Origin: Fimbriimonadales bacterium
GTDB taxonomy: Bacteria > Armatimonadota > Fimbriimonadia > Fimbriimonadales > JABRVX01
DNA: 64,000 nt
Direction of reading: 5' to 3'
NCBI GenBank assembly: GCA_045862955.1
Contig: BTVI01000002.1
Location: 1 to 64,000 of the forward strand
Positions 1 through 64,000 of this stretch are shown in pieces (within the stretch, counting starts at the first letter, position 1; every line of letters begins with the position of its first letter). The notes under the pieces were generated by a model. That model was given only the letters and a program-made list of their open reading frames with translations. It was not told the DNA's origin and did no database searches. A program made the translations under genes and the position numbers.

Positions 1-39
1 CAGGCAACCCGCTCGGCATCGGGTAAGATCGATCCCGGC

Positions 40-113
40 GCGGGCGTAGCTCAATGGTAGAGCCCCAGCCTTCCAAGCTGGTCGCGTGGGTTCGATTCCC
101 ATCGCCCGCTCCA
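40..113 (+). tRNA. tRNA-Gly (anticodon TCC)
   Basis: GCGGGCG acceptor stem pairing with CGCCCGC, D-arm TAGCTCAATGGTAGAGC, anticodon arm CCAGC-CTTCCAA-GCTGG, T-loop GGTTCGATTCC, encoded 3' CCA. Confidence 0.97.
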
Positions 114-205
114 AACTCATCTCTCTTGGGCTCGCCTCGGCACCCCCCACCTGCGCGCCACGGATGAGCCCGATGCCTGACGTCGTCGGACCGGGAGGCA
201 CATGA

Positions 206-1552
206 ATGGACTACGTCTTGCTACTCGTTGGTATTGCGATTGGCCTGGTAGTGGGTGCGTTGGCCGGATACCTGTTCGGTAATACCCGCGCCAGCGCCGA
301 GCGACGGCAGGCGGAGGAACGTGCCGCCAGGGCCGAGACCTCGGCCCAAGAGATCCGCAAACAGATGGAGGAGCAGAAGGCGTTGCTCGCGCAGGTGGCG
401 GAGCAGTACGCCAACACCCTTAAAGCCGCCGCTGCCGAAGAACTCCGCGCATCGCGCCAGGACCTGCTAACCACCGCCGAGGAGAACCTCAAGAAGGTGG
501 CGGAGACGCTGCGCGGCAGCGTGGAGAAGGTCGTAGAGGTAGCGAAAGGCGACCTGGAGAAGCGGCAGGAGGCTATCGGCGGGCTCATCAAACCGGTGGA
601 AGAAGCGCTGAAGGGCGTCAAAGAATCTACCGAGCAGATGGAGCATCGGCGGCAACAGGCGTTCGGGGGCCTGGAGGAGCAGCTCAAGAACCTGGCTGCG
701 ATGCAAGAAACTCTCCGCAACGAGACGCGGAACCTCTCGACCGCACTCCGTCGGCCCATCGTGAGGGGACGGTGGGGCGAGGCAACGCTGCGGAATCTGG
801 TCGAGCTCTCCGGCATGTCCAAGTTCTGCGACTTCGCCGAGCAGGTCTCGACCGATACGGAGGAGGGGCGCCTGCGTCCGGACATGCTGGTTCGCTTGCC
901 CGGAGAGCGAATCGTCGTGGTGGATTCCAAAGTGCCGTTGGAGGCCTACTTGGACGCAACCGAGGCCACCGACGACGAGGAGGTGAGGTCTAAGCTCGCC
1001 AAGCACGCGCAGGCCGTGCGCAATCACATCGGGCAGCTCAGCTCCAAGAAGTATCAAGACCAGTTCGAGCAGACCCCGGACCACGTCGTGATGTTCATCC
1101 CCGGCGAGTCCTTCTTTGCCGCGGCACTAGAAGCCGATCGGGACCTGATCTCTTATGCCACCGCGCGGAACGTGGTGCTGGCAAGCCCGGGCACGCTGCT
1201 CATGATGCTGTCCACCGTGGCCTACATGTGGCGGCAGGAAGAGATGGCGCGGAACGCCGAGGAAATCAGCAAGCAGGGGAAGACGCTTTACGACCGCGTT
1301 AACGTCTTGGTGGAGCACATAAGCAGGATCGGCAGGGGCCTGAACACCGCCGTGACGGCGTACAACGATTCGGTTGGTTCGCTGGAATCGCGGGTGCTAC
1401 CGACTGCGCGCAAGCTCCGCGAGCTCGGCATACAGGGCAACGAGATCGAGCCCCTGTCACCCATCGAGACCTCACTGCGACCGCTTACCTCCCCCGAAGC
1501 CCTGGCGCTGGATGAGCCCGCAGCTACTCCGGACGACGGTGCTGGGGACTAG
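206..1552 (+). CDS. rmuC: DNA recombination protein RmuC
   Basis: N-terminal TM helix, long coiled coil, RGRWGE, LRPDMLVRLP, VVDSKVPL, VMFIPGE, LASPGTL motifs of the RmuC family; GGGAGG RBS upstream. Confidence 0.93.
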   Translation: MDYVLLLVGIAIGLVVGALAGYLFGNTRASAERRQAEERAARAETSAQEIRKQMEEQKALLAQVAEQYANTLKAAAAEELRASRQDLLTTAEENLKKVAETLRGSVEKVVEVAKGDLEKRQEAIGGLIKPVEEALKGVKESTEQMEHRRQQAFGGLEEQLKNLAAMQETLRNETRNLSTALRRPIVRGRWGEATLRNLVELSGMSKFCDFAEQVSTDTEEGRLRPDMLVRLPGERIVVVDSKVPLEAYLDATEATDDEEVRSKLAKHAQAVRNHIGQLSSKKYQDQFEQTPDHVVMFIPGESFFAAALEADRDLISYATARNVVLASPGTLLMMLSTVAYMWRQEEMARNAEEISKQGKTLYDRVNVLVEHISRIGRGLNTAVTAYNDSVGSLESRVLPTARKLRELGIQGNEIEPLSPIETSLRPLTSPEALALDEPAATPDDGAGD

Positions 1553-1593
1553 AGCCAGGTATCTCATGCCTCGAAGACACCGCGAAGACGGAC

Positions 1594-3207
1594 CTACTTC
1601 AGCAGGGCGGCGAGAACTTGGGCGAGGACGATCTTGGTCAGCGTCGCCGAGGCGTACACCGTAGCGTAGCCGACACTCGGGCGGTCGCTCTTCGACTGCT
1701 CCTGTGCGAACGCCAGCACCGCAGGCTGCGTCTGCACCGCGGCCATCATGCCGAAGAGAGTGGACTGCGGCACCCGTAGCAGCCGCGAGCCGAGCCATAG
1801 AAACAGCGTGGCTGTCACGACGGTCACCGAGGCACCGAGGGCCAACACCGTCCATCCCTCTCCCTGGCGCATCGTCTCGAAGAAGGAGTAACCGGACCGC
1901 GTGCCCACCGCCGCCAGAAAGAGAATCAGACCAATCTGCCGCAGGGTCAGGTTGGCGCTGTAAGGGATCTGCCAAACGATGGGGCCCGTGCGGTGGAGTG
2001 CGCTGAGCACGAGCGCCACTACTAGCGGTCCTCCCGCAAACCCCAGCTTGAACGTGAGGCCGCCACCGATGGGTATGGGCAGCGAACCGACGACCAGACC
2101 CAAGGCAAGCCCCAGGCTGAAGGACAGGATGTCTATCTCGCTTAAGGCGCGATAGGAGTCGCCGAAGAAGCGGCTTACCGCGTCCATGTTGGACCGCTCG
2201 GTCAGCACGCGGACCCGGTCTCCCAGCTCGAGCACCGTATCGCCGGTCGGTAAGAAGTCCACGTCGCCACGTCGCACGCGCGTCACGATGGCATTCATGC
2301 GCTGTGGAAGCTGCAGGTCACCCAGACGCTTGCCAGCCGTCTCCGGGCTGCTGACGAAGATGCGCCGATAGTCTACGAACGACCGGTCTTGCAGGAAGTC
2401 GGTGGCTGTGGGCTCCCCGAGGATCCGGATGGCCTTTTCTGTATCCTCCTCGGTGCCGAGCACACTGAGAACGTCGCCTTCCTGCAGCACGTGCTCGCCG
2501 GTAGCGACCGCCACCTCCTTGCCGCGTTGCAGGCGGCCGAAGACGACCTTACAGTCGTGCCGAGCAGAAAAGTCCCGAATGCTCTGACCGAAGACCGCGG
2601 GGTTACAGACTCGCGCGGCGCGGAGGACGAGCGCGGGCGTAGCCTCTTCCTCGCTGTGGCCGTTGCGCGAGCCACGAGCTGCGCGGAAGAGCGATATCAC
2701 CAAGATCACCCCTAGCACCCCGAAAGGGTACGTGATCGAGTAACCGACAACCGGATCGTTCGCGCTGGGGCTATCCTTCAGCGTCTCGAGCACCGCTGCA
2801 AGCGCTGGCGTATTCGTGAGGCTGCCAGTGTAGGCACCTGCGGCAACGGGACCGCTGAGCCCCAGCACCACTGGCGCGGCGACGATGAGCCCCGCAGCCG
2901 CCACCAAGACACCGATGGTCAGGAGGTTCGCCGCGATTCCCCGCCGGTTCAGCGAGCGTACGAAGCTCGGACCGCTGCTGAGCCCGATGGTGTACACGAA
3001 GACGGTGAGACCCAGAAGGTAGATGATCTCGGGCAACTTCAGTTCGGGATGTAGCGCGCCAAGACCCAAGCCGACGAAGAGAACCGCCGCGATGCCGAGA
3101 CTGCAGCCGGCAATGCGTAGCCGGCCCAAGGGGTACCCGATGCCCGCCACGACGAACAGCAGCAGGATGGGGTTCTCGGCCAGGTATGCGATGACGCGTT
3201 CGATCAT
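1594..3207 (-). CDS. Aspartate:alanine exchanger (AspT/YidE/YbjL) family transporter with two TrkA-C domains
   Basis: Two hydrophobic halves with GSLTNTPALAA and GYSITYPFG / QTQPAVL and GYATVYAS, separated by two RCK-C-like domains (LQEGDVL, LELGDRV). Confidence 0.9.
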   Translation of the reverse strand: MIERVIAYLAENPILLLFVVAGIGYPLGRLRIAGCSLGIAAVLFVGLGLGALHPELKLPEIIYLLGLTVFVYTIGLSSGPSFVRSLNRRGIAANLLTIGVLVAAAGLIVAAPVVLGLSGPVAAGAYTGSLTNTPALAAVLETLKDSPSANDPVVGYSITYPFGVLGVILVISLFRAARGSRNGHSEEEATPALVLRAARVCNPAVFGQSIRDFSARHDCKVVFGRLQRGKEVAVATGEHVLQEGDVLSVLGTEEDTEKAIRILGEPTATDFLQDRSFVDYRRIFVSSPETAGKRLGDLQLPQRMNAIVTRVRRGDVDFLPTGDTVLELGDRVRVLTERSNMDAVSRFFGDSYRALSEIDILSFSLGLALGLVVGSLPIPIGGGLTFKLGFAGGPLVVALVLSALHRTGPIVWQIPYSANLTLRQIGLILFLAAVGTRSGYSFFETMRQGEGWTVLALGASVTVVTATLFLWLGSRLLRVPQSTLFGMMAAVQTQPAVLAFAQEQSKSDRPSVGYATVYASATLTKIVLAQVLAALLK

Positions 3208-3445
3208 GTTCCTACGAGCGCCTAGTATGGCAGGAGGCTTGCATGACGCCGTCCCGGCGACCTAAAGGCGACGCGCGCGCCGCGCGTGTTTTCGCCGTCT
3301 CGGCGAAGTGCTGGTCCGGCGAAACGCCGGTTCTGCGTGGCTGAGGGATGAGCGAGCCTCCGCGAGGGCGCCGGAGATGACTAGCCAATCGGTCTTTGCC
3401 AAAGGTGCTAGATGGCAAGGCGAATCGGAGGGGCCGCTGCGACGC

Positions 3446-5335
3446 TCATCCCGAGGTCGGACCAGTTTGCGAGCGCACGATCTCCGCGGCAACCCGAGCG
3501 CGCGCTCGGGCCGGAATCGGCTTGCCCTGTTCATCCACCACCGCCACCCCCCCGTTCACCGGCTGCGTGCGCCATCCGAGGGCGTGCCGGAACTCCTCTC
3601 TCCCCTCCCACAGGTAAGGTACAGGCAGGAAGCCGGCCCAGAAGGCTCGATAAAGTCCCTCTGGGGAGTAGGGATCGGGGATGGACGCCTCCACCTCCTC
3701 GAGCACGGCACGCGCCTCGGCTAGCAAGTGGTCCGTGCGCCGGATGACCTCGCGGTTGCGAGCCATGTCTTCGACCTTGCCACTCGCGCGCAAGCGGCGA
3801 TACTCGGCGAGGGCAGCCCGTGTGATCTGCACGCTCTCGTTGACCACCGTGGGGTCAGCAAGGTGCGATGCCTCGGAGTAGCTCACGACGTGGATGATCG
3901 GTGGGCTCGTCGGGTCGTCGGGCTCGATGTCGTCCATCAGCGCTGTGACCGCAGCTAGCTGAGCTTTGGCCTTGTCTAGATCTGGCGAGAAGTAGTCGAG
4001 ACCGGCGCGCGGCTGCAAGTAAACGGTGTATCGCTCGTCTTCCAGCTCACGCACCAAGGCCAACAGAGCCCGAGCCTTCGCCAGGTCCTGAATGCCCCAC
4101 GTGTACTTCGGCGTGTTCAGCATCGTCTGGAGCACGAGCCTACGCACCCCGAGCCGCTTGGCCGTTCTCGCCGCCAGAACCGAGGACACGATGTACGTCA
4201 CGTCGTCCGCTCCGCGAAATGCGAAATGGTGGGGGATGTTCGGCTCGAAGGGCTTGCCGGTGTCCGCGATCACACGCAGCGTCTCGACATGTTCCCTCAA
4301 GTTTTCCAGCACAGTGTGAGGCCCGCGACCATCAATCAGGCAGAACCACCAGAACGAGAGAGCGTGCCAGGCTATGTGAATCGTCTCCTCGTACATGCGA
4401 GCGAGCACGGGAATGTTGCGGGTCCCGGCATAAGTACGAACCAGCATCGGGCGGGCCGCCTGCCAAACCGCCCGGAACTCGGCCTCCGAGTTGATCGGGA
4501 CTCCGCCACCATTCGGCTTGTCTCCCCAGTCCTTGCCAAAGTCGGACTGCGTTAGCTGCGAAGTTCCGACGGAAAGCACGTCCAGAAGGCCCGCGCCCGC
4601 AAGCTGTCGCGTCCAGTCCAGGAAGGACTGGACCGCTCGCGCCCGATTCGGCTCGTAGGGCCCGACGTGCGCCCGCATGAGTGGCGGAAGTCCTCGCTCT
4701 TTGCCGTGGCCAACGCGCGCGGCGAGCGTGTCCGACGCCGTCCCGAACTCCGCGTACCCAGTGCGGTCCACGGGCCCGACCGCGAGATGTCGCCCTGACC
4801 GAACCAAGTCCCGGCCGAATGCCGAGCGTGCCTCGTCATAGGCCGCGTGCTCACTGATCTCGCGCGGCACCAGGTGGCTCGGGATGCCCAGCCTCTCCAG
4901 CGTCTCTGCGGGAGTCTCGTCGCCAACGAACACGCCGACCAAGTCCCCGTGCTCCCGTTTCACTGCGGCACACGCGGCGGGTAGACCTGCAAAGTACAGC
5001 GCTCGCAACGGGCCGCCTTGCGCTGAAAGCAGGCGTCGCGAGCGCAGCCGGTCAAGGAGCCGCCCGAACAACTCAGCGCCCTCTGCAGGGTCCAAGCGGT
5101 AGCTAAAGCCCAGCCGACTGATGCCTTGTTCCTTGATCCACCGTTCCAGGATTGCCACGTTGTCCAGCCGCGATGGTCGCCCGGTTGCTTCGCAGATTCG
5201 CGCATCCGCTATCACGGTGCGATAACCGCAGTCGTGCAGCAGCTGCTCGACCGTGGCAACGCCCAATGTGTGCGCATCCACGTAAGGCCGTACGAACCCG
5301 AACACCTCGCCCCGGCGAACCTCTGAAGTACCCAT
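3446..5335 (-). CDS. Cobalamin-binding protein: N-terminal B12-binding domain fused to a glutamate-mutase-E-like barrel
   Basis: VDAHTLG fits the base-off/His-on D-x-H-x-x-G motif, followed by GFSYRL and YFAG; the ~420-aa C-terminal part resembles GlmE as I recall it (see findings). Confidence 0.75.
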   Translation of the reverse strand: MGTSEVRRGEVFGFVRPYVDAHTLGVATVEQLLHDCGYRTVIADARICEATGRPSRLDNVAILERWIKEQGISRLGFSYRLDPAEGAELFGRLLDRLRSRRLLSAQGGPLRALYFAGLPAACAAVKREHGDLVGVFVGDETPAETLERLGIPSHLVPREISEHAAYDEARSAFGRDLVRSGRHLAVGPVDRTGYAEFGTASDTLAARVGHGKERGLPPLMRAHVGPYEPNRARAVQSFLDWTRQLAGAGLLDVLSVGTSQLTQSDFGKDWGDKPNGGGVPINSEAEFRAVWQAARPMLVRTYAGTRNIPVLARMYEETIHIAWHALSFWWFCLIDGRGPHTVLENLREHVETLRVIADTGKPFEPNIPHHFAFRGADDVTYIVSSVLAARTAKRLGVRRLVLQTMLNTPKYTWGIQDLAKARALLALVRELEDERYTVYLQPRAGLDYFSPDLDKAKAQLAAVTALMDDIEPDDPTSPPIIHVVSYSEASHLADPTVVNESVQITRAALAEYRRLRASGKVEDMARNREVIRRTDHLLAEARAVLEEVEASIPDPYSPEGLYRAFWAGFLPVPYLWEGREEFRHALGWRTQPVNGGVAVVDEQGKPIPARARARVAAEIVRSQTGPTSG

Positions 5336-5353
5336 GACTGACGTATACCAACT

Positions 5354-6562
5354 CTAGCGCGTGCGTGTCGGCCCAGTCGCCTTGGTAACCGCGGGTTTGC
5401 CGTTGGCAGCCTTTCGCCCTCTCGGCTGGTCGCCGTCCAGGATCAGGCGCCTCAGCTGTTGCAGGCTCATACCCGCGATGCCCATGGTCTCCACCGTCCG
5501 TCCCACCTTCCAGTAGTCGCATTCGTGGATCAGGCCGGCGAGGTGAATGATGGCCTTTATGGTCGGGCAGGGCACCCCGAGCATGTCGCCTAACGAGGCG
5601 ATGGGCACTAGGCTCATGGGAACGTCCTCGGTCAGGTAGCGGTGTGCGAGGGTGTGCGGAGCTTTGATGCCGTAATAGCCCGAGTTCGCTCGAATCGCGT
5701 CGAAAAGCGTTCGCCCGGCGGCATCGTAGGCGATGTACAGCCACTCCCGGGCGGTCATGCAGTTGAAGCCCATCGCCGCACCCACCGCGACCCGCTCGGC
5801 GTCTATCGCCTCCAGGATCAGCGCAGACGAGCGCGAGATACCCTCGATGTAGTACTCGAAGTCACCGCGAGTGCTCTCAATGCGAGCGCAGTTCAGCACC
5901 GTGACGGCCGGGTGGAAGATAGCCCCGATGTTGTCGAGGCTCGTCTTCATGACGTTGTCGCCCGGCACGAACTCTTTGTAGGCAGGAGAGAGTGCGCGGA
6001 TGACGTCGGGGGTCTTGTAGGCGGGGATGGCAGCCACCGGGACGCTATTCTTTATACCGAAGATCTGAACCTGAGCCGGGTTGAGCGCTCGCGAGGCGTA
6101 TAGCAACGTCTGCGCCTCTGCGATGATGACCCCGGGGTTGCCGCCAGCTTGTAGAAAGCGGTGCCGGAACTCCAGCGCGCCGCCGGTCCGGCCGGGGTTG
6201 AGCACTACGATGGAGCCTTCCTTCAAATAGGGCGCGCACTGCTCCGCCATGAAGTCGTGCCCTGTCGCAGGCACCACCACCATGGCGATGTCCGCACCCG
6301 GCAGCGCCTTCTTCGCGTCGTTCGTGACCACTTCGGGTTCCGCGTGGCCGCTCGGCAGGTCGTCGCGCTCGTGGCTCGCGATGAGCTGGATGTAGCCGCT
6401 CTGAACGATGGGCTGAATGCGCGCCTCGCTGCGGTTGTACAGCCGCACACGGAAACCCATGAGGCACAGGTGGGCGGCCATCGCGAGGCCCCCGTTGCCT
6501 GCGCCCATCACGCAGAATACGGGACCATTCTGTTCCGGTTTGGTTTTGCTCTTCTTAGGCAT
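5354..6562 (-). CDS. NAD/NADP-dependent octopine/nopaline (opine) dehydrogenase family protein
   Basis: Rossmann VMGAGNGG, LNPGRTGG, IFHPAVTVLN, RYLTEDVP motifs; AAGGAGG RBS upstream. Confidence 0.88.
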   Translation of the reverse strand: MPKKSKTKPEQNGPVFCVMGAGNGGLAMAAHLCLMGFRVRLYNRSEARIQPIVQSGYIQLIASHERDDLPSGHAEPEVVTNDAKKALPGADIAMVVVPATGHDFMAEQCAPYLKEGSIVVLNPGRTGGALEFRHRFLQAGGNPGVIIAEAQTLLYASRALNPAQVQIFGIKNSVPVAAIPAYKTPDVIRALSPAYKEFVPGDNVMKTSLDNIGAIFHPAVTVLNCARIESTRGDFEYYIEGISRSSALILEAIDAERVAVGAAMGFNCMTAREWLYIAYDAAGRTLFDAIRANSGYYGIKAPHTLAHRYLTEDVPMSLVPIASLGDMLGVPCPTIKAIIHLAGLIHECDYWKVGRTVETMGIAGMSLQQLRRLILDGDQPRGRKAANGKPAVTKATGPTRTR

Positions 6563-6687
6563 TCGGTTGCCTCCTTCACGGCCCTCTGCCGCACCGAGTG
6601 GCCAGTGTAGACCAGGCGTTGTTCAGACGGGGTTACTCTGGGCCAGGTGTCACGGAAATGCCGCGTAACGGAAGAAATCTGATTCTG

Positions 6688-7854
6688 CTAGGAGGCTGGA
6701 TCCCCGAAGTCGGGTATCTCCAACAGCTCGCCACCCCGCAGAGAGGATTCGTGGGCAAGGAGGCCCGGGAGCACGTATCGAGCAGCCTGCCACACGTTGT
6801 TCGGAGGCTGCTCGCCTGCATGGACGGCCTTCACGAAGTCGTCGACTAGGAACTGGTGCGAGCCGAAGTGCCCATTCGGCAGGCCCAAGAACTCCTTCGG
6901 GAGGCGCAGAAGGTCGTGGATCGGGGAGACGTCGCGGAAAGCCGCTTGGGCCGAGTCCGGGGGGACCTCGGTGCCATCGGGCATGCGCTTCGCGCATCGC
7001 AGCAGGTCGTCCAGGCGTGTGACTTCGTGCCTGCCCGTCCACACCGCGCCGGCCACCGTATCCTGGAAGCATCCTTCGGTGCCGTACATGGACATCCTCT
7101 CGACACACGGGTGTCCGATGCGGCGGAACTCGTTGATGCGACACACGCTACCATCGGACATGCGGAATAGAGCCGACTGATTCGAGAACCGGTTGTCCCA
7201 GACGTTGGTTGCGGGGCCGTAGATCTGCTGCTCGCTGTCCTCGAAGCCCTGGCAGGAAACGTGCGTCATCCGCTGGCCGAGCACAGACACGATCGGAGCG
7301 ACGGAGTGGGTGGGGTATAGCATAGGAGGACTTCCGGCGAAGCGACGCCACTGCTCGCCCCCTCGCGTTTGCATCACATCGTACAGGCCGTGGTCCCAGT
7401 CGTGATAGTATTCCCCTTCGGAGTAGACGACCCGGCCGAAGGCTCCCTTCGCAACCTGCTGCCTGCAGTAGATAGTGCCTGGGTAGTAGTAGCTGGTTTC
7501 TCCCAGCATATAGATGCGCCCGGTCCCTTCTACTGCACTAACCAGGCTCTCGACCTCCTGCACGCTGATGCACGGAGGCACTGCGGAGTAGACATGCTTG
7601 CCAGCGAGAAGAGCTTGCACAGCTTGCGGCCCGTGCAACCAGTTCTGGGTGAAAATGGCTACCGCATCCACGTCTGTTTCGAGCACAGCCTGGAGGGAGG
7701 GGAAAGTGCGCGTGACGTGGTATTTCGCCGCAGTCTCGGACAGCTTTCCCTCGTCCAGGTCGCAGAGCACCACTTCGTCAATCAGAGGGTGCGCCCGAAA
7801 CAGCGGAATGAAACTGTGTGCGAACGAACCACATCCAACGATTGCGATTGTCAT
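6688..7854 (-). CDS. Gfo/Idh/MocA family oxidoreductase
   Basis: IAIVGCGSFA Rossmann start, HGPQAVQALLAGKHVYSAVP, YMLGETSYY, YPTHS. Confidence 0.9.
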   Translation of the reverse strand: MTIAIVGCGSFAHSFIPLFRAHPLIDEVVLCDLDEGKLSETAAKYHVTRTFPSLQAVLETDVDAVAIFTQNWLHGPQAVQALLAGKHVYSAVPPCISVQEVESLVSAVEGTGRIYMLGETSYYYPGTIYCRQQVAKGAFGRVVYSEGEYYHDWDHGLYDVMQTRGGEQWRRFAGSPPMLYPTHSVAPIVSVLGQRMTHVSCQGFEDSEQQIYGPATNVWDNRFSNQSALFRMSDGSVCRINEFRRIGHPCVERMSMYGTEGCFQDTVAGAVWTGRHEVTRLDDLLRCAKRMPDGTEVPPDSAQAAFRDVSPIHDLLRLPKEFLGLPNGHFGSHQFLVDDFVKAVHAGEQPPNNVWQAARYVLPGLLAHESSLRGGELLEIPDFGDPAS

Positions 7855-7902
7855 GTTAAGCTATCTCCTTCCTGCGTGTATCATGCCATTTGCTTCTGCT
7901 TT

Positions 7903-8717
7903 TCACCACTCCAGCGGGTGGGTCACCGGCGACGCCATGCCGAGCGCCTCGTCAGCCGGGCCCTCGGCGAGTCACCGAGACACCCTCCCATCGATCCTAG
8001 CCCTCACCACTCCAGCGGATGGGTCACCGGCGACGCCATGCCGAACCCGCCGTCACGCTGTGCCTGTCGCCGCGCTGTACCTGTCGCCAATGCCAAACCC
8101 CGTCGTCATGCTGAGCCTGTCGAAGCATGACACCGCCGGCCGCACGTTTTCGAAATCCCTAGGTGGCTCTGGCACTGACCGATGCCATGCTTCGACAAGC
8201 TCAGCATGACGGTCCTTGGAGGTTCCCGAAGGGATGCGCGGCCGCCTGCTTCGACCGGCTCAGCATGACGAAGTTCCTTGTTCTGCCTCGTCAGCCGGGC
8301 CCTCGGCGAGTCGCCGACACACCCTCCCCTCGATCCTAGCCCTCACCACTCCAGCGGATGGGTCACCGGCGACGTCATGCCGAACCCGCCGTCACGCTGT
8401 GCCTGCCGTCACGCTGTACCTGTCGCCAACACCAAACCCCGCCCTCATGGTGAGCCTGTCGCCACGCTGTACCTGTCGCCAATGCCAAACCCCGTCGTCA
8501 TGCTGAGCCTGTCGAAGCATGACACCGCCGGCCGCACGTTTTCGAGATCCCTAAGTGGCTCTGGCACTGACCGATGCCATGCTTCGACAGGCTCAGCATG
8601 ACGGTCCTTGGGTGCCCGCTAAGGGATGCGGCCGCCTGCTTCGACAAGCTCAGCATGACGGTCCTTGGAGGTTCCCGAAGGGATGCGGCCGCATGCTTCG
8701 ACCGGCTCAGCATGACG
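7903..8717. repeat. REP cluster 1 (mosaic of CGTC-tagged 26-bp palindromic repeats)
   Basis: Consensus CGTCATGCTGAGC(C/T)TGTCGAAGCATG. Forward copies at 8104 and 8496; reverse copies at 8186, 8245, 8578, 8635 and 8692. A ~350-400 bp block is duplicated internally. Confidence 0.93.
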
Positions 8718-8806
8718 GGGCTGGGGGGTCCGCTAACGGACAGGCCCGGATGCGTCCACTGGCCCACCATGATGGTCTGCTGGCAGAGTGACGCTGCCAC
8801 GGACGC

Positions 8807-11014
8807 TCACTGCTCCCGGCGAGAGTAGGCGGAGGCTGGAACGCGTTGGCGCGGGATACCGGGGCCTTTGTACTCGAGCCGTAGTGCCATCGCACCACCT
8901 GACTGAAAGTAGCCGACCTCGATCGGGTGCCGACCCGCGCGCAGAGCGATGCTAGCAGTCACCGTCTTCTCTGGGTGCAGGCCATCGTTGTTTGCCAGGA
9001 GCCGATCTCCGATCCGCAGAACACTACCATCGTCCGATGTTAGGTAGAAGGTGTACACTCCGTCCTCGGGCACCGTCAAGTAGCCTCGGAAAGAGAGGAA
9101 GAAGTCGTGGTCGCGCTTAGCGAAACCGAGGTCGAGGTCCTGTACGATGCCGGCCGCGATCGGTGTCTCGCTGCTCACAGAGGGCATACTACTCCACTTC
9201 CCCTCATAGTAGTAGACCTGGAGACCAGGAGCGTCCTTACCTACAGCGACTGGCGGTAGAATCGCCTCCTTGCGAAACGTGCGTTCAGTAACCGGCGACG
9301 TCCGTCCGGCCGGTGTGTGGGTAACTGCTCTTACGGTGGTAGTCTCGACCAGCTCGATCGGCTCATGGTAAGTGGCCGCGTCTGGGTCTAATGGGTCGCT
9401 ACCCAGGGTGTAGCGAATCGTTCCACCTGGAACGCTGGGCTGCATTTCCACCTTGATGGAGTCTAGGAACACCTCGTCGTCGGTTAGGAAGCGCGGCGGC
9501 TCCAGGTAGTATCTCACTCCCAGGCGGTCCAGTCGATGGTAGTGGACACCCATGCGAGCGGTGAAGTCTTGCCAATCTCTCTGATCCTTAGGCGACCAGA
9601 ACACCTCTGCCAAAGCACTCAGGCGGGGATATACTCGCTCGTCCACCACTTCCTGGGGGGCATACTCGGTCCAGATGTTGCCCTCGCCACCTAACACGTG
9701 CTTCGCTTCCTCGGGGGTTAGCTCGGGTGGAATCGGCTCGAAGGAATAGGCCTTCTGAAGGCTCGTGCTATCATGGCCGTAGTCCAGGTAGCAGTGGGTG
9801 GTGGGTGACACGATCACGTCATGGCCGGCCTTCGCTGCGGCCACTGCGCCCTCCATTCCACGCCACGATTGCACGGTCGCGTTGGGTGCGAGACCACCCT
9901 CGAGAATCTCGTCCCAGCCAATCAGCTTACGGTTCATCCCGGCCAGCATTCGCTCGGCGCGGCGGATGAAGTAGCTTTGCAGTTCGTGCTCGTCCTTCAG
10001 CCCCTCCTTGCTCATGCGCTCTTGGCACTTCGGGCACTTCTGCCAGCGCGTCTTCGGCACCTCGTCTCCGCCGATGTGTACGTACGGCGCAGGGAAGAGC
10101 GCTACCACTTCTTTCAGCACGTTTTCGAGAAACTCGAACACCTGCTCGTTCCCCGCACAGTACACGTCTGCGAACACTCCCCACTGCGTCGGGACTTCGA
10201 AGGGACCGCCGGTACACGACAGCTCAGGATAGCACGCGAGTGCTGCCATGGAATGGCCAGGCATCTCGATCTCCGGTACCACCATGATATGGCGTTGCGC
10301 GGCATACTCGACGATTTCCCGTACTTCTCGTTGGGTGTAGAAGCCGCCGTGTCGGTTCGCGCCTTCGCCGCGCCATGCGCCCTTCAGCGTAAGCTCGGGA
10401 TACCGCTCGATCTCGATCCGCCAGCCCTGGTCTTCGGTTAGGTGCCAGTGGAGCACGTTCAGCTTATGCAGCGCGAGCAGGTCTATATATCTCTTCACGA
10501 AGTCCTTCGTCATGAAATGGCGGCAGCAATCGAGCAGGCTACCGCGCCACCGGAAGCGCGGCTTGTCCCAGATGCGGCAGGTCGGAAGGGCCGCGCCATC
10601 GGATGCGAGCAACATCTGTCGCAAGCTTTGTGTGCCCCAGAATAGCCCTGCAGGTGTTGGTGCGCGGAGGGTAGCGCGGTCGGATTGGATGACCAACTCG
10701 TAGCCTTCCTCGCCTAGGGAGGGGTCGGCGCCATGCGTGGTCAGCAGAATGCCACGCACTGGCGGATCGGTGGCGGACGTCGCACAGAGAGACACCTTTG
10801 CGCCCGCGGAGGCCAGGTACTCCTGAAGGCGCTTGGCCGCGTTCAGCATTGGGCCGTCGCCAGGGTTGAAGAGCAGCGACACTCCCTTGCTGAGAGGAAA
10901 GACTCCACCAGAGGACTCCAGACGTACGGGTTTGGGCACGATCATGAGCGGGTTCACCTCCGTGAGCACCTGTGCCGAGGACGCAGCGAGAATGGCGGTG
11001 ACAAGTGAGAGCAT
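8807..11014 (-). CDS. Beta-N-acetylhexosaminidase (GH20) with chitobiase/Fn3-like and C-terminal PA14 domains
   Basis: DKPRFRWRG, LHWHLTEDQGWR, PEIEMPGH, catalytic HIGGDE, WTEY, YPRL; PA14 motifs YTFYLTSDDGS and NNDGLH. Start moved to the ATG at 11014, which opens a signal peptide (MLSLVTAILAASSA). Confidence 0.93.
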   Translation of the reverse strand: MLSLVTAILAASSAQVLTEVNPLMIVPKPVRLESSGGVFPLSKGVSLLFNPGDGPMLNAAKRLQEYLASAGAKVSLCATSATDPPVRGILLTTHGADPSLGEEGYELVIQSDRATLRAPTPAGLFWGTQSLRQMLLASDGAALPTCRIWDKPRFRWRGSLLDCCRHFMTKDFVKRYIDLLALHKLNVLHWHLTEDQGWRIEIERYPELTLKGAWRGEGANRHGGFYTQREVREIVEYAAQRHIMVVPEIEMPGHSMAALACYPELSCTGGPFEVPTQWGVFADVYCAGNEQVFEFLENVLKEVVALFPAPYVHIGGDEVPKTRWQKCPKCQERMSKEGLKDEHELQSYFIRRAERMLAGMNRKLIGWDEILEGGLAPNATVQSWRGMEGAVAAAKAGHDVIVSPTTHCYLDYGHDSTSLQKAYSFEPIPPELTPEEAKHVLGGEGNIWTEYAPQEVVDERVYPRLSALAEVFWSPKDQRDWQDFTARMGVHYHRLDRLGVRYYLEPPRFLTDDEVFLDSIKVEMQPSVPGGTIRYTLGSDPLDPDAATYHEPIELVETTTVRAVTHTPAGRTSPVTERTFRKEAILPPVAVGKDAPGLQVYYYEGKWSSMPSVSSETPIAAGIVQDLDLGFAKRDHDFFLSFRGYLTVPEDGVYTFYLTSDDGSVLRIGDRLLANNDGLHPEKTVTASIALRAGRHPIEVGYFQSGGAMALRLEYKGPGIPRQRVPASAYSRREQ

Positions 11015-11171
11015 AGGGAATCGGTTCGCCTCCGGGCCTCCATTGCCTGCTCCGGGAGCATACTCGGTGCTCCCCGCGGCCAGCCTCCGGCCGGGAGGTG
11101 GGAGGGACTGGCGACCGTGCGCGCGCGCACCGAGAGCCCGCTGCACGTCGACGCAGCCCACACAGACTCGA

Positions 11172-11201
11172 AGGCCGCCTGCGGTTCCCCGCAGGCGGCC
11201 T
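11172..11201. terminator. GC-rich hairpin, possible terminator downstream of the Ig-repeat gene
   Basis: AGGCCGCCTGCGG-TTCC-CCGCAGGCGGCCT, 13-bp perfect stem; no clear U-tract. Confidence 0.5.
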
Positions 11202-11236
11202 CGACCTTAGCTCACACTCGGAGCGCAGCCGTCAGG

Positions 11237-14200
11237 CTACTTCCAGAGCAGAGCGTTCACCATCTCGACCAGCAGACACCCGACTGGCTCCTCGTCGCTG
11301 TCAATCAGGTAGTCGCGGAACCAGCGCACGTCGTACCTACCTTCGGTGTCCTTGGCGAGGAACCTCGGGAAGTCCACGGAGCATTGGGCCACCACCGTCT
11401 CGAAGGCGATGAGTGCGTCCAGGTCGTCCTGAATGTCCAGCGCCCGGTAAAGGGCGTCTCGGCACTCCTCGCTGATCTTCGGCTTCTGGGTTGCCCCGAC
11501 CGCGACCGTCGAGAAGTACTCGATCAGGCACTTGATCTGCTCTCGGTCAGAAACCCTGACCTTGAACTCTACCGTCGCATACTGCGGCGGTCCCGGCCTG
11601 CCCTGATCGTCGAGTACCACGTAGACCACCGTCAGCTCGTACAGGGTCTCCGGCGGCGAGAACAGCAGCGCGCGGTTGCCGAGGCACGGCCCGTCCGGCG
11701 GAAGCTGGAACGCCACGTTACAGATCGGGTCGTTCAGCCGCTGATTGTTCGCGAACTTCAGACCGGTGTCGAAGTTCGTGTTCAGCCCAGAGCCGGGACC
11801 CGTGACGAACGCGGTGCACTTCCAGGACGGGGTGACCTTCTTGATGCGCACGGCCTGCACGATCAACCGGTCGTTGATGTCCACGCCGTTGGCTATCAAG
11901 ACGTCGCGGATCGTTATGCCGTCGATGTTCAGCACCTGCGGCCGGAACACCGTGACTGGAAGCCCGCTGAACGGATCGTCCACCGAGGGCCCGCACAAGA
12001 TGTTCAAGAGGCCGGCTTCGGCCGTCTGAACGGTGTGCGTGGCCGTGCCGGTACTGCCGTTGTAGTTGTCGGTGCCGCTGTACACGGCGGTCAGCGCTTT
12101 GACGCCGGTCGAGTCGAAGGTGTGTACGTACTCGGCCACGCCTGCGACCACCGCAACCGGTGCGCCCACGTCCGTACCGTCCACCTTGAACTGCACGGTG
12201 CCGCCGTCCGGCGTCGGAGTGACCGTCGCCTTGAGCGTCACGGGCTGGCCGACAACCGACGGGTTGGGCGTAGAGGTGACAGTCGTGGTCGTGATGGCCT
12301 TGTTGACCTGCAGCGTGGTGTTTCCAGTGCTGCCCTCATAACCGGCGGTGCCACTGTACACGGCTTCGACGAAGCGCGAGCCAGGCGTAGCATAGGTTTG
12401 CTGCAGCGTGGCCTGGCCGGCAACAACGCTGACCGGTCCGCCGACGTTGCTGCCGTCCACCTTGAACTGTACGGTACCGCCATCCGGAGTGGGTGTTATG
12501 GTCGCGGTGAACGTGACCTGCTGACCCACCTGAGCCGGATTCGGTGCGGCTACGACCGTGGTGGTGGTCGGCGTCTTCTGTACCGTGTGGTCCGCCGAGC
12601 CGGCACTGCTCTCGAAGTTAGATGTACCGCTGTAGACGGCTTCCACCAACTGGACGCCCACTGCGGGGAACGCATAGGTGGTCTGCGCCTGGCCGGCAAC
12701 CACGCTCACCGGTGCCCCGATGTTGACACCGTTGACCTTGAACTGCACCGTTCCGCCATCGGGCGATGGGCTCACCGTTGCGGTGATCTGCACGTTCTGG
12801 CCGACTTTGGACGGGTTCGGCGAGGTCGAGACCGTGGTCCCGGTCGGAGTCTTGTTGACCAAGAGGTTCGTAGTGCCGGTACTGGCCGCGTAGTTCGTCG
12901 TCCCGCTGTACTCGGCGGTGATCGTGCGGTTACCAGCGTTGTTGAACTGCTGCGTCGTCTGGGCCTGTCCGGCCACCACTGGGACCGGGCCGCCCAGGTT
13001 GACGCCGTTCTCCTTGAACTGCACGGTGCCGCCATCAGGCGTCGGCGTGATGGTGGCCGTCAGCGTGGAGTTGCTGCCGCGGTCAACCGGGTTCGGGCTT
13101 GCGTTGACCGCCGTACTGGTCGGCGTCTTGTTGACGACGAGCGTGGTCTGACCAGTGCTGGCGTTGTAGTTTGCGGTCCCACTGTACTCGGCGGTGATTG
13201 TTCGGTTGCCCGCCGTGTTGAACTGCTGTGTCGTCTGGGCCTGTCCGGCCACGACTGGGACCGGGGCGCCCAGGTTGACGCCGTTCTCTTTGAACTGCAC
13301 CGTACCGCCATCAGGCGTCGGCGTGATGGTGGCCGTCAGCGTGGAGTTGCTGCCGCGGTCCACCGGGTTCGGGCTTGCGTTGACCGCCGTACTGGTGTTC
13401 GCCTTGTTGACGAGGAGTGTCGTGGAGCCTGTGCTCGGGTTGAAGTTCGAAGTTCCGCTGAAGACGGCTTCGATGTTCCGGTTGCCCGCGGTGGTGTACG
13501 TCTTATTCGTAGACGCCTGGCCGCCGACGACCGGAACGGGCGCGCCGAGGTTCACCCCGTCTTCCTTGAACTGCACGGTACCGCCATCGGGCGTCGGCGA
13601 CACGGTCGCCGTGAAGGAGACGTTCTGACCGACCGTCGCGGGGTTGGGCACGGCGACCACGGAAGTCGTGGTGTCCATCGGCCCACCGCCTCCCGTGACC
13701 TGGATGTAGTTGTCGGTGATGTCCACCGATGCACCTACATAGTCCAGGATTCGGGTGGAGAGACCGGTCCCGGTATCACGATTGTCGAATGCCCAGTTGA
13801 GCGTCTGTCCCTCGGATCCCGGAGCGATCGTGAAGGTGAACAGCGTCTTCGCCGGGAAGTTGTACGAAGCGGTGCGCGTCCCCTGCACTCCGATCAGGGC
13901 GTACAAGCCCTTGTTCGCCACGAATGGGTAGTTGGGGTCGCTCGGGTCAATGGCGTTGTCCCGCATCTCGCCATAGTCGGGCTGCCAAAATATCTTGATC
14001 GGGTACCAAGCGCCGGGCACGAAAGCCGCGTTCACCTGAGTAGCCCACGTATTCGCATCTGCCTCGCTCATTACGCCGTTCCCATCTAGAATCAGCGTAA
14101 TCTGCATGGTGCCCCACTTCTCGGTCTGCCCGGTCTGGTCGTCGGCCCTGAAGTAGTACTTGATCGCGATCTGATCCCCGGGGTCGCAAAGTAGGGCTCC

Positions 14201-14347
14201 GGCATTGGATGTGCCTTTGGTTACGTTCTCGAACCACAAGCGCGCGACATACCCCGCATGCCCAGACGACGCGAGAAGCGTCGCGCCGACCGTGGCTAGC
14301 GCCACCAGGGTCGTGCGGAGACCGCGCGTGCTAAGCGCAAAACTCAC
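11237..14347 (-). CDS. Secreted surface protein: unknown N-terminal domain, six Ig-like (Big_3-type) repeats, Cys-rich C-terminal domain
   Basis: GGGAGG RBS before GTG at 14347; signal peptide; six ~92-aa repeats (T-x-T...PNP...GQ-x-V-x-x-TAT...PDGGTVQFK...A-x-YSGT). Confidence 0.85.
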   Translation of the reverse strand: MSFALSTRGLRTTLVALATVGATLLASSGHAGYVARLWFENVTKGTSNAGALLCDPGDQIAIKYYFRADDQTGQTEKWGTMQITLILDGNGVMSEADANTWATQVNAAFVPGAWYPIKIFWQPDYGEMRDNAIDPSDPNYPFVANKGLYALIGVQGTRTASYNFPAKTLFTFTIAPGSEGQTLNWAFDNRDTGTGLSTRILDYVGASVDITDNYIQVTGGGGPMDTTTSVVAVPNPATVGQNVSFTATVSPTPDGGTVQFKEDGVNLGAPVPVVGGQASTNKTYTTAGNRNIEAVFSGTSNFNPSTGSTTLLVNKANTSTAVNASPNPVDRGSNSTLTATITPTPDGGTVQFKENGVNLGAPVPVVAGQAQTTQQFNTAGNRTITAEYSGTANYNASTGQTTLVVNKTPTSTAVNASPNPVDRGSNSTLTATITPTPDGGTVQFKENGVNLGGPVPVVAGQAQTTQQFNNAGNRTITAEYSGTTNYAASTGTTNLLVNKTPTGTTVSTSPNPSKVGQNVQITATVSPSPDGGTVQFKVNGVNIGAPVSVVAGQAQTTYAFPAVGVQLVEAVYSGTSNFESSAGSADHTVQKTPTTTTVVAAPNPAQVGQQVTFTATITPTPDGGTVQFKVDGSNVGGPVSVVAGQATLQQTYATPGSRFVEAVYSGTAGYEGSTGNTTLQVNKAITTTTVTSTPNPSVVGQPVTLKATVTPTPDGGTVQFKVDGTDVGAPVAVVAGVAEYVHTFDSTGVKALTAVYSGTDNYNGSTGTATHTVQTAEAGLLNILCGPSVDDPFSGLPVTVFRPQVLNIDGITIRDVLIANGVDINDRLIVQAVRIKKVTPSWKCTAFVTGPGSGLNTNFDTGLKFANNQRLNDPICNVAFQLPPDGPCLGNRALLFSPPETLYELTVVYVVLDDQGRPGPPQYATVEFKVRVSDREQIKCLIEYFSTVAVGATQKPKISEECRDALYRALDIQDDLDALIAFETVVAQCSVDFPRFLAKDTEGRYDVRWFRDYLIDSDEEPVGCLLVEMVNALLWK

Positions 14348-14461
14348 GATGGTCCTCCCTTCTATCGCAACGGCGCGGCCCCATGGTGCCGCATCTAGCA
14401 CTCGATAGAAACACTAAGATTAACTCCCAAGCGGAAGTAACAGGGCTCGGGCGACGCCCCC

Positions 14462-14490
14462 ATTATACAATAGATGTAGTGCTCCAACAA
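14462..14490 (-). promoter_or_regulatory. Putative sigma70 promoter for the Ig-repeat gene
   Basis: On the minus strand TTGTTG-17 nt-TATAAT in an AT-rich intergenic patch. Confidence 0.5.
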
Positions 14491-14745
14491 TCCGAAATCA
14501 AGAAGTTGTGGGTTCTCTACCGTATTGTCGCCGGAACCTAGTATCTGTTCGCCGGACTTCCTCACGTTCCTGCCGTCGGCCAGGCGGAAAGGGCCTCGCA
14601 GATCGGGCCCACGATTGTGACTGTGGGGCGGCCGCCGAGAGCCGGTCTGCCTACCGGCTGGCGGACCGCGAGGGGTCCCGTCATGCCCGGCCGTGCGGTG
14701 ACCCGAGCCGAGGCTTTAGAGTAGGATTCGCGGTGGGAGGATAAG

Positions 14746-17538
14746 ATGGCAGACCGGCACGACCTGCCGAATCGCGAAAGCCTGGCATTTGTCGAAGAAC
14801 GCTACGACGACTATCTTCGCGATCCGTCGTCAGTAAGCGAGGGGTGGCGTGCGTACTTCTCGCAGCTGTCCAACGGTGCCGGGACTGCACCCAGGCGCCC
14901 CTCTTTTCAGCCTCGCAGCATCTTCGACCCTGCAGGAACCGCTGCCGGAGTCCAGGTGCCGTGTCCGGATGACGCTGCCGCGTTTCAGCTCCGCGTGGAC
15001 AAGCTCGTCCGTAATTTTCGGGTCCGCGGCCACATTCTTGCGCAGGTCAACCCGCTAGGAACGCGCTCCGAGCGCGTTCCGGAGATCGAGCCGGAGTATT
15101 ACGGCCTCACCGAGGCGGACATGGACCGTCCTTGTTCCATCGAGACGATCCGCACCTCGGAGATGCTGACGCTTCGTCAAGTGCTCGAGCGCTTGCACGA
15201 TACCTACTGCCGCTCTATCGGCGTGCAGTTCATGCACATAGATAACCTGCAGGTGCGCGAGTGGCTGCAGTCTCGGATGGAGTCCACGGGCAACCGAATC
15301 GAGCTCACCCGAGAGGAGCAGCTGCGAATTCTCACCAGGCTCTCCGACGCCGTCATCTTCGAGGAGTTCATCCAAAAGAAGTATCTCGGCGCGAAGAGCT
15401 TTTCGCTGGAAGGCACCGAAACGCTGATCCCGCTGCTGGACCTCGCCATCGAGAAGGCGGCGGAGCAGGGCATCGTCGAGATCATGATGGGAATGGCCCA
15501 TCGTGGCCGCCTGAACGTCTTGGCCAACATCTTGGGCAAGGCGCCGCAAGACATCTTCCGCGAGTTCGAAGACGTGGATGCGAAGCTCTACGTGGGCAGA
15601 GGCGACGTCAAGTACCATAAGGGTTACTCGGGTCGTTGGCGCGCAGCGAATGGGCGCGACATCTTGCTCTCTCTGTGTTTCAACCCGAGCCACTTGGAGT
15701 TCGTGAACCCCGTCGCAGTGGGCCGTATGAGGGCGAAGATGGACCGCACCAACGACCGCACCCGCGAGAAGGGAATGGTCCTTCTGGTGCACGGCGACGC
15801 TGCGTTCGCCGGTGAAGGCATCGTTCAAGAGACGCTCAACCTGAGCGAGTTGGCAGGCTATACGGTAGGCGGGGTTCTACACGTCATCGTAAACAACCAG
15901 ATCGGCTTCACGACGGGACCAGATCAAGGCCGTTCCACCTATTACGCGACCGATGTCGCCAAGATGCTGCAGAGCCCCATCTTCCACGTGAACGGCGAAG
16001 ACCCGGAGGCCGTTGCGCAAGTGGTGCGACTCGCGATGGACTTCCGAAGGGAGTTTCGGCGCGACGTCGTGATTGACATGTACGGCTACCGCAGGTTGGG
16101 GCACAACGAGGGAGATGAGCCTTCCTTCACCCAGCCACTGCTCTACGACGCGATCGCGAAGCGCAAGTCGGTGCGCGAGGGCTACCTGGAACACCTGCTG
16201 GCGCTGGGAGAGGTGACGCGAGAGGAAGCGGACCGCATCGCTGCCAAAAGCCGGGAAAGGCTGGAGTCGCATCTGTCTGTGGCTCGCAGCGACGACTACC
16301 TATTCCGCGACGAGCCGTTCACCGGGATTTGGAAGGGCTACGTCGGCGGGCGCGACTCGGACGTTCCCGACGCCGAGACGGCAGTTCCGGTGGAGCGGCT
16401 GTCGCAGACCCTAACCTCGCTGACGCAGTTACCCGATGGGTTCACGCCCCACCCGAAGATTGCGCGTCGCCTCGAGATTCAGAAGCAGATGGCGGAAGGG
16501 AAGAAGCCCCTCGATTGGGCAACTGCCGAAGCTCTGGCGTTTGCTACGCTCGCGCTCGATGGAGTGCGCATTCGCATGTCGGGGCAGGACTCGGAACGCG
16601 GCACCTTCAGCCAGCGGCATGCAGTGCTCCACGACGTGAAGACCGGCGCGACCTACATGCCTCTCGCACATCTGTCAAAAGACCAGGCGCCGGTCGAGAT
16701 CTATAACAGCCCGCTTTCCGAAGCCGGGGTCCTCGGCTTCGAGTATGGGTACAGCCTCAGCTATCCCGAGGCTCTGGTCATTTGGGAAGCGCAGTTCGGA
16801 GACTTCGTGAACGCGGCACAGGTGATGGTGGACCAGTTCATTGCCTCGGCGGAGAGCAAGTGGCGACGGCTGAGCGGTCTCACTCTGCTGCTACCGCACG
16901 GCATGGAAGGGCAGGGGCCGGAGCACTCGAGCGCACGGTTGGAGCGGTTCCTTCAGCTGGCTGCAGAAGACAACATTCAAGTCGTCCAACCGAGCACGCC
17001 GGCGCAATACTTCCACTTGCTGCGCCGCCAGGTTCTGCGGCCGATTCGCAAACCGTTGATTGTCATGACGCCGAAGAGCCTACTGCGGCATCCGAAGGTG
17101 GCGTCTTCGCTAGAGGAGTGCGCGGCCGGTGGCTTTCGCAGAGTGCTACCAGAGCCCCGACCGAGTCGGGCCCAGCCCAGCCGTGTGCTGCTTTGCAGCG
17201 GCAAGATTTACTACGAGCTCGCGGAGCTTCGAGAGACGCATGCACGGGACGACGTGGTGATCGTGCGGTTGGAGCAGTTCTATCCGCTCCCCGAGGAGCA
17301 GCTGAATGAGGCGCTCGAGGCTTTCGAAGACGGTACTCCGGTCTTCTGGGTCCAGGAAGAGCCGGAAAACCAAGGAGCCTGGCGGTTCCTGCGAGCAGCA
17401 CTAGGGGACCGATTGTGTGGGCGGCTGCCGTTGGCGTGCGTAAGCCGCCCAGCGTCAGCCAGCCCGGCGACAGGCTCGGCGAGCAGTCACAAGCTGGAGC
17501 AGAGTGTGGTGTTGGTGGAGGCGTTGGGTGATGAGTAG
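14746..17538 (+). CDS. sucA: 2-oxoglutarate dehydrogenase E1 component
   Basis: [34 protein letters not shown] motif, [29 protein letters not shown]. Confidence 0.97.
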
Positions 17539-17554
17539 GAGGAGGCCCCAGGCT

Positions 17555-17656
17555 CCCGTCATGCTGAGCTCGTCGAAGCATGCGATGCGGGGCTCTCATC
17601 ATGGTACTCGTGGGAGAGATTGTGCGGTCATGCTTCGACGAGCTCAGCATGACGGG
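17555..17656. repeat. Isolated inverted REP doublet between sucA and sucB
   Basis: Perfect 28-bp inverted repeat CCCGTCATGCTGAGCTCGTCGAAGCATG at 17555-17582 and 17629-17656, with a 46-bp spacer. Confidence 0.93.
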
Positions 17657-17676
17657 CAACTACCGGAGGACTCGAT

Positions 17677-18753
17677 ATGCCAGTTGAGTTAGTGGTACCA
17701 GAGGTCGGCGAGTCGATCACCGAAGTGACTATCGCCAAGTGGCTTCGGGCCGAGGGCGAGATGGTGCAGAAGGACGAGGCCGTCGTCGAACTGGAGACAG
17801 ACAAAGCGACGCTAGAGCTGCCCGCACCGGTGTCCGGTCGGGTGACAAAGCATGCAAAGGCCCCCGGCGAGACCGCCGCTGTGGGAGAGACTATCGGAGT
17901 GATGGAGGAGGCGGCCGTCGATGCAGGAGACGGCAAGCCTAAGAAGAGTGGCAAGCAGCCGAAGGTAGCCGAGCCCGCTGCAACAGCAGTCGAAGAGAAG
18001 AAACCCGAACCGCCGAAGCCCGCCCCCGTGGCTCCCGCTCCGCCGCAAGCCGGGCGGCTCGAGGAGATCGTGCCGATGACGCCAATCCGCCGGAGGATCG
18101 CGGAGCGGCTCGTAGAGTCCCAGCACACCGCCGCACTGCTAACCACCTTCAACGAGATAGACATGTCGGAGGTGATGGCCCTGCGCGCGCGCTATCGGGA
18201 GACGTTCGAGAAGAAGTACGGGGTGCGCCTCGGTATCATGTCGTTCTTCGTGAAGGGTGCCATCGAGGCGCTGAAGATGTTCCCGCAGCTCAACGCAGAG
18301 ATCCGCGGCACCGACATCGTGTACAAGAACTACTACGATATCGGCATCGCGGTCAGCAGTGGAAAGGGGCTGGTCGTGCCGGTGATCCGAGACGCAGAGA
18401 GGCTTAGTTTCGCGCAGACGGAGAAGGTGATCGAGGACTTTGCCCTTCGCGCTCGCGAGAACCGCATCGAGCTGGAGGAACTCGAGGGGGGGACGTTCAC
18501 CATTAGCAACGGGGGCGTCTTCGGCTCGTTGATGTCCACGCCGATTGTCAACCCGCCGCAGGTGGGCGTGCTGGGGATGCACGCTATCCAGGACCGGCCC
18601 GTCGCGCGAGATGGGCAGGTGGTGATCCGCCCGATGATGTACGTCGCGCTGACGTACGACCACCGTATCGTGGACGGCCGCGAGGCGGTGACCTTCTTGC
18701 GCCGCATCAAGGAGTGCGTGGAAGACCCGACCCGCATCCTCCTCGAGGTCTGA
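17677..18753 (+). CDS. sucB: Dihydrolipoamide succinyltransferase (E2)
   Basis: Lipoyl domain ETDKAT, Pro/Ala/Lys linker, catalytic DHRIVDG; follows sucA. Confidence 0.96.
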
Positions 18754-18820
18754 CGTCTCGGTCTCCGTCAGCGACCCGTAACCTCGCCGTCGCGGCCAAG
18801 ATTCTGGCGAGACGCCGGAA

Positions 18821-20257
18821 CTACCCTTGGGAGTCCAGGTGCTGCAAGAGCAGGTTCATGTCCCGAAGGTCTACTGCGCCGTCACCGTTCAGGTCGTAGT
18901 GCAGGTCGCCTTTGCCGATCTGCTTCACCAGCGCGTCTACATCGAGCTGGTCTAGCTTGCCGTCTCCGTTCAGGTCCAGGCGTCCTCGCAGCTCCTTGTC
19001 GCCAGCCGCTGGCTGTCCGACATTCGCGGAGGCCGCCGGCTCGCTCACGAACACACCCGCCACACCGCCGGCTCCGAGGCTCGGAGCGTCGCTAAGAAAC
19101 GCGCAGACATTCCCAGTAGCATCCGCCACTGGAAACGCGCACTTGCCGTCCGCCCGCACCCCCGCTGGGTTAGCAGAGACGCAGCGGGTGGACTTGTCGG
19201 TGCGAGAATAGCAGTACACGTTCGCCGCACCCCTGCCGCCAGTTCCGGGCAGGGCCGAGGACCTGGAAAGAAAGAACACGCGCTTGCCGTCTCCCGAGAG
19301 TGCAACGCTGGCAGGTTCCACACCCTCGGGAACAGTGGTGCAGCGTTGGGTCGTCTTGGCACGGAGGTCTCGTACGAACACGTCCGCTGACTTGTTGGCG
19401 TCGCCACTAACCAACGCATCGTCTCTGCTGATGAACGCCACGAGCGAGCCGTCGTCCGAGATGGCAGCAGCCGTGCAGCCGCTCCGGGCGGGCTTCCCGT
19501 CCGCGCCGAGCGATACGAGTTCGATCTTGTCGCTCACCCGGTCATAACGGTAGACCTGTCGAGCGCCGTTGCTCGGCGCGCCTTGGAGGTCCGTTGCGTC
19601 ACTGAGGAACAGCACGTACCTGCCGTCGGGAGTGATGGATGCCACGACGCTGGACGCTCCAGCGGGTTGGTTGTTTTTGTCTAAGGAGATGGCAGAGACG
19701 CTGCCCGAGGCGCGATCCATGAGCCATACCTGTGGTTTCTCGAGGCTGATGAACGGAGCAGGGGCGGTCATGGCGATAAAGCTTGCTTCCCTGCTGACGG
19801 CGATCTCGCTCGAGCACGAGCCCATCGGCCCAGGCTCATTCAACGCGATGGGTTCCGTGGTCTTGGTACTGAGGTCGTGGAGATAGACCTCACCGGCACT
19901 CGTCACGAGCGCGATGTAGCGGCCGTCTGGGCTGAGCGCCAGACCCTTCGAGCTGGTGTTGGCACCCTGCACCGACGCGTCCAGGCGCACGAGACGGCCG
20001 TCGGGGCGCGTGAATACGTATGCTCCCGATGCTCCCGTTCCGTCCGCAGCAATATTGGACGCCTTCGACGCGAAGCCGATGACGTTACCGTCACGGCTGA
20101 TTGCCACGGCCGTGACCGGTGCACTCGGGGGCTTACCGTCCGAGGTCCGCGAGACGAGCGTGACGCTATCCGCCACTGCCCCGCAAGCAGCGGCTTCGAG
20201 CAGGACAACGCCCACACATACCACTCGTTGCAGCATGAGGAACCGCTCCATTTCCAT
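18821..20257 (-). CDS. Secreted TolB/PD40-like beta-propeller protein with C-terminal dockerin-like domain
   Basis: Repeats ISRDG, LSPDGRY, ITPDGRYV, ISDDG, LSGDG; C-terminal duplicated DLNGDGKLDQLD / DLNGDGAVDLRD Ca-binding loops. Confidence 0.85.
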   Translation of the reverse strand: MEMERFLMLQRVVCVGVVLLEAAACGAVADSVTLVSRTSDGKPPSAPVTAVAISRDGNVIGFASKASNIAADGTGASGAYVFTRPDGRLVRLDASVQGANTSSKGLALSPDGRYIALVTSAGEVYLHDLSTKTTEPIALNEPGPMGSCSSEIAVSREASFIAMTAPAPFISLEKPQVWLMDRASGSVSAISLDKNNQPAGASSVVASITPDGRYVLFLSDATDLQGAPSNGARQVYRYDRVSDKIELVSLGADGKPARSGCTAAAISDDGSLVAFISRDDALVSGDANKSADVFVRDLRAKTTQRCTTVPEGVEPASVALSGDGKRVFFLSRSSALPGTGGRGAANVYCYSRTDKSTRCVSANPAGVRADGKCAFPVADATGNVCAFLSDAPSLGAGGVAGVFVSEPAASANVGQPAAGDKELRGRLDLNGDGKLDQLDVDALVKQIGKGDLHYDLNGDGAVDLRDMNLLLQHLDSQG

Positions 20258-20454
20258 TTCCCCTCTCTCAAAGCCGAATTCGCAGCGCCCAAAAGAATAC
20301 TAGAGCACGTGCCCATGGTGCACGACGAGTCGCATGTCGCGACGAGAGCCCTGGGCCGGGCCCACCGACCAGCCCCCGTCGGAATCCCGACATCTCGCTG
20401 GAGTCAGCATCGTCGAGACGATGAAATTGCCAGCCGCCCTGCGTGCGCGGTGGC

Positions 20455-21790
20455 TGTCGAAGCAGGCGGCCACGTCGTCCCTCAGCCCACCCCCGAGGAC
20501 CGTCATGCTGAGCTTGTCGAAGCATGGCATCTATAAGCACCACGCCCACCTGGTGAATTCGAAAACGTGCGGCCGGCGGTGTCATGCTTCGACAGGCTCA
20601 GCATGACGAAAGGTTCAGCGAGACGATGGGCTCAGCATGACGCCAGGTTCAGCGAGGCGAGGGGCTCAGCGTGACGTCGGGTTCAGGAAGACGACAAGCT
20701 CAGCATGACGCCAGGTTCAGCGAGGCGAGGGGCTCAGCATGACGTCGGGTTCAGGAAGACGACAAGCTCAGCATGGCGTCGGGTTCAGCATGACGTCGGC
20801 GGTGACCCACCCGCTGCGAGAGGTGAGGGCTAGGATAAAGGGGAGGGTGTCTCGGCGACTTGCCGGGGGCTCGGGTGACGAGCGCGGGATCAGCCCATCC
20901 GCTTGACCGAGAACGGCGACTCCCTGCGGGCTCGGGTGACGAGGCAGAACAAGGAGCACCGTCATGCTGAGCTTGTCGAAGCATGCGGCCGTATCCCGCC
21001 AGCGGGTCCCCGCCCCCCCGTCATGCTGAGCTTGTCGAAGCATGGCATCGCGAGTCGCATGCACACGACCACATCTCTGAGCCCACCCCCGAGGACCGTC
21101 ATGCTGAGCTTGTCGAAGCATGCGGGCGTATCCCCCCAGCGGGTCCCCGCCCCCCCCGTCATGCTGAGCCTGTCGAAGCATGACATCGCGAGTCGCATGC
21201 ACACGACCACATCCCTTAGCGCCTCCCCAAGCACCGTCATGCTGAGCTTGTCGAAGCATGGCATCTATAAGCACCACGCCCACCTGGTGAATTCGAAAAC
21301 GTGCGGCCGGCGGTGTCATGCTTCGACAGGCTCAGCATGACGCCAGGTTCAGCGAGGCGAGGGGCTCAGCGTGACGTCGGGTTCAGGAAGACGACAAGCT
21401 CAGCATGAGGTCAGGTTCAGCGAGTCGCCAGGCTCAGCATGACGCCAGGTTCAGCGAGGCGAGGGGCTCAGCATGACGTCGGGTTCAGGAAGACGACAAG
21501 CTCAGCATGACGTCGGCGGTGACCCACCCGCTGCGAGAGGTGAGGGCTAGGATAAAGGGGAGGGTGTCTCGGCGAGTCGCCGCGGGCCCGGGTGACGAGG
21601 CAGAACAAGGAGCACCGTCATGCTGAGCCTGTCGAAGCATGGCATCTATAAGCACCACGCCCACCTGGTGAATTCGAAAACGTGCGGCCGGCGGTGTCAT
21701 GCTTAGACAGGCTCAGCATGACACCAGGTTCAGCGAGACGAGGCGCTCAGCATGGCGTCGCTAGCTACCCACCCTCAGAGAGTGGCAAAG
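20455..21790. repeat. REP cluster 3 (largest mosaic, opposite polarity to cluster 1)
   Basis: Forward REPs at 20501, 20960, 21019, 21097, 21157, 21235 and 21616; reverse REPs at 20583, 21317 and 21698; 17-bp tandem runs at 20591-20794 and 21325-21511. Confidence 0.93.
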
Positions 21791-21822
21791 GGTTCTCGCA
21801 AAAAGGTCACGGATACAGTACG

Positions 21823-24800
21823 CTAGCGACCGCGTAGTATCGGAACCGCAACGTTGATCATGGGAAGCGACACGGTCGCCACGTTGCTCCCCGCTCCGCA
21901 GTTGGTGATGCGGTAGGTGAAGGAATCGCCACGTAGCGTGTTCGACCTGTAGATGAACGAGCCGTCGGGATGTAGCTCGAATTCCACGGCGTAGCGCGGT
22001 GGCGATACTAGCTCCACGCTTTGCCCATAGCCTCTCATCACGGTGTCGTTCTTCAACACTCCGTTCTCCGGTGAGACGATAAGCGTCGAGCCCAGCGAGA
22101 CGAAGTACCTGTCGTCTCGGGCGACCGGCTCCTCATAGGGCACGAAGTTGAGAACAAGGTCGTCGCCGAGACCGAGGGCGACCGGCACCAGCAGGTCTCC
22201 AGTGGGTCCCGAGGGCACGCAGCCGGCGAAGCGAACTTCTTGGCTTACGCGGTCCTCCAGACGGACCGCATACGCGCGACCCGATGGTAGCCCGAGACGC
22301 TTGATGGTCGCGACGGTTGGGCTCTGTGCCTGCAGCCGAAGCGAACTAGGTCCGAGGTACGTAACATCCAAGTGCGGCCCGGCAATCACTTCGACGTCCC
22401 ACGCCGTCGAGCTCCAGTCGTGAGTGTTATGGAGCATTCCTCCCAGCACTAGACCACTGAATGCGATCCGCTCCACTCCCGGCACAACGGGAAGCCCTTC
22501 CGAATCGAAGGCATCGCGCCACGAGGAGCCGGTGTAGAACTCGGCTGCTCGCCTCGCTCCCTCGTCCGTACCGTCGGTGATGGCATAGAATGCTCTCCAC
22601 CGAAGCTCGGGTGGCACCGCCTCGCTCTGCAGTAAGTTCACGCTGAGCACGTTACGGCTCGTCTCCTGCGTCATCAGGGTGCCGTTGTGCGAATAGTTGC
22701 TGGCAAACGGCCCGAGCGTGATGCTCGGCGCGGCCCCCGTGTAGCCCTGCATCTCGCTGTGGAGCGGGATGATGCAGATGCCAGTTCCCGGCATTGTGGA
22801 AGACGGGGGATAGAAGTTGTGGATGTATTGGATGTTCGCCAGAGGCACGGGGTCCGGTCGCCCCATCACGCCATCGTACAGGGTCGTGACCGTTCCCGAC
22901 AAGTCGCGTACTTGGGAGACCATGCCCTTGTTCAGCACGAACGGTATGTATGCGTCTGCATTCGAGGGACCGGATCCGTTGCGCTTGATGGTCCTCTCGT
23001 CTCGCAGCACGCGTCGGAAGAACGACACCTTTGCCGTGTTCGTGAAGGGGCCCGTAGTCACGACGCCGTTCGTGATCAGCGCACTGAAGCGCGGGTCGAG
23101 TGGGCGAGTGTCGTAGTCACCGATGCCCGCTAGGTCCCACGGGCTCTGTACGATCTCCAGCACGTCCGGCGTATCGGAACGAGTGGTTGCGAGCACCGAT
23201 CCCCCCGAGACGAGACGGAAGTCGAACCCGGGCAGATCAGCCTGCGTCGTACCGCCGCGATAATTGATGAGGGGCCGATAGAAACGATCCATGATACGGG
23301 TCGGGTGGACGCCCACATACTCGAACACGGATGGCCCGTTACCTACTCTGCGTGACCCCATAATGCCGGAGCTGTAGTAGTCGGTGTTGACGAGTAGGTG
23401 CTTGCGGTTCCAGAACCACCTGGCTAGGCCCGTCTCCGGATGGGAAGGCATATCCGGGACGCCCTGCAGCAGTGCCAGCGATATGGTGGAAAGGTAGATG
23501 CCAGCCGCGGTGAGCTTGTTCAGGTTGACGTACTCGTTGCCGAGCTCGTAGCTGCGTGAGCGGGTCTGCAGCGGCTCGATAGGCAGGGCCCCATCCTCCT
23601 CGTCGCCGTCCCACGTATCCATGCGGTGTCGGTGCTCGATGTAGCTGTCGAGGATTGCCCTCGCCGTCTTTGCGTCATCAGGGAAGCGGTTTAGCGTCGC
23701 CCCGCTGATCATGCCGAGCAGTCCCTTGGCTGCCCACTCGATGTACTGACACGAGTGCCCTCTCGCGACGCCCCAAACGCTGTCTATGTTCGACAGTCCG
23801 CAGAAGGCATAGGTGCCCAGCACTGCCTGTTGCCACGCGCGGTACCGTTCTCTCTGCGTACCATTGAACGCCTCGCCACCTGCGGCAAGCATGGCGTCAT
23901 AGAAGGACAGCGCGTAGAGGTTGTGCCAGTACTCCTGCATTCCCCAGTTGAAGACGGTCTGATCGTCCGGCTTCTTCTCGTATCGGTGCTTGAAGTCGGG
24001 TGTCATGGTGGCATCGACACCGCCCGTGTTGAACAGATCGAGGTGCATTTTGAGCGCATTCGTGTAGTGCCGGGGATACCAATAGTCACCACGAATGCGG
24101 TACAGCCAATAGGCAATTGCGGGCGCCCAGATGTACTTCTCCGAGTGACCGTTCAAGTTGTAGCCGCTCCAGTAGATGAACGGTGCCTGATTGTATATCT
24201 TGCTTCGCGTAACGATATCGAGCGGCAGGTAGAGGTAGCAGACCGCCAGCGCCTCCATGATGGAAGCGGAGAAGAGCGGATGCTCGTAAGTGTTGCTACC
24301 GTCGAAAGTGACGTACCAGGTGATACCTACCTGCGGTGGGCTGGCCATCAGGTTCGCACAGATACGTTGTGCGCGCGTGAGCTCTGTCGCCGTGGCGCGG
24401 CCGTATCGGTGCTTGACGGCTATTGCCATTGCATACTGCGCGCTAGGCAGCGTCAACGGTCGGTAGGTACCGGAGTACAGGGCGATGTCCCAGATCTGGG
24501 GGCGCACTCCAGGACCAGGGGTTGCGGTCGTGTCTATCGCTAGCCGCCAATAGCGCCCGGTGATCCCTTGCGAGCGCCAAAAGCGCACCACCGCGTAGTG
24601 GTTGGTGTCTGCCTTCCCGATAAACCGCTCTTGAGCTACCGGGGACCAGGTCAATCCGTCTTCCGAGCATTCGAGCGCGACGTCCCAGATCCCATCCGCC
24701 GTGAAGCCGAGGTAGGCGAGGCCGAGCAGGATCGCCTTACTCTGCTGGATGTCGAGGGTGTACTCCCAGTGCGATACGCCTTCGCCCCCCTGCCATGCCG

Positions 24801-25092
24801 TATTCGACGGGCGGCTCGCAGACTGAAAGTCGTCCACGGCGTCGTACGCGTAAGTTACGCTACTGCCCGGCAATGTCGAGGTGGCCGACCCTATTGCTTG
24901 ACGGGAAGCGATGGTGGGAATCGTCTCGTAGCACCAACCGTTCAGCTCATCCCACCGTGTCTCGAAGTAGCGAAACGTGCTGTCCAACTCGTCCAAGAAC
25001 CGGACTTCCGCAGGCGATTGACCCCCGACGGCCGCTATGAGCACCAGCGCCATTAGGCCGACGAACGGAACGCGCAGCCAACAGCTCATCAA
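21823..25092 (-). CDS. Large secreted hypothetical protein (discoidin-like insert, helical core, beta-rich region, C-terminal Big_9/tandem-95-like Ig domain)
   Basis: Signal peptide; SEDGLTW...GRYWRL (F5/8-like); C-terminal PVARDDRY...GVLKND...DGSFIY...DSFTYRI...SNVATVS. Confidence 0.7.
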   Translation of the reverse strand: MMSCWLRVPFVGLMALVLIAAVGGQSPAEVRFLDELDSTFRYFETRWDELNGWCYETIPTIASRQAIGSATSTLPGSSVTYAYDAVDDFQSASRPSNTAWQGGEGVSHWEYTLDIQQSKAILLGLAYLGFTADGIWDVALECSEDGLTWSPVAQERFIGKADTNHYAVVRFWRSQGITGRYWRLAIDTTATPGPGVRPQIWDIALYSGTYRPLTLPSAQYAMAIAVKHRYGRATATELTRAQRICANLMASPPQVGITWYVTFDGSNTYEHPLFSASIMEALAVCYLYLPLDIVTRSKIYNQAPFIYWSGYNLNGHSEKYIWAPAIAYWLYRIRGDYWYPRHYTNALKMHLDLFNTGGVDATMTPDFKHRYEKKPDDQTVFNWGMQEYWHNLYALSFYDAMLAAGGEAFNGTQRERYRAWQQAVLGTYAFCGLSNIDSVWGVARGHSCQYIEWAAKGLLGMISGATLNRFPDDAKTARAILDSYIEHRHRMDTWDGDEEDGALPIEPLQTRSRSYELGNEYVNLNKLTAAGIYLSTISLALLQGVPDMPSHPETGLARWFWNRKHLLVNTDYYSSGIMGSRRVGNGPSVFEYVGVHPTRIMDRFYRPLINYRGGTTQADLPGFDFRLVSGGSVLATTRSDTPDVLEIVQSPWDLAGIGDYDTRPLDPRFSALITNGVVTTGPFTNTAKVSFFRRVLRDERTIKRNGSGPSNADAYIPFVLNKGMVSQVRDLSGTVTTLYDGVMGRPDPVPLANIQYIHNFYPPSSTMPGTGICIIPLHSEMQGYTGAAPSITLGPFASNYSHNGTLMTQETSRNVLSVNLLQSEAVPPELRWRAFYAITDGTDEGARRAAEFYTGSSWRDAFDSEGLPVVPGVERIAFSGLVLGGMLHNTHDWSSTAWDVEVIAGPHLDVTYLGPSSLRLQAQSPTVATIKRLGLPSGRAYAVRLEDRVSQEVRFAGCVPSGPTGDLLVPVALGLGDDLVLNFVPYEEPVARDDRYFVSLGSTLIVSPENGVLKNDTVMRGYGQSVELVSPPRYAVEFELHPDGSFIYRSNTLRGDSFTYRITNCGAGSNVATVSLPMINVAVPILRGR

Positions 25093-25309
25093 CTACCTAT
25101 CCTCCGTCCACTGCCGGCGAGATCGAAAATGCATCACGGCGGCCTTAGCCGCTGTCGAGTCGCGAGGTGCGCGAACCGCAGACTCCGATCGCTCCCTCGA
25201 GGGACCACCGATCGGCACACTGCCGGAATGGGCAAGTGCCGTGCCTAGACAAGCCTATTCTACGCGGAGTCCTGGGATTGTGCAACGCATTTGTGCGAAG
25301 ATTCTTCGA

Positions 25310-26215
25310 TTACCTGCCTGATTCGGCCAATCCATCCAGCAGAGCCCAGCGCAGACCTCGGGATGAGACGCCAACCACGGACGCTCCCAGCGCAGTAATA
25401 GCTCGTTCGAGGATGAGTGCTCCAGCGTGGATGGCGACCTCGCGGCCGGCCTCGAGACCCGGCAGCGCGGCCCGTTCCTGGACGCTCATCCCGCAGAGCC
25501 GCTCGCGCAGCCCTCGCACGTGTTGCAGGGTGAGTACGGAGCCGTGGACGGCATCGGGATCGAACTCTAGCCCGCGCGTAAGCGAGGCCAGGTTCACGCC
25601 TGTTGAGCCCACCGTCGCGACCGATGAACACTGGCTGGGCGGGTCGGAACCAAAGAGGACGTCGGCAGCCTCGCAGGCCGCCTGGACCAGCGGGCCCGGG
25701 CACGGGCCGGGGCCCAGCAGACCCGAGGCAAGCATCGCGGCACCGATCGGGTAGCTGTGCTCGGTCGACTCTGTACAGACCTCTGTGCTTGCGCCGCCGA
25801 TGTCCACCACGGCGTCAACCCTTCCCGCAAACGCAGGGTCGCGGACCACGGAGAGGTAGCTAAGACGTGCCTCCTCCTGCGGCTGGAGAACGCGCACCTC
25901 GAGGCCGATGCGTGCGAGGCGTTCGAGCATCTGCGAGGAGTTCGCAGCCATGCGGAAGGCCATCGTTCCCGCGGCCACGACGCTCTCCGGCTCGAACGTC
26001 CGAGCCTCCTGCAGGAGCGTATCGCAGACCTCCGCAGTCCGCTCCATCGCCGGCTCGGAGAGAGTGTCCGTTTCGGCCAAGCCCTCGCCCAGGTGCGTAA
26101 CCACGCACCGCTCCAGCATACGCCTCCACTGACCGGTTCGGAACTCCGCGACGAGAAGCAATACCGAGCTCGAACCGATGTCGAAGACTGCGCGACGCGT
26201 CCCTTCCTTCGGCAT
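25310..26215 (-). CDS. Ppx/GppA family phosphatase (short form)
   Basis: FDIGSSSV, EEARLSY, VDIGGASTE, GLRW motifs. Confidence 0.88.
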   Translation of the reverse strand: MPKEGTRRAVFDIGSSSVLLLVAEFRTGQWRRMLERCVVTHLGEGLAETDTLSEPAMERTAEVCDTLLQEARTFEPESVVAAGTMAFRMAANSSQMLERLARIGLEVRVLQPQEEARLSYLSVVRDPAFAGRVDAVVDIGGASTEVCTESTEHSYPIGAAMLASGLLGPGPCPGPLVQAACEAADVLFGSDPPSQCSSVATVGSTGVNLASLTRGLEFDPDAVHGSVLTLQHVRGLRERLCGMSVQERAALPGLEAGREVAIHAGALILERAITALGASVVGVSSRGLRWALLDGLAESGR

Positions 26216-26274
26216 GGCTCTAGTGTAACGCCTCTGCGCAGGGAGGAGGCGGCGGCGAGGGGAATCGAACCGTC

Positions 26275-27042
26275 ATGAACAGGTTGGAGGGAAAGATTGC
26301 GGTGGTAACGGGCGCCGGATCGGGCATCGGGCGCGCCATCGCAGAGCGGTTCGTTGCAGAAGGCGCCCACGTATACCTCGCGGAGATCGACCCGGAGGCT
26401 GGCAAGCAGGCTGCGGCGGCGATGGACGGCCGAGCGCGCTTCGTACGCACCGACGTGACCGACCGGGCGAGTGTGCGGGCGTTGGCAGAGGCGGTCCGCA
26501 AAGAGTTCGAAGTCCTGCACGTACTGGTGAACAACGCGGGTACGAACTTCTTTCGCGATCCGCTGGAGGCCGACGATGCCACGTGGCAGGCGTGCATAGA
26601 CCTAGACATGAAAGGAGCTTGGATCTGCGTCCAGGCTCTCGTTCCCCTGATGACGGAGGGTGGCAGTATCCTCAACATCGCCTCGACGCAGCCGCTGCGG
26701 ACGCTCCCCGGCACCTTCCCTTACGGGGCCGCGAAGGGTGGTCTGCTCGGCATGACGGCAGGGTGGGCTTGCGACTTCGGGCCTCGCGGAATCCGCGTCA
26801 ACGCAGTGTTGCCCGGCTTCATCGTAACGCCGCTTACCTACCGAACCGAGAAGGACCCCGAGGCGGTCTTCGTGCGCCAAGTCAGGGCGCAGACCGTCAA
26901 GCGATTGGGCACTCCCGAGGACGTTGCGTGGCTGGCGGTCTATCTGGCCTCTGACGAGAGCGAGTTCATGTCGGGAGCGCAGATCATCCTGGACGGAGGG
27001 CGAAACGTGTTGAATGCCGGCGTCCTGCCTCCGGACTTCTAA
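26275..27042 (+). CDS. SDR family oxidoreductase
   Basis: TGAGSGIG, VNNAG, YGAAK, IRVNAVLPG. Confidence 0.93.
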   Translation: MNRLEGKIAVVTGAGSGIGRAIAERFVAEGAHVYLAEIDPEAGKQAAAAMDGRARFVRTDVTDRASVRALAEAVRKEFEVLHVLVNNAGTNFFRDPLEADDATWQACIDLDMKGAWICVQALVPLMTEGGSILNIASTQPLRTLPGTFPYGAAKGGLLGMTAGWACDFGPRGIRVNAVLPGFIVTPLTYRTEKDPEAVFVRQVRAQTVKRLGTPEDVAWLAVYLASDESEFMSGAQIILDGGRNVLNAGVLPPDF

Positions 27043-27143
27043 GACTTGCATCGCTGGGATGCCCGGCGACGCGTTCCGACAATGCTAGAGTGAAAGGGAC
27101 CGCAGAAGGTACTCTAGCGCGAGAAGGGGGGCGATGTTTAGCT

Positions 27144-27794
27144 ATGCAAATCGTCGATTCGGCTGTCGAACAGTACATGCGCTCGCTGGCTCCCAGCCAC
27201 CATCCCGTGCTTCGCGAGATGGAAGCCTATGCAGCAGAGAAGAACTTCCCGATCATCGGCCCTTTGTGTGGGCGTCTCCTCTATCAGTACTCCGTCATGC
27301 TGGGGGCGAAGCAGGTGTTCGAGATGGGCTCGGGTTACGGCTACTCGACCTTCTGGTTCGCGATGGCCGTCGGTCCCGATGGCAGGGTGGTTTACACGGA
27401 CAAGAGTGAAGCGAACTGCCAAAAGGCCAAGGAGTTCCTCGGCGCCGCTGGTCTCGCCGACCGTGTCGTGTTCGAGGTGGACGATGCGCTGGAGGCGGTC
27501 CGCAGGTACGACGGTCCGTTCGACGTGATGCTGATTGACGTAGACAAGCCGGGCTACCCGGAGGCACTGCGGCTCGCAAAGGAGCGGGTTCGCGTCGGGG
27601 GGCTGATCATCACGGACAACGTGCTGTGGTCCGGAGCGGTAGCCCACCCACCTTCCGACCGGGCAACGGAGGCGATTCTCGAGTACAACCGCGCGGCCTA
27701 CGACGATCCCGAGCTGTTGACCACCATCCTGTCCGTGCGGGATGGCCTTGCCGTCTCGCTTAGGCTGGGCAACGGGGTGCAATCGCATCTGTAG
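27144..27794 (+). CDS. SAM-dependent O-methyltransferase (CCoAOMT/TrmR-like family)
   Basis: FEMGSGYGYS, FDVMLIDVDK, GGLIITDNVLWSG; start placed at the ATG at 27144. Confidence 0.88.
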   Translation: MQIVDSAVEQYMRSLAPSHHPVLREMEAYAAEKNFPIIGPLCGRLLYQYSVMLGAKQVFEMGSGYGYSTFWFAMAVGPDGRVVYTDKSEANCQKAKEFLGAAGLADRVVFEVDDALEAVRRYDGPFDVMLIDVDKPGYPEALRLAKERVRVGGLIITDNVLWSGAVAHPPSDRATEAILEYNRAAYDDPELLTTILSVRDGLAVSLRLGNGVQSHL

Positions 27795-27934
27795 TCGCCG
27801 ATCCGGACGAAGCCCTCGTACGTCATTGGAGTCGGCTTGACTTGTAGCCAACGGCAAGGTAGCATCTGCCGGGCGGTCAGAAGTCGCCCGCTACCTCGCA
27901 CGGACGGCATTCGGTAGCACCGGAGGGAGACGTA

Positions 27935-29332
27935 GTGAAAGCGAATCGCATCCTCTCAGTCGCTCTGCTCAGCGCGCTCGCAGTCGGAGTCCTCGCGCAG
28001 GCTCCATTCACGATCATTCGGCCTGCGGAAGGGGCTCGGGTCCGTGAGGTCGTCAAGGTTCACTTGCCCAAAAACAGCGTCCCCCAGGGCGGCTACCTGT
28101 CCATCTGGGTGGACGACGGCAAGGAGAAGCGCTTTTTGGAAGCTACGCTGCCCGAGGCGAAGGGTGACGTGTACGAGTATCTACTCGACACCAAGAAGCT
28201 CCGCCTTCCGGATGGCCCTTGCACCATAGAGGTTGTGTTGTACGGCCCGTCCGGTGTCATTGATAGCAGCAAGGTCAACGTCACCATAGCCAATCAGCAG
28301 GAGATCACCGTACCCAAGGCTGGGGCGGTGCTGAAATACCGCTACCGTCCGAATACGTCGTGGGTGTACGACGTCAAGGCGACGCTGTCGTTGCTTTCCA
28401 TCTCGTTAGAGGAAGAGCAGCGTGGTGCGACAGCAGCCGAGCAGATCCTTATCGAGGACCGATTCCCACTCGAATATAGCATCTACAACGTCTATCCCAA
28501 CGGCAACGGCCTGTTGAGATCTCGCCCCCTGCTCGACGAGTCGGGGACCATCGTTTTCCAGCGTCCCGGTGGTGGGTTCGACGTGGTGACGGACGACCAG
28601 CTGAACTCCATTTTCCTGGAGCTCAACCCGTTCGGACGCAGAGTGTACATGTCGAGCCCGGGCTATGCTGACCCGTTGGGCAGCTCGGGCAGTAGTGCGG
28701 GACATCTCGTGCTCCTACCTCTGCCGACCCTGCCCACCGAGCCGCAAGAGCTGGGTGGGACGTGGTCTGCTCGAACCGAAATCCCCGCGGACTACCACGG
28801 GAACCGGAACACGATTGCCACAGTCGCCGAGATCCCCACCAAGGCAACGCTGGTCGCGTTCGAATGGGAGCAGAACCGGCCCTGCGCTCACATCCGATAC
28901 GAGTTCGCAATCGGTAAGTTGGCCGACCAGAAAGCTGTCACGATCAAGGGCACTGCCATCCCGGATGCACAGGTCTCGGTAGTGCAGGACGTGTGGTTCG
29001 CGATGGACATCGGCGCGGTGGTCAAGAGCGACCTCGTGATGACCGTGCAGGGCACTTCGGGTGGAGCCGGCATGACCGGTGGTGAGGCTACCTCGGGACC
29101 GCGCGGTACTCGTGGCGGAACGCGGGGGACGAGAGGTCCGACCGCAGGCACTGGTCCTCGCAGCGAGGACGAGGGTTACGGCCCATCCGGGCCGGGGCCC
29201 GGCATGATCGGTCCGTCCGCGATGAGCCCCGGTGGAGCCGGTGGTGCGGAGATGACGGGCGGCGGACTGACAGGAATGGGCGACGGCAGACTGCGCGTGC
29301 GTATGCGCGTGCAAATGGTGCTCAGGAACTAG
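27935..29332 (+). CDS. Secreted hypothetical protein with N-terminal Ig-like region and Gly-rich C-terminal insert
   Basis: GGAGGGAG RBS, signal peptide ending VLA, long ORF 3 bp upstream of tatC. Confidence 0.7.
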   Translation: MKANRILSVALLSALAVGVLAQAPFTIIRPAEGARVREVVKVHLPKNSVPQGGYLSIWVDDGKEKRFLEATLPEAKGDVYEYLLDTKKLRLPDGPCTIEVVLYGPSGVIDSSKVNVTIANQQEITVPKAGAVLKYRYRPNTSWVYDVKATLSLLSISLEEEQRGATAAEQILIEDRFPLEYSIYNVYPNGNGLLRSRPLLDESGTIVFQRPGGGFDVVTDDQLNSIFLELNPFGRRVYMSSPGYADPLGSSGSSAGHLVLLPLPTLPTEPQELGGTWSARTEIPADYHGNRNTIATVAEIPTKATLVAFEWEQNRPCAHIRYEFAIGKLADQKAVTIKGTAIPDAQVSVVQDVWFAMDIGAVVKSDLVMTVQGTSGGAGMTGGEATSGPRGTRGGTRGTRGPTAGTGPRSEDEGYGPSGPGPGMIGPSAMSPGGAGGAEMTGGGLTGMGDGRLRVRMRVQMVLRN

Positions 29333-29335
29333 ACA

Positions 29336-30169
29336 GTGGCGGACGCTGAACCGGGCGCGGGTTCGGGGCATGCGCCGTCCGAAGAAGCTCTGCCGGACCC
29401 CGAGGAGAAGCGCGGCACCATCGTCGAACACCTCGAAGAGCTGCGTACGCGCATCATCAACTCGCTGATCGCCGTGTCTCTCGGATGGGTTGTCGGCTAC
29501 GTGGTGGAGCCGTACGTTTACGAGGCGCTGGCGGCGCCGCTGCTGCAGTACGCGAAGCAGGGCAAAGGCGTCGAGATCGTCTTTAGCAACTTCGCAGCGC
29601 CCTTCTTCTTACGCTTTCAACTCGGCCTAGTGATGGGCTTGGTGCTGGTTGCCCCCTACTTGGTACTGCAGGTCTGGGCCTTCGTTGCGCCGGGCCTCAC
29701 ACGCAACGAGCGTCGCATCGTGCGCACCGTTGCACCCATCTCGGTGGTCCTGTTCTTCGTGGGTGTTGCGCTCGCGTGGTACGTGATGCCCGCGGCCTTC
29801 AAGTTCTTCCTCCGCTTCCTTGCGGACTTTGCCGACGCCAAGCTGTATCAAGACCCGAAGGCCTACGTGTTCTTCGTCGTGAAGATGTTCATCGCGTTCG
29901 GGGCGGGATTCCAGCTACCCGTGCTTCTGGTCGGGTTGGCACGGCTCGGCATCATCACGGAGGAGATCGTGTGGAGCTACTGGAGGCATGCCCTGGTGGG
30001 CATTGCGTTCGCCTCGATGATCCTCACGCCGAGCGGCGACGCGTTCTCGATGATGGTGTTGTTTATCCCCCTGAGCCTACTCTACTTCGGTAGCGGAGGG
30101 GTGATCCGGTTTCTTGCGGTGAGAGATCGCCGGCGCGCTGCACGAGCGGCCCTAACTGCTCAGCAGTGA
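29336..30169 (+). CDS. tatC: Twin-arginine translocase subunit TatC
   Basis: EHLEELRTR, QVWAFVAPGL, GFQLPV, LTPSGD; six TM segments. Confidence 0.95.
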   Translation: MADAEPGAGSGHAPSEEALPDPEEKRGTIVEHLEELRTRIINSLIAVSLGWVVGYVVEPYVYEALAAPLLQYAKQGKGVEIVFSNFAAPFFLRFQLGLVMGLVLVAPYLVLQVWAFVAPGLTRNERRIVRTVAPISVVLFFVGVALAWYVMPAAFKFFLRFLADFADAKLYQDPKAYVFFVVKMFIAFGAGFQLPVLLVGLARLGIITEEIVWSYWRHALVGIAFASMILTPSGDAFSMMVLFIPLSLLYFGSGGVIRFLAVRDRRRAARAALTAQQ

Positions 30170-32466
30170 CCGTAACCGAGTTCCTCGAGATGCTTCGCAG
30201 GGAGCCCTCCGTCGCTCCTTGTATCCAACACTGCGAGCAGATCCCGGCACGCGAGGCCAAAACACGACCCATTCCAGAGAACGTGGCGGAGCCCGTGCGC
30301 GAGGCCCTGAAGAGACAGCGAATCGAGCGGCTCTACTCCCACCAGCGCCGCGCGTGGGATTTGGCCTCGGCGGGTAAGGACGTTGTCGTGGTGACGGGTA
30401 CGGCGAGCGGCAAGACCCTCTGCTACAACTTGCCGGTGCTGGACCGGCTGATCCGAGAGCAGGGTGCGCGCGCGCTGTACCTGTTTCCGACCAAGGCGCT
30501 CGCGCAGGACCAGTTGGGGAAGCTACACGCCCTGCTGCGCGGTACGGGAGTGCGAGCCGCCACGTATGACGGTGACACACCCAAGGAGCAGCGCAGCGTC
30601 ATTCGCTCTGGCGCGGGCATCATTCTCACGAACCCGGACATGTTGCACGTCGGCATCTTGCCGAACTACCAAGTCTGGCTCAAGTTCCTTCGCGGCCTCC
30701 GGTTCGTGGTGCTGGATGAGATGCACGTGTACCGCGGCATCTTCGGATCGCACGTCGCAAACATCCTGCGCAGGCTGTTTCGTCTGTGCGCCGGGCTGAA
30801 CGTGCCGCAGCCGCAGGTGGTCGCATGCTCCGCCACCATCGGCAACCCCGGCGAGCTAGCCGAGGCGCTGCTTGGACGCCAGTGCGAGGTGATTAACGAA
30901 GACGGATCGCCGTCCGGCCCCAAGAGTTTCGTTATATGGAACCCGCAGGTGATTGGCCCTTCGGGCGACCGCAGGTCACCGAACCTGGACGCTGCGAGGC
31001 TCATCGCCTACCTCGTCGAGCATGAGATCCGCAGCATCGGATTTGCTAGGGCACGCGTGACCACGGAGCTGCTGCTGCGCTACGCTCGCAACCATCTAGC
31101 CGAGGATGCACCCGAGCTGGTAGGCATGTTGGAATCGTATCGGGGGGGCTATACGGCAGAGGAGCGGCGCGACATCGAGCGCCGGCTGTTCGGCGGCGAG
31201 CTACTCGGGGTCGTTGCCACCAACGCACTGGAACTCGGGATAGACGTGGGAGGGCTAGACGCGGCCGTCATCAATGGCTATCCAGGCAGTATTTCGAGCG
31301 TCTGGCAGCAGGCCGGCCGTGCGGGAAGAGGAACAGAGCCATCAGTCGTCTTCTTCGTGGCGCACAACGACCCGCTGGAGCAGCACATGGTCCGCGAGCC
31401 CTCGGCCCTGCTGGACGCTAGGCACGAGCAAGCCAACGTCAACCCTGGCAATCGCTATGTGCTAGCGCGGCAACTCCGTTGCGCGGTCTTCGAGCGCCCG
31501 ATGGACGAGTCGGAGGTCGCGATGTTCGGCCCGAATGCCAAGGCGGTGCTGAACGGGTTGGTGGAAGATGGGTCGTTGCAGTACCGTGCAGGGCGATACT
31601 TCTGCCCGGACAGGCGTACACCTGCTGCCGACGTGGACATTCGCAGCGCCTCTGGGGCGGCTTACGAGATACTTGACGCCGATACCCTTCGTAGGCTCGG
31701 CACAGTGGAAGAGAACCGGGCTTTCCGGGTGGCTCACGAGGGTGCGACCTACCTGCATCGGGGCGAGCAGTACCTCATCGAGTCGCTCGACATCGAGACC
31801 CGGACTGCCAAGGCGAAGCGTACCGAGCTTACCTACTACACGGAAGCGCGCACCGAGACCGTGATAGACATCCTGCTGAAAATCAACGAGCGCAGAATGC
31901 CGCAGGGTGTGGCCGGCTTTGGAAGCGTGCGAGTAACGCAACTCGTCACGGGCTACTCCATGCGCGCCCTGCTGAGCGAGCATTTCCTCGGCTTCGAACC
32001 TCTCGACCTACCTGAGCGCTCCTATGAGACGCTGGCAGTCTGGCTAACGCTCCAACCACCTCCGGGGGATAAAGAGGAAGAGCGGATGAGGTTCGGCATG
32101 GGCCTGCACGCGCTGGAACACGCGCTGGCCACCGCACTCCCCGTGTTGGTAGGATGCGACCCAGGCGATAGCGGCTCCACCTGGACCATGGGACACCACA
32201 GCAGCGGTATGCCCACGGTGATACTGTTCGACGAGGCCCCTGGAGGCGTCGGGATCTGCGAGGCGGGGTTCCGAAGGCTCCCGGAGTGGCTGGACCTGGC
32301 CCTTCGTGTGGTGGAAGGCTGCCCGTGCGAAGATGGGTGCCCAGCATGCTTACTCACTCCGTGGTGTGGAAACCGCAACGCAGACTTGGACAAGCGGGAG
32401 GGCATCGCCCGGCTCAGGTCGCTCCAACTTTCAGGCTCGGGAGCAAGCTATAATCGGAGCCGGTGA
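30166..32466 (+). CDS. DEAD/DEAH helicase with C-terminal DUF1998 zinc-binding domain (Hrq1/MrfA/SftH-like)
   Basis: GTASGKT, TNPDMLH, DEMH, SAT, TNALELGIDVG, QQAGRAGR, HALEH, CPCEDGCPAC...C. Confidence 0.9.
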   Translation: MTVTEFLEMLRREPSVAPCIQHCEQIPAREAKTRPIPENVAEPVREALKRQRIERLYSHQRRAWDLASAGKDVVVVTGTASGKTLCYNLPVLDRLIREQGARALYLFPTKALAQDQLGKLHALLRGTGVRAATYDGDTPKEQRSVIRSGAGIILTNPDMLHVGILPNYQVWLKFLRGLRFVVLDEMHVYRGIFGSHVANILRRLFRLCAGLNVPQPQVVACSATIGNPGELAEALLGRQCEVINEDGSPSGPKSFVIWNPQVIGPSGDRRSPNLDAARLIAYLVEHEIRSIGFARARVTTELLLRYARNHLAEDAPELVGMLESYRGGYTAEERRDIERRLFGGELLGVVATNALELGIDVGGLDAAVINGYPGSISSVWQQAGRAGRGTEPSVVFFVAHNDPLEQHMVREPSALLDARHEQANVNPGNRYVLARQLRCAVFERPMDESEVAMFGPNAKAVLNGLVEDGSLQYRAGRYFCPDRRTPAADVDIRSASGAAYEILDADTLRRLGTVEENRAFRVAHEGATYLHRGEQYLIESLDIETRTAKAKRTELTYYTEARTETVIDILLKINERRMPQGVAGFGSVRVTQLVTGYSMRALLSEHFLGFEPLDLPERSYETLAVWLTLQPPPGDKEEERMRFGMGLHALEHALATALPVLVGCDPGDSGSTWTMGHHSSGMPTVILFDEAPGGVGICEAGFRRLPEWLDLALRVVEGCPCEDGCPACLLTPWCGNRNADLDKREGIARLRSLQLSGSGASYNRSR

Positions 32467-32623
32467 GAAGGCGTCGTTCGAGGCTCAAGCGGGGCTGGTG
32501 GGTGTCGTCCGTGCTATTCGTTGCGGCGGCGCTCGTCGGCTGGCTGGTGTGGTGGCTGCCGGCGCAACGTCCGCAGGAGCCACTCGATGTCCGCTTCGTA
32601 GACGCTCCTAGCGGTGACGGCCA

Positions 32624-33685
32624 GTGAACGTCGGACTGGTTGGCTTTCCTTCGGTTGGCAAGTCCACGCTGTTCCGGGCTGTTTCTGCCGGCCACGACTC
32701 CGGGGACCTGGCTGCGGTTGCGGTACCCGATGAACGCTTCACTCGGCTTTGCCGCGTGGCCGACAGCAAGAAGCAGTCACCAGCACACGTCTACTTCCAT
32801 GACAATGTCGGCAGGTTCAGCCCTGGTGAGTCGCGAAGCACCGAGCGGCATTTCTTCGACGCGGCGCGGAAGATGGACTGCCTCGTGCACGTGGTGCGCA
32901 GCTTCCGTAACGATCAGGTGACACACCATGCCGAGCTCGACCCCTTACGCGACCATCGCTTACTCGAGGACGAGCTAGTGCTGGAAGACCTGCAGCTAGT
33001 GGAGAACCGCCTGGAGAGGCTCCAGAAGCAGCACGAGACGCACATCTCGGGCTCGCCGGAATCGAACGAGCAACGGCTCCTGCAGCGTCTGAAGGGAGAG
33101 CTGGAGCAGGGCAAGACGCTGCGGAGTCTCGAACTGGAAGCCGAGGAGCGAAAGCTGATCTCGGGATTTCAGTTCCTCACCGTCAAGCCGCTGATCGTCG
33201 CGCTGAACGTTGGTGAGGACCAGGCCGCCGCCCGCCCGGAGGACTGTGAGGAATCGCTAGCGAGCGACGCCGCGCAGCGTGGCGTGCCGGTCGTGTCGCT
33301 GTGCGCCACGCTGGAAGCCGAAATCGCGACGCTGGACGAGCAAGATCGGCAGGAGTTTCTGAGCGACTTGGGATTGGGCAGACCTGCTTCGGAGCGCTTG
33401 ATCCGCGCCGCGTACGAGGCGCTGCACGTAATCACCTTCTACACCACCGGCCCGAAAGAGACGAAAGCATGGACGCTGCCTGTCGGGGCGACTGCCCTGG
33501 ATGCTGCGGCAACCATCCACTCGGACCTAGCTCGGGGCTTCATTCGGGCCGAGGTGGCGCCGGTAGACATGGTGGTAGAGTGCGGTGGATGGGATGCGGC
33601 CCACCATGCCGGCAAGACAACGCTGCAGGGCAAGGAGTACGTCGTGCAGGACGGTGACATCATTCACGTGAGGTTCAAGGTATGA
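32624..33685 (+). CDS. YchF-like protein (DUF933/TGS C-terminus), divergent
   Basis: GFPSVGKST P-loop, VPDERF, NVGE G4, IHSDLARGFIRAEV, GKEYVVQDGD; switch motifs degenerate. Confidence 0.85.
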   Translation: MNVGLVGFPSVGKSTLFRAVSAGHDSGDLAAVAVPDERFTRLCRVADSKKQSPAHVYFHDNVGRFSPGESRSTERHFFDAARKMDCLVHVVRSFRNDQVTHHAELDPLRDHRLLEDELVLEDLQLVENRLERLQKQHETHISGSPESNEQRLLQRLKGELEQGKTLRSLELEAEERKLISGFQFLTVKPLIVALNVGEDQAAARPEDCEESLASDAAQRGVPVVSLCATLEAEIATLDEQDRQEFLSDLGLGRPASERLIRAAYEALHVITFYTTGPKETKAWTLPVGATALDAAATIHSDLARGFIRAEVAPVDMVVECGGWDAAHHAGKTTLQGKEYVVQDGDIIHVRFKV

Positions 33686-34692
33686 GGTTTTCGGTGCTCA
33701 GAGTTGTGCTGGCGGGCGCTTTGACGGTCCTTCTCGCCCTGGCAGGCTGCATCCCCAAAGAGGCAGGCTACGACGAGATGGGGCGTCGGATCAAGAAGAC
33801 CCCCTCGACATCGCAAGCAGCGGGGCCTTCGGGAGAACGTGCTGCTGGGTCCGCGGCCGAGGGCTCCGCAAGCAACGGTGCACCTCGGGCGAACGGTGAG
33901 ACAGCCACCCCCATCGAAGCGGTGACCCGTCCGCCCGATCCCGCCGTGGTCAAGCAGTCCTCTCAGTGTGCGGAGCACATGCTGGAACTGTACAGCCACA
34001 TACCCGAGGTGCAGGCGGTTCTCCAGGCAGCGAAGCCCAAGACCGTCGAGGACGTCGTGAAGATCGTGAACGTGGAGCTCGAGAAGCGGCTGGGCAAGGA
34101 GGCTCTCGCCTGCCCAATCACCGGTCAGCGCTATCAGATCATGGACCAGAAGGCGATGCAGAGGGAGAAGTACGCGGGCATCATCGCCGATGCGCAGCCC
34201 CATCCCGACGGCACTCGATTCGTGGTCTCGCTGAAGCTCGGCCAAAACGGGCGCCCCGAAGCCGCCATCTCGACCTTCGACGAGGCTAAGCGGGTCTACT
34301 CCGAGGCTAGGTACCGGATGCCCGATCCGGGGACTCCCGCGCGCAAGTGCCTGGACACTATCAACGACTTGGCTCGTGCCATCGGCATGTACGCGCAGAA
34401 GCACGATCAGAAGGTGCCCGAAGCGGGGGACTCCCTGACCGCCAAGAAGGACCTGATGGAGTTCCGTCCGTTGCTCAGCGACGAGTTCTGGGTCTGCCCA
34501 ATCAACAAGAAGCCCTACGCCATCAACTACACGGTGCTGAACGAGGGCGCCGAGGCGTTGCGGAAGCGCCCACCGAACACGGTGGCTCTCATCTATGACT
34601 CGGCCCCGCATCCTGACGGCAGCCGCTGCGTGCTCGCGAATGGAAGCATCGCGCGGATGCGCGCCGAGGAGTTCGCGAAGCTGAAGCGCTAA
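33682..34692 (+). CDS. Lipoprotein with two pilin-globular-like (DUF1559/H-X9-DG-like) repeats
   Basis: Lipobox LAGC; two copies of C...CPI...Y-x-I...D-x-x-PHPDG-x-R; ATGA overlap with the upstream gene. Confidence 0.7.
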   Translation: MRFSVLRVVLAGALTVLLALAGCIPKEAGYDEMGRRIKKTPSTSQAAGPSGERAAGSAAEGSASNGAPRANGETATPIEAVTRPPDPAVVKQSSQCAEHMLELYSHIPEVQAVLQAAKPKTVEDVVKIVNVELEKRLGKEALACPITGQRYQIMDQKAMQREKYAGIIADAQPHPDGTRFVVSLKLGQNGRPEAAISTFDEAKRVYSEARYRMPDPGTPARKCLDTINDLARAIGMYAQKHDQKVPEAGDSLTAKKDLMEFRPLLSDEFWVCPINKKPYAINYTVLNEGAEALRKRPPNTVALIYDSAPHPDGSRCVLANGSIARMRAEEFAKLKR

Positions 34693-34694
34693 GC

Positions 34695-35765
34695 ATGGAG
34701 AGGGTCGAGGTCAAGGCTCCCGGACGCATCTGCCTCTTCGGGGAGCACCAGGACTACCTCGGTCTTCCGGTGGTGGCGGCGGCAATCACCCGCTACATCT
34801 TCGTATCGGGCGAGCCGAGCACGTCGTCCGAAGCAGAAATCGAGCTGCCGGACCTCGGCACTGCGCGTACGCTTTCGTTGACCCGAGAGAACGCCTATGA
34901 AGGCGGGCGGGACTACCTCGCCTCGTGCGTGAACGTGCTGTTGCGAGAGGGCGTTCGCTGGCCGAGCGGGTACCGCGTGCGCATCCATGGCGACATACCA
35001 CAGCAGGCCGGCGTGTCGAGCAGCTCGGCGCTGGTTGTCGCGTGGATGAAGTTCCTGCTGCGTGCGGCCGGTGATGCGAGGGCACGGAAGCCGGGTGACC
35101 TGGCGCGTCTAGGCCACGCGGCCGAGGTGAAGGAGTTCGAGGAGCCGGGCGGGATGATGGACCACTTCGCTGCGGCCTACGGCGGCGTGATCTGGGTGGA
35201 TACGCGGCCGCCGTTCGCCTGTAGGCCCCTGCGTGCGGGGGTGCCGGGCATCATTCTGTGCTACTCGGGTCAGCCCAAGGCGACCATCGAGACGCTGGCC
35301 ACGGCCCGCAAGCGCTTCACCGACGCATTGGAGAAGGCGCGTGCGCTGGCACCGCACCTGGACATCGCATCTACACCCATCGAGGAGATGCAGCGCCTGA
35401 CAAGCGGGCTGAGCCTGCAGGAGCGAGACCTGCTGGAGTGTCAGTGGATCAGCCGCGATCTCACGCCGCGTGGGCTCCGGGCTCTCGAAGAAGACGCCGA
35501 GCCGAGCTTGCTCGGCAAACTGCTGACCGCTCACCACGAGCAGCTTCGCAGGCTGGGAGTATCCACGGAGCGAATCGATGCCATTCTGGGCGCTGCGCTG
35601 GCCGCCGGTGCAGTGGGCGGGAAGGTGAACGGCTCCGGCGGCGGCGGGTGCTTGTTCGCGCTGGCACCGGGTAGGGAAGAGGCCGTGGTGGAGGCCATGC
35701 GCTCCGCCGGTGGCACTCCGTGGCACGTAGAGGTGGCCCGTCTGGACGACATGGAGCCATCGTAG
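34695..35765 (+). CDS. GHMP-family sugar kinase (galactokinase-like)
   Basis: APGRICLFGEHQDY, IPQQAGVSSSSA, GMMDH, GSGGGGC. Confidence 0.87.
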   Translation: MERVEVKAPGRICLFGEHQDYLGLPVVAAAITRYIFVSGEPSTSSEAEIELPDLGTARTLSLTRENAYEGGRDYLASCVNVLLREGVRWPSGYRVRIHGDIPQQAGVSSSSALVVAWMKFLLRAAGDARARKPGDLARLGHAAEVKEFEEPGGMMDHFAAAYGGVIWVDTRPPFACRPLRAGVPGIILCYSGQPKATIETLATARKRFTDALEKARALAPHLDIASTPIEEMQRLTSGLSLQERDLLECQWISRDLTPRGLRALEEDAEPSLLGKLLTAHHEQLRRLGVSTERIDAILGAALAAGAVGGKVNGSGGGGCLFALAPGREEAVVEAMRSAGGTPWHVEVARLDDMEPS

Positions 35766-35859
35766 TCTCGGCGTCCCGCCGGTTCCTACCTGCTCGGCAG
35801 ACAGAGAGCGCACGAAGGAACAGCCGGCGCGCTCGCGAAGGGGTGAGCAAGGGACACAG

Positions 35860-36351
35860 ATGGGAACGCTAACCGACAAGCTGGCGCGGTCGCTGGATGC
35901 CGCGCTCCACACGAGCGAATGGCACAGTGTGGACGCGGCCTTGCGCGGGCTGAGTGAAGCCGACGCCGAGTGGGCTCCCGGTCACTACAAGGGCTTTCCC
36001 TGGGCGAAAGGGAGCATCCGCGAGATCGTCGTGCACGTCGCCGCCGACATGCTCGTGCAGCACTCCATGGCCTTCGGCGACGGCAGTCTGGACTGGGAGA
36101 AGGCGATGGCGCTCCCTGAAGTACGGGAAGGCACGCTCAGCGCTGCTAAGCGACTGCTAGAGCGCGGCGAGCAAGTGCTGAGGCACACTCTTTCGGGTCT
36201 GTCCGACGGCGATCTGGGGCGCAAAGTAACCACCTGGGGAGGCAAGACGATGTCCGCGGAGAGCTTTTTCGACATGCACATCGAGCACGCGCTGTATCAT
36301 GCCGGGCAAGTCAGATACGTCCGCTGCCTCATCGAGGGAGCGCGCGGTTGA
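35860..36351 (+). CDS. DinB family protein
   Basis: SIREIVVHV and EHALYHAGQV His motifs. Confidence 0.82.
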   Translation: MGTLTDKLARSLDAALHTSEWHSVDAALRGLSEADAEWAPGHYKGFPWAKGSIREIVVHVAADMLVQHSMAFGDGSLDWEKAMALPEVREGTLSAAKRLLERGEQVLRHTLSGLSDGDLGRKVTTWGGKTMSAESFFDMHIEHALYHAGQVRYVRCLIEGARG

Positions 36352-36935
36352 CGCTCGCGGTCGTGCTCGCCGCTGGACGCTCGTCTCGAATGGGCGTTCC
36401 CAAAGCGACCCTTCCCCTCGAGGGCTCGACGGTTGTGCAGACCGTGGTCTCCAAGCTGTTCGAAGGCGGCTGTGATGGGGTCCGCGTGGTGTTGGGGCAC
36501 CACGCGACCAGCGTGGCTCCCCTTCTGCTCCACTCGCGCGCCGAGGTCGTGCTCAACCCCGAGCCTGACCGCGGGATGATCTCTAGCGTTCGCGTCGGTA
36601 TCCGGCCGGAGGAGGCTGTCGTGTCGAGGTGGCTCGTGCATCCCGTGGACATCCCGTTCATCAGCCCCGACACTGTGCGAGAACTGCTCGCGGCATCGAG
36701 ACAGGCACCCGACGACGTTTTGGTAGCGTGTTGCGGCGGAAGGCGCGGGCACCCGATATTGATCCCGCGAGGTCCGGCGCTGCAGGTGTTGGAGTCGGCA
36801 GAGCGGCTCAGCGACCTGTTGCGTCACGATGGGCTCGCGGTTCGGGAGGTCGAGACCGGCGACCCTGGCGTCCTTCGGGACACTGACACCCCGGAGGACC
36901 TCGCTCGGGCTCCCGGGACCGCTACGGAGCGGTAG
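36348..36935 (+). CDS. MocA/MobA-like nucleotidyltransferase
   Basis: LAAGRSSRMG-x-PK, HPVDIP, GHP, DTDTPED. Confidence 0.87.
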   Translation: MTLAVVLAAGRSSRMGVPKATLPLEGSTVVQTVVSKLFEGGCDGVRVVLGHHATSVAPLLLHSRAEVVLNPEPDRGMISSVRVGIRPEEAVVSRWLVHPVDIPFISPDTVRELLAASRQAPDDVLVACCGGRRGHPILIPRGPALQVLESAERLSDLLRHDGLAVREVETGDPGVLRDTDTPEDLARAPGTATER

Positions 36936-36969
36936 GTACAATCGAAATGTCGTAGGGTAGGTGCATCGG

Positions 36970-37209
36970 ATGACCAAAGTTGAGATGAAGCTGGTTGCAG
37001 TGGGAGAGCAGGCGCGCAAGCCTTGGCTTTGGAGCCTGAGCCAGCAGTTCGACGTCAAAGTGAACATTCTTAGGGCGCACATCGACCGTGACTCGGGCTG
37101 GGTAGAGATCGAGCTGGAAGGCGCCTTGGAGGATGTGCAGCGGGCCACTGCGTGGCTTCACACGACCGGACTCCATGTGGATCCGGTTCAGCGCTCCGTC
37201 TCTGAATGA
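36970..37209 (+). CDS. Stand-alone NIL domain protein
   Basis: FDVKVNILRAHI...GWVEIELEG; ~79 aa; TACAAT -10-like element just upstream. Confidence 0.8.
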   Translation: MTKVEMKLVAVGEQARKPWLWSLSQQFDVKVNILRAHIDRDSGWVEIELEGALEDVQRATAWLHTTGLHVDPVQRSVSE

Positions 37210-38117
37210 CCCAAGCACCGCCGGTGCTCCCGCCCTATCCGCCGGAGGACTTCGACGAGTTTTGGGACGGGGTCCTTGCGGCGCGCGCCCGCAGGCCGCC
37301 GGCTTACATCCGCGAGCACTACCCCGAGGATGACATTCCAGGTCACCGCATCGAGCGCATTGATTTCAAAGGTGACGCCGGAGGGCTGCTGCACGGTTGG
37401 ATCGCGATCCCAGACGGGGTGCGACTTCCTGCCCCCGCGTTCTTGTGGCTGCCCGCCTACGGCAACGAGTCGCACCCACCCGACCAGTACTCGTGCTACC
37501 CAGGCTTCGTAAGCATGTCGTTCAACCTGCACGGCCTGCCGGCGTTTCACGAGGAGCCGTATGTGCCGGAAAAGGGGTACCTGGCTCGTGGTCTGGAGGG
37601 GCCCGACACCTGGGTGTACCGAACGGTGGTGCTGGATGCCCTACGCGGCTTGGAGATTCTCGCTGTACAGCCAGAGGTGCTGCCGGAGAGGCTATTTTGT
37701 GCGGGGCTGAGCCAGGGGGGCGGCTTGGCTATCATGCTGGCTGCACTGTCTGAGAGGCTGTGTGCTGCCTGCGCCGACCTGCCGTTCTTGGCAGCCATGC
37801 CCTGGACCATTCGGAAAGCGGCCTATCGGTATCCTTACAAGGAGATGAAGGACTTCGCGGATGCGCGCGCCTTGGGAATGGAGACCGTGCTCTCCACGCT
37901 CTCCTATTACGACACCGTGAACATGGCCACCCGGGTGAGATGTCCTGTGCAGGTGAGCTATGGCACCAAGGACCCGGCGTGTCCGCCGAACACGGTACAG
38001 GCCATCTTCAACGCCCTGCCCGAGCCCAAGCGTCTGATCGAGTACGAAGGGCTCGGTCATGACTGGCACCCCGACATGCCCGCGAACAACGCCGCATGGA
38101 TGCGTGCCCGGGTCTAG
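37206..38117 (+). CDS. Acetylxylan esterase (CE7/AXE1)-like alpha/beta hydrolase
   Basis: DFDEFW, nucleophile GLSQGGG, LSYYD, DPACPP, GH. Confidence 0.87.
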   Translation: MTQAPPVLPPYPPEDFDEFWDGVLAARARRPPAYIREHYPEDDIPGHRIERIDFKGDAGGLLHGWIAIPDGVRLPAPAFLWLPAYGNESHPPDQYSCYPGFVSMSFNLHGLPAFHEEPYVPEKGYLARGLEGPDTWVYRTVVLDALRGLEILAVQPEVLPERLFCAGLSQGGGLAIMLAALSERLCAACADLPFLAAMPWTIRKAAYRYPYKEMKDFADARALGMETVLSTLSYYDTVNMATRVRCPVQVSYGTKDPACPPNTVQAIFNALPEPKRLIEYEGLGHDWHPDMPANNAAWMRARV

Positions 38118-38155
38118 GCTTCCCGTTCAACCCTCCGACACTTATTTAGCCACGA

Positions 38156-38184
38156 TTGACAAACTTTTGGTTTTCTGTCAGACT
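38156..38184 (+). promoter_or_regulatory. Putative promoter of the PEP-CTERM gene
   Basis: TTGACA-17 nt-CAGACT preceded by TGn, in an AT-rich patch; overlapped by an inverted repeat TGACA-N14-TGTCA. Confidence 0.4.
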
Positions 38185-38330
38185 TGCTCCTCGCTTAGTG
38201 TGGGCAGGCCCGCGCAGCTCGAGCAAGCGCTGGGCAGTGTCCCTCACTTGGGCCGAGATGCTTTGCGTTGGTTTGCGCATCCTCACCGGATAGGAAACTG
38301 ATCTCAACGAGATTTGGAGGTTTTCGAACG

Positions 38331-39038
38331 GTGAACCGATTCACTAAGACGGCGATTGCCGGCTCCATGTCGTGCGTCGCTGCAGTAGCTTTCGGGCAGA
38401 ACTTGCTCGTAGATCCTTGCTTCGAGACGAGCCAGAATCCGCTGCCTGTGCTAGGGTTCCTTGCTAGCGGCCTGCCTGGAACGGCAGGCATGTGGGGAGT
38501 AGAGGCTGCGGATATCGCCTACGGACCTCAGGGCGACGGGGTTTCGCCGTACGAGGGTAACGCGATGCTCCGCGCGTGGGACGACGGGCTCACCTGGAGT
38601 CAGAACTGGCAGTTCGTAGACGTAACCTCGTACGCCGCGCTGATCGATGCAGGGCTTGCGGTTGCCAACGCGAGTGCCTTCTTCAACGCGCACCTTCCGG
38701 TGCCGCCAGGGCCTGCAGACGTAGCGATCAACATTCACTACTCCACGGACCCGAACGGCCTTTGGGGGACCTACAGCCTTGCCTTCGGTAGCGGTGCGTT
38801 CACGCTGGACAACAATGCCGCCACGTGGGAACAGGTCACGGTGAATGGGGTGCTGCCGGTTGGAACCCGCTTCGTGCTGTTCGAGCTGATGTTCCGCGAC
38901 GACCCGCTGCGCATGCCCGGCGCCGTGCTGTACGGCTATGCAGACTGCGCGAGCCTCGAGATCGTGCCGGAACCTGCCACGATGGCAGCGCTGTTGCCCG
39001 GTCTGCTTCTCTTCCTGCGCCGTAGGGCACGGAGGTAG
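38331..39038 (+). CDS. PEP-CTERM sorting domain protein
   Basis: GGAGG RBS then GTG; signal peptide; C-terminal VPEPATMAALLPGLLLFLRRRARR. Confidence 0.88.
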   Translation: MNRFTKTAIAGSMSCVAAVAFGQNLLVDPCFETSQNPLPVLGFLASGLPGTAGMWGVEAADIAYGPQGDGVSPYEGNAMLRAWDDGLTWSQNWQFVDVTSYAALIDAGLAVANASAFFNAHLPVPPGPADVAINIHYSTDPNGLWGTYSLAFGSGAFTLDNNAATWEQVTVNGVLPVGTRFVLFELMFRDDPLRMPGAVLYGYADCASLEIVPEPATMAALLPGLLLFLRRRARR

Positions 39039-39067
39039 CTCGGGGGCGTGCCGCTTGTGATGCGAAA

Positions 39068-39094
39068 CGGGGCCTTGCCGCCGGCAAGGCCCCG
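39068..39094. terminator. Hairpin between convergent genes (possible bidirectional terminator)
   Basis: CGGGGCCTTGCCG-C-CGGCAAGGCCCCG perfect inverted repeat. Confidence 0.6.
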
Positions 39095-39118
39095 CGCGTT
39101 CGGATACTGCTCTGAGCC

Positions 39119-39394
39119 TTAGGACTCGCCGCCCGCCTGGCTGAACTGGGGCTCGAAAGGAATGAGCCCGAGCCTCGTCGCCATTCGGAACGCCTGGACC
39201 CGGTTGTTGACCTGGAGCTTGTCATAGATGTTGGCCAGGTGAAAATCAACCGTTCGCTTGCTCACGAAAAGCGTGTCCGCAACTTCCTTGCTGGACATGC
39301 CTTGCGCAATCAGGCTCAGCACCTCGATCTCCCGCTTCGTCAGCCTTACCGGCCGCTGCGTCTGTTCGCTTCTGTTCGTTGTGGGCATTGCCAT
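39119..39394 (-). CDS. Stand-alone LuxR/GerE-type HTH regulator
   Basis: LTKREIEVLSLIAQG...LFVSKRTVDFHLANIYDKL; no receiver domain; GAGGGG RBS before the ATG at 39394. Confidence 0.9.
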   Translation of the reverse strand: MAMPTTNRSEQTQRPVRLTKREIEVLSLIAQGMSSKEVADTLFVSKRTVDFHLANIYDKLQVNNRVQAFRMATRLGLIPFEPQFSQAGGES

Positions 39395-39828
39395 AGACCA
39401 CCCCTCGCTGTGACGTTCGAGTAACGCCGCCCCGCGTTCTCTTTCCACACCCCGGCACTGTTTTGAGACGAGATTTGCACTTGCCTGTCGCATTCACTTT
39501 CCCCCCGACTGCCGGCCCGTATCGTTACCGGTGCCGTTGGTCAGACGGCACCGACGGGGGACAGGTTCCCGGTAGCCTGGGGACGTCCCGTGCACAGTGG
39601 TGTGCCAAGCAAGATTGTCGGTTCGACCCGGCTCGTGCCATAGCGGGACCACAGGCCCGAGTTGGCCAGTTAAAACATTGCAGCCTGGTCTTTTGCCCAT
39701 GCGAAACACACCGATCCTCTTCTCTGAACCGGCGGCCCACGCTGAAGAAAAGCAAGAGGGTCAGCCGAGAGAGGCGATTCGGGACCGAAGTCCGGTCTGC
39801 GCAGTCTCTCTCAGCTACGGTGCGGTAG

Positions 39829-40983
39829 CTACCCGTCGTGCAGCGTCTGGGCTTTGGCGCCTTCGGAAGCTCCACACACTAGGAACTTCGATTGTAACTT
39901 AAAACGAGACGAGTAGCCGGTTCGTGTCGTCTCCACGAACGGTTCTGTCGCGTTCTGGTCCACGAGGGCCACGCAGCATCCTCCGAACCCGGCTCCCGTC
40001 ATTCTGACGCCCGCACAGCCCGGTGCCACTTTGGCAGCCGCCACCATGGCGTCCAGCTCCGGGCAGCTCACCTCGTAGTCGTCGCGCAGAGACGCATGCG
40101 AAGCCGCCATGAGCATGCCGATACGGGCTCGGTCCGAGGTCTCCAAGGCCTCCACGAACCTGCCTACCCGCTCGTTCTCGGAGATCACGTGCCTCGCCCG
40201 CCGGTACACGATGTCGCCCAACGAGGCCCTGTGCCGCTCGAGAAGGCCTTCGTCGGCGTCTCGGAGGGCTGGGACGCCCAGTGCGGCTGCAGCCTCCCTG
40301 CACTGCTGCCAGCGCTCGTTGTAGGCTGATTCCGTCAGGCCACGGGCCTTCCCGGTGTCGCACACCACGATGGCGAGGTCCGGTGGCATGCGCACCGGGC
40401 GGATATCCAGGCTACGAGTGTCTACGAGGAGGCAGTGTCCATGCTTGCCACAGGCCGATGCGAGCTGGTCCATGATGCCGCAGTTCAGGCCGACATACTC
40501 GTTCTCCGCTTGCTGGGCAAGTTGGGCAAGGCGTATGGGGCTAAGGTCGAGGTCTTCTACAGAGCTCCACAGCGTCGCGAAGGCGACCTCGAAAGCGGCG
40601 GAGGAACTCACACCTGCCCCGAGGGGCAAGTCGCTGCTTACGAGGACGTCGAGGGCGGTCAGCCGCCGCCCCGTAGCTCCTTCGAGCGCCCAGGCGATTC
40701 CGGCTGCGTAGCGGGCGAAGCCGGTGGGATACCCGGGTGCGAGGCGCGCCATGGAGAAGGAGGTTTCCTGATCCAAGCTTTCGGAGTAGAGACGGCAGGT
40801 GACTCCCGAAGCTTGGGCGGCTACCAAATACACGTAGCGGTCTATCGCGGCGGGCAGCACGAAACCATCGTTGTAATCGGTGTGCTCGCCGATGAGGTTG
40901 ACCCTACCGGGGGCAGCGGCATAGTGCGAGGGCTCACGCCCGAAGCGGTCTCGAAATGCTTGTCGAAGGCGCCGGAGGTCCAT
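39829..40983 (-). CDS. galK: Galactokinase
   Basis: APGRVNLIGEHTDYNDG, GAGVSSSAA, CGIMDQ, RMTGAGFGGC; start at the ATG at 40983. Confidence 0.94.
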   Translation of the reverse strand: MDLRRLRQAFRDRFGREPSHYAAAPGRVNLIGEHTDYNDGFVLPAAIDRYVYLVAAQASGVTCRLYSESLDQETSFSMARLAPGYPTGFARYAAGIAWALEGATGRRLTALDVLVSSDLPLGAGVSSSAAFEVAFATLWSSVEDLDLSPIRLAQLAQQAENEYVGLNCGIMDQLASACGKHGHCLLVDTRSLDIRPVRMPPDLAIVVCDTGKARGLTESAYNERWQQCREAAAALGVPALRDADEGLLERHRASLGDIVYRRARHVISENERVGRFVEALETSDRARIGMLMAASHASLRDDYEVSCPELDAMVAAAKVAPGCAGVRMTGAGFGGCCVALVDQNATEPFVETTRTGYSSRFKLQSKFLVCGASEGAKAQTLHDG

Positions 40984-41174
40984 TGTCGGTGTACTCACCC
41001 TTCGACGTGCGTGCAGGTCGGTCCTTGCGCGGGCCTTGGGTTCAAAAGCCGGCATTCGTATCGTGAGCTTGCCAACGTAGGGGTGGAACAAGCCCAACGA
41101 CGACGAGGAGAGCAAACACGCCGCCCGGCTCGGAATCGTCGATCTCTAACTCCGAAGCGGAGGCTCACGCGCTG

Positions 41175-41519
41175 ATGATGCGAAAGCTCAACAAGAGAGA
41201 TAAGGGCTTCACCCTTATCGAGATCATGATCGTGGTCCTGATTATCGGCGTCTTGCTGGCGATCGCGGTTCCCAACTTTATGAGAGCCCGCGAGACTTCC
41301 AGGGCGAAATCGTGCCAGGCGAACCTGAAGCAGATTGATGCTGCCAAGGAGCAGTGGGCGATGGACAACAACGCCAACAACGGCGACGCCGTCGTCGACT
41401 CCGAGGTGGACGACTACATCAAGAGTGGTGCTCCGACGTGTCCGTCCGGCGGAACCTACACCTACGGTGCAGTCGGCACCGATCCGACCTGTTCCATCGG
41501 CGGCCAGCACTCGCTGTAG
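41175..41519 (+). CDS. Type IV pilin (probable major pilin)
   Basis: Prepilin site KG|FTLIEIMIVV; short globular domain with C...CP...CS-x3-H; GGAGG RBS. Confidence 0.9.
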   Translation: MMRKLNKRDKGFTLIEIMIVVLIIGVLLAIAVPNFMRARETSRAKSCQANLKQIDAAKEQWAMDNNANNGDAVVDSEVDDYIKSGAPTCPSGGTYTYGAVGTDPTCSIGGQHSL

Positions 41520-41538
41520 CGCGGTTACCCAACGGCTT

Positions 41539-41569
41539 CGGATGGCAGTGGGTCGCCCACTGCCATCCG
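41539..41569 (+). terminator. Hairpin after the first pilin gene
   Basis: CGGATGGCAGTGGG-TCG-CCCACTGCCATCCG, 14-bp perfect stem. Confidence 0.65.
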
Positions 41570-41610
41570 CTTAGAAGTCATCTTGGCACCAACAGGGGAG
41601 GAGATGCCGG

Positions 41611-41946
41611 ATGAGAAGACAGCACACGGGTTTGACCCTCATCGAGCTAATGGTGGTGGTTCTCATCATTGGCATTCTCCTTGTTGTAGCGGTTCCGAAC
41701 TACGTACGAGCTAGGACCAAGAGCCAGACAACAGTGTGCTTGAGAAACCTCGCAAAGATCGACATGGCTAAGGAGCACTGGGCCATGGCAAACAAGGCAT
41801 CGAACGGGGCGACTGTCACGATGGACGACTTGGTCTCCGACTTCCTAAAGGCGGCGCCCGTGTGCCCAGCCGGCGGCGACTATGATCCGCGGCCGGTGGG
41901 GACAGCGCCGACCTGTTCTATTGGGGGCGAGCACAGCTTGCCATAG
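41611..41946 (+). CDS. Type IV pilin, paralogue of the upstream pilin
   Basis: TG|LTLIELMVVV; shares NL-x-x-ID-x-AKE-x-WAM, CP-x-GG-x-Y and PTCSIGG-x-HSL with the first pilin. Confidence 0.9.
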   Translation: MRRQHTGLTLIELMVVVLIIGILLVVAVPNYVRARTKSQTTVCLRNLAKIDMAKEHWAMANKASNGATVTMDDLVSDFLKAAPVCPAGGDYDPRPVGTAPTCSIGGEHSLP

Positions 41947-41954
41947 GTGAAGCG

Positions 41955-42398
41955 ATGATCCGAACAAGACGCGGGTTCACTCTAACCGAGGTGCTGTTCG
42001 CCGGGTTCCTGGTGACCATCGCCGCGCTCGCGATGGCCGCTGCGCTGCCTTTGGGACACTTCGCCCGTCAAAAGGCGGACCTTACAACCAAGGCTGCGGG
42101 CGTAGCGAACCGGCAGCTCGAGGAAGTGCGTTCGGTCGGATATCCGAACCTGAACCCTTCGACGCTGCAAGGCTTGGGCATTATCGACAGCATGACCCGA
42201 GGGGAGTTCGGCTATCCGTTTACGAACGCGTCGAGTAACAGCGGAGACGCTGTTAGCACTCTGTTGCCGAATGGTCAGGCATGGCTCGACCTGTACGACA
42301 TCGGTCTCGATCTCAAGTCAGTGGTAGTCACGGTCCGATGGACCGAGAAGGGTCGTAGTCGGACCCTGCGCATGGCCACGATGATCGGCAACCTGTAG
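41955..42398 (+). CDS. Minor pilin (PilV/GspI-like)
   Basis: RG|FTLTEVL; A...LEEVRS; C-terminal VVVTVRW. Confidence 0.8.
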   Translation: MIRTRRGFTLTEVLFAGFLVTIAALAMAAALPLGHFARQKADLTTKAAGVANRQLEEVRSVGYPNLNPSTLQGLGIIDSMTRGEFGYPFTNASSNSGDAVSTLLPNGQAWLDLYDIGLDLKSVVVTVRWTEKGRSRTLRMATMIGNL

Positions 42399-42448
42399 TT
42401 ATCGAGCGAGTCCGATTCTCGATCCATACAGTCTGAAGGAAGGTAGCT

Positions 42449-43027
42449 ATGGTCCGAATACGGGTTGCGCGGCGTCGCGCTGGCATAAGCGCGCTGGAGG
42501 CGTTGCTGTCGCTCTCCATCTTGTCGCTCGTGTTAGTGGCAGGAGTGGGAGTCATGTCAACGACCGTCCGATCTTGGACCGGTGGTGCCCGCCGGGTAGA
42601 TGCGGACAACGAGACCGCATACGCGGTACGTTACATAGCAAGCCGAATGCAAGAGGCTTGTATGGTCAGCGTGGCCCCGAATGGGATGAGTGTGACGTAC
42701 TGGATGCCTCAGAAGGATGAGACCGGCAACTATCGGATGCCGGTAACACCCGAGACCGAGTCGCGCTCGTTCTCGGTGTCTAACGGGAAGCTGTACGAGA
42801 CGGACTCGAACGGGACACGGGAGCTGCTCCCATACGTGTCCAGCACCGATCCGGGGATTCCCGGCTCGGACAAGTCCTACGTTCCCTTCCAGGCCGGAAC
42901 TGGGTCCGTGCCGCGCGTGCTGGCGGTGCACCTGGTCACAGAGCGCTGCGGGGTGAACTGCGACATTCCTGTGCGGTCTCGACACCGCCAGATCATCTAT
43001 CTTCGCAACGTGCCAACACCGAACTAG
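42449..43027 (+). CDS. Minor pilin (PilW/GspJ-like)
   Basis: AG|ISALEALL; C-terminal IYLRN; position in the cluster. Confidence 0.78.
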   Translation: MVRIRVARRRAGISALEALLSLSILSLVLVAGVGVMSTTVRSWTGGARRVDADNETAYAVRYIASRMQEACMVSVAPNGMSVTYWMPQKDETGNYRMPVTPETESRSFSVSNGKLYETDSNGTRELLPYVSSTDPGIPGSDKSYVPFQAGTGSVPRVLAVHLVTERCGVNCDIPVRSRHRQIIYLRNVPTPN

Positions 43028-43039
43028 CGAGGCAAGACC

Positions 43040-44833
43040 ATGAGGAACCGCAAGCAGAACAATCGTGGGGTGGCACTGGTCACCACGCTCATCTTTCTAT
43101 CCACGGTGGTGGTTGCTGTCACTAGCTACGTAGGCTCCACCACATCGGCGTTACGGTTGGCTCGGCACCGTGAGATGGACCTGCGCCTTTTGAACCTGTG
43201 CGAGGCGGGCTTCCAAGCCGAGTTGGTAGCGCTGTGGATCCCGTTCAAGGTGTCGCAGCGGTTCGATGCGATGGATGCTGCGTATCCCGGCGCCTCGCCC
43301 GAGAATCCGTTGGGTGTCATCAGCGGTAGCTACGACGGTGTCGGAGCGTACACGGTGGGTATCGTCGGCTACGACACCCCGGATACGTACAACCGGTTCG
43401 TCACGCTTCGCGCCGTCGGCTTTCAGGACGCGAACAACAACGGGCAGCTGGACCCGGGTGAACCGTATCGTACGGTCGAGACCGTGCAGAAGTTCTCCCT
43501 CGACCGGTCCGGTGTGTTCGATTACGCGTACTTCGCGAACAACTACGGCTGGATGACCGGCTTCGGGCAGGTAGACCTGATTGTGAATGGTGACATGCGG
43601 GCCAACGGTGACTTCACCATATCGGACGGCATTCCCACGATCAACGGCTCTATCTATGCCTGCGCGAACAACCGCCTGGTTCCTCCGGCTCAGGGCATCG
43701 TCAACATAGCTCCGTACCAATGGTCGAACGCGGCGTACACCAGCGACACCGACACGCGGAAGAGGCAGGCCTATGACCCTGCAGTGCACGGGGAGAAGGG
43801 CTCGGAACAGTACGAGCAGTGGCGCGACCTAATCTACGATGCCGAGGCTTCCGTAGTCAACGGTCGGTTCAGCGGCTCGGTGTTGGCAGACTCGCGTGGT
43901 GTTCGCGACTTCCGGGACGTCGTGTTGGATACGAACCCTACCAAGGAACTGACCCTGCCCGACCTAAACGATCTCAACTACTACATCAACTTGTCGCAGA
44001 CATGGGTTGACCAGAAGGCGACCTTCGGAGACGGTACGGCTAATCCCGACTACGGTCAAGAACCTTACATCGAGGTCTGGAACTCGTCTCTGGGTCGCTA
44101 CGTACGTGTTACTACCGACGGTGTCTACAACGGTTCCATCGGTCTCGTCGGGACCTCGTCCAAACCCATCAAGATCCACGGGCCGGTAACGGTCACACAC
44201 GATGCCGTCATCAAAGGGTATGTCCAGGGCCAGGGGACTCTCTACACGGGGCGCAACGTGCACATTGTGGGCAGCATCATCTACAAGAACCCGCCTTCGT
44301 TCGTTGGCAGTTCGCCCGAGAGTATCGATGCAAGGAATGAGAAGAAGGATGTTCTCGCTCTGGCGGCTCGCGGCTCCATCATCATGGGAAACACGAAGAA
44401 GTTCGGGACCATCCCGCTCCGCTACATGACGCCGCCCTTCACGAAGGGACGCTATGATGACCTGGGCAACTGGATACCACCCTTCGATGCAAGGTCCATC
44501 GATTCCTACGGGATTCAGAGATATGCGCCGCTGCTGGGGCACAATTACGTCGACTCCATCTCGTCGAACATCAATCAGTTGGACTGCATCCTGTACACCA
44601 ACTTCGTCGGCGGCGGCAACATCGGCGGTGGTGGCACGGGGGTCACGTTCAACGGCTCCATCATCTGCAAGGACGAAGCTATGGTGTTGTGGAGCCTTCC
44701 GATGAAGATGAACTACGACAACCGCATCCGCGAGCGAGCGCTGACAAACAGCCCGCTGATCGACATCGCACTGCCACGCTCGCCCTCGCTGACTCGTGCC
44801 GTCTGGCAGAGCAAAGGCATGAAGAACTACTGA
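43040..44833 (+). CDS. Large minor pilin (PilX/GspK-like)
   Basis: RG|VALVT lacking Glu5 as in PilX/GspK; LCEAG; DANNNGQLDPGE Ca-binding-like loop; beta-rich C-terminus. Confidence 0.78.
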   Translation: MRNRKQNNRGVALVTTLIFLSTVVVAVTSYVGSTTSALRLARHREMDLRLLNLCEAGFQAELVALWIPFKVSQRFDAMDAAYPGASPENPLGVISGSYDGVGAYTVGIVGYDTPDTYNRFVTLRAVGFQDANNNGQLDPGEPYRTVETVQKFSLDRSGVFDYAYFANNYGWMTGFGQVDLIVNGDMRANGDFTISDGIPTINGSIYACANNRLVPPAQGIVNIAPYQWSNAAYTSDTDTRKRQAYDPAVHGEKGSEQYEQWRDLIYDAEASVVNGRFSGSVLADSRGVRDFRDVVLDTNPTKELTLPDLNDLNYYINLSQTWVDQKATFGDGTANPDYGQEPYIEVWNSSLGRYVRVTTDGVYNGSIGLVGTSSKPIKIHGPVTVTHDAVIKGYVQGQGTLYTGRNVHIVGSIIYKNPPSFVGSSPESIDARNEKKDVLALAARGSIIMGNTKKFGTIPLRYMTPPFTKGRYDDLGNWIPPFDARSIDSYGIQRYAPLLGHNYVDSISSNINQLDCILYTNFVGGGNIGGGGTGVTFNGSIICKDEAMVLWSLPMKMNYDNRIRERALTNSPLIDIALPRSPSLTRAVWQSKGMKNY

Positions 44834-44860
44834 TCGCGAAGGACAGAGAGGAGCCGACTG

Positions 44861-45340
44861 ATGAAACGAAGCCTACTGACGATAGTTTTGGTCCTGGCGA
44901 TGGCTGCAGCCTTCGCGTATCATATCAACCCGGAGGCCAAGCCCGGACCCGAGCCGGGTGTGCGCGAGTTCACAGCTGCCGAGCTCGAGGCGCAGCAGGC
45001 GCACATAGTGGCACAGCCGGAACCGACATATCCCGTGGACACTGATGAGAAGGTGGAAGCGCCGGAAGTCCCAACCGCTTCCGGCACAGCCACTACATTG
45101 GATGCAGGGGGCAAGTCGAAGCCCGTGGTGGACGGTGCCCAGGTGTTGCGTACGGTCAACCAGGATCTGGAGAAGGGCAACAGCGGTCTATGGCGTGCCG
45201 TTCTGGGGTTTCTCGTGTGCTCGTGCGTAGGTTTCGGGGGCATCGCCTACGTTCGTCACTGGGCAGAAAAGAGTGCGCCGGACCCTGCCAAGATGAGGGG
45301 TTCGAGTTCGCGAAGCTCTCAGAAGCCTAAAAAGTTCTGA
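44861..45340 (+). CDS. Hypothetical membrane protein
   Basis: GAGGAG RBS, N-terminal signal/TM segment, second TM near the C-terminus, basic tail; closes the pilin cluster. Confidence 0.65.
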   Translation: MKRSLLTIVLVLAMAAAFAYHINPEAKPGPEPGVREFTAAELEAQQAHIVAQPEPTYPVDTDEKVEAPEVPTASGTATTLDAGGKSKPVVDGAQVLRTVNQDLEKGNSGLWRAVLGFLVCSCVGFGGIAYVRHWAEKSAPDPAKMRGSSSRSSQKPKKF

Positions 45341-45403
45341 GCCTCTCATCTCTCCGTGGTGTCCAGAGCGGGCAACTCTGGGTACTGGTGGTCGAGACTG
45401 ATT

Positions 45404-45434
45404 GGGCGGGGCATCCGAAACGGATTCCCCGCCC
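45404..45434. terminator. Hairpin between convergent genes
   Basis: GGGCGGGG-C-ATCCG-AAA-CGGAT-T-CCCCGCCC. Confidence 0.5.
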
Positions 45435-45499
45435 TAGTCTGATACCGACCTCGTCGAGAGGTATGGCCGGAAGGCCTCGAGAGAGCTTTGCGCAGACGC

Positions 45500-46012
45500 T
45501 TAGCCCCTCAGACCGTAGAGGCCGCTACCCTTTTCACCCACGCGAGTGATGCGCGAACCTGGCTTCTCCGCGGCTGAAGTGATAGCCTGTCGTGCAGCCG
45601 ACGCCGCGTACTTGCCCGCGCCGGGTCTCATACTCAGCAGGGTGTTTACGATCTCGTTCATGCGCAGGGGCTTGCCGGCCTTCGCCAGCACTTCCTCCGC
45701 CATGGTCACGTAGGAACCCGTGCGCCGAGATGCGACTGGTCGTGTGCCTTTCCTCGTTGCCGCAGCCGCGACAGTCTTGGCCTTTGCAGGAGCCTTCGCC
45801 TTAGGAGCTGCCTTCGCCTTAGTAGGCTTGGTGGCAGCCTTTGCGACGGTCCTCTTGCGAGGGGCCGCCTTGGTGGCAGAGGTCTTTGCTCTGCGGCCAG
45901 TTGCCGGGCTACGCAGACTAGCGATCATCTTCTCCAGCATCTGAATCGCAGCGCGATACTCCGCGATCTGCGCTTCAGCTATCTGGATGTGTCTGGACGC
46001 TACATCTAGCAT
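45500..46012 (-). CDS. Basic DNA-binding-like protein: coiled coil, histone-H1-like Lys/Ala/Pro linker, winged-helix-like C-terminus
   Basis: IAEYRAAIQMLEKMIASL; KAAPKAKAPAKAK; AEEVLAKAGKPLRMNEIV...GLYGL. Start uncertain. Confidence 0.65.
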   Translation of the reverse strand: MLDVASRHIQIAEAQIAEYRAAIQMLEKMIASLRSPATGRRAKTSATKAAPRKRTVAKAATKPTKAKAAPKAKAPAKAKTVAAAATRKGTRPVASRRTGSYVTMAEEVLAKAGKPLRMNEIVNTLLSMRPGAGKYAASAARQAITSAAEKPGSRITRVGEKGSGLYGLRG

Positions 46013-46423
46013 GATGATAGTGTAGCACTCCTGATACGTGCAATGCAAGTGGAATCGCTAGGAGTGCGAAAACCGAGCGATTGAGACGTTCTCGATTCCG
46101 GATAGGAATAGTTAGCAGGACGATGCCCAACCCTTCGCTGGGAATTGCGAACCCTTGCTGCGTGCTCCCTCGAACGCGATCTATGACCTTGGTACGTGCA
46201 CCACTCGGTGTGATTAGAGCAGAACGTTGTCGGTTCAGCGTATGCACCTTCAGACCGCGTGAAAGCTTTTTTCATCCACGTTTGATACGGAAGGCGTGAC
46301 GATCGCTTCCAGCGTATATAGGGCTCTTTGTGTGCGCCGAAGGCACTCACAGATAGCGGGAAGGGAACCCCTGGCGCACCGTGAGCGGGGTGCTCCGAAA
46401 TCGCGAAGTTGCTGCCTACGAAC

Positions 46424-47203
46424 CTACGTCTCTCCCACAGGACCGCGATAGGCGATCACTTCGCGACGTGTGGCCTGCAAGAGCGAGTGGAGGCCAGCAC
46501 CCTCCTCGCCCACGACCTCTTGGCTGCCTAGCACAACGAAGATGAGCTGCGCGTCCACCTCCGTTGCCACACTTTCGAGACCTTGCAGTCTATCGCGCAC
46601 GCGCTTCGGCAGACATCGGGCCTCCACTCCGAACTGCTTGCAGTGCTCTGCCACGTGTGTAAGCGTCTTCTTCGCGACTGCTTCCTCGTCCGGCATGGGG
46701 GCGGTTAGGGCTAAAGCCCTAGGCACCTCGATCAGATACACTGCGACGATGCCCGTGTTGCGCGCTCGGGCTATTGCTGCTGCCAGTGTGAGACCATCCT
46801 GGTCCGCGTGATGTCCAGAAAGCGAAACCAGAATCGGCTCTACCAGGTCCTTGCGTTTCGGCTCGACTTCGGTAAGGAGATTAAGCGATGCACGCGCCTC
46901 CTCGATGGAGCCTGCGACCGGTAGCTGACTGCGCACCCCGGGCACCTTCGACAACACCTGACGCACATGGTCGGGGGCGTTTGCCAGGATGAATCGCGCC
47001 TGCCCGCTTTCGATGTATCGGAGCATGTGCAGGAACGTCTCTGCCCCCTCGGGGGTGATGCGCTCGATTTGGCTGAGATCTATGATCACTCCCGCAGGGT
47101 GCCTCTTCAGCACCAGCGCAACTGCCGTTCGGATGGTCTTCCAGTGATCTTGCGTCAAGTCTCCGGAGAGGAAGATAACGTCCTCGGTCCAGTCCACGAT
47201 CAT
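46424..47203 (-). CDS. STAS domain plus universal stress protein (USP) domain fusion
   Basis: IFLSGDL...VIIDLSQIERI (STAS); PILVSLSG...AVYLIEVPRALAL...AQLIFV (USP); ATGA overlap with the transporter gene. Confidence 0.75.
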   Translation of the reverse strand: MIVDWTEDVIFLSGDLTQDHWKTIRTAVALVLKRHPAGVIIDLSQIERITPEGAETFLHMLRYIESGQARFILANAPDHVRQVLSKVPGVRSQLPVAGSIEEARASLNLLTEVEPKRKDLVEPILVSLSGHHADQDGLTLAAAIARARNTGIVAVYLIEVPRALALTAPMPDEEAVAKKTLTHVAEHCKQFGVEARCLPKRVRDRLQGLESVATEVDAQLIFVVLGSQEVVGEEGAGLHSLLQATRREVIAYRGPVGET

Positions 47204-49044
47204 TCCAGGTGGTACCTCACATTCGTAATGACGACGCGCTTGCGCTGTGACAGTGCGAGTTTGATGGGCACCGCGGCGTTATTGTGCAGCGCCCGATGCC
47301 ACCACTTCGCAGGCACCGCTTCCGGCACGATCACCGTGACCCAACGATCGGGGCTCTCCTTCAACGTCTCGTCCACGTATTCGATGATGGGGTCTACGAG
47401 CGAGCGGTACTGCGATTCGAGGATTACCAGCGGGATGCCGAAGTTGTAGCGCTCCCAGTCCCTCTTCAGTTCCTGTGTCTTCGCAGGATTTACGGACACG
47501 TGAAGCGCACGGCAGTCGAGACCGATAGAACGCGCGTAGTTCAGCGCGGCTATCGTACCTATGTGCAGCCTCGGAACGAGCACTATGGCCGTGGTCTGTC
47601 GCTGTGCCGGGACAGCGAAGTCCTGAAGCTGGAGCTGCTGCGTATGCCGCTCATAGTGGCGCCTAATCCGTGTGAACACCCACATCATGCCGGCGCCGAT
47701 TACGGGGATCATCCATGCGCCTTCGGTGAACTTGCTGACGACGAACACGATGCCCACGATCGTGGTTGCGACCGCTCCAAGCAGGTTCATCATCATCTTA
47801 GGCACGTTGCCACCGAGCCTCCGCCAGTGCGCGACCATGCCGAACTGCGACAAGGAGAACGTGATGAACACACTCCCGGCATAGAGGGGCAGCAAGCGGT
47901 TGGTCTCGCCGCCGAACGCGTAGATCAGGCCGATGGAGACCGCCGTCAGCAACACGATTCCCCAATGGAAGACCAGCCTGTCACCCAGGTTCGTTAGCTG
48001 CCGAGGCAGAAACCCGTCTCTAGCAATGAAACTGCACAACCGTGGGAAGTCGGCGAAGGCGGTGTTCGCTGCCAGAATCAGGATCACGACGGTTGCGGCC
48101 TGGATGACGTAGTAGAACCACGTCTTACCTGCGAGCCCCCTGGCAATCATCGAGAGGACCGTTTCGTATCCCGGAGTGCCTTCGTGGATCGGGATTACAT
48201 GCAGCTTGCTCGCGAGGAAGCTGGTCCCCACGAACAGGGTGATGGAGATGACCGCGAGCATCCGCAGCGTCCGTGCGGCGTTGATCGATTCCGGAGGACG
48301 GAACGCGGGAACTCCGTTCGCGATGGCCTCCACACCCGTCAGGGCCGTACATCCCGCAGAGTACGCCCTCAAGAGCATGAAGAACCCGATAGGCGTCACG
48401 GCAGTAGCAGCCGCTTGCTGCGTAGCGACTGGGTTCATCGGCTGGATGCCGCCAGTCACCACTTTCCACATGCCAAGACCGACCAGCGACAGCATACTCA
48501 GGACGAAAAGGTAAGTTGGCACGGCGAAGAACACGCCGCTCTCCCGAATGCCTCGAAGGTTTACGAGGGAGATCCCCAGAATCATGGCGGTTGCCAGGTG
48601 AGGACGCATGGGTTGGAGGTTAGGGAATGCCGAGATCATCGCTGCTACCGCAGCTGCCTCCGACACGGATACGGTCAACACGTAGCCGATTAGCAGCGCG
48701 GCACCGGCGACTCTGCCGGCACCCGACCCGAGGTTTTCCGACGCTACAATGTAGGACCCGCCGCCCGTGGGATAGGCAAGCACCGTCTGCGTGTACGAAG
48801 CAGCCACCACTGCTAGCAGAACCGCGATACCGGTGGAGATGGGAACTACCAGCGGAAGATGATGGATCGAGGCGGCGAGCAGGACCAGCATGATTGCCTC
48901 GGTAGCATACGCGACAGACGAGAGCGCGTCGGCGGCGAAAGTCGGCAGCGCAAATATGACGCTGAGGCGCTCGTGCCTGGCACGCTTCGAGGGAATCGGC
49001 GGGCCCTGAACGAGGCGAACTAGGCCGCGAATGAGGTTAGGCAT
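47200..49044 (-). CDS. APC family permease, KimA/YdaO-like
   Basis: ADALSSVAYATE, YPTGGGSY, NLRG, TGVEAIANG, ANTAFADFPRL, LYA; soluble C-terminal domain (SQYRSLVDP, LHNNAA). Confidence 0.87.
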   Translation of the reverse strand: MPNLIRGLVRLVQGPPIPSKRARHERLSVIFALPTFAADALSSVAYATEAIMLVLLAASIHHLPLVVPISTGIAVLLAVVAASYTQTVLAYPTGGGSYIVASENLGSGAGRVAGAALLIGYVLTVSVSEAAAVAAMISAFPNLQPMRPHLATAMILGISLVNLRGIRESGVFFAVPTYLFVLSMLSLVGLGMWKVVTGGIQPMNPVATQQAAATAVTPIGFFMLLRAYSAGCTALTGVEAIANGVPAFRPPESINAARTLRMLAVISITLFVGTSFLASKLHVIPIHEGTPGYETVLSMIARGLAGKTWFYYVIQAATVVILILAANTAFADFPRLCSFIARDGFLPRQLTNLGDRLVFHWGIVLLTAVSIGLIYAFGGETNRLLPLYAGSVFITFSLSQFGMVAHWRRLGGNVPKMMMNLLGAVATTIVGIVFVVSKFTEGAWMIPVIGAGMMWVFTRIRRHYERHTQQLQLQDFAVPAQRQTTAIVLVPRLHIGTIAALNYARSIGLDCRALHVSVNPAKTQELKRDWERYNFGIPLVILESQYRSLVDPIIEYVDETLKESPDRWVTVIVPEAVPAKWWHRALHNNAAVPIKLALSQRKRVVITNVRYHLE

Positions 49045-49075
49045 AGGCTGATCGCGTCGGGTGCTAGGCTCCTAC

Positions 49076-50248
49076 CTAGGATGCACCGAATACTCTGAGG
49101 CCTGCGATGTAGGTGGCCTCCACGCTAAGGTCCGGTCTAAGCAGCACGAAGTCTGCTCTCCGGCCGGCGGCCAAGACACCTATCTCCTCCTTCAAACCCA
49201 GCGATGTGGCAGGGGCAGTGCAACACATATCTACCGCCCGTTCCAGCCCCACCTCTCGTGCGGCGTTGCGTAGTGCGTCGTCCAGCGCTATGGTGGAGCC
49301 TGCGAGCGTACCATCGGACAGCCTGGCCGCGCCACTCGACACTGTCGCCGCCAGGCCCCACAGGTCGAACCGATAGCCATCGGGCATGCCAACGCCCGTC
49401 GTCCCGTCGGAAACGGCGATCACCCCAAGCGAATGCTTCGCCTCACACAATAGTCGGCAGGCTGCAGGGTGAACATGGATGTTGTCCCAAATCAGTTCTG
49501 CAACTAGCTCCGATCGTATGAGTGCCGCTCCTACCACCCCAGGCTCTCGGTGATGAAGCCCGCGCATCGCGTTGAAGCAGTGCGTGGCGCGACTCGCACC
49601 AGCTTCGATGGCGGCGCTGACTTGATCGTACGTCGCCGCGCTGTGCCCCACGGAGACGCGTATGCCGGCCTCGACGAGACTGCGACACGCGTCCAGAGCC
49701 CCTGGCAACTCGGGTGCTAGAGTCACGACCCTCAGTTCACCCATTAGCTCCCCGAGCGCGGCTTCCATCTCCGAGAAATTCGGTGGACGAATGTGATCGG
49801 CATTCTGAGCGCCTTTGTACTGGGGGCTCAAGAAGGGCCCCTCTAGATGGCATCCGAGCACCCGCGCCCCCTCGCTCGGGTGCCTGCGCACTTGGGCAGC
49901 CGCCTGAACTGCGGCTTTGATGGAGGCCCATGGTGCGGTAAGCGGCGTCACCAGAAAAGCCGTCACACCTCGCGAAGGCAAGAGCGCGGCGTGACGGCGA
50001 ATGGTTTCTTCATTCCCGTCCATCTGATCGAGTCCGAATCCGCCGTGCACGTGTGTGTCTATGAGCCCCGGCGCAACGAGGAGGTCGCGGGCGTCCACGT
50101 CCTGCGGGCCGGGCTCTTCTCCGGCTGCGGGAGCGCGGACCGAGGCGATCCGGCCTTCTTCTATCTCGATCACCGTCGCCGATGGCTCCGCCACACTCCC
50201 CAGCAGACGCCCTGCGAACACCCGGAACGGACCTACGCTCTCAGGCAA
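49076..50248 (-). CDS. nagA: N-acetylglucosamine-6-phosphate deacetylase
   Basis: DTHVHG, HLEGPF, TLAPE, GHS, THCFNAM, HVHP, LAGS. Start estimated at TTG 50248, overlapping the end of dprA. Confidence 0.92.
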   Translation of the reverse strand: MPESVGPFRVFAGRLLGSVAEPSATVIEIEEGRIASVRAPAAGEEPGPQDVDARDLLVAPGLIDTHVHGGFGLDQMDGNEETIRRHAALLPSRGVTAFLVTPLTAPWASIKAAVQAAAQVRRHPSEGARVLGCHLEGPFLSPQYKGAQNADHIRPPNFSEMEAALGELMGELRVVTLAPELPGALDACRSLVEAGIRVSVGHSAATYDQVSAAIEAGASRATHCFNAMRGLHHREPGVVGAALIRSELVAELIWDNIHVHPAACRLLCEAKHSLGVIAVSDGTTGVGMPDGYRFDLWGLAATVSSGAARLSDGTLAGSTIALDDALRNAAREVGLERAVDMCCTAPATSLGLKEEIGVLAAGRRADFVLLRPDLSVEATYIAGLRVFGAS

Positions 50249-51339
50249 AACGTACCCCCAGCCGCCCGCGTCAGTCTTCCGGACAACTCCAACAGCGTCA
50301 AGTCGGCTGCAACCTCCGGCAACGGCCTGCCTACCATGCGAGCGATCTCGTCTAACTTCTTCGGCACGGTCTCCAGCAAAGTGAGAAGACGTTCCTGTTC
50401 TGCGGAAACAGCTGGCTCCGCCTCCTCCTCGGCGGGGGTCACCTCTCGACCCAGGTCTTCGACAACGTGGAGGGGCGAAGTTACAAGAGTAGCCCCGAGT
50501 CGAAGGAGGTCGTGATTGCCTGCGAAGGAAGGCGCGTGGTAAGGCCCGGGTACCACGAAGACTTGGCGCGAGTCTTCGTTGGCGAAGTTGGCCGTTGCGA
50601 GCGCGTGGCTCTCCCGAGGGCACTCGATCACTACCACCGCTTCGCAAAGCGCGGCGATGAAGCGATTGCGCCTCGGGTAGGTGCCCGCCATGGGCCGGGT
50701 GCCGAAGGGGAACTGCGACAGGATCGCTCCCCTCTCCACGACGGCTCGGTACATTCGCGCGTGGTCCTCTGGATAGCAAATGTCGAGCCCGCATGGCAGA
50801 ACGACGATGCAGCGCCCACCGGCATCCAGCGCGGCGCGCGTGGCCATCGCTTCGATGCCGTAGCTCCCCCCCGTAACAATGACCGCTCCCATGCGACCCA
50901 GCTCTCGTGCGAAGAACTCGGCTGCGGACAGGCCGTAGGGTGTTGCGCTTCGCGTACCGATGATAGCAACCGTGAGTGCCCCGACTTCAGGCAGCACCCC
51001 GCGCACATAGAACGCTGTGGGCACCCCCTTCGCGTGACGTAGTAGCTCCGGATAGTCTGGCTGCACCTCGCGGCATACACTCACATCCGGGTCGGCCAGC
51101 AGTTCACGCTCTCGATTCTCGAGGGTCTCCCACGTTCGCAGCCGGCGCTTCTCGCTTTCCGAGCAGCCCGCACGAGCCCAAGCCGACTCACCTGCCGCAA
51201 AGACTGCGCTCGGCGAACCATGGGTGTCTAGCATGGACCGTGCACGGACAGATGCGACGTCCGCCCGAATCCAGCGATGCCACTCGAAATCGGCTTCGGT
51301 CGGCCCCTGCTGCAGGTCGAAGAGGTTAGCCGCCGCCAC
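50233..51339 (-). CDS. dprA: DNA-processing protein DprA
   Basis: DYPELL, VAIIGTRSATPYG, YPRRNRFIAAL, VFVVPG, C-terminal LTLLELSG winged helix. Start estimated at GTG 51339. Confidence 0.9.
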   Translation of the reverse strand: MAAANLFDLQQGPTEADFEWHRWIRADVASVRARSMLDTHGSPSAVFAAGESAWARAGCSESEKRRLRTWETLENRERELLADPDVSVCREVQPDYPELLRHAKGVPTAFYVRGVLPEVGALTVAIIGTRSATPYGLSAAEFFARELGRMGAVIVTGGSYGIEAMATRAALDAGGRCIVVLPCGLDICYPEDHARMYRAVVERGAILSQFPFGTRPMAGTYPRRNRFIAALCEAVVVIECPRESHALATANFANEDSRQVFVVPGPYHAPSFAGNHDLLRLGATLVTSPLHVVEDLGREVTPAEEEAEPAVSAEQERLLTLLETVPKKLDEIARMVGRPLPEVAADLTLLELSGRLTRAAGGTFCLRA

Positions 51340-52918
51340 CCTCGTGCGTGCGCCCGCCTCGTCCGCCCCCACCGCCGAGGTCATCCGTGCCGCGGGACTT
51401 GGGGATGCCGGGTTGTAGCGAGTTGTCAATGGTGACATCCCACTTTCTCGACAGGACGTTTCCCATCCAGTCTCGCGCCCTGATCTCGAAAGAGTGCCTG
51501 CCGTCTGACAACGGCCTCACCAGATCCTCTGATCGCATCTGGTAGAGCACGATACCCTTGAGCGGGTCGAAGAGAGGAGTGTCGCCGCTAGGCTTCAGCG
51601 GCTCGCCGTCTAACAGCAGCTCTACGCTGTCCTCGACGATGCCTGAGCCGAGGTCCTCCAAGCCCACCTGCACGTACAGGGGAGGCCGACCCGAGATCAT
51701 GTCGCCAGGCGCTGGTACCAGGTGCAGCACGTTGGGTGGAGTGAGGTCCACGGCATCCTTGGCGCTGAAAGCGAATAGCTGGCCGTATTCGGTTAGTACC
51801 AACAGGGTCTCGCTCGCGACGGTGGGTTCTGAGGAGATGCTGGACCATGTCGGGGTGCGGGTGGTACCGCCGCTAGACACGCGCAGTCCCGGAGGCGGTT
51901 TCAGTAGGTAGGCCCACAGCGTCGCACCAGACCCGCTATCCAGGCCATAGACGAGGCCACGGCGCAATGGCAATACTAGTGTGTCGCCTGCGATAGTGGG
52001 GGACGCCTCGAGCGGATAGGGCATTGCAACCGGCTTTTGCCATGATTGCCTGCCGCTCATATCGAACGCGAATACCTTTCCGTCCTCGGTGGCAGTGTAC
52101 ACGTGTCGGCCGTCGGATGCCGGTGAGAGTGCCGCAGCACCACCGAGGGCCTTGGACCACCTCGTCCGTCCATTGGCAGGGTTCAACGCGACGAGCGAAT
52201 TCCCAGAGTTCACGAACATGTATTCGCCAGAGACGGCGAGATAGGCGCCGCGAGACAGTCCCGTAAGCCGCTGGCGATAGCGTGCCTTACCGGTCGGAGG
52301 GGTAATCCCGTGGATCACACCTTCTTCCGATAGCGCCAGCAAATTGCCCTCTGCCACGCACAGCGGACCTTGGATAGCGGCCCCCGCGTTGTAAGGCTCG
52401 GTCCACACTGGACTGCCCGACTTGCCGTCTAACGCGAACACACGTCCGTCGTTCGTCCCGATGTAAACGACGCCATTCGCATAAGTCGGTGGCGTCGTAA
52501 TGGACACGCGAGCGTTGAACTGCCATACCAACCTGCCTGCGTCTGCTGACAGCACGTAAAGAGAGCCGTCGGACGCTGCACAGAACACTAGCCCATCACC
52601 AACGGCGGGGGTCAGCCGAAAACTGGCAGGGCTCTTTTGTCCAGCAGGGTACTCCCAAATGACAGCTCCATCCGCGAGCCGCAGTGCGGTTATCCGCCCC
52701 CCGAGGCCGACGTATACGACTCCATCAACGACGACAGGCGAGGCGAGCGTCTTGGTTCCCGACTCTCCGAGCCACTGCCACTTGAGCGCTGCGGGCACCG
52801 TCAACGCGCTCGCCGCCCCTGAATGCTCCGGCCCGCCCCGGTGCATGGGCGACTCGGCAGCCGCACAGACTGCGAAGAGTATGGGAAGCGCAATAAGTGC
52901 GGGCGTCTTTGTCCTCAT
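51326..52918 (-). CDS. Secreted PQQ-like beta-propeller repeat protein (BamB-like) with C-terminal Ig-like domain
   Basis: Signal peptide; repeated P-x-V-x-x-G-x-VY...DG-x-x-x-A-L...G-x-x-x-W motifs; DGRHSFEIRARDWMGN. Confidence 0.83.
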   Translation of the reverse strand: MRTKTPALIALPILFAVCAAAESPMHRGGPEHSGAASALTVPAALKWQWLGESGTKTLASPVVVDGVVYVGLGGRITALRLADGAVIWEYPAGQKSPASFRLTPAVGDGLVFCAASDGSLYVLSADAGRLVWQFNARVSITTPPTYANGVVYIGTNDGRVFALDGKSGSPVWTEPYNAGAAIQGPLCVAEGNLLALSEEGVIHGITPPTGKARYRQRLTGLSRGAYLAVSGEYMFVNSGNSLVALNPANGRTRWSKALGGAAALSPASDGRHVYTATEDGKVFAFDMSGRQSWQKPVAMPYPLEASPTIAGDTLVLPLRRGLVYGLDSGSGATLWAYLLKPPPGLRVSSGGTTRTPTWSSISSEPTVASETLLVLTEYGQLFAFSAKDAVDLTPPNVLHLVPAPGDMISGRPPLYVQVGLEDLGSGIVEDSVELLLDGEPLKPSGDTPLFDPLKGIVLYQMRSEDLVRPLSDGRHSFEIRARDWMGNVLSRKWDVTIDNSLQPGIPKSRGTDDLGGGGGRGGRTHEGGGG

Positions 52919-53259
52919 ATTCAGCCGACCTCTCTTTGAACTGCTGTGCCGCGTCTGACGAGTAAGTATAGATGCTCGTCCGACTGCGTGTCAAAACGCG
53001 TGCGGGCTTCCTTCAATACGCTTTCCTGCTGCTCCATCGTTCATCTTCGGGGTCGGTAACGCACTACCTGCTCGGGACCGAAAAGGTTGGCCGCTGTATC
53101 GCCCAGCTCCCGAGACCCCCGCAAATTACCTGTTGCCGTGGTGCGGAATTCGGTGTATACTAGGCTTGACGTCTATCGGCGTCGGACCGTATTTGTGACG
53201 GATTCGTGTTTTGATTGACCGGTCCGCCGCTCGGAGGGGCTTCATGAAGGAGCCTCGGA

Positions 53260-53970
53260 GTGGGCCGGAATGAAATGGGTGGTAAACCGTTGAACCGATT
53301 GGTTGGTTTGTGCCTGGGTGGGCTGGCCGTGCTGATTCCCGTCAGCGCGCATGCCTATTTGGCTGACCTATATTTCCGGAACCTCGAGACGGGCGTTCGT
53401 AGCTTCGTTACGCCTGTCCAGCCCGGAGATAGGGTCGCCATCAGCTTCGACTTTTCCACTGGCACGGATGAAGCGTGGACGGAACTTTCCGGGTTCATCA
53501 ATTTCCAGGGTTCCAGTATCGTGACTTGGGCGGTCGCGCAGCAGATCGTTCAGTACATCCGCGACTTCCACGACATCCCCGGGCTCCCGTACACCACCTT
53601 CGTGTATGGGCCAGGTGAGGTGCGAAACGACAAGTTCGATCCGGGCCGGCAGAGCGCCACTTTCATCACGTCCGCAGGGCTCTACTGGCGGATGAACATC
53701 AACCCGAACGAATACCAAGCGAAGCACGGCTTCAACCGGATTGCCGAGTTCACGGTGCCTCTAGATGCACAAATAGGGGAAACGCTCGAGTTCGGCCGTC
53801 GCAATCTGCTCGGCACGAACGATGTCTCGTCACGGATCATCGACTCGGCCAATCGCCGAGATGGCCTGCAGTTCAACCGAATCATCGTGGTGCCGGAACC
53901 TGCAGGCGTTGCCAGTTTGCTCTTCGGCATCTGGGCTCTTGCTGCGCTAGGTAGACGAAAGCGAGAATAG
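53260..53970 (+). CDS. PEP-CTERM sorting domain protein
   Basis: AAGGAG RBS; signal peptide ending AHA; C-terminal VPEPAGVASLLFGIWALAALGRRKRE. Confidence 0.88.
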   Translation: MGRNEMGGKPLNRLVGLCLGGLAVLIPVSAHAYLADLYFRNLETGVRSFVTPVQPGDRVAISFDFSTGTDEAWTELSGFINFQGSSIVTWAVAQQIVQYIRDFHDIPGLPYTTFVYGPGEVRNDKFDPGRQSATFITSAGLYWRMNINPNEYQAKHGFNRIAEFTVPLDAQIGETLEFGRRNLLGTNDVSSRIIDSANRRDGLQFNRIIVVPEPAGVASLLFGIWALAALGRRKRE

Positions 53971-54009
53971 GGTTCTCCAGGCTTGCAGCATCCACGTCCT
54001 TGCTGCTCA

Positions 54010-54035
54010 CGGCCCCGGCCACTCGGCCGGGGCCG
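54010..54035 (+). terminator. Hairpin downstream of the PEP-CTERM gene
   Basis: CGGCCCCGGCC-ACTC-GGCCGGGGCCG, 11-bp stem. Confidence 0.45.
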
Positions 54036-54123
54036 ATGCCTTTGGGATCCGCCGGGGCCGCCGGGTTGTGCCAGAATCCGTCGGGCTCCGTGCGCGGCAG
54101 CCCTTAGAACAGGGAGGGTGAGC

Positions 54124-55047
54124 ATGAAGGTTTCCATCATCGGCGGCGGTGGTCGTGTAGGCTCGAACGCCGCCTTCGCACTGCAGCAGGGGCGCGTCGT
54201 CCGTGAGATCGTGATTGTGGATGCGGCTCAGGACATGGCGGCAGGTGAGGCGCTCGATCTTCGGCACGGTGCGTCGCTTTCGGCACCTCAGATCATTCGG
54301 GCAGGGGGATACGAAGCGGTTGCTGGGTCGGACTGCGTGGTTATCACTGCTGGACTGCGCCGCAAGCCCGACGAATCTCGGCTCGACCTGATCAACCGAA
54401 ATGTAGCGCTTTTCGGCGAAATCTTGGACAGTTTGATGTCTGTGGAGTTGGCTCAGGGGGCGTGCATCTTGGTGGTGTCCAACCCGGTCGACATCCTCAC
54501 GCAGCTCGCATTCACAAAGACCAAGATGGATCGGTCGAAGGTTTTCGGATTGGGCACCGTGCTCGATACGTGCCGGTTTCGCTCCTTCCTCGGCGAGTTC
54601 TTCAACGTTGCCGCCACCGATGTGAAGGCTCTGATCCTCGGCGAGCACGGCGACTCCATGGTGCCGATATGGAGCAGCGCTACCATCAACGGTGTGGCGT
54701 TGAGCAGCTTCCCGGGATATTCGCCGCAGAAGATGAATGAGATTTTCGATATGACGAAAACCAGCGGTGCTGAGGTGATCCGCCAGAAGGGGGGCGCAGG
54801 CTGGGCCGTAGGCGTGTCCATCCGCGAGGTGGTAGAGGCGGTGGCGCTAAACAAGCGTGCGGTCTTGCCCATCTCCGTGTATCAGGAGGGTGTACTGGGG
54901 ATCCGGGACGTCTGTCTTTCACTTCCCACGATCGTGGACCGGAGCGGAGCAGCGGCAGTGATCGAGCCTGTGGTGAGCGACAGCGAGCGGGAGCTGCTAC
55001 TGAAATCCGCGGAGTCCCTCCGGGAAGTTCTGGGCAAGGTGCTGTAG
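54124..55047 (+). CDS. Lactate/malate dehydrogenase family enzyme
   Basis: IIGGGGRVG, ITAGLRRKPDESRLDL, SNPVD, GTVLDTCRF, LGEHGDS; GGGAGG RBS before the ATG at 54124. Confidence 0.92.
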   Translation: MKVSIIGGGGRVGSNAAFALQQGRVVREIVIVDAAQDMAAGEALDLRHGASLSAPQIIRAGGYEAVAGSDCVVITAGLRRKPDESRLDLINRNVALFGEILDSLMSVELAQGACILVVSNPVDILTQLAFTKTKMDRSKVFGLGTVLDTCRFRSFLGEFFNVAATDVKALILGEHGDSMVPIWSSATINGVALSSFPGYSPQKMNEIFDMTKTSGAEVIRQKGGAGWAVGVSIREVVEAVALNKRAVLPISVYQEGVLGIRDVCLSLPTIVDRSGAAAVIEPVVSDSERELLLKSAESLREVLGKVL

Positions 55048-55222
55048 GTCTCGCGACATTCCGGTCTTGGTGCTGCGCATCTGCCCGATTGGCGTCTCAA
55101 CTGTCTATCCCTCACCCTATCGCTGTGGCGAGGGAAGAGCGCTTTACTAGCTAACCCTTGCCACGGGCACTAATGGGGGCTTGGTATGAGACCCGCCTAG
55201 CGAGTCGCAGTTACTGCGCTCC

Positions 55223-55888
55223 ATCATGCTGAGCCTGCCGTCATGCGTAGTGCGGGGTCATGCTGAGCTTGTCGTCATGCGTACTGCGTGGACATGCTTG
55301 GGCTGCCGTCAGGCGTAGTGCGTGGTCATGCTTAGCCTTTCGTCATGCTGAGCTTGTCGAAGCATGCGGCCGACTGCCGCGCGAACTCTGTTTGATGTGC
55401 CACACCTATACCCGGTCGCCTGGCTCGAAGATCTCAGCAGGAAGGTGCCGGCTGGTGGTTCTTACGCCTATCCCTCACCACTCGCAGAGGATGGGTCGCT
55501 AGCTCCGTCATGCTGCGCCAGTCGTCATGCGTAGTGCGGGGTCATGCGTGGGCTGCCGTCATGCTGAGCTTGCCGAAGCATGCGGCCGACTGCCACCATG
55601 GCAGGGTCAGTCGTGTACATGCGACTTGCGATGCCATGCTTCGACAGGCTCAGCATGACGGCGCTCGGGGGTCCGCTAGGGGATGTGGCCTCATGCTTCG
55701 ACAGGCTCACCATGACGGTGCTCGGGGGTCCGCTAGGGGATGCGGCCTCATGCTTCGCCAGGCTCAGCATGACGGCGCTCGGGGGCGCGCCGAGGGATGC
55801 GGCCTCGTGCTTCGCCAGGCTCAGCATGACGGCGCTTGGGGGTCCGCTAGGGGATGCGGCCTCATGCTTCGACAGGCTCAGCATGACG
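55223..55888. repeat. REP cluster 4
   Basis: 17-bp tandem run from 55223; forward REPs at 55341 and 55557; reverse REPs at 55635, 55692, 55749, 55806 and 55863 (exact 57-bp period). Confidence 0.93.
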
Positions 55889-55909
55889 ATATTGGCTAGC
55901 GACCCCTAC

Positions 55910-57220
55910 CTACGCTTGCAGGTCCATCGTGCCAGCGAGGTACGACTCGTACGCAGACAGGTCGAAGTGGCCGTGGCCCGAGAGGTTGAATGCGATCACC
56001 CACGGCTCACCCGCTTCCTTGGCACGCAGCGCGTGAAGGATAGCGGAGTGAACTGCGTGTGCAGATTCGGGCGCGGGAATCGTTCCCTCGCAACGCGCGA
56101 AGGTGATGGCGCTCTGGAACACCTCGCCCTGGTGGTAAGCCTCCGCCTCGATCACCCCCTCTGCCAGTAGGTGGCTGACAAGCGGCGCAGAGCCGTGATA
56201 GCGCAGGCCGCCTGCGTGCACGGGAGGCGGGATGAACTTGTGCCCGAGCGTGTGCATCATGATGAGCGGTGTGGTCTCGGCAGTGTCGCCGAAATCGTAT
56301 TCGCGCTTGCCGCCTGTTAGCGTCGGACAAGCGGAAGGCTCCACGGCGATGATGCGCGTCCTGGTCTTCCCCGACTTGATCTTGTCATGCGCGAAGGGGA
56401 TCGCGAAACCGCCGAAGTTGCTGCCTCCGCCGTGACAAGCTATCACGTAATCAGGATATTCTCCCGCGATCTCCATCTGCTTCCTTGCCTCCAGGCCTAT
56501 CACCGTCTGGTGCAGTAACACATGATTGAGAACGCTGCCAAGCGAGTAGTTGGTATCATCACGCCCAGCTGCATCCTCGACGGCTTCCGAGATCGCGATG
56601 CCTAGCGAGCCAGGTGAGTCCGGATGCTCGGCGAGGATCCTGCGGCCAGCGTTCGTCAACTCGGACGGACTGGCTACGATCTCAGCCCCGTAGGTCTTCA
56701 TCATGATACGGCGGTACGGCTTCTGATCATAGCTGACACGTACCATGTACACCATGCACTCGAGACCCATCAGGCGGCAGGCGCAGGACAGCGCCGAGCC
56801 CCACTGACCGGCGCCCGTCTCCGTTGCTAGTCTCTTGATGCCGGCTTCGCGGTTGTAATATGCTTGCACCAGAGCGGTGTTCAGTTTGTGGCTGCCCACC
56901 GGGCTGTGGTGCTCGGACTTGTAGTAGATGTGTGCAGGGGTGTCGAGCGCCTCTTCCAGTGCACGCGCGCGGAACAGCGGAGTGGGCCGGTACAGCCGAT
57001 AGATGTCACGCACCTCGTCCGGAATCTCGATCCATCTCTCCGGCGACATCTCTTGTTGAATGAGCTCCATCGGAAAGATGGCCGCCAGGTCCTGTGGTCC
57101 GATGGGCTGCTTAGTGCCCGGATGTAACGGGGGCGGCAAGGGACTCGGCAGGTCCGGCAGGATGTTGTAGAAGTGCGAAGGGATCTCGGATTCGGGAAGC
57201 GTGATCTTGGTGTCGGTCAT
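55910..57220 (-). CDS. trpB2: TrpB-like PLP-dependent enzyme (tryptophan synthase beta, TrpB2 type)
   Basis: GSHKLN PLP lysine, [35 protein letters not shown]; no trpA adjacent. Confidence 0.92.
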
Positions 57221-57401
57221 GGTTCGGCTATCCTCGGTTCTGGTTCTCGTGGGGCCGACCGGGGCCCGCAAATGATATTGTCGGCGATTCTTGCACATGC
57301 GGGACCACGGCCGGTCCCCGAGAACGGCCCAGGACGGCGGAAGGTGCGGAACGCCGCAAAGTCGTACCGGTTGAGGAACAGGCACTTCAGGAGAAGGGAA
57401 G

Positions 57402-59261
57402 ATGGACGTAGAGTGCAGGCGCGAGGGCGACCGGTGGTTCTTCGGTCTGGACGGTGAAGTGTGGGGCGAGGTGCCTCCACCGCCGTCAGAGATCGAAACG
57501 CAAGACCGATTTGATCAAGTTCAGCCCGAAATCTTTCACTGGACTCGTGTTTGGCGAGCCAAGCAGTCTGGCCCCGTGCGGCCGACGATGGACTTCCATG
57601 CTGGCCACCGGGCGGAGTATTCGATGATCCCGGGAGTTTCGTACGACGGCAATCGGTGGGGTAGCGGCAACGAGCCGAAAGGGTTCGAACTGCACGGCGA
57701 ACCGTGGGTCTTCGCCTCGCACCGCACCTCGGTGCCGGGTTGCACCTACTCCGAGGGTGCGGGCCGGTCGGTGGCCCTGTTCGGGGCTGGCACGAAGGGA
57801 GGCTTCTCGTGCTCTCTCGTTCCAGAGGCCGACCGGACCCTCCATCGCCTGGTGTGGCCGGAGGAGGAGACGCCGCAGACATACGTGGCCCGAGACAAGT
57901 ATGGCCCGCCGTATCGCGATACGCTGCTCCTGTCCGAGGGCCAGAGCGCGATTGCCTCTGCTTACCTCGTGTTCGCCGACGCCTCGAAATCGAAGACGGC
58001 TTGGAGGACCGCACTCGACCATGCATGGGACCTGAACCATCACGAGGTCAGCCCGTGGTTCCCTCCTTCGGATCTGTGGCGGTTGGGTGTCCGCTATGCC
58101 AAAGAGAGCCTTTGGGCGGAAGAGGGACCGTTTCGCGGCTTCAGCATCGGGTTGGTGTGGACCGAGAGTGGCTGGCGACAACGTCCGACTCGCAAGTACG
58201 AGATCGGGTGGGCGGGGCAGAACGGCTCGCTGGCAAACTCGCTGCTGTGGGACTACCTGAAGAACGGTGACGAGGACTCGAGGGACAAGGCGTTGTCTTG
58301 CTTGGATGCTTGGGCGGAACACGGCAGGCTAGGCGGTGGGCTGTTCTTGCACCTATTCGACTTCGTGTTAGGTGGCTGCAAGAGCCCGCCGGAAATAGAC
58401 GCCTGCAACCTGGGAGATGCGGCGCTGGAGTTCCTCGAAGCCGCCGTGCTGTGTGAACGGTGTGGTGTCTCACGACCCACCTATCGGCAAGTAGGTCTGG
58501 ATATCTGCGAGTTCATCGTGCGACAGATGGCACCTACCGGGAGGATCGGTAGAGCGTGGGCGCAGGACGGGACGCTCACGCATGCCGATGGTACCATCGG
58601 AGCCTTCTGCATCCCACCGCTCCTCCGAGCACACGAGCTGATGCGAGAGCCACGCTACCTGGATGCGGCGCAGAGGGCATATGAGTATTACATCGGCGGC
58701 TTGCTCGAGCAAGGATTCACCACCGCCGGCGCACTCGATACCGATTGCATTGACAAGGAGTCTGCCTTACCACTCATGGACTCCGGCGTGTGGCTATACC
58801 GTCTTACGAGCGAACCGCGGTATCTCGAGTGGGCGGAGGATGCAGCGTACTACCTGGCATCCTGGCAGTGGCATCACACCGTACCGTTCGGCGCAGATAC
58901 CACCCTCGGCAAGTTAGGTTATGACACGTTCGGTGGCACCTCGGTCTCCGCACAACACCACCATCAGGACCCGTTTGCGCTATCCTTCGTGCCATCGTTC
59001 TTGGAGCTGGCGCGCCTCACCGGCAACGAGCGGTGGCGACAGCGCGCTAGAGCCGCGTGGGCGAACGGCACCATCGGAATCTCGGACGGCGACCTGGTCA
59101 TCCGTGGCAAGCTGCGGCCGGCCGGCAGCCAGGATGAAGCCTTCTTCCACACGCGCTGGCTGGACTTCGGCGATGTGTGCGACTGGCTGGTCTCTTGGCC
59201 CACCGCCTTCCGCCTCTGCACCCTCCGCCGCCTGCCGGATTGGTCAGTATTGGATGGCTAG
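57402..59261 (+). CDS. Hypothetical protein, probable (alpha/alpha)6 glycosidase-like fold
   Basis: Helical hairpin repeats [42 protein letters not shown]; beta-rich N-terminus. Confidence 0.65.
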
Positions 59262-62200
59262 GTTCTCGCGAGGTTCCACAACCTGCCAATACATGCGATC
59301 CAGTCCATCATAGCATTGTCCGCCACTGCGGGATCGGTCAGAGGTTCGTCAACGTGGGCTACGTGCTTTCCGCGGAATTTATTGATTGCCCCGAGTTGAG
59401 CGTACAGCCCGTCGAACCGGTAGTCGGAGAATACTCGGCGCACGTCATCCCACACGCCGGCAATGCGGATGTCATTACGGGACCCGAACTCCAGGCAAAA
59501 CAAGAGTGTGCCTATGCGGTTAGAGTTGGCTCGGTGAACGAGGTTCCGTTGCAGGTTTCGCTGGTTCTTCTGGAGCGCTGCCACCAGTGGGCTCGGCAGG
59601 CCCTCGACATGCGGATCGAAGTAGTAGCGCTGTTCATCGGGCGACTGCGGAACACAGGGACCGAGATAGCGCACGAGGATCTCACCGCACAGTTGCTCTA
59701 GCGGATACAGGAGCGGTTGGAAGGCTGCTCCGTACTGAGGGTAGTTCTTGGCACGGTCATACTCCAACTGGTTCACGGCTTGCGAGACATACTCGCTCAG
59801 TGCGCTTGGCAGTTCGGCTATCCCGGCAGCGATCGCCATCTTGCTGACTCTTTCCTGCTTCACCTCGTCGGGAGTAAGCTCCAGCGGCAGCTCAGCCTGA
59901 GTGGTCTTCGCCGTCTGGAGCAGCGCCTTGAGCCTAGGCGCACATGTTCTCGCCAGTGCTTCGATGGAGAACTCGGCCTGGGCTTCCAGCAGCAGCATCG
60001 GCACGTAGAGATAGTGCCACCTCTGGTCCTTCGAGGACGCGCTGCGGCACCACTCCACCGCGGCCGCCGCCTTGAGAGGAACCGAGGGATCTTCCTGACC
60101 CTTGGTCTCCACGAGATAGTAGTCTCCCGATTTGGCACGCACGATGAAGTCGGGCCAGTACAGCTGAGGGCGACCACTCTTCCCCAAGTAGTCGAGTGTG
60201 AGCTTCTGCGGTCCGGCGTTGCGCGCGAATGCTACGACGTCGTCCGATTGGTCGCAGAAGTCCGCAAACTGCGCCTCCAAAGAGTTGGTGCACGGCACCA
60301 GATTGAACATGGTCTTCGCTGCAGGAATGCACGGGCGCTCCGGAGTGTGAGACGCCTGGTACGGACGCCAGCCCGACACAGGGATCCGGGTATGCTGTCG
60401 CGTGCGTTCCTCTTGTCGAACCGTGCGTTGCAGAATCAGAGGAATGAACGTAGCCCGGATGTGCTCGAGAACGTCTGTGTCTCCCATACGATGGTCTACC
60501 GAGCCATCGTAGAGTGACACTTCCCGCTCGAACAGGACCTTCTCGATGAAATGTTGCATCAGCGGGGCAAGCACAGCGTGAGCGCTCTGAAGCCGGCAAG
60601 CTCGCTCGAGGTCCCTTACGAATACGCTGACTGCCGTGGCACCCATTGCGAGCAGCCCTCGGTCCACCTCGAACGACGACACCAACTCGTCGGTAAAGAG
60701 AGCGCGTTCCTCGAATGTGACTGTACGCGACGATGGCTTGTCGATAGGAAGGGGTTTGAACTTCGAACGGAAGAACTGCTCGACATCCTCCTTCGTCAGG
60801 CCTGCCAGCGTTGCGGTGGTGGTAACCGATGCGGACAGTAACGGTATCTCCAGCTCGAGTTCTTGCACCGGTTTCTTGGGATCGACGTAGATCGACACTG
60901 TGGATGGCCGGTCAGCACCGAACTCGACGACGGCAGGAAAGAGGCCCTCGGACGCTAGCTCATCACGGTACAACTTGGTAAATGCAGGGTGATCTACGAC
61001 AGTGACGCGTTCGAGTGGGCCCCCACTTCCGGGTGCTGTCATACGTCGGAGCCCTCGCCCTAACGTCTGCTCTGCCAGAATGTTCGACTCCGCCGAGTAG
61101 GGGCGCAGCGGCACGATGGTGGTAACGTTGCGCACGTCCCACCCCTCGCGCAGCATCATGACCGACACCACGCAGCGATACGGGCTATCTTCCTTGTCCA
61201 AGTCGCGCGACAGCTCTCGCAGTAGCCTGAGGTCTTCGTCCGAGATCTGCTTCTCGTTCGGCACGAACTCTCTGACTGCATTCCTGCCGCGGCCGCGTGT
61301 CCTGATGGTTCCCTTCAGATTCGTGTGTAGGTTGATCACCCGGTTCTTTAGAAGTGGGTACTCATCCGAGTTCAGTGCAGTGGCAATCTCGTCTGCTGCC
61401 CGCGTGTCCTCTGTCATCACGAATAGGATCGGCTTGTGGGTCTTCTCCCACTCCTTGTATGCCTTTTCATACTGCGCGTAACCCAGCTTGAGGTGCGTGT
61501 GATACCGCTGCCCGGCGCTATGCCCGATCCCCTCTTTGATGGCATCGGACTTCCCGATGACGGGGGCCTTGACGATCCCAGCATCCACCGCTTCGCCTAG
61601 CGGGAAGTCGCACACGATGTGGCGGAACAGCGTGCCATCGTTGTGCTTAGGCGTGGCTGTGAAGTCGAGCTGAGCACAGATGCCGGCGTTTCCCCGGTCG
61701 CGGCTCTGACGATGCAGTGTCAGAATCGCCTCGTTCCATGCCGACTCCGGATCGTGCAGATGGTGCGCCTCGTCGTTCAAAACCATGATCGTGGGGTGAG
61801 CCGCAATGCGCTTGCGCAGCTCCTCGCCCACCCGGAGCGCCTGAGCACGCTTGACCGATGGACCCGCCCAGGGAGGTGAATCGTCGGGTCTCGACGCACC
61901 TTCCTTCTCGTACAGGCGGTGAATGTTGGTAAGGTACAACGCCCCACGTCGCGACGAGCCTCCCGGCGCATCCTGCAGTACCACCTCCAGGTCGAAGTCG
62001 TCCCTCCACTCGGGTGGTAGCAGAGGGTCGGTGAAAAAGATGTTCCCAGACTCGAAGTCCTCCTTCAGCCGCTCGAACACGATCAGGTTCGGCGCAATCG
62101 CCACGAAGTGACGTGCCAAAGTAGAACAGGGCTCGAACAGACTGTGGAAGTAGCTCCATACGATGGCTAGGCTCATCACCTTCGTCTTGCCGCCACCGGT

Positions 62201-62635
62201 GGCGATCTTGCAGCAGTAGCGTGCCCAAATGTCCTCCTCCGGCAACACCGAATCCGCCAGCAAACCGGCTTCATCTTCGAGCAGCGATTCAATCATGCCC
62301 GAGAGGCTTCGGTACTGCACCACCTCGTACAGCCAGATGATCGTCTCGATCGCCTCGCGCTGGCACCAGTGGTAGCGAAAGTCACCGGGGTGTGCCGTAT
62401 CGAACCAGTGGCAGAGAAGCGTCTTCGTAGTGTCGCTCGCACCAACGTAGCCGTTGTGCCGCCACATGTCCACCTCGTGGCGTAGTCGTGGTACCAATAA
62501 GCACTTACTCGGCCTACGCCCGGCCTCCACGATCGCAGGTCCATCCTCCACCGGGTTCGGCAGGCGGTGCTTCGTGGGAGGCTCCCATGGCTCGAAAAGC
62601 GGGCGTAGCGCATCCGGGTTGAAGCTATCGCTCAC
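59258..62635 (-). CDS. Type III restriction enzyme Res-like subunit (SF2 helicase, PD-(D/E)XK nuclease, C-terminal extension)
   Basis: QREAIET, IATGGGKT, NDEAHH, FTATP, MLREGWDV, EQTLGRGLR, WPDFIV...LVETKG; GTGA overlap with the methyltransferase. Confidence 0.88.
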   Translation of the reverse strand: MSDSFNPDALRPLFEPWEPPTKHRLPNPVEDGPAIVEAGRRPSKCLLVPRLRHEVDMWRHNGYVGASDTTKTLLCHWFDTAHPGDFRYHWCQREAIETIIWLYEVVQYRSLSGMIESLLEDEAGLLADSVLPEEDIWARYCCKIATGGGKTKVMSLAIVWSYFHSLFEPCSTLARHFVAIAPNLIVFERLKEDFESGNIFFTDPLLPPEWRDDFDLEVVLQDAPGGSSRRGALYLTNIHRLYEKEGASRPDDSPPWAGPSVKRAQALRVGEELRKRIAAHPTIMVLNDEAHHLHDPESAWNEAILTLHRQSRDRGNAGICAQLDFTATPKHNDGTLFRHIVCDFPLGEAVDAGIVKAPVIGKSDAIKEGIGHSAGQRYHTHLKLGYAQYEKAYKEWEKTHKPILFVMTEDTRAADEIATALNSDEYPLLKNRVINLHTNLKGTIRTRGRGRNAVREFVPNEKQISDEDLRLLRELSRDLDKEDSPYRCVVSVMMLREGWDVRNVTTIVPLRPYSAESNILAEQTLGRGLRRMTAPGSGGPLERVTVVDHPAFTKLYRDELASEGLFPAVVEFGADRPSTVSIYVDPKKPVQELELEIPLLSASVTTTATLAGLTKEDVEQFFRSKFKPLPIDKPSSRTVTFEERALFTDELVSSFEVDRGLLAMGATAVSVFVRDLERACRLQSAHAVLAPLMQHFIEKVLFEREVSLYDGSVDHRMGDTDVLEHIRATFIPLILQRTVRQEERTRQHTRIPVSGWRPYQASHTPERPCIPAAKTMFNLVPCTNSLEAQFADFCDQSDDVVAFARNAGPQKLTLDYLGKSGRPQLYWPDFIVRAKSGDYYLVETKGQEDPSVPLKAAAAVEWCRSASSKDQRWHYLYVPMLLLEAQAEFSIEALARTCAPRLKALLQTAKTTQAELPLELTPDEVKQERVSKMAIAAGIAELPSALSEYVSQAVNQLEYDRAKNYPQYGAAFQPLLYPLEQLCGEILVRYLGPCVPQSPDEQRYYFDPHVEGLPSPLVAALQKNQRNLQRNLVHRANSNRIGTLLFCLEFGSRNDIRIAGVWDDVRRVFSDYRFDGLYAQLGAINKFRGKHVAHVDEPLTDPAVADNAMMDWIACIGRLWNLART

Positions 62636-63999
62636 ACTTGCACCTCGATCACCGTCGTGGTGTCCACCCCGAACACGTCGATCACTTTCACGCAGATGCG
62701 ATGCGATCCCCTATCGGTGTAGCGGAAGTAACAGTCGCTTTCGGTCTTCAGCGAGCGGTCCTTCCGCGTGCGATAGTCCTGCCAGTGGTGTTCGAACGCT
62801 TTGCCGTCCCTGTGCTCGAAGTCCACTGCCCAGAAGTCTATGAAGTCGAAGGGGGAACGCACCGCACGCTCCTTCAGCGCCTCCAGTTCCTTCTCCGGCA
62901 CTTCGGACAACGAAGGCAGGAAGTTGATGAGGCGCACGTCCACGCTCGGTTCGCCGGTCTCCGGATGTTTGCGGACGAACGCCTCTGCCTGTACCGCGGC
63001 GGCGTCGAAGAACTGCACCTCGTCCCGGTTCGCCTCCATGATCTCGCGCGGGATGTACTTCAGCGATACCTCGATGCCCGTGTCCTTCTCCACCCCGGCG
63101 ATGCGTAGGCGCAGGTTCATCTCGAACTCCCAGGCCAGGCAGATCACGCGCTTTCCGCCGGCCGCCTTCGCCGCTTCCGCAACCGCGCGCACCTCGTCTG
63201 CGGTCATGATGCTGTCTATCCCGTCCACGTGCACGTACGCTCCGCCCTTCGTGCCATGGAGCAGGGGGTGGGGAGGGCTTTCCAGTGGCGCGGCGCGGAA
63301 GAACTTCAGCACGGTGGCGCGGTGCTGTTCGTCCGCGCCCTGCAATCGCTCCATCTGCCACCACTGCCGCTCGTAACGACCCAGGTTGTACACGTCGAAG
63401 GACCGGTAAGGCTTGCCGGCGGCATGGAGCTCCCGTTGCACCCCGATGAGGCGCTTTCGGGAGACGTGGATGGCGTATCTGCCCAGGTCGCATCCGATCC
63501 ACCTCCGCCCTAGCTTCTCCGCCACCGCCATCGTGGTCCCCGATCCGCAGAAGAAGTCAGCGACGAGGTCACCCTCGCTGGAAAAGCTCTCCAGCACGCG
63601 TCTCAAGAGGGCTTCTGATTTCTCGGTAGTGTAACCATGTGCAAATGAGTAGGCTCCGAGATCGTACCAGACGGTGTCAAGAAACTTGCTGTGAAACGGG
63701 GGGACCCAGTGCTCCACTTTCCCGGTCGGGGACAGTCTGACGAACTCAATGTCGCTGCGACCCGCCCACCAGTCCATGAGGTCCACTCCTGCTCGCGCCC
63801 CCACGTTCAGATACTCCTCGTAGTTAGCAGCCGCGCGCTTAGCGCGGTCGGAGGACCACTTCCACTGTCCCGTCGACGGTGTTACGCCCAGCAGCTCGTA
63901 GCGCATCGTCGGCCTGTCCGCAGTGCTCCAAAAGTCTTTCCAGTAGCCTCGCGGGTGGGTGGGCTCCTGTTCCACCATGGGCGAGGCCCATCTACTGGA
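62632..63999 (-). CDS. Type III Mod-like DNA methyltransferase, 5' part outside the window
   Basis: KSEALLRRV, VADFFCGSGTT SAM motif, RRWIGCD, IDFWAVDF, VKVIDVFG; frame stays open to the window edge. Confidence 0.9.
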   Translation of the reverse strand, partial: SSRWASPMVEQEPTHPRGYWKDFWSTADRPTMRYELLGVTPSTGQWKWSSDRAKRAAANYEEYLNVGARAGVDLMDWWAGRSDIEFVRLSPTGKVEHWVPPFHSKFLDTVWYDLGAYSFAHGYTTEKSEALLRRVLESFSSEGDLVADFFCGSGTTMAVAEKLGRRWIGCDLGRYAIHVSRKRLIGVQRELHAAGKPYRSFDVYNLGRYERQWWQMERLQGADEQHRATVLKFFRAAPLESPPHPLLHGTKGGAYVHVDGIDSIMTADEVRAVAEAAKAAGGKRVICLAWEFEMNLRLRIAGVEKDTGIEVSLKYIPREIMEANRDEVQFFDAAAVQAEAFVRKHPETGEPSVDVRLINFLPSLSEVPEKELEALKERAVRSPFDFIDFWAVDFEHRDGKAFEHHWQDYRTRKDRSLKTESDCYFRYTDRGSHRICVKVIDVFGVDTTTVIEVQV

Positions 64000-64000
64000 C

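Follow-up and report, generated by a model that had tools for sequence, protein, structure and literature searches.

A predicted single-chain AdoCbl-dependent mutase encoded beside an opine dehydrogenase in a Fimbriimonadales bacterium

The known AdoCbl-dependent reactions number only about a dozen, and to our knowledge no B12 enzyme acts on an opine. In glutamate mutase, the GlmE chain carries an arginine claw formed by Arg66, Arg100 and Arg149, while Glu171 binds the substrate amine (PMC10947579); the accessible part of a second study identifies Glu330, located after strand 8, as the glutamate that binds the adenosyl ribose (PMC3958899). Among opine dehydrogenases, an Arg/Gly signature was shown to select acidic amino acids, with the enzymes joining L-Asp or L-Glu to pyruvate. 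Dehydrogenases of this class have already been expressed and yielded Asp and Glu opines, Asp being converted better than Glu, although their kcat/KM on Asp is low (0.04-1.46, versus 630 for ArODH on Phe); the accessible sections of that paper give no native substrate or gene context (PMC10787698). A study of opine zincophores does not mention B12, a mutase or ATP-grasp (PMC7438024). In the portion available to us, Zhang et al. 2009 predicted, in 11 genomes, a B12-dependent family that always adjoins PF02317 and lies close to D-Ala-D-Ala-ligase-like and asparagine synthase genes, and placed a TIM-barrel-like structure at its N-terminus; that portion mentions no mutase fold, glutamate-mutase barrel, reaction, riboswitch or glycan link (PMC2667541).

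The gene pair and its host genome

Within the window, the whole stretch of 64,000 nucleotides analysed here, a gene for a 402-aa opine dehydrogenase (positions 5354..6562, minus strand) precedes a gene for a 629-aa predicted AdoCbl-dependent mutase (3446..5335, minus strand), which according to the reading frame and structure model combines a B12-binding domain and a GlmE-type barrel in one chain. The two genes are co-oriented with 18 nt between the dehydrogenase stop and the mutase ATG, as the earlier note on this DNA had described. Codon G+C in the two reading frames is 0.82 and 0.77 at position 3 and 0.46 and 0.49 at position 2, and by this skew both look like real genes. Around the pair, the window showed no riboswitch, no convincing promoter and no minus-strand terminator, and no ligase gene adjoins it. 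In the RNA runs, a 210-nt exact piece of the dehydrogenase gene was present in one library; only short contigs were obtained, and three of the four runs are probably DNA. Prediction of a mutase-dehydrogenase complex scored 0.00, a value that weighs neither for nor against contact.

Two flanking genes were considered as core parts and dropped. The Gfo/Idh/MocA oxidoreductase gene (6688..7854, minus strand), 125 nt upstream of the pair, shares its position only with a same-genus genome and, after neighbourhood comparison, is probably outside the core module. The AspT/YidE-family transporter gene, 238 nt downstream on the same strand, was absent beside the pair in the 32 other loci queried with the transporter, formed no neighbour cluster among 91 loci, and lies on a different contig from the pair in the same-genus genome.

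A search of the whole host genome (97.6% complete) detected neither methylaspartate ammonia-lyase (PF07476) nor canonical GlmE (PF06368), which extends the earlier observation that no ammonia-lyase gene is adjacent. The genome encodes a PduO-type adenosyltransferase, a fusion of MeaB with the B12 domain of methylmalonyl-CoA mutase, and a single GlmL/MutL-like gene on contig C6. The latter was considered as a dedicated reactivase, but PF13941 is so common in the phylum (254 of 301 genomes) that the gene was not counted as evidence. A separate contig, C62, carries a c-di-AMP riboswitch together with an AsnB-like part, likely the third enzyme of the module in this genome; the AsnB-like protein had no match in three same-phylum genomes that carry the pair.

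Fold and active site of the predicted mutase

The 629-aa protein had no match in Pfam (to E 0.1), NCBIfam or PDB sequences, profile searches of PDB sequences returned weak B12-domain matches (best E 0.11) or chance matches only, and pairwise BLAST against GlmE was not significant (best E 0.11). With nothing found by pairwise BLAST, the case for homology to GlmE is built on profiles and structure. A local profile alignment to authentic GlmE sequences gave a probability of 78.9 and E 1.6e-5, and the predicted model (pLDDT 94.7), compared using Foldseek and VIA, matched GlmE chain 6h9e_B best (Z 28.1, rmsd 3.2, 374 aligned residues, 16% identity; Foldseek E 4.6e-11), followed by lysine 5,6-aminomutase (Z 26.3), ornithine 4,5-aminomutase (Z 24.6) and methylmalonyl-CoA mutase (Z 19.5). 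The best-scoring barrel outside the B12 enzymes reached Z 17.3. The GlmE-like (beta/alpha)8 barrel and C-terminal extension, delimited by the model and by conservation, span residues 199-615 (3491..4741, minus strand). Modelled separately (pLDDT 92.8), the N-terminal Rossmann-type cobalamin-binding domain (residues ~8-152; 4880..5314, minus strand) found B12-binding domains as top matches, including 4r3u (Z 13.3, rmsd 2.3, 124 aligned). Models of both domains thus bear out the proposed single-chain GlmS-GlmE-like fusion.

Similar Z values (11-12) link the N-terminal domain to methionine synthase and corrinoid proteins as well, and databases name family members only 'cobalamin-binding protein', as might be expected of a methyltransferase, sensor or carrier that binds a cobamide without adenosyl-radical chemistry. 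We regard this reading as very improbable, since in the fold comparison of the barrel AdoCbl mutases score well ahead of other barrels, the Glu330 equivalent is conserved, and some relatives carry a fused domain of the GlmL/MutL reactivase family (3 of 31 homologues scanned; one of the 31 is fused to an ATP-grasp domain). The family comprises at least 2910 homologues at 90% clustering, with 8000 candidates scored, and the PF06368 cut-off was passed by 2 of the 31 scanned. Apparent second mutase copies at loci L009, L064 and L065, suggested by negative distances, corresponded to no matching ORF.

Residue mapping onto GlmE relied on profile alignments of modest strength (probability 58-81; global 19 and 60), with a reference sequence (L122) letter-identical to 6h9e_B. 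The B12 His-on motifs named in the earlier note are in place: DAHTLG at residues 20-25 (the DxHxxG motif, D20 to G25 with H22; 5261..5278, minus strand), SYRL at 78-81 and FAG at 115-117. H22 and G25 each occur in 135 of 145 alignment rows, seven rows being gapped, and Arg80 in the B12 domain is invariant. Four of the five motif pairs said to follow GlmE in order align locally, and the fifth, PMLVRTYAGT, aligns in the global alignment. In every profile run covering the region, Glu488 (3872..3874, minus strand) aligned to GlmE Glu330; it is present in 84 of 84 locus proteins. In the alignments, the positions of Gly68, Arg149, Glu214 and Glu330 are kept, whereas that of His291 is Arg. At the adenine-binding positions, Gly225 aligns to Gly68, and NGGGVP lies opposite NGFPGV of the GlmE Asn123 loop in an uncertain register.

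The glutamate-binding site is altered, as had been proposed. Arg66 is replaced by His223 and Arg100 by Gln263, so that one of three claw residues remains (Arg149, as Arg300). The register of the Glu171 equivalent varies between runs; neither Asp nor Glu occurs at positions 318-334, around strand 4. The retention of Arg149 and Glu330 had been overlooked previously. Near-invariant barrel residues are R221, H223, Q263, R300, H324, R337, E364, R374, R443, H482 and E488. Given the conserved DxHxxG, Arg149 and Glu330, the loss of Arg66, Arg100 and Glu171, and the other near-invariant arginines, the modelled protein likely works like an AdoCbl mutase, yet is probably not a glutamate mutase.

The largely rebuilt pocket, the invariant Arg80 and the proximity of aminomutase barrels to GlmE in the fold comparison would also suit another radical reaction on an opine, such as an elimination, or a 1,2-shift, independent of PLP, that moves nitrogen or the carboxyl group within the pyruvate-derived arm and leaves a beta-alanine-type product with an N-(2-carboxyethyl) group. 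In aminomutases, the PLP-anchoring lysine presumably lies in the B12 domain shortly after DxHxxG; here, across columns 20 to 41, Lys never exceeds 13 of the 145 rows, and any nitrogen shift would therefore need another route. We consider such a reaction unlikely: GlmE is still the best match over barrel and C-terminal extension, and we know of no precedent for such a shift on a His-on GlmE fold.

The partner dehydrogenase and a possible pathway

The dehydrogenase matched PF02317 (E 7.9e-48; 162.7 bits against a cut-off of 30) and 1bg6 (E 1.5e-73), has an N-terminal GxGxxG Rossmann domain, and aligns H217 and D313 to the 1bg6 His/Asp dyad, H202 and D297. Its R125 and G213 fall at ArODH positions 111 and 198 and constitute the Arg/Gly signature of acidic-substrate mODHs, which recurs in all 69 scorable partner dehydrogenases and in 27 of 29 further ones, the other two having Arg/Ala.

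The pair was found across many bacterial groups. Although the loci are not independent of each other, the dehydrogenase gene adjoins the mutase gene in 73 of 91, always co-oriented, and in 37 of the 40 loci flanked on each side by 2.5 kb or more; pairing extends to 15 of 16 further close-family loci and to 14 of 16 in a sister subfamily (~30% identical). A sample of 301 genomes of the phylum included 63 with both partners, three with mutase fragments only, two (incomplete) with a close dehydrogenase only, 14 with a distant dehydrogenase only and 219 with neither. Both partners hence occur in 63 of the 68 genomes holding either, genomes with only a distant dehydrogenase lying outside the 68, in line with the previously suggested coupling. 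We consider it very likely that the protein acts as an AdoCbl radical isomerase in concert with the dehydrogenase.

Of 39 well-flanked loci, 26 carry an amide-forming gene, which is of the ATP-grasp kind in 19 and AsnB-like in 7, with no locus having the two together; the other 13 have neither. A c-di-AMP or nhaA-I riboswitch lies upstream in 11 of 39 loci hand-picked for the riboswitch scan. MscS-like channel genes and amino-sugar and glycosyltransferase genes recur as neighbours. Both enzyme types are reversible, and the AspT/YidE transporter and Gfo/Idh/MocA oxidoreductase flanking the window pair would fit a catabolic module in which an imported opine or branched amino acid is oxidised to pyruvate and an amino acid and its skeleton isomerised into glutamate metabolism. 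We judge this improbable because the transporter does not accompany the pair at the 32 other loci queried with it, and the recurrent partners, ATP-consuming ligases, sugar genes and osmotic riboswitches, point to synthesis.

We tentatively favour a two-step biosynthetic module in which an opine is formed first and then rearranged, with a glutamate-derived substrate. The dehydrogenase would make the opine from pyruvate and an acidic amino acid (L-glutamate being the likeliest), after which the mutase would convert this opine into a branched isomer, e.g. N-(1-carboxyethyl)-3-methylaspartate. His22 would bind cobalt and Glu488 hold the adenosyl ribose, while Arg300 may grip the alpha-carboxylate as GlmE Arg149 does. 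Loss of the amine partner Glu171 could make space for the N-substituent, and the extra barrel arginines, Arg221 and Arg443, might bind the third carboxylate of the opine. GlmE-type fragmentation would yield an N-alkyl glycyl radical and acrylate, which would then recombine. Loss of Arg100 is left unexplained by an N-substituted glutamate. An AsnB-like or ATP-grasp enzyme may subsequently turn a carboxylate into an amide; the ligase-free, riboswitch-free window pair, the three same-phylum genomes with no match to the AsnB-like protein and the 13 loci with neither amide-forming gene weigh against the scheme. The end use might be a compatible solute, where riboswitches lead the operon, or, where the pair lies among polysaccharide genes, N-acylation of an amino sugar. 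The product is likely a branched derivative of an amino acid that protects against salt stress or decorates the cell surface. The wider proposal, a class of B12 radical enzymes that isomerises an opine (a secondary-amine tricarboxylate) and feeds both an amidated compatible solute, under c-di-AMP and Li+/Na+ riboswitches, and surface polysaccharide decoration, we hold at slightly less than even confidence.

The preference of Arg/Gly dehydrogenases for Asp over Glu, together with their slowness on Asp, runs counter to opine formation as the first step and fits an Asp-length native substrate such as 3-methylaspartate, with the mutase acting first. In that order, the mutase would rearrange an acidic amino acid in its free form, turning L-glutamate into a 3-methylaspartate isomer or 2-aminoadipate into 3-methylglutamate, and the dehydrogenase would trap the product with pyruvate and NAD(P)H. 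The glutamate mutase equilibrium favours glutamate, and trapping would pull it as methylaspartate ammonia-lyase does in the classic pathway, an enzyme not found in this 97.6%-complete genome; starting from glutamate, the end product would be the same branched opine. Arg149 is retained, and a claw could be re-formed by Arg221, Arg443 and His324. Set against this order of events, which seems possible but doubtful, are the missing two of three claw arginines and amine-binding glutamate, and the canonical GlmE operon present in two of five carrier genomes tested, where a plain glutamate mutase would be redundant.

Relation to known systems

Glutamate mutase (GlmS and GlmE, EC 5.4.99.1; 1cb7, 6h9e, 1i9c) resembles the window protein in its DxHxxG B12 domain, barrel and C-terminal extension, and GlmL/MutL is a shared link through the fused relatives. 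In contrast, the window protein is one chain of low identity with no PF06368 match, it departs from GlmE at Arg66 (His), Arg100 (Gln), Glu171 (missing) and His291 (Arg), and its partner is an opine dehydrogenase instead of methylaspartate ammonia-lyase. Lysine 5,6- and ornithine 4,5-aminomutases (1xrs, 8t0v, 3kow) have a related barrel (Z 24-26) and a His-on B12 domain, but the window protein lacks a conserved PLP lysine after DxHxxG. Of the acyl-CoA mutases (MCM, ICM, HCM), methylmalonyl-CoA mutase matches the fold less well than GlmE (Z 19.5 versus 28.1).

The Arthrobacter opine dehydrogenase 1bg6 has the PF02317 fold and His/Asp dyad in common with the window enzyme. ArODH carries Ala/Asn at positions 111/198 and prefers apolar amino acids, whereas the window enzyme has Arg/Gly, like the acidic-substrate mODHs in the accessible sections of PMC10787698, whose motifs are alike by eye. 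Alanopine on Qui4N in Providencia alcalifaciens O35, an opine-acylated amino sugar, is a precedent for an amide-linked opine on a 4-amino-6-deoxy sugar, though the available text describes no B12 step or branched acidic opine (PMC10609480). This precedent fits loci that combine a DegT-type aminotransferase, ATP-grasp and the dehydrogenase.

Literature searches returned no reaction for the mutase family, despite its size (at least 2910 members at 90% clustering) and its presence in 66 of the 301 phylum genomes sampled. If our proposal is correct, it would add a new B12 reaction, a native role for these dehydrogenases and probably a new osmolyte and glycan substituent. The family and its pairing with PF02317 had, however, been predicted by Zhang et al. 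2009, and the label 'undescribed' in the earlier note does not stand. As far as the accessible portion of that paper describes it, their family has a distant N-terminal B12 domain, an adjacent PF02317 gene and nearby Ddl-like and AsnB genes, all found in the window family as well, and by description and gene context the two are very probably the same (PMC2667541).

The gene pair and the predicted fold of the 629-aa protein

The opine dehydrogenase gene (ODH; 5354-6562, minus strand, 402 aa; PF02317 E 7.9e-48; the Arthrobacter enzyme ArODH, 1bg6, E 1.5e-73) and the mutase ORF (3446-5335, minus strand, 629 aa) are separated by 18 nt and show the base composition of coding sequence, bearing out the co-oriented pair described in the earlier note. 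Pfam, NCBIfam and PDB sequence searches with the 629-aa protein returned no match. Homologues numbered 2910 among 8000 candidates scored, of which the nearest named ones come from Armatimonadota, and 465 among 50%-identity representatives. Those nearest homologues make Armatimonadota the probable phylum of the host. Carriers named in GTDB include Clostridia, Prevotella, Smithella, Rectinema, Treponema, Planctomycetota and Anaerolineales, and the gene is patchy, being found in 4 of 61 close relatives.

An AspT/YidE-family transporter gene (1594-3207, minus strand) follows the mutase after 238 nt on the same strand and is not kept next to the pair in other loci. Between the hexosaminidase and Gfo/Idh/MocA genes, an array of palindromic REP-like repeats (7900-8780) holds six 33-nt copies spaced 57-59 nt apart and larger duplications of 177-193 nt. 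The gene at 11237-14401 (minus strand) encodes a 1054-aa protein with tandem Ig-like repeats of ~90 residues and has a long antisense open frame.

A structure model of the 629-aa protein, built from a 145-row alignment (mean pLDDT 94.7), gave glutamate mutase E (GlmE) as its top Foldseek match (1cb7_B, E 4.6e-11). VIA-align placed residues 199-615 on GlmE with Z 28.1 (rmsd 3.2, 374 residues, 16% identity), followed by lysine 5,6-aminomutase (Z 26.3), ornithine 4,5-aminomutase (24.6) and methylmalonyl-CoA mutase (19.5); the first unrelated barrel scored 17.3. When the first 160 residues were modelled separately, nine of the ten best chains were, by title, known cobalamin- or corrinoid-binding proteins (best Z 13.3), with response-regulator folds next at Z about 11. 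In the ESM Atlas the protein sits among "cobalamin-binding" clusters that grade into PF02310/PF06368 clusters. The GlmS-GlmE-like fusion suggested earlier is upheld by the models, and the protein likely works like a glutamate-mutase-type AdoCbl enzyme; that it is a non-radical B12 protein appears highly improbable.

Among 31 homologues scanned for domains (4 close, 27 distant), two passed the PF06368 cut-off, three were GlmL/MutL fusions and one was an ATP-grasp fusion; the distant proteins P0215, P0236, P0241 and P0174 carry such GlmL/MutL or RimK-like ATP-grasp fusions. In G452 (C620:3036-5564), an ODH is directly followed by a second MutL-family gene.

Likely substrate preference and predicted active site

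Preference is described as switching to acidic amino acids when ArODH positions 111 and 198 are Arg and Gly, and six enzymes of this kind joined pyruvate to L-Asp (the best substrate) or L-Glu (PMC10787698), giving opines. Efficiency on Asp was low in the same source, 0.04-1.46 versus 630 for Phe with ArODH; Arg/Gly enzymes may therefore have another native substrate. The window ODH carries Arg125 and Gly213 at these positions, and the signature recurs in 69/69 scorable partner ODHs and in 27/29 more. An N-terminal PTS EIIA domain (PF00359) on some partner ODHs (L002:6337-8001, where it was confirmed, L008 and several ~550-aa ODH ORFs) suggests regulation.

We tentatively propose that ODH would form N-(1-carboxyethyl)-L-glutamate, that the mutase would rearrange this opine to the 3-methylaspartate opine by GlmE-type fragmentation and recombination, and that a ligase would amidate or transfer the product. 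The low efficiency on Asp speaks partly against placing ODH first. Alternatively, the mutase might take a free acidic amino acid before ODH acts, ODH then serving as a trap; this is conceivable if doubtful, and with glutamate as substrate it would yield the same end product.

For the active site, the reference set comprised 19 authentic GlmE sequences, the first of which matches 6h9e_B exactly. GlmE binds the glycyl part through Arg66, Arg149 and Glu171, the acrylate part through Arg100 and Tyr177, and the adenosine through Gly68 and Asn123 (PMC10947579, in part); its Glu330 binds the ribose (PMC3958899, in part). Profile alignments of modest strength pair Gly68 with Gly225, Arg149 with Arg300, Glu330 with Glu488 and Glu214 (or Arg213) with Glu364, and replace Arg66 by His223, Gln64 by Arg221, Arg100 by Gln263 and His291 by Arg443. 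The register at Glu171 differs among profile runs, and strand 4 and its flanks hold no acidic residue. R221, H223, G225, Q263, R300, E364, R374, R443, H482 and E488 are present in 84/84 locus proteins. As far as alignments indicate, several glutamate-binding residues are replaced, as the earlier note had read them; the machinery for radical generation looks intact, and the pocket for the substrate looks rebuilt yet still rich in arginine. A different radical shift on the opine is an unlikely alternative to the rearrangement proposed here.

PLP aminomutases carry a lysine after DxHxxG; the alignment of the 629-aa protein has no conserved lysine there, which disfavours that identity, and the assignment was rejected. 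Membership in EC 5.4.99.1, glutamate mutase, was likewise rejected.

Conservation of the pair and its operon partners

Across 91 loci (11 from GTDB and the best 80 of 560 metagenomic ones), ODH lies beside the mutase within the fetched DNA in 73, and in 37 of the 40 with at least 2.5 kb on each side. It is always co-oriented, 63 times upstream and 10 downstream. Further close-family loci have it in 15/16 cases, and a sister subfamily of about 30% identity in 14/16 (13 co-oriented). Among 301 genomes of the phylum, 63 carry both genes, 3 mutase fragments alone, 2 (both incomplete) a close ODH alone, 14 a distant ODH alone (31-38% identity) and 219 neither. These counts include non-independent kin and some near-duplicate loci. 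The close genomic coupling to an opine dehydrogenase is supported.

The sister subfamily (~550 aa, L169-L184) keeps the same Arg/Gly ODH (54-66% identity), with CxHxxG replacing DxHxxG in 16/22 distant alignment rows; closer mutases in glycan loci have partner ODHs only 32-40% identical. The partner trees appear decoupled. In the same-genus genome G001, a 3' mutase remnant (L109:4890-5242, contig C77; residues 511-627) lies beside rmuC and an AspT-like transporter, with the intact Gfo-ODH-mutase block on another contig; it is either a scar left by relocation or a duplicate from the assembly.

Neighbour clustering and Pfam identified ATP-grasp ligases in 35/91 loci and AsnB-like enzymes in 16/91, never both. 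DegT-type aminotransferases occur in 15 loci, every one with ATP-grasp and, in many cases, GT2 and flippase genes as well; further recurrent neighbours are MscS-like channels and alanine racemase. In L032 (7961-10354), L025, L039 and L070 the order is mutase, MscS-like channel, alanine racemase, then an AsnB-like enzyme wherever the DNA extends far enough. In Rfam scans of hand-picked loci, a c-di-AMP or nhaA-I riboswitch preceded the operon in 0/5, 7/13, 1/11 and 3/10 loci; the ligand of most nhaA-I RNAs is Li+. Published links tie c-di-AMP riboswitches to an osmolyte gene and osmotic stress, and nhaA-I variants sense Na+ (PMC9337991, in part). Alanopine on Qui4N offers a precedent for an amino sugar that bears an opine amide (PMC10609480, in part). 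From this gene context we infer the product class and two uses, as a solute and on a glycan; a catabolic role for the module seems improbable.

The window holds no detected riboswitch. The genome's only c-di-AMP riboswitch (C62:1346-1478) directly precedes an AsnB-like gene outside the window (C62:1561-3033; L138, L133), whose predicted start lacks Cys1 and which is the best in-genome match for 17/17 operon-linked AsnB proteins tested, above canonical AsnB (C77). Because the same-order locus L107 has riboswitch, AsnB, ODH and mutase consecutively and G001 (L198) shares the separation of riboswitch-AsnB from ODH-mutase, an ancestral operon was likely split here.

Genome-wide searches found neither GlmE nor methylaspartate ammonia-lyase, extending the earlier observation that no such lyase is adjacent. 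The genome has an adenosyltransferase (none of CobA type was found) and a methylmalonyl-CoA mutase B12-domain/MeaB gene. An unlinked GlmL/MutL-family gene with a C-terminal extension (C6:79534-81498; L013) was set aside as uninformative, the family occurring in 254/301 genomes of the phylum versus 66/301 for the mutase family.

Relation to described families

Zhang et al. (2009) predicted, from 11 bacteria, a family of B12-dependent proteins whose genes always adjoin PF02317 and have genes for asparagine synthase and Ddl-like proteins close by (PMC2667541, in part). Compared by description, it is very probably the family of the 629-aa protein, so the pairing is already in print and cannot be called undescribed. 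A literature search, with most subscription journals outside its scope, found no biochemical study of the family. Relative to GlmE, the alignments suggest that the protein keeps the counterparts of Arg149 and Glu330 and lacks those of Arg66 and Arg100; like the family outlined by Zhang et al., the window family adjoins PF02317, with AsnB-like and ATP-grasp genes nearby.
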